Source: Octopus vulgaris (taxonomy: Eukaryota). From it: a stretch of 64,000 nucleotides of DNA. The notes beneath the pieces are model-generated. The model made no database searches and was not told the DNA's origin. It saw nothing but the letters and a program-made list of their open reading frames with translations. The stretch spans positions 38,564,001 through 38,628,000 of the forward strand of contig OX597837.1 of NCBI GenBank assembly GCA_951406725.2. Direction: 5' to 3'. Positions 1 to 64,000 of this stretch are shown here, piece after piece. The translations under genes and the position numbers were made by a program. Within the stretch, counting starts at the first letter, position 1. The number at the start of each line of letters is the position of its first letter.

Positions 1-26476: not shown

Positions 26477-26496
26477 TATATACATACATGACATTA

Positions 26497-26535
<39 letters not shown>

Positions 26536-26634
26536 TTATATACATATATATATATACACAGATGTGTATTATTTTTTTTACAAGAATAATGTTGACAATG
26601 ACTTCGAAGTTTCGGCCTTCTTAGGCTTCATCGG

Positions 26635-27591
26635 TGAAGTTGGAAAGAAAGTCCTGCTTCATTTCAAGACGAGGGACAAACAAAAGCTTTTTGAGTTTTA
26701 ATCGATATATTTGTCCGAGATAATATTTCCCCTCGTTATCAATAACATAATCTCATATACATGGAATAATCGTTAATCCTTCAGGCGTAAAAATTCTCCA
26801 GGTTTCGAACCCAATAAACACTTAATACCATTTTTAGTCGCTTCAGGGTCAATAAACTAAATAATGTTGCAATGATCTGAAAAGATGAGAATCAGTTGGA
26901 ACAAGATCAGAACAGAAAAGAAAATCAGGCAAAACTTTCATATTTAGTGCCATAATGTTTTTCTCAGTGACTGTGGAGGCACATGGCCTAGTGGTTAGAG
27001 CAGCGGACTCGCAGTCGTGGGATCGCGGGTTCGAATCTCAGCCCGGTCGATGTGTGTGTTTATGAGCTAAATGCCTAAACTCTACGCGGCTCCGGCAGAA
27101 GGTAATGGCGAACTTCTGCTGACTCTTTTGCCACAACTTCCTCTCACTCTTTCCTCCTGCATTTTGCAGCTCACCTGCGACGGGCCGGCGTCCCGTTCAG
27201 GTGGGAAACCTATACGCCACGGAAACCGGAAAACCTGCCCTTATGAGCCAGGCATGGCTCGAGAAGGAACAAACAACATTTCTCAATGACTTGAGCAAAA
27301 TGGAATCTTGCGTTATCGTCTAAGAGCAACGACATTTGCTTTTTCTGGACATTTTTGTGCAATGCATCTAACTGTCGGTAATACTTTCTCGTTTTGCTTC
27401 AACATTTAATGGCACAGACGACTGTTATTATTTTTTTTTTAGTCCTGCTTTAAATATGGTTTCTGTATCTTCATTGAATGCTAACCGTTTTCGTTTCTGT
27501 TGGATATGTTTATAGAGAACACACGTTTAATCGCGAGAGATGATTCTACCCAGGAAAGATTCGGTAGCAAGTCTACCCTTCAATGACAAAC
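26635..27591 (-). pseudogene. Decayed DD34D mariner transposase catalytic domain plus 3' TIR, split by a SINE
   Basis: Minus strand ESFLGRIISRD*TCVLY (first D), LLLDDNARFHFAQV (HDNARPH), VLPDFLFCSDLVPTDSHLFRSLQHYL (YSPDLAPSD), VIDNEGKYY (C-terminus); TIR-like T.AAGTTGGAAAGAAAGTCCTGC at 26635-26660. Confidence 0.88.
26973..27278 (+). mobile_element. SINE family B with 13-bp target-site duplication
   Basis: TTTCTCAGTGACT (26960-26972) and TTTCTCAATGACT (27279-27291) flank it. Confidence 0.92.
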
Positions 27592-28014
27592 AAATATATA
27601 TATATATATATACATTTATATACATATACATGTGTATGTGTGTATACATATATACACACTCACGTATGTCTCTCTCTCTCTCTCTTCTTTCCCTCGGTTT
27701 GTTATTGAAGGGTAGACTTGCTACCGAATCTTTCCTGGGTAGAATCATCTCTCGCGATTAAACGTGTGTTCTCAAAACAACATCCAACGGAAACGAAAAC
27801 GGTTAGCATTCAATGAAGATACAGAAACCATATATATATATATATATATCGACTAAAACTCAAAAAACTTTTGTTGCTTTCTCGTCTTGAAATGAGGCAG
27901 GACTTTCTTTCCAACTTAACCGATGAAGGCTAAGAAGGCCGAAACTTCGAAATCACTGTCAACATTATCCTTGTAAAAAAAATAATACACATCTGTGTAT
28001 ATACATGTAAATAA

Positions 28015-28264
<250 letters not shown>

Positions 28265-28343
28265 TGTGCTTGTGTGTCTATCTTTATGCTTCTGTATACA
28301 TTTTCATGTATCCCTGCATTTGTACGTACGTATATGTGTATAT

Positions 28344-28593
28344 GTGGAGGCGCGTGGCTTAGTGGTTTGAGTGTTGAACTCATGATCGTAAGGTTGTGGT
28401 TTCGATTCCTGGACCGGGCGATGCGTTGTGTTCCTGAGCAAAACACTTCATTTCCACGTTGCTCCAGTCCACCCAGGTAGCAAAAAATGAGTAATTCTTC
28501 GACGGACCGATGTCCCGTCCAGGTGGGGAATTTCTACGCCATTGAAACCGGGAAACCAGCCCTTATGAGCCTGGCATGGCTCGAGAAGGAACA
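28344..28593 (+). mobile_element. tRNA-derived SINE with CORE-like body and family-B tail
   Basis: GTGGAGGCGCGTGGCTTAGTGG...GGTTTCGATTCC...CCTGAGCAAAACACTT...; tail GGCATGGCTCGAGAAGGAAC shared with the 26973 copy. Confidence 0.85.
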
Positions 28594-28637
28594 TTTATAT
28601 GTGTATACAAATATGCACGTATTTGGGTACATGGATA

Positions 28638-28696
<59 letters not shown>

Positions 28697-28999
28697 TGGG
28701 TGGCGGAAACCCATTGTCGATACTTGAGGTTATATCCGAAAGAGATTAAACTGAGAATGAAGGCTACGTAGACTTTCTTTAAATACTTTCTCTGGTTGAT
28801 TAGGGGCTTTTATGATCAAAATGCGGTTTGAATTGAACTATTTTGCTAATTCCCGTGCATATTTGCTTTGGATATTCCTCATCTGCAATTTTCAGGAACC
28901 TATCGGTCGTTCCTCATCGAGAGTAATCTGCAAGAGAAAAATATCCCGAACGAAACTGGACAAACCTATCGTCAGCATGACTGCAGACTTTAATTGAAA

Positions 29000-29592
29000 T
29001 GACTACTCAAAATAGTATTTTTCCTGAAACCCGAGTGACTTTTTGGTCAGATGAAAGCAGTTTTCGTGCAAACATTCAGACACGCGTCTCCTACCCAAAT
29101 CTTCAGTGATGATGGACTGAACTGAACCGTAACTAATCTGTACATCCTTTGATAACTCACGGATGGTGATTCGACGATTTCCCTTCACAGCTGCATACAC
29201 ATCTGCAATGTTTTTCTAAGTTCTTTTGTTGGCGGGTCTCCCAGAGCGTTCATCAATATCGACATTTTTTCGGCCATCGTGGAAACGTCTGAACCCCACG
29301 TACACTTGTGTGCGGCTCATACACTCCTCTCCATACACTTTCTGCACTTTGCGCAGGCCTCTGAACGGGTATCGTTTTGACAACTTTCTCTGTGATGGTC
29401 AATGCGACTACCACACGCTACACCCGTTCCTTCCAAGCACTGCTACAAACAGAGGAAGTGATCTAGAACGTTAAAACTTAGTGTGCATGTACAGCAGAGG
29501 TTAAGGTCAATCTTTATCAAGTGGCTTGACTCTGCCTGCTTTAGCTTCGTTACTATGGCAACACTCCGGACACTTATTGACTAGACCTCGTA
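29000..29592 (-). pseudogene. Mariner transposase N-terminal (HTH) fragment with 5' TIR
   Basis: KVYGEECMSRTQVYVGFRRFHDGRKNVDIDERSGRP...VKGNRRITIRELSKDVQISYGSVQSIITEDLGRRRVS; TIR TACGAGGTCTAGTCAATAAGTGTCCGGAGT at 29563-29592. Confidence 0.88.
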
Positions 29593-30313
29593 TGTACCTT
29601 GTTTTGAAACATTTGCCATAACTTTGTCATTTGGTATTGTCGACATTATTGAGTTAGCAGAATCTTTATTACCTAAGGTGGGCGGTAGGAGTATTCATCT
29701 GCATACCGAGTAACACCTTTTTCACTTTCCCTAAAGATAGATTTAATGATATAAATAAAAAATTTGCTTTCGTAAAAAATTATTTTGATGGTTTGTTTAT
29801 GATTTAACTCCCAGAACATTTACTAAGTTTCTTCAAATTCATGCCTTTATATGATTTGTAAGATCTCTCGGTCATTTCGACGAATAAGTCAATTCAAACT
29901 TTGTTCCATTTGTTACAATCTTATCAACAAAATAGTGAGTTCCTAGTTCGCCAATCGCTGCGCCATCCTAACCTCCCATGTTCAATTCGAAAAGCTATTT
30001 GCTGAAGTTATCAAATGCAAAAAAGATTTCTCGAATGCATTACTGTACACATCTGAGATTAAATGATGGCGATGAAGCATTCTTCAAAGTACAAAGCATT
30101 TATTAGAAAGTTCATTTTCTTATGATCCTGCAGAAATCTAAATTGTCAAATTGTACAAGTTAAAATGTCTGCGTATGTTTTTTTTTAGGCCAATGAAAAT
30201 CCATCATCCCATTGGCTGCGTTTCCGTAATCCAATTTTGGGAGCCACCATGTCGATATGTACATACTACACACAGACACAGACACACTCAAATATACTCA
30301 CAGGTATTCACAA

Positions 30314-30379
<66 letters not shown>

Positions 30380-30450
30380 CTATATCTATATATATATACA
30401 TATATATATAACACATATATATATAGATAGATAGAGAGAGAGAGAGAAAG

Positions 30451-30541
<91 letters not shown>

Positions 30542-30699
30542 GATAGACAGGTACTATAAAATGGAGGAGGGATTACGTGATCACAAATGCATGGATGTTA
30601 CACAGAGAGTACTTAGGTGACTGTATTCGTTTATTTGTTATATGTACGAGTATGTAAATTAAAGTGTAAGGCAACCATGATGTATACACACAAATACAT

Positions 30700-30822
<123 letters not shown>

Positions 30823-30891
30823 TATACATTTATACATATATATATACATATGTATATATATATATATATATATACATCTATACATATATAC

Positions 30892-30947
<56 letters not shown>

Positions 30948-30993
30948 TTATACCCACACAAACATATACATATATACATATATATATATGTGT

Positions 30994-31037
<44 letters not shown>

Positions 31038-31110
31038 TACATATATATACATATTTATACCCATACAAACATATACATATATACATACATATATATTTAT
31101 ACCCACACAA

Positions 31111-31169
<59 letters not shown>

Positions 31170-31214
31170 CATATATACATATATATACATATTTATACAC
31201 ACACAAACATATAC

Positions 31215-31259
<45 letters not shown>

Positions 31260-31362
31260 TGTGTGTGTATGTGTGTGTGTGTGCTTCTGTGCCTGTATCT
31301 ACTATGTTTAATGTATACTTACTTACGTGTATCCCTACATTCGTACGTACGTATATAGGTGC

Positions 31363-31394
<32 letters not shown>

Positions 31395-31605
31395 GCAGGT
31401 ATAAGGTACATGTGTGTGTGTGTGTGTGTGTGTGTTCGTGTGTGATAAAAACCCATCGTCGATACTTGAGGCTATATCCGAAAGAGATACATTATTCACG
31501 GCGTGACACGTTCTCGAATTGTTCCCTTAACACGTTCTCATCACTGGTGAAACGCACACGTCACCACAGCACACCCACATACAACACACGCACACACGCT
31601 CATAA

Positions 31606-31668
<63 letters not shown>

Positions 31669-31965
31669 CGTGTATACATTCTATAATGCGTTTACATGGC
31701 TATCTTCTACGTTATTGTCTTCTTTCATCTGCATAAGATATATATACATATATATATATATACATAATATATATACATAATATATATACATATATATATA
31801 TACATAATATATATACATATATATATATACATAATATATATACATATATATATAAACATAATATATATACATATTTATATATTTATATATACATAATATA
31901 TATACATATATACATTATATATATAATATATATATATGTGTGTATATAATATATATATATACATA

Positions 31966-32054
<89 letters not shown>

Positions 32055-32164
32055 CATAATATATATACATATTTATATATACATATATATATACATATTT
32101 ATATATGGAATATATATATGTGTGTGTATATATATATTTATGCATATAATATATATATACGTAT

Positions 32165-32224
<60 letters not shown>

Positions 32225-32230
32225 TAATAC

Positions 32231-32281
<51 letters not shown>

Positions 32282-32506
32282 GCATTATACCTATGTTATC
32301 AATTCATCTTTTCCTATCTCGCCACCTATTTATCTATCTCTCTCCATCACTATCATTTTATGTATATACGTGTGTGCGAATGTGTATGCATGTATATGAT
32401 ATATATACAAATTTATCTATTCATTATCTCTCTTTATCTAATCTATCTATCCATCCATCCATCCATCCATCTATCTATCTGTCTGTCTATCTATCTATCT
32501 ATCTTT

Positions 32507-32614
<108 letters not shown>

Positions 32615-32814
32615 CCTATCTATATATATATATATATATATGTCTGTCTATCTAGCTATCTATCTATATATCCTTCAGTCTGTCTGTTTGTGTGTATGTA
32701 TGTATGCCACTCTTTTCATGCATTTCTCTGTACCTCTCTCTGTAAACATGTGTGTGCGCGTGTGTGTGTGTGTTTGTGTATTGTTATTCATATAAGTATA
32801 AAGATAAGATAGAT

Positions 32815-32904
<90 letters not shown>

Positions 32905-33275
32905 TGTGAGCATCTGAGCTTTCCGTTATCTCTTTCGCTCTATATATTTCTTATTCTTCTTATAATCAAACACACACACAGACACACACACACACATACA
33001 CACACACACACACACACATACACACACACATACACATCGTTCTATGTGTACCTATATATTATCTATTCTGTCTTTCTCTCCATGTTTCTGTCCAAAGTTC
33101 GCACACACAGACACACAGACTGACATTGGTCTAAGAACAATTAAGCCTTCATATCGTTTGCTGCATACATTAACCGTGTAATTCATGCGTGTGTATTGCA
33201 TGTCTACACCCGCTCGCCAGCGCACAAAACACACAGACACACTCAAATACACATATAGACACACACACACACATA

Positions 33276-33405
<130 letters not shown>

Positions 33406-33489
33406 TTCATATATATGTATATCCATATATATATATGTATATATTTATATATGTGTGTGTGCGTTTATATATATATGCATGTGTGTGTT

Positions 33490-33527
<38 letters not shown>

Positions 33528-33654
33528 TATCGAATATGTTAATGAACAGAGAGAGAGAGAGAGAGAGGAGAGATACATATCCGCAAACATGACACATTTT
33601 AACATGCATAAATGATGTGTACATATATGATGCATGTATTGTATACACACATGC

Positions 33655-33717
<63 letters not shown>

Positions 33718-33953
33718 TGTATATGTGTATGTATGTATGTATGTATGTATGTATGTATATATATTGTGTGTGTATTTATATGTATGTATGTTTGTATGTA
33801 TATATGTATATTTGTTTGAATGTCTGTGTCTTTGTATGTATGTATGTATGTATGTATGTATGTATGTATGTATGTATGCAAGGATAGATACACATACAAA
33901 CAGTAAGAGTGTAAAGGAGAGAGAGATAATTCAACACACAGGTAGGTAGACAC

Positions 33954-33992
<39 letters not shown>

Positions 33993-34057
33993 TGGATAGA
34001 TAGATAGAGAGAGAGAGATACAACAAAAGATAGCTTGATAGATATACAGATATACAA

Positions 34058-34139
<82 letters not shown>

Positions 34140-35153
34140 TTGCGTTGTACAAACAATATATATATTAGTGTAAAACTTCTCAATTTGCTATTTCTTAGGG
34201 CGATTGTCGCTGATGTTTCTGGCTATATTCTTCGTCAGGACCGTGAAACTATTTTCCACGCTTTTGATTCATAATAGTGCGGAAATGAGTACGTTTACGT
34301 GCGTGCGTGTTTGTGTATATAGATGCTTGTTTCTTCGTTTCTTTGCATGAGTGTAGATCTGTATATTTCTGTGGTGGTGAGAAGTAGGGTGTGGGCTGGC
34401 ATTCGAATGTTTATCTTGGTTGGTCACGTGGCCGCTGTTACTACGTGCTGTGTTTCCCAAGTGCTTTTTCCAATAGTATCGTGTTGACCTGAGTTTAATA
34501 AATGAAAATGGATTATAACGGAAACTGGACAGAGGCTCATCGAATGGACTTTACTTTTTGCCTTTTATTTGTTTGGGTCCTAAGAATGAGGCCATGCTGT
34601 GACAACCTCTTCAAGGTTTTAGTCAAAGTCTACCCCAGCATTTAATTTTGTAGTTTGGTACTTATTCTATCGAACCACTAAGTTGTAGTGCGTAAACAAA
34701 ACAACAGGATGTTGGAGGATGTCAACAGATACTATCACACACATACACACGTACTAGATAACGCCACACACAAACAAACACACACACACAAAATCACACA
34801 AAAAACACGCAAACCGCACATAAACACACACAAACATACGCACACACAAACACACACACAAATACACAAACACACACACGACATACACATACACACCACA
34901 CACAAACACACACACTCCAAAAACACAGACTACACAAACACACACGCATACGCACACACACCACATACAACCACATACACGCGCGCAAACACACAAATAT
35001 ACATATACGGACACACACTACACAAACACACACAAATACACAAACACACACATACATGCAGACACATCACAGACAAGTACACCCCCCCCCACAAACACAC
35101 ACAAATACACGCAGAAAAACACACACAAATACATACAAACACATACACATACA

Positions 35154-35194
<41 letters not shown>

Positions 35195-35491
35195 GACGTG
35201 TTTATCACAGTCTTCGTATACCAAATATATTCATAAGTCATTAGTCGCCTATTGCCCAAGGTACCATCCTGTGGGATTGAACCCGAAGCGACACCGGTTT
35301 CAATTCAAGCTTCTTAACTATTCATTCTCTCTACTCAGTCTGTCACTGATCCTATCCCGTCGTGGTCCTGCATCGTAGGCTTTTTGCAGCGAGTTGATGA
35401 CACCACAACGAGTGTCTTCTGCTTTAAGCACAAATTCTCCCGGCGGATAAAGCTATGGTGTTACTTTGCTCTGACCTTCTCATAGTGCTTT

Positions 35492-35537
<46 letters not shown>

Positions 35538-35799
35538 AGGGTAGTTTCTCATTGCCTCCCTGTTGGCCCACGGGGGGGGGGCTCATCTGCCTTTCAACAG
35601 ATCTTATTTTTACTCCTGCTGGGTATCCAGACACCCGCCTCACAAGAAGTTACAAGTTAAAGAGGGTAGAGCCTGTTCAGTCTCCGCCCACCTGACCATA
35701 AAACCGGTAGTACCCGTTTTCATGCTACCAGTACTAGGTCTCATCAGCCTGTGATGAGACCACTCACCTGACTAGTGATTCTATGTACGATGTGTCTGT

Positions 35800-36062
35800 G
35801 GCACACTGGCATACTCTAGCACATTCTGGCACATTCTGGCTCATTCTAGCATATTCTGGCATACTCTAGCACATTCTGGCATACTCTAGCACATTCTGGC
35901 AAATTATGCATACTCTGGCACACTCTGGCATATTCTGGCACACTATGTGGTACTCTATCACATTCTGGAGCATTCTAGCACACTCTGACACACTCTGGCA
36001 CACTCTGGTATACTCTGGCACACACATTCTGACACATTCTGGCACATTCTGGTACATTCTGC
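35800..36062. repeat. 11-bp minisatellite (GCACATTCTGG-like)
   Basis: About 23 degenerate units read directly. Confidence 0.9.
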
Positions 36063-36172
36063 CGTGTACCTACTTATTCGATGATTTTATATCGGTGGCG
36101 AGGCGACAAGCAGTGTCTTAAACCCCAAACAGCGTTTGAGAGCTGAAAAATAATTGCAATTTTTAAGAAAAT

Positions 36173-36373
36173 TGGTTTCAAATTTTGGCACAAGGCCAGT
36201 ATACTACATCGACACCAGCTCTCAGTTGGTACTTATTTTATCGACCCCGAAAGGATCAAAAGCAAAATCGTGTTGGCGGGGATGGTGAAGAATTTGAATT
36301 CAGAACGTAAAGACGAACAAAATGCCTCTAAGCATTTTCTTCGGCATGCTAAAAATTCTGCCAATTCGCCGCC
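36173..36373 (-). mobile_element. Nin-domain SINE with alternative tail
   Basis: Head GGCGGCGAATTGGCAGAA and CCTTTCGGGGTCGATAAAATAAGTACC as in the 50520 copy; tail CTGGCCTTGTGCCAAAATTTGAAACC differs. Confidence 0.8.
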
Positions 36374-36604
36374 ATAGTTTTTTAATAAAATTTAAAATGC
36401 TTTATACTTTTTGACATTATAAGAAATTTATAAGCTTTCGAGAGAATGTAAAACAATTCTTTTTTGGAACAGTGGATCTCTAAGCACATAAAGCTATAAA
36501 TAATAACATGTAAATATTAGGCTGAAAAAAACTCTTTTTAACCGAAAAAGTAGAAAGGAAATGTCACGAAGAGACGTTGATTTGCATCCAAAAGAGTTTT
36601 CAAT

Positions 36605-36703
<99 letters not shown>

Positions 36704-36866
36704 TATATGCATATATATATATATATGTATATATGTATACATATAATCTATATATATATAACATCATATATATATATATATATATGACCATATATTTATT
36801 TACATATATATATATATATATATATATATGCATATATATTTATATATATACATATATATATATTAT

Positions 36867-36909
<43 letters not shown>

Positions 36910-36930
36910 TATATATTTACATATATATAC

Positions 36931-36994
<64 letters not shown>

Positions 36995-36997
36995 ATA

Positions 36998-37045
<48 letters not shown>

Positions 37046-37074
37046 GTTGTGTGTGTGTGTGTATGTGTGAATGT

Positions 37075-37271
37075 GTATGTGTGTTTGTCTCTACAACATC
37101 GCTTGGCAATCGATATTAATGTGCTTACGTCCTCGTAACTTAGCGGTTCGGCAAAAGAAAGCGATAGAATAAGTACTAGGCTTACAATGAATAAGTCCTA
37201 GAGTCGATTCCTTCGATTAAAGACCGTGATCCAGCATGGCCGCAGTCAAATGACTGAAACAAGTAAAAGAA
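37075..37271 (+). mobile_element. SINE family A 3' half
   Basis: Collinear with 39860-40060. Confidence 0.88.
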
Positions 37272-37294
37272 TATACACACACATACATACTGAA

Positions 37295-38210
37295 ACGCAT
37301 GTGTGCGTGTGTGTGCGTGAGTGTATGCGCGTGCATGTGTGTGTGTGCGTGTGTGTGTGCGCGCGCGTGTGTATGTGTATGCGTGTGTGTGTGTATGTGT
37401 GTGTATGTGTATGCGCGTGCATGTGTGTGTGTGCGTGTGTGTGTGTGTGCGCGCGCGTGTGTATGTGTATGCGTGTGTATGTGTGTGTGTGCGTGTGTGT
37501 GTGCGCGCGCGTGTGTATGTGTATGCGTGTGTGTGTGTGCGCGTGTGTATGTGTATGCGCGTGCATGTGTGTGTGTGCGTGTGTGTGTGCGCGCGCGTGT
37601 GTATGTGTATGCGTGTGTGTGTGCGCGCGCGTGTGTATGTGTATGCGTGTGTGTGTGTGCGCGTGTGTATGTGTATGCGTGTGTATGTGTGTGTGTGCGT
37701 GTGTGTGCGCGCGCGTGTGTATGTGTATGCGTGTGTGTGTGTGCGCGTGTGTATGTGTATGCGCGTGCATGTGTGTGTGTGCGTGTGTGTGTGCGCGCGC
37801 GTGTGTATGTGTATGCGTGTGTGTGTGTGCGCGTGTGTATGTGTATGCGCGTGCATGTGTGTGTGTGCGTGTGTGTGTGTGTGCGCGCGCGTGTGTATGT
37901 GTATGCGTGTGTATGTGTGTGTGCGTGTGTGTGTGCGCGCGCGTGTGTATGTGTATGCGTGTGTGTGTGTGCGCGTGTGTATGTGTATGCGCGTGCATGT
38001 GTGTGTATGCGTGTGTGTGTGTGCGCGTGTGTATGTGTATGCGTGTGTGTGTGTGCGCGTGTGTATGTGTATGCGCGTGCATGTGTGTGTGTGCGTGTGT
38101 GTGTGCGCGCGCGTGTGTATGTGTATGCGTGTGTATGTGTATGCGTGTGAATGTGTATGCGTGTGCATGTGTGTGTGCGTGTGCGTGTGTGCGTGTGTGT
38201 GTGTGTGCAG
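37295..38210. repeat. About 0.9-kb alternating purine-pyrimidine minisatellite (TG/CG/TA) with higher-order units
   Basis: Recurring GCGCGCGCGTGTGTATGTGTATGCGTGTGT and GCGCGTGCATGTGTG blocks. Confidence 0.92.
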
Positions 38211-38669
38211 GCGAGTGTGTGTCGGCGTATGAGAGTGTTGGTATGATGTGGAAAACTCGTTCGGTCGCCGAGCAAGCACGAGACGTGAATAAAGACTCAA
38301 GGAACAGACAGAGAGAGAGAGGGAGAGAGGGAGAGGGAGAGAGAGAGAGGGAGAGTGGGGGAGGTGGGGGAGAGGGAGAGAAATGGGGGAGTGAGGTGGG
38401 GAGGGTGAGAAGAGTGCGAGCAAGAAATGGAGGGATAGGAGTATGTAATGAATGGAGAGCAGAAATGGAGAGTCACGAGGCGCAGTTTGTTGTTCATGTT
38501 GTTGTTGCAGAGGCGGCGATGGTGGTGTTACTGGTGGTGGTGATGAGATTCAGAAAGAGGTGGGGTGATACTCTGAGTAGTGGGAGGAGGGGGTTAAGTG
38601 GAGCAAAGCAGATGAGTTAGAGTTTGAATGTGAGTGGAGTTTGTGAGAAGCTGAGTGAGGAATGAAATG

Positions 38670-39010
38670 AGTGAAGAAGGAGGAGGAGGAGGAGGAGGAG
38701 GGGAGGAGAAGAAGAAGAAAAAGAAGAAGAAGAAGAAGAAGAAGATGAAGAAAAGGAAGAAGGAGAAGAAGAAGAAGAAGAAGAAGAAGAAGAAGGAGAA
38801 GGAAAAGGAGAAGAAGAAGAAGAAGAAGAAGAAGGAGAGGAAGAAGAAGAAGAAGAAGAAGAAGAAGAAGAAGGAAAAGGAGAAGAGGATGAAGATGAAG
38901 AAGAGGGTAGGTAAGAGGAGAGCAGTCGTGAGGATAATGGTGATGATGATGATGATGATGATGACGATGACGATGATGATGATGATGATGATGACGATGA
39001 TGATGATGTA
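38670..39010. repeat. (GAG)n/(GAA)n/(GAT)n tract
   Basis: Read directly. Confidence 0.95.
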
Positions 39011-39585
39011 TTTTTAGAGTTATGAAAGGACATTTGCAATGGTAGAAAATACGAATAGGTATCATGAAAAGAAAAGAAGAACAGAAAAGAACGAATGAAG
39101 GAAAAAGAAGGAAGGAAAGGAAGGAAGGAAGGAAGGAAAGACAAAATCTAAAGGAATGAAAGAAGAAAAAGGAAATCAGGAATGAAATATGAAGGAATTT
39201 GTGAGTGTGTTCGTGATGTGTGGTTGTGTGTATGTATGTATGTATGTGTGTGTGTATTATATGTGTGTGTGTGTGTATGTATGTGTGTATGTATGTATGT
39301 GTGTATGTATGTATGTGTGTATGTATGTATTGTGTATGTATGTGTGTATGTATGTATGTATGTATGTATGTATGTATGAATGTATGCATGTGTGTATGTA
39401 TGTGTATGTGTGTATATATGTGTGTATATGTATGCATGTATGTGTGTACATGTACATGCGTGTATGCGTGGTGTGTGTCCGCGCGCACGCGCAATCAGTG
39501 TGTATATCATTGTAATGTAGTGTGTAAATGTCGATAAGGTAGATGTAGGGTTTCGATACAAACAGAACATACATATTTATACATG

Positions 39586-39764
39586 GGCGCAGGAGTGGCT
39601 GTGTGGTAAGGAGCTTGCTTACGAACCACATGGTTCCGGGTTCATTCCCACTCCGTGGCACCTTCGGGAAGTGTCTTCTACTATAGCCTCGGGCCGACCA
39701 AAGCCTTGTGAGTGGATTTGGTAGACGGAAACTGAAAGAAGCCCTTCGTATATATGTATATATG

Positions 39765-39805
<41 letters not shown>

Positions 39806-40066
39806 TCACACACACACATGCATATATATATATATGTGTGTGTGTGTGTGTTTGTGTGTCTGTGTTTGTCCCCCCACCCCAACATCGCTTGACAACCGAT
39901 GCTGGTGTGTTTACGTCCCCGTCACTTAGTGGTTCGGCAAAAGACACAGATAGAATAAGTACTAGGCTTACAAAGAATAAGTCCTGGAGTCGATTTGCTC
40001 GACTAAAGGCGGTGCTCCAGCATGGCCGCAGTCAAATGACTGAAACAAGTAAAAGAGTAAAACAGT
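39586..40066 (+). mobile_element. SINE family A, full length, with internal (TA)n/(TG)n microsatellite
   Basis: tRNA-like head, CORE-like CCTT.GGGAAGTGTCTT, internal microsatellite 39749-39850, tail ...GACTGAAACAAGTAAAAGAGTAAAA. Confidence 0.93.
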
Positions 40067-40994
40067 ATATATATATATACACACACACATACACACATGC
40101 ATACATATATATATATGCAGACAAACACATACACACACACACACATTGCGTGTGTGCGTTAACCAGGAGACAAAGCAAGGAGTAAATGAAAGAGACAGGA
40201 AAAGGAAAGGGAGAGAGTAAGAAAGTGGGCGAGAAAAGAGAGGGAAAGATAGAGAGGACGAGTGAGAGAGAGAGAGAAAGAGAGCGAGAGCAAAAGGGAC
40301 ATAGTGTAAGGAAGGGAGAGCGAGAGAAAGAGACGCGGCGATTTTGGCTGGCTGAACACTGCAGGTGGTCCCTCCCAGTTGTTACTGACAGCAGGGGGTG
40401 TCTACTGAAGGAGAGGAGGAGGAGGAGGAGAATGTATAGGAAGGAAAGGGGGATAAGGGAGGAGGAGAAGGAATGGGAGAGATAAAATGATTGACAGACA
40501 GAGAAAATGAGGGAGAGACAGAGTAGGGGAACAGGTAGAGAGAGAGAGAAAGAGAGAGAGGATATGATTGACATACATATACAGAGAAAGGGAGAGGCAA
40601 TCGGAGTAAAGGGAGGGAAAAACGAAGGGAGAGGAGACAACATGACAGGGTAAGAGGAGTAGTGGAAGAAGGAAGGAAGGGAGATGTTGTAGGATGAGGT
40701 GGTAGAAAGGGGGAAAGGGTGTTTGAATGTGAGAGAGAAAAGGAGGAGTAGGCAGTGGATGGGGAGGAGAAAGAGAGATAGATATATAGTGATGAAAGGT
40801 GAATGTAAAGGATTAGAGAGAATAAAAGAAAAGAGAGGGGGAATATAAAGATAGATACACAGAGAGAGAGGGAGAGAAGTAAAATAGAGAGGGTGAGTGA
40901 GGTAACATTGTAGGAATGTAATAGATAGAAATAGATAGACAGATAGGGAGAGAGAGAAAGAGAGAAAAACTGACAGATATACAGAGAGATAGAG

Positions 40995-41053
<59 letters not shown>

Positions 41054-41124
41054 GAGAGAGAGGTAGATAGATAGATAGATAGATATATATATAGAGAGAG
41101 AGGGGGAGATAGATAAATAGATAA

Positions 41125-41221
<97 letters not shown>

Positions 41222-41305
41222 AGGGGAGATATCAGAGAAAGAGAGGGAGACGGAGTAGGAGAAGGAGAAGTAAAACGAGATTGGAAATACAACTGAGAGA
41301 GAAAG

Positions 41306-41341
<36 letters not shown>

Positions 41342-41671
41342 GGGTGCAAGGAGTGTTGGGAACAGGAGAGAGAAAGTATGAAGCGGGAGTTGGAGGGTCG
41401 GGTGTATGGAAACGGCAAGGAAAAGGCTGTAGAGGCGAACAGGGAGGGATAACGATGGTAGGAGTAGGAGTAGGAGGAGGAGGAGGAGATGGAAGCAGGA
41501 GTGGAGAGGGACGAGGAGAGAGTATGAAAGATGGGTAAAGAGTGAGAGTAAGAGTTAAAGAGATGAAGGGAGAGAAGAGAAAGTAGAGAGGAAGAATGGT
41601 GTATGTGAAAGTATGTCTCTACCGCTGTATCTGTATGTGGATGCATACGTGTGTGTGTGTGTGTATGTGTT

Positions 41672-41707
<36 letters not shown>

Positions 41708-41856
41708 CATGTATATATATATATATGTGTGTGTGTGTGTATACACATAGACCCGCACATATACTTATCTGGCGTGTATATCTCTGTATATTCCGTGTAT
41801 CAATGTAAGCATCTATCAGGCGATACGTCTATCTGTCTATCCATCTGTGTGAGTAC

Positions 41857-41918
<62 letters not shown>

Positions 41919-42054
41919 TGTGCGAGTGGGTATTTGTTATGTATAGTTATGTATTTGTAATATATATATATATATGTGTGTGTTTGTGTGTATATATATA
42001 TATATATGTGTGTGTTTGTGTGTATATATATATATATATGTGTGTGTTTGTGTG

Positions 42055-42107
<53 letters not shown>

Positions 42108-42186
42108 GTGTGTGTTTGTGTGTGTATATATATATATGTGTGTGTTTGTGTGTATATATATATATATATATGTGTGTGTTTGTGTG

Positions 42187-42232
<46 letters not shown>

Positions 42233-42361
42233 TGTGTGTATAGATAGGATAAAGTGAGAGACAGAGAGAGAGTGAGAAAGAATTACATAAACAGAAATAA
42301 ACACGTATATTAACGTATATGTATATACACACACGCACACACTCACACGCACACACACACA

Positions 42362-42404
<43 letters not shown>

Positions 42405-42462
42405 TGTTCGATTTGTACGTGTAGCTATTTAGATATATATCTTGTTAGATAATGCGATACAT

Positions 42463-42516
<54 letters not shown>

Positions 42517-42900
42517 TCATATATATATAATTTATGAATATACATGCATTTTTATACATGCATAAATACATAGATTCTATGCGTGTATGTGAGAGAGTTT
42601 ATATAACCGTATCTGTCCAGCCATCTGTATATCTATCTATCTACCTACCTATCTCTCTCTCTTTCTCTCTATCTATCTATCTATATATCTATCTATCTAT
42701 CCATCTACTTATCTGTCTCTCTCTCTCTATCCCTTCTTCTCTCTCTCTCTATCCCTCCTCTTTCTCTCTCTCTCTTTATATATATATCCCTCTCTCTCTC
42801 TCTATCTATCTATCTGTCTCTCTCTATCTATCTATCTATCTCTCTATCTCTATCTATCTCTCTATCTATCTGTCCCTCTCTCTCTATCCCCCTCTCTCTC

Positions 42901-42939
<39 letters not shown>

Positions 42940-42963
42940 GTCCTCTCTCTATCCCTCTCTCTC

Positions 42964-43005
<42 letters not shown>

Positions 43006-43075
43006 ACTATCTATCTATCTATCTGTCCTCTCTCTATCCCTCTCTCTCTCTCTCTCTCTCTATCCCCTCTCTCTT

Positions 43076-43159
<84 letters not shown>

Positions 43160-43484
43160 TATATATATATATATCTGTCCTCTATCTATCTACCTATCTA
43201 CCTATCTATATGTCCTCTTCATCGTTGTACCTCTCTCCACTTACCTCTGTACACAGCAAATCTCATAGATGTACCTGCCTGTCATTTACTCCCACTCCCG
43301 CTTCCGCTCTCACTCCGCCACCACTTACACTCACATTTTCCACTACTCACCCTCAACTCCACCCACACTCAACCACTCCATGGAAGTGACTCTCTCTCGT
43401 CTTTTCAATGGCTTTTCACTTACCTCCTTCCCCACTAACTTATCCCCCAACACCACCACCTCCACCACCACCACCACCACCACA

Positions 43485-43518
<34 letters not shown>

Positions 43519-43544
43519 ATACTACTCAGTAGAAACGTTCATAC

Positions 43545-43635
43545 GTATGTATGTATGTATGTATGTATGTATGTATGTATGTATGTATGTATGTATGTAT
43601 GTATGTATGCATGTATGTATGTATGTATGTATGTC

Positions 43636-43667
<32 letters not shown>

Positions 43668-44212
43668 TGTATGTATGTATGTATGTATGCATGTGTGTAT
43701 GTATATATGTATGTGTGCATGTGTGTTTGTATGTATGTATGTATGCATGTATGTATGTATGTATGTATGTATGTATGTATTTATGTATGTATGTATGTAT
43801 GTATGTATGTATGTATGCATGCATGTATGTATGTATGTATGTATGTGTGTATGTATGTATGTATGTATGCATGCATGTATGCATGCATGTATGTATGTAT
43901 GTATGTATGTATGTGTGTATGTATGTATGTATGTATGTATGTATGTATGTATGTATGTGTGTATGTATGTATGTATGTATGTATGTATGTATGTGTATGT
44001 ATGTATGTATGTATGTATGTATGTATGTATGTATGTATGCATGTATGTATGCATGTGTGTGTGTGTATGTATGTATGTATGTATGTATGTGTGTATGTAT
44101 GTATGTATGTATGTGTGTATGTATGTATGTATGTATGTATGCATGCATGTATGTATGTATGTACCTATGTATGTATGTATGTATGTATGTATGTATGTAT
44201 GTACGTATGTAT
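43545..44212. repeat. (TATG)n tetranucleotide array, about 670 bp
   Basis: Read directly. Confidence 0.95.
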
Positions 44213-44243
44213 GGGCGTGTGTGTATACACAAACGTACAGTTA

Positions 44244-44275
<32 letters not shown>

Positions 44276-44481
44276 AACGTATATGTGTGTGCGTGTGAAT
44301 ACCTACACATCATGTGTGAGTACACGCACATATCTATACGAATGTGTATGTGTGTGTATGTGTGTGTCTAAACATGTATGTATATATATATATATTTGTG
44401 TGTTTGTGTGTGTGTTTGTGTGTTTGTGTGTGTGTGTGTGTACGTAATATATATATAAAACCATGAACATATATATAGAGA

Positions 44482-44603
<122 letters not shown>

Positions 44604-44769
44604 TGTGTGTGCGTGTGTGTACCTATGTATATGTGAGTGTGTGCACAATGATATATACCCGCACAGGCACACACACACATACACACACACACACATTCTC
44701 ACACACATTCTCACACACATGCACACACACACACACACACACACATATTTCCACACACACTTACGCATG

Positions 44770-44808
<39 letters not shown>

Positions 44809-45283
44809 TCGTATACATGCACACACACACACACACACACACTTACACACACATGCACACACGGATAGAGAAAGGTATGACTTCTCCCCCCTACTCCCCC
44901 TCCCCCTTTACAATCCCCTGCCACTCTCCTCCCTTTCTCTCATTCTCCACATTCTTCCAGTCTCCCCGATTACGTACTCTCACCACCACCACCACCACCA
45001 CCACCCATCTCCTCCGCCCGCTTCTTTACAACAGCACTCAGCGCGCATGATCACATGCACGCACACACACGCTCTTGCACACACGCACACACACACATGC
45101 AGTCATGTATATACAGATGTGTGTGTGTGTATATACACAAACCAAAATATTACGCGATTTATGTCATATTTCAATGTATATTCGCGTCTATTCTCATCCA
45201 CACACCGTCAATATACGCATATATGTATGTATGTATATATATATATATATGTGTGTGTGTATATGTGTATATGTGTATGTATG

Positions 45284-45316
<33 letters not shown>

Positions 45317-45414
45317 CTTTGTGTGTGTATTTATGTATGATGTATGTATGTATATATAATTATATATACACATTTCTATAATATATATATATATATATGA
45401 TATATATATATAGA

Positions 45415-45461
<47 letters not shown>

Positions 45462-45533
45462 GCGCATGTATACACGTTTCTGTGTATACATATTTATGCA
45501 TGTATGTATACACGTTTCTGTATATGCATGTAA

Positions 45534-45568
45534 GTGGATTTGGTAGACGGAAACTGAAAGAAGCCCGT

Positions 45569-45608
<40 letters not shown>

Positions 45609-45830
45609 TGTGTGTGTTTGTGTGTCTGTGTTTCTCGCCCTAGCATTGCTTGACAACCGATGCTGGTGTGTTTATGTCCACGTTACTTAGCGGTTCGGCA
45701 ATAGAGACCGATAGAATAAATACTGGGCTTACAAATGAATAAGTCCCGCGGTCGAGTTGCTCGATTAAAAGGCGGTGCTCCAGCATGGCCGCAGTCAAAT
45801 GACCGAAACAAGTAAAAGAGTAAAAGAGTA
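45534..45830 (+). mobile_element. SINE family A, 5'-truncated, with internal microsatellite
   Basis: Collinear with 39712-40066. Confidence 0.9.
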
Positions 45831-45937
45831 CGCGTATATGTATGTATATTTAATGTGAACTCATACATTCAACAGACTTGATAACTCACTGAGGAGTCAT
45901 TGAAGAGTACATATCTTAACAGGAAAAGTATGACAGG

Positions 45938-46012
45938 GACTTCGAAGCGATGGTATGCCGTCATCAAACTATCTAATGTGATGACGGTGTGAAAACCGAA
46001 ACTTCGAAGTCA
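45938..46012. mobile_element. Small fold-back with a hammerhead-like core (family F)
   Basis: Plus strand GTGATGA-CGGT-GTGAAA-ACC-GAAACTTCGAAGTC; inverted partial copy GACTTCGAAG...CCGTCATCA just upstream; same stem III palindrome as 26600 and 27920. Confidence 0.65.
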
Positions 46013-46417
46013 GTGTTAATCTGTTCGATATATGTATGCATATTATATACATATAATATATATACATATATACACACATATATATATATATATACATATA
46101 TGTGTATGTGTGTGTGTGTGTGTTGTGTGTGTGTGTATATATACATATATATATATGTGTGTGTGTGTGTATGTATACATGTATGTTATTTCTTTGACTG
46201 CGCCCATCCTGGGGCACCACCCTGAAGGATTTAGTTGAATATATCGCACCTACTCGTTAATATTCTGGTATTTATCTCATTGGTCTCACTGCCGAACCGC
46301 TAAGTTAAGGGGTCGGTTGGTGTGCGACAACAACCCATATATATACATACATACATATATACAAATAGACATAAACACACACATATATGTATATATATAT
46401 ATATATTTATATAAATA

Positions 46418-46520
46418 GGAAAAAAGCAACAAGAATGGATTAAAATATCGGTACAATTGTTTCGTACGAGGACATCTTTAATAAGCTACAAAAAATTGAA
46501 TCTCAATTATTTAAACCGAA
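46418..46520 (-). mobile_element. (TA)n-embedded element (family H) with a hammerhead 3' half
   Basis: Minus strand GTAC-GAAAC-AATT-GTA (palindromic ACAATTGT); homologue at 55803-55870. Confidence 0.55.
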
Positions 46521-46555
46521 TATATATTTATATATATATACATGCACACAAACGA

Positions 46556-46589
<34 letters not shown>

Positions 46590-46801
46590 ACTCACACGTA
46601 CTCTGGTTCGTCTATAAATTTATTCTGAAAACAAGCAAATTTACACATGTCATACACTGACATATATTTCTGGACAAACTCTTGACATATACGCGCCCAC
46701 GTGTGCGCATGCGAGTAAATATATATGCATATGTATATAAGATATGTATACATATATATATATATATATATATAGTATATATGTATATATGTATATATAT
46801 A

Positions 46802-47000
<199 letters not shown>

Positions 47001-47082
47001 TTATATATATATACATACATATACATATATGTATATATATATGTGTGTGTGTGTGTGTATCTATATATATATATATATATGC

Positions 47083-47120
<38 letters not shown>

Positions 47121-47131
47121 ATATATAAGTG

Positions 47132-47162
<31 letters not shown>

Positions 47163-47748
47163 GGGTATAGGACGTCACCAACAGTGAACATAGACACGCA
47201 CATGTATGTGCGAGTATTTATATAGCGTTTTATGTTCACATTCGCACACACACACATACATGTACACACACACACACACACACACACAGTAGAAGATGCA
47301 AAGTATTTGCCTCTTCGTGCTCATTTGCTTCGCTAGACATAGCAGCTAAATCTCTGCAAAACTGAAATACATTTTCGAAAGTTTCCTTTTACTTACTCGA
47401 TTCTCACAAAAATGTTGGAATGTTCAGATTTGGAACATTTTGGGCTACAAGTAATGTCTGACCAGGGGTTAAACGCAAGTGCATGTATAAACACACACAC
47501 ACACACATATATACATACATATATATACATTTATATATAAATTTAAATATATATATATATATATATATACATATCTAAATGAATAAATACATATATATAT
47601 ATATATATATACATATATACACAAACACACACACACACATACATATTACATGTATATATACATACACTTACTGTTCATTCCAAATCAAAGTCATATATAC
47701 ACACTAATACCTCTATACGCATCTTAGCACATTTATATACACACATGA

Positions 47749-47793
<45 letters not shown>

Positions 47794-47964
47794 GGGGGTG
47801 TATACCAACATCCCTCTACACCCCTCTTAACCATGTGGATGGCAAGCAAGCTACCAATTGCGTATACACTAAAAACGGAACTATATACACGTCAATTTAT
47901 GTATATAACACAAAATTTATATACAGGAAGAAATCTATAAATAGATCAATAAAAATGTAGGTAT

Positions 47965-48135
<171 letters not shown>

Positions 48136-49005
48136 CTTGGTGAAATTAATGATTATTTCTAAATTAATTAACTTCACCCTTTATTATTATTATATATATA
48201 ATGATAAATAGGGTAAATGTTTTTTTAATTTACCTTTAATTTCTGAATTACTACTATTTAGCGGTTTGAGTCTTGGCTGCTCTTTCTAGTGGGTCGAATG
48301 GCCTCTCGGGGCCGTTCCTCAATGTTGTTAAAGGTATGTATATGTACATACCTTCACACATACAAATTTTTACATACTGTGAATGACATACCATCAAACC
48401 ATACTCACACACGCATACACGCACATACGAACACGCACACACTCACACTCATACATATGCCACTGCGTGATACCTTGAACACGTAAAAGGTAATTGATAG
48501 ATAGATATGTAGGTAGATAGGTAGGTAGTTAGTTAGGCAGGTAGGTAGGTAGGTAGATTAGGTATGTATGTAGATAGGTAGGTAGGTAGGTAGGTAGGTA
48601 GGTAGGTAGGTAGGTAGGTAGGTAGGTAGGTAGGTAGGTAAGTAGGTAGGTAGGTACATAGATATGAAAGTTTGTATTTATGCGTGTATGCATGTATGGA
48701 TGAATGTATATATGTATGTATATATATATATATGCATCCATGTATATATATATGTATATATACTGTATTTTTACATGCATGTACATATGCATGTATGTAT
48801 TACGTCTGTATGTATGCATGTATGTATGTATATATGTATGTATGCATGTATGCATTTATGTATGTATATGTGTATGCGTGTATGCATGCATGTATGTATA
48901 CATGTATGTATTTATGTATGTATGTAGGTATGTATGTATGTATGTATGTATGTATGCATGCATGTATGTATGCATGTTTGTGTGTATGTATGTTTTGTGT
49001 ACGCC

Positions 49006-49072
<67 letters not shown>

Positions 49073-49168
49073 GAGCGTTATACTAATACATCTGTTTGTT
49101 TTGTACACCACCTGTCTTCGTCTTTTGTTTTTTCGTAAACTTTCCCTATACATATATATATATATATA

Positions 49169-49222
<54 letters not shown>

Positions 49223-49565
49223 TATGTATGTATATGTATCGTAACAGTTTAGTGCCTGTGAGCGGACATGTACGACGGCCTGTACGTATGCTCTTCTTAC
49301 TTAGCCCCAAGTCAAACCTAATTGTGCAAGCGCATTAATAAAAATTGCTTTATGCGTGACCTTCCCGTCTATTTCATTACAGGAGTAACTGGATTGTCCG
49401 TTGAGATAATGATTTTTTTTTAAAAAAGCACACTGTAAAGTGCAATAAGAGGACGATTCGCTTTCTGCACATTCTTTTACGTATTTATACACACCGCAGA
49501 GTATATGCATACATATAAATAAATATATACACACACACACTTACATACAAGTTCATATACTCATC

Positions 49566-49932
49566 TACTTGTTTCAGTCATTTGACTGCGGCCATGCTGG
49601 AGCACCGCCTTTAGTCAAACAAATCGACCCGAGGACTTATTGTTTCTAAGCCTAGTACTCTTTTGCCGAAGTGCTAAGTTACGGGGGATGTAAACACACC
49701 AGCATCGGTTGCCAAGTGATGTTGGGGGGACAAACACCGACACACACATATATATATATATATATACATATATACTTAGGGCTTCTTTCAGTTTCCGTCT
49801 ACCAAATCCACTCACAAGGCTGTGGTCGGCCCGAGGTTATAGTAGAAGACACTTGCCCAAGGTGCCACGCAGTGGGACTGAACCCGGAACCATGTGGTTG
49901 GCAAGCAAGCTACTTACCACACAGCCACTCCT
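49566..49932 (-). mobile_element. SINE family A, near full length
   Basis: Reverse complement of 39590-40052. Confidence 0.92.
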
Positions 49933-49935
49933 ATA

Positions 49936-50110
49936 TTGGTAAGATAACAAAAGAAAGAAAGAGACCTCGATATTATGTAAATAGAGGAGTTTATCTGTGA
50001 AATAATATGTTTATTTTTCATAGCGTTTTTCCGATGGCCGGGTAACTCGGCATCCGAAACTCAGAGTTTTAACTTGGCTACCGAATAATTGTCACATATT
50101 ACATTTACAG

Positions 50111-50111
<1 letters not shown>
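49936..50111. mobile_element. Family J mini-element: inverted terminus plus hammerhead arm
   Basis: CCGATG-GCCGGG-TAA-CTCGGC-ATCC-GAAACTC-A-GAGTT at 50031-50068; homologous to the 53845 and 56460 elements. Confidence 0.8.
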
Positions 50112-50173
<62 letters not shown>

Positions 50174-50519
50174 TTGTTCCACCTCTTTGTGTTGTCTTTT
50201 CTGTTTTCTCGTTTGGATTAACCTTATATATATATCTTTATATGTTTATAATTATATAAATTGCTATGCATACCTATACATATACTTATGCATATATAAT
50301 GAAGGCACGTGGCTTAGTGGTTAGGGCATTCAGCTCACGATTGTAAGGTCGTGAGTTCAATTCCCGGAAAGAAGGAAAGAAAAAAAGAAAGAAAAAAAGA
50401 AAGAAAGAAGGGAAGAAGGAAAGAGAAAGAGCAAGATACGTTGGTATGTAGATAGATACAGAGGTAGAGAGATATGCCTATGGATGCATATACCCGTAAT
50501 ATATTCGTAATATATTATG

Positions 50520-50751
50520 TATTTCTTTACTACCCACAAGGGGTTAAACACAGAGGGGACAAACAAGGACAGACAAAGGGATTAAGTCGATTATATCAAC
50601 CCCCAATGCGTAACTGGTACTTAATTTATCGACCCCGAAAGGATGAAAGGCAAAGTCGACCTCGGCGGAACTTGAACTCACAACGTAGCGGCAGACAAAA
50701 TACGGCTACGCATTTCGCCCGGCGTGCTAACGTTTCTGCCAGCTCACCGCC
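50520..50751 (-). mobile_element. Nin-domain SINE, full length
   Basis: GGCGGTGAGCTGGCAGAAACGTTAGCACGCC head, B-box, Nin/Deu-like core, tail TTGTCCCCTCTGTGTTTAACCCCTTGTGGGTAGTAAAGAAATA. Confidence 0.9.
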
Positions 50752-50800
50752 TTTGTAATATATTATACATACATTTATATGTACGTAAAACATACATAAA

Positions 50801-50859
<59 letters not shown>

Positions 50860-51049
50860 GTGTGTGTGCCCTAAAATGTACGAAAACCATTTCTCTGCAG
50901 CTCTATACATACAACTCCCGTGTATATATATATATATATATACGAACAAAGACATCTTCCTGTCCATGTATATTGACTTGAATCAATGTATTTCTAGTTC
51001 TTCATCATTTCTTGACTATTATACACTCACTGGCACACGTGCATGCGCA

Positions 51050-51086
<37 letters not shown>

Positions 51087-51487
51087 AACATATACACATG
51101 TGTATATTTCTATGTACTTATATATGCAAATATTCATACATGTATGTATAGAAAATTTTTTTTTTTTTTTTTTTTTTTTTGGTAAATCCTCAGTTTTCAA
51201 GGTTAAGATTCCTTGTCTTCTGCGAATTTACAAGAATTTCAGATGAGTTTCTTTTTCGGTTTTTCGATTAATGTCTTTTCATTTCTTCACAAGTTCAAAA
51301 TTCATAGCCGTCTTTCTATACATAAAACATTTACATAGATACATACGTACATATATATATATATATATACGATATGTACGTATGTATGTAAGTATGTATG
51401 TATGTATGTATGTATGTATGTATGTATGTATGTATGTATGTATGTGCGTGTGTATGTATGTATGTATGTATGTATGTATGTATGTAG

Positions 51488-51529
<42 letters not shown>

Positions 51530-51694
51530 ATATATATATATATAGAGAGAGAGATAGAGAGATAGATAGATAGATAGATAGATACAGACATACATACATA
51601 CATACATACATACATACATACATACATACATTTATATATATATATTCATGCAAGTATATGTGTGCACACGTGTGTGTGTATGTATAGTGTATGT

Positions 51695-51739
<45 letters not shown>

Positions 51740-52022
51740 TATGTATGTCTGCATACATACATATGTATATATATATATGCATATGTACATGAAATCATAC
51801 ATGTGTGTATACATGACAGTATGCATATGTATATATATATATATATATATACATGTAGATACATTCATTCAAATATACACATATATATATGTGTATGTGT
51901 GAATTTGGCGGAATAATATATATATAAATCCCCCTACATACACACACACTTGCATATACAGATAGATATATCTAAGTGTGTGTGCGCGCGAATTTATGTA
52001 TATAGATATACAGATAGATAGC

Positions 52023-52260
52023 GAAGGCGCGTGGCTTTGTGGTTAGGGCATTCGGCTCACAATCGTAAGTTCGTGAGTTCAATTCCCGGCGACGCGTTGT
52101 GTCCTTGAGCAAGACACTTTATTTCACATTGCTCCAGTCCACTCAGCTGGCAATATTGAGTAATACCTATGTCACGCTGAGTTTCGTTAACTTCACGAGT
52201 AAGCTGTTCGTTGATGGTATCACCTGGGACCCTTGCCGTCGTAACTGACGTAGTGCCCCT

Positions 52261-52294
<34 letters not shown>

Positions 52295-52650
52295 AATGCT
52301 GTAAGCGCTAATATATACATTTATTATGTATAAATATTACATGGTGTATTGTGGCACTCCGTCAGTTACGACGAAGGTTCCAGTTGATCAGATCAATGGA
52401 GCAGCCTGTGTCCCCTTAACGTAGTTAAGACACGTGTACCCCTTAACGTAGTTCTCGAGAAGATTCAGCGTGACACAGAGTGTGACAAAGCTGGATCTTT
52501 GAAATACAGGTACAACAGAAGCAGAATGAAAGAGTACAGCAGGGTTCGCCACAACCCCCTGCCGGAGCCCCGTGAAGTTTTAGGTGTTTTCACTCAATTA
52601 ACACTGACAACGCCCGGTCTGGGAATCGAAACTGCGCCATTGTGCCTCCA
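52023..52650. mobile_element. Two SINEs tail-to-tail: CORE-like (+, 52023-52258) and family-B head (-, 52351-52650) sharing one tail
   Basis: CCTT...GTCGTAACTGACG.AGTGCC (52231-52257) is the inverse of GGCACTCCGTCAGTTACGACGAAGG (52353-52377). Confidence 0.8.
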
Positions 52651-52716
52651 TACATGATATATGTATGTGTGCGTGTGTGTGTTTGTGTGTGTGGGGGGGG
52701 GACATGTGTGTGTATA

Positions 52717-52761
<45 letters not shown>

Positions 52762-52762
<1 letters not shown>

Positions 52763-53118
52763 ACTTATAAACAAGGGCAAAAGAAAATTTTTTTCTATGC
52801 CAATATGCTGATAACAGACTTTAAATCGACAATTTCCACATTTCATTATACATTCACTATAAATACACGCTGTACTGAAATCGAGGGAAGCTAGCCAACA
52901 GATTTTGTTTGTTTTTTAAAGTTCGTTATTTCTATATTGAATCAATTTTGGGATGAATCCTATGCATTCTTCCCTCTTCGGTAGAATCGAATTCCTCGAT
53001 TTCAGCACAACGCATATTTATAGTGAATCTATAATGAACTGTGGAAATTGACGATTTAAAGTCTGTTGTCAGCATATTGGCATAGAAATAATTTTTCTTT
53101 TGCCCTTGTGTATACGTT
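52762..53118. repeat. Inverted repeat with about 125-bp arms and about 105-bp spacer, next to (TA)n
   Basis: 52762-52886 pairs with 52994-53118 (ACAAGGGCAAAAGAAAATT...GAAATCGAGG / CCTCGATTTC...TTTTGCCCTTGT). Confidence 0.9.
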
Positions 53119-53203
53119 CTTTATAATTTTAACCTTTAAAGGTATTTTAATATGCTACCACTTTTGATGAAATATTTTCTGAAAAAACTTTTATCCTGTA
53201 TTA

Positions 53204-53245
<42 letters not shown>

Positions 53246-53262
53246 GCATGCATGTGTATATA

Positions 53263-53504
53263 TATTGGGTTGGTGCATAATTACTGCGGCTCTTTTTCAA
53301 CAAATTTTATTCAACAAAAACAATAACTGCATGTAACTAACACATCTTTAAATGATTATTCCGGGGCATATTCACCATCTACTTCAATTACAGCTTCCCA
53401 TTTTCTTGGCAGACAGTCAGACCATCATTTAAAGAGGTTTTCCTTAAATATCTTTATTGTTTTTGTTGAATAAAATTTGTTGAAAAAAGTGTCAAAAATT
53501 ATGC

Positions 53505-53511
<7 letters not shown>
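53263..53511 (-). mobile_element. Mariner-derived MITE
   Basis: TIR TATTGGGTTGGTGCATAATTA.TGCGG; internal transposase C-terminus remnant; TA flanks. Confidence 0.88.
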
Positions 53512-53577
<66 letters not shown>

Positions 53578-53602
53578 AATATATATATACATATATATAT
53601 AT

Positions 53603-53655
<53 letters not shown>

Positions 53656-53814
53656 TGGTGAGTGGATGCATGTATGATTGTGACCGAATTCTATTAAGTA
53701 CGTTTAAGCTGCTGTTTTGTGTATTAATAACGGAAGTACGCTTGCAAATGTGTGTGATTGTATATATCGCCATGATAGTTCGTTAGCCACTACACACATT
53801 TTTTTCTGTTTCTT

Positions 53815-53844
<30 letters not shown>

Positions 53845-53845
<1 letters not shown>

Positions 53846-54087
53846 TGGTAAAAACGGTAAGATAACAAAAGAAAGAAAGAGACCTCAATATTATGTAAAT
53901 AGAGGAAATTTATCTCTAAAATAATAATTATTATTTTAGACAATTATTGTGACAATTGTTCGGTAGCCAAGATAAAACTCTGAGATGGCCAGATAACCGA
54001 AGAGATGGTGTTGTGGATTTCTACCTCGGCATCCGAAACTCGGAGTTTTATCTTGGCTACCGAATAATTGTCACATATTATATTTAC

Positions 54088-54090
<3 letters not shown>
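53845..54090. mobile_element. Family J fold-back mini-element
   Basis: Inverted arms 53948-53984 and 54039-54075; (TA)n on both sides. Confidence 0.85.
53991..54053 (+). ncRNA. Type I hammerhead ribozyme motif (U4C variant)
   Basis: Stem I AGATAA/TTATCT, core CCGAAGA, stem II GATG...CATC(C), GAAA, stem III ACTC-G-GAGT, triplet GTT. Confidence 0.7.
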
Positions 54091-54124
<34 letters not shown>

Positions 54125-54440
54125 GAGAGAGAGAGGGAGAGAGAGGAGAGTCATACATATATACATATGCTAATATATGTAATATAATGGGAGGGTGTAT
54201 AGATAGAAAAATAGATAGATAGATAGATTGACTGATTAATTGATTTATTGATTGATTCATTCATTTATCGATTGATTGGTGTATATGTACGATATCTGCG
54301 AGGTCACGTGTGCGAGTACGAAGCTAGAAACTACACATGCATTAGCGCCTGTTACGTAGTGAACAACGTAGATACGTGTTATTATAAGTACATTCTCGCG
54401 TTGGAATCACAGATCGAAAGACATTTGTGCAGCGTGTCTG

Positions 54441-54507
<67 letters not shown>

Positions 54508-54537
54508 TATATACACACACACATACATACATATATA

Positions 54538-54791
54538 TATTGGATTTGTGCATAATTATTGCGACTTTCTTCAACAAATTTTATTCAACAAAAACAATAA
54601 AGATATTTAACGAAAACATCTTTAAATGATGGTCTGACTGTCTGCCAAGCAAATGGGAAGCAGTAATTGAAGTAGATGGTGAATATGCTCCGGAATAATC
54701 ATTTAAAGATGTTTTTGTTACATGTTGTTATTGTTTTTGCTGAATAAAATTTGTTGAAAAAGAGCCGCAATAATTATGCACCAACCCAATA
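54538..54791 (+). mobile_element. Mariner-derived MITE (inverse copy of 53263-53511)
   Basis: LPSKWEAVIEVDGEYAPE* remnant; TIR ...GCCGCAATAATTATGCACCAACCCAATA. Confidence 0.9.
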
Positions 54792-54920
54792 TATATACAC
54801 ATACATGCAGTTATATATATATATATATATACTAATACAGGATAAAAATTTTTTCAGAAAAAATTTCATCAAAAATGGTAGCATATTAAAATACCTTTAA
54901 AGGTTAAACAACTTATACAC

Positions 54921-55051
54921 GGCAACGTGAAACTCAGAATACCAGGTTTTGTTGAATTTTCTGCTGCTTTAAATAAATCATATTACTCTACCACTGGTAT
55001 TTGAGTACTCTTTTTTCCACCTTGTTTCACATTTATGTGTTTACTCCGGTA
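54921..55051 (+). mobile_element. Family D mini-element (single arm, hammerhead 3' remnant GAAACTCAGAATA)
   Basis: Reverse complement of 13939-14065. Confidence 0.8.
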
Positions 55052-55060
55052 TACACACAC

Positions 55061-55155
<95 letters not shown>

Positions 55156-55477
55156 CGTTTATGGATTTGGTTTGCAAGATCCGAGGGTTAGCACGTACAA
55201 AAGAGGCAAAAGATGGCAATCCAAAAGGTGGAGCGCGCTATGCAGAAACCCAGTCGTTCTCAACTATTCTTTTTTTTACTTGTGGTTCCTTTTGATCCCT
55301 ATTTTACTCGGGTGGACCCACATACCCATTCAATCTCTAATAAATCTTCATATTTTATAATGAAATATTATTAACAATTGTATACAAGATAGTTTCTTTG
55401 TTGGAGAAGTATAACCAATTCATTGCACAAATTTTTTTACAGACCCCTAGGGTCACCGGACCATAGTTGTAGTCCTT

Positions 55478-55628
55478 AATTCTAACTGCCGAGTAGATGC
55501 GGCCGTACATAGCAGCGATCCAGCCTCTGAAAACGTTCCCGAACCCAACCTCTTTCTTGATGACGTTCGTTAAACGAAAGCTGACTCTGTCGAAGGAAAT
55601 CGACTGATCCAAATTGATCAGGGCCTGA
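55478..55628 (-). pseudogene. Tx1/L1-clade reverse transcriptase fragment
   Basis: ALINLDQSISFDRVS...VGFGNVFRGWIAAMYGRIYSAVRI corresponds to the LD..KAFDRV RT motif and the following helix. Confidence 0.8.
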
Positions 55629-55772
55629 CTGGAAAAAAACCAAACCTGTACCTTCGTTGCTGATGTATCATGAAAAATAGAGGGTCTCGTAACTGAACTT
55701 TTTCGGGTCATACACATTGCTCTTCCTCAACCAAACCACCGACGACAAATGCATCGGCACTGCCATATTAGC

Positions 55773-55803
<31 letters not shown>

Positions 55804-55980
55804 AGAAAAAAGCAACAAGAATGGATTAGTTGTTCAGTATAATTGTTTCATACGAAGAACAGCTTTATAATCACCCCACATTATTTTATGGTTAATACCA
55901 TATAGATTTCTGGTGCATCTAAGTTAAGTACCGCATTTATGTGAATTCATTGGAACTCACTTGAATCTTAATTGCTTTTA

Positions 55981-56017
<37 letters not shown>

Positions 56018-56059
56018 CTAAGTTGAACTGTCTAAAGTCGTAAGACACCTGCTGTTTTT

Positions 56060-64000: not shown

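Follow-up and report, generated by a model that had tools for sequence, protein, structure and literature searches.

A broken mariner transposon and an adjoining fragment of a hammerhead repeat appear to have undergone a one-off local inverted duplication, likely through template switching by a DNA polymerase, a reading to which we assign a probability of roughly 0.65. The duplication lies in the window, by which we mean the whole 64-kb stretch of DNA analysed here, at G000:C24:38564001-38628000; this stretch is rich in microsatellites around the locus and belongs to a genome of 2.8 Gb. The structure is not a new mobile element, and we regard it as largely an ordinary rearrangement among dead repeats. 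A first-pass annotation of the letters alone had predicted the order arm, 3' TIR, SINE-split transposase, microsatellite, inverted copies and arm, and this left-to-right anatomy is borne out in the assembly (Table 1). The extent it gave, 26553..28002, was too narrow, as the rearrangement spans ~26500 to 28746. No function is expected of the locus, because the transposase is broken and each of the two hammerheads is without one strand of helix I.

The inverted arms were compared in several segments. Identity is 91% between the outer arms (26500-26710 and 27844-28054) and 94.8% over 134 nt between the inner arms (27451-27586 and 27703-27836); it is 90.5% over 74 nt for the inverted mariner 3' ends and 94.9% over 78 nt for the hammerhead arms with their flank. 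Chance alone would by no means be expected to yield arms so long and so similar.

Table 1. Components of the rearranged locus and the nearby source of one of them, in window coordinates
Feature	Position	Strand	Remarks
Compound (TA)n microsatellite on the tail side, carrying diagnostic interruptions	26499..26566	.	Putative far switch point (point 3)
Short-end arm of non-coding Penelope-type hammerhead repeat	26567..26634	-	91% to family consensus over 68 nt
Mariner 3' half (3' TIR without its TA, 3' UTR, catalytic region up to first D)	26635..27591	-	79-82% to 29-copy consensus
SINE-like high-copy insertion	26973..27278	+	13-nt target duplication 26960-26972 / 27279-27291
Third, direct copy of tail-side microsatellite (short templated insertion at break, point 1)	27592..27643	+	21-nt exact match to 26529
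Inverted spacer: 11 mariner nt, (GA)n, start of piece T; point 2	27644..27696	-	12-nt inverted repeat of 28250-28261 at its start
Inverted copy of first-D region	27697..27836	+	Carries in-frame stop of left copy; 21 shared, 1 left-only, 5 right-only differences in 130 columns
(TA)n at deletion junction	27830..27850	.	~743 nt of left arm (26711-27453) absent; ATAT at both ends
Inverted mariner 3' end	27844..27919	+	11 shared, 4 left-only, 4 right-only differences in 75 columns
Inverted hammerhead arm (27920-27987) and tail-side microsatellite	27920..28030	+	4 shared, 2 left-only, 2 right-only differences in 68 columns
Piece T, direct copy of ~31255-31488 DNA; starts at point 4	28250..28746	+	SINE later inserted at ~28343-28595
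5' continuation of the same mariner copy	28747..29020 (end approximate)	-	73% to positions 772-997 of the consensus; register of left break kept
Putative source of piece T and inverted spacer	31232..31488	+	Match to spacer and T

Departures from the mariner consensus that are common to both arms were found at 32 of 205 columns, including the stop after the first D. Among the best 40 candidates scored, no other match in the genome exceeds 74% over a 337-nt query from the 3' part, or 77% over 110+ nt of the first-D region. Because the arms share local mutations and the other genomic copies are more distant, the copy was made locally and after the mariner had decayed. The two arms differ from each other at 18 of 273 columns (6.6%), of which 7 are derived on the left and 11 on the right. 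A genome search for further hammerhead-TIR junctions, as suggested in the annotation, returned only the two window sites and one match with 2 mismatches (3 matches for the control), and the deletion junction of the right arm is unique among 35 matches. The copied tract also takes in ~45 nt of flank past the end of the hammerhead element. A spliced, retrocopied RNA was considered as the origin of the 743-nt gap and rejected, since there is no GT-AG at the junction on either strand.

Translation of the minus strand gives mariner-like pieces, and this mariner copy is decayed, with stops, a frameshift and a deletion. The family consensus, built from 29 genomic copies, encodes a 342-aa D34D transposase between TIRs of ~30 nt; its triad is DDD, with 34 residues separating the second and third D, and the window copy itself is broken. 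We take the family to belong to the D34D mariners, with which the consensus shares the WVPHHL motif, the D34D spacing, short TIRs and, in many of its copies, TA flanks; unlike D34D mariners generally, the window copy is broken and split. One relative (L039) matches Pfam Transposase_1 at E 6.5e-05 and 23.2 bits, slightly below the 24-bit cut-off, and a Pfam search of the stretch L048 gave no transposase match, as it falls outside the model. For the SINE-like insertion, ARAGORN reported 0 tRNA genes.

Many family copies have TA flanks, and at the window locus the hammerhead arm occupies the place of the 3' TA. Because the 5' and 3' ends of the family agree over only ~30 nt, the right end is a second 3' end; long family TIRs were rejected as its source on the same ground. 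From 28747 onward the mariner sequence picks up again in the register in which it broke off after 27591, and the segment from 27592 to 28746 is therefore an insert within one old mariner. The description of the locus as a fold-back mariner with two 3' ends thus holds for the second 3' end and fails for a self-contained fold-back unit, because the 5' part continues at 28747. The split mariner's own 5' end was not found in the window. Directly abutting its 5' remnant is the 5' half of a different mariner (29020-29593, minus strand), and a decayed remnant of a Tc1-like transposase is present elsewhere in the window (4182-4796, plus strand).

The hammerhead repeat also occurs on its own, in that genome matches divide cleanly at the junction into arm-only and mariner-only sequences. 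The family consensus has the layout of a minimal type I hammerhead, with helix I of 5 bp, one additional base preceding helix II and a loop 3 that is palindromic. Its core carries C at position 4 in 25 of 34 family copies, a position at which the usual hammerhead core has U. Naming the arms as hammerheads agrees with the layout seen in the family; on the other side, Rfam gave 0 hammerhead matches at the gathering score, and the arms fold no better than shuffled sequences, with no signal in 4 of 4 comparisons. Neither window hammerhead is expected to cleave, because mariner sequence stands in place of the 5' strand of helix I. A minimal hammerhead of such a layout has been described in Penelope-like elements (PMC4209133). 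We regard the repeat as an abundant, non-coding and putatively Penelope-type family, whose putative link to Penelope enzymes comes from the shape of its insertions, because the ~1 kb of element body upstream of the hammerhead contains no ORF.

Among 54 other loci of this family, 20 carry tail-out pairs of arms. The spacer is short (<=23 nt) in 14 family palindromes, 5 of which have exactly ACAGT or ACTGT and none a bare TA; 6 long spacers consist of other repeats or of element body. At none of the 54 loci is a pair of arms separated by inverted host DNA. The annotation had envisaged an empty palindrome with a central TA, to be sought elsewhere in the genome. The TTAA of that supposed empty site comes from the mariner's own ends and removal of the mariner leaves no TA; real empty palindromes are mostly short-spaced, such as AC(A/T)GT, rather than joined by a bare TA.

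Pairs of arms elsewhere follow an end rule, with one short and one long end in 28 of 29 cases, the exception being cut by a SINE. At the window locus both arms are short-end, both end at consensus position 73 with mariner DNA between them, and both run into the same interrupted flanking microsatellite. One of the two is a copy of the other and not its partner in a canonical Penelope-type pair. Only 3-4 departures from the hammerhead consensus are common to both arms, and these were found in 1, 6 and 4 of 34 other copies. Because the shared departures are so few, and each is also present in other copies, hammerhead insertion and duplication may have been simultaneous.

A second hammerhead family keeps to the short/long rule in 3 of 4 pairs (29 loci), which is a small sample. 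A second hammerhead-like family has copies at window positions 26210-26385 (plus strand) and 8110-8247 (minus strand) and many genomic copies at 92-96%; its copy at 26.2 kb shares a (TA)n run with the left arm. At another locus (L004, 1558-2028), about nine 45-nt tandem copies of the 3' half of the first family's hammerhead lie behind an arm.

The remainder of the insert is composed of microsatellite and of DNA from a second local source. The interrupted motif of the tail-side microsatellite occurs in the window only at 26529(+), 27609(+) and 28021(-), and twice in 354 kb of other loci. For the 21-nt match that links the segment at 27592-27643 to 26529, these are the only two places in the window and in 185 kb of other loci. 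The non-repeat part of piece T is identical to its source at 38 of 40 positions, with a pattern that has no further occurrence in the genome (control 0), and piece T joins the mariner at GAAAGAGAT. When the spacer is re-inverted, its match to the source at 31.23 kb rises from 59 to 103, the next best place in the window scoring 61. This spacer carries 11 mariner nucleotides that are absent from the left copy. The inverted copy overlaps the return point by 12 nt, and this 12-nt word occurs 31 times in the window. Every junction lies within a microsatellite or a microhomology; the microhomologies are ATAT, GAAAGAGAT (in part a deduction), the 12-nt overlap and (TA)n, whose weight is lessened by low sequence complexity.

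An artefact of assembly, in which the right arm would derive from a fold-back read or a mis-joined haplotype, is very unlikely. At 27918, all of the contig depth listed in samples X2 and X3 has the left-arm letter, and 27759-27782 is without contig cover in the same two samples. However, the right arm keeps the consensus letter at 7 columns that are changed on the left, and these retained ancestral letters speak against a noisy duplicate of the left arm or a read artefact. Nor is the right arm readily taken for an allele, since the left arms of X2 and X3 differ by only 0-1 letters per 130-330 nt, which makes 6.6% too high. The missing cover also carries less weight than it might, given that contigs drop variants and that both right-arm pieces sit between simple repeats that are skipped. 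The left junction is bridged, with a single difference, by a 336-nt contig of another sample. The contigs listed from two other samples carry only left-arm alleles, and none bridges the centre; those from organism C (X6 and X11) represent other repeat copies only. On the assembly alone, the right arm is real-looking.

Less credible still is a non-autonomous mariner that carried two 3' ends and landed at a TA amid a hammerhead palindrome, and we give this hardly any weight. This proposal, which the annotation put forward as insertion at the palindrome axis, draws on the fact that both arms stop at the same base beside a mariner end and on how common hammerhead palindromes are. Breaks at that base are, however, common in solo arms too, and the two hammerhead arms of the locus are both short-end. 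The mariner's 5' part continues beyond the right arm, the arms share local mutations that include a stop codon, and there is no TA duplication, as no TA lies outside either end of the supposed fold-back unit. The genome searches gave neither a second junction nor a derivative of the deletion, the deletion junction being unique among 35 matches. Opposed 3' ends, or a hammerhead arm, are present at 0 of 31 mariner loci. No family of two-3'-end mariner MITEs and no other copy of the element was found.

We therefore return to the local inverted duplication, and hypothesize that it probably arose from a DNA polymerase that switched templates at TA-rich microsatellites in an event of the 3-1-4-2 type with extra hops. 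The order of events and the path of the strands, like the enzymes, are what we infer from a fit made after the fact. The mariner would have inserted and then decayed, after which a Penelope-type hammerhead repeat would have left a short arm at its 3' end. Approximately 250 nt of local DNA (piece T, from 31.2-31.5 kb) may next have been copied into the mariner at a GA-rich microhomology. Synthesis would then have left its template after 27591 and copied ~50 nt of the left microsatellite before switching to the opposite strand. There it would have begun at the start of T, run back across the mariner and the hammerhead arm as far as (TA)n, and returned 12 nt ahead of the point at which inverted copying had set in. 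About 743 nt may have been skipped, or lost later from the new arm, at ATAT, which would since have grown to (TA)n. The steps from the copying of T onward could have been one single event. The resulting layout of long inverted repeat, inverted spacer and short inverted repeat would correspond to the 3-1-4-2 pattern with an extra hop.

Several observations bear on this mechanism. The inverted copy ends at its own insertion point, a sign that the template at the break was DNA, and because the copied tract ends in (TA)n just past the hammerhead, the hammerhead lies within that tract. A second local template at 31.2-31.5 kb, unrelated to the hammerhead element, was used as well, and comparable local inverted copies without hammerhead bounds occur at L124, L138 and window 53128-54908. 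Each landing point of the proposed path falls in a repeat of TA or GA type; in yeast, AT/TA runs are reported to adopt structures that are cleaved and then mended with Rad51 (PMC12972899). Against template switching, four to six switches are required, along a path that was fitted afterwards and mostly in low-complexity sequence. The four-point events described in PMC5453318 are far shorter, and the 3-1-4-2 type makes up 1% of them. In addition, the outer edge coincides with the hammerhead tail, in a family that often forms inverted pairs (20 of 54 loci).

An alternative is one in which Penelope-type enzymes cut at ~27591 and, at both target ends, used as template a read-through RNA from the neighbouring locus (mariner, hammerhead and tail), or in which insertion of the hammerhead triggered the copying. 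One end would have copied the tail microsatellite only, and the other the tail, the hammerhead and host DNA. We consider this unlikely. It would account for the third copy of the tail microsatellite, which begins exactly at the break and resembles a short inverted arm, and it gains from the fact that hammerhead insertion and duplication are inseparable in time. Precedents include a Penelope protein that cuts and extends both strands in vitro (PMC11167929), unrelated DNA captured between pLTRs in Adineta (PMC3846280) and the inverted truncated copies described as typical of Penelope-like elements (PMC8557442). However, reverse transcription in vitro, as reported in PMC11167929, begins at fixed internal sites of the element, and at the window locus it is the flank past the short end that was copied. 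The locus is without the long-end region and its pair breaks the rule of short plus long ends (28 of 29 elsewhere). An RNA template leaves unexplained both piece T and the ending of the copy at the insertion site, and there is no second case among the 54 other family loci. A related and similarly doubtful possibility is that Penelope machinery was drawn to the resident hammerhead fragment, cut nearby and copied ~1 kb of adjacent host DNA back in inverted orientation in cis; if true, ribozyme repeats could give rise in cis to local inverted duplications, in a genome in which such repeats abound. The annotation's other proposal, transduction by a ribozyme element, was right about local duplication and inversion of flanking DNA, but probably not about the driver. 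The hammerhead element looks like a passenger, because both arms are short-end with the same microsatellite and the insert contains a second, unrelated local source.

Other inverted copies and palindromes were noted in the course of the analysis. A second local inverted duplication in the window (53128-53500 and 54554-54908, 94-96%) takes in a mariner-like MITE, a (TA)n run and the terminal part of a common repeat, and only these two places match its junction among 40 scored candidates. At L124 (G000:C4:76.43 Mb), a 91-nt inverted copy of flank (3450-3540 and 4240-4330, 92%), which is a low-copy repeat, lies inside the body of a family element; this was probably a later templated insertion, because the host element is only 78-81% identical to the consensus. 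At L138 (G000:C8:50.0 Mb), a 259-nt inverted copy (6337-6595 and 7343-7601, 99.6%) runs across two SINE pieces and the intervening DNA, with no hammerhead at its ends. A further candidate for host DNA between arms, at L168, was rejected as element body, since 40 scored matches at 91-100% cover its whole length. Six more palindromes of 120-380 nt and 73-98% identity were observed in the window (8306-8687, 9779-9937, 14017-14138, 52771-53109, 53948-54075 and 56471-56635), and several of them adjoin (TA)n; they probably represent the same Penelope-type footprint left by other families. A survey of 42 stretches at round coordinates (420 kb, with 10 of the stretches near the window) yielded 23 candidates for local duplication, 9 of them inverted, from which no background rate follows because the only candidate tested genome-wide was a false positive.

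As read here, the locus matters little, being a fossil rearrangement among dead repeats. It is nonetheless a well-resolved case, in a genome of the cephalopod type, of kilobase-scale copying with TA-rich microsatellites as possible switch points. It also advises caution, as local inverted copies may mimic new composite elements. If the Penelope-coupled reading were true genome-wide, hammerhead repeats would become a source of local inverted duplications. In the main texts of the literature searched, we found neither a hammerhead-mariner composite nor such a duplication in octopus.

Among known systems, the four-point 3-1-4-2 events of Loytynoja and Goldman (2017, PMC5453318) share with the locus the inverted repeats with spacer, copying of the opposite strand and a return near the start. 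In contrast with those events as they are described there, the tract is ~1 kb and not a short cluster of changes, an extra microsatellite hop and an internal gap fall outside that model, and no ancestral allele was seen. The insertions of MMBIR type (Osia et al. 2021, PMC8421209) and the small inverted triplications (PMC13334657), both reported to occur as germline variants, likewise join several nearby templates, direct and inverted, at microhomologies. Compared with the cases presented in these sources, the locus has longer tracts, junctions in (TA)n and (GA)n and no clean DUP-INV-DUP arrangement, and its junction letters have drifted because the event is old (6.6% between the arms). In Adineta vaga, Penelope elements capture host DNA (PMC3846280) such that non-element DNA similarly lies between element ends; the cargo reported there is inserted elsewhere, with a target duplication, whereas here the copy stays at its source, inverted and without a target duplication. 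The hammerhead family itself resembles Penelope-like elements and their pLTR-only or retrozyme derivatives, as characterized in PMC8557442, PMC4209133, PMC11167929 and bioRxiv 10.64898/2026.07.22.740005, in the minimal type I layout of its consensus, a palindromic loop 3, pairs of inverted and 5'-truncated copies, a longer tail that is optional, and targets of (TA)n type. It differs from Penelope-like elements in that ~1 kb of its body holds no ORF and that C stands at position 4, instead of U, in 25 of 34 copies.
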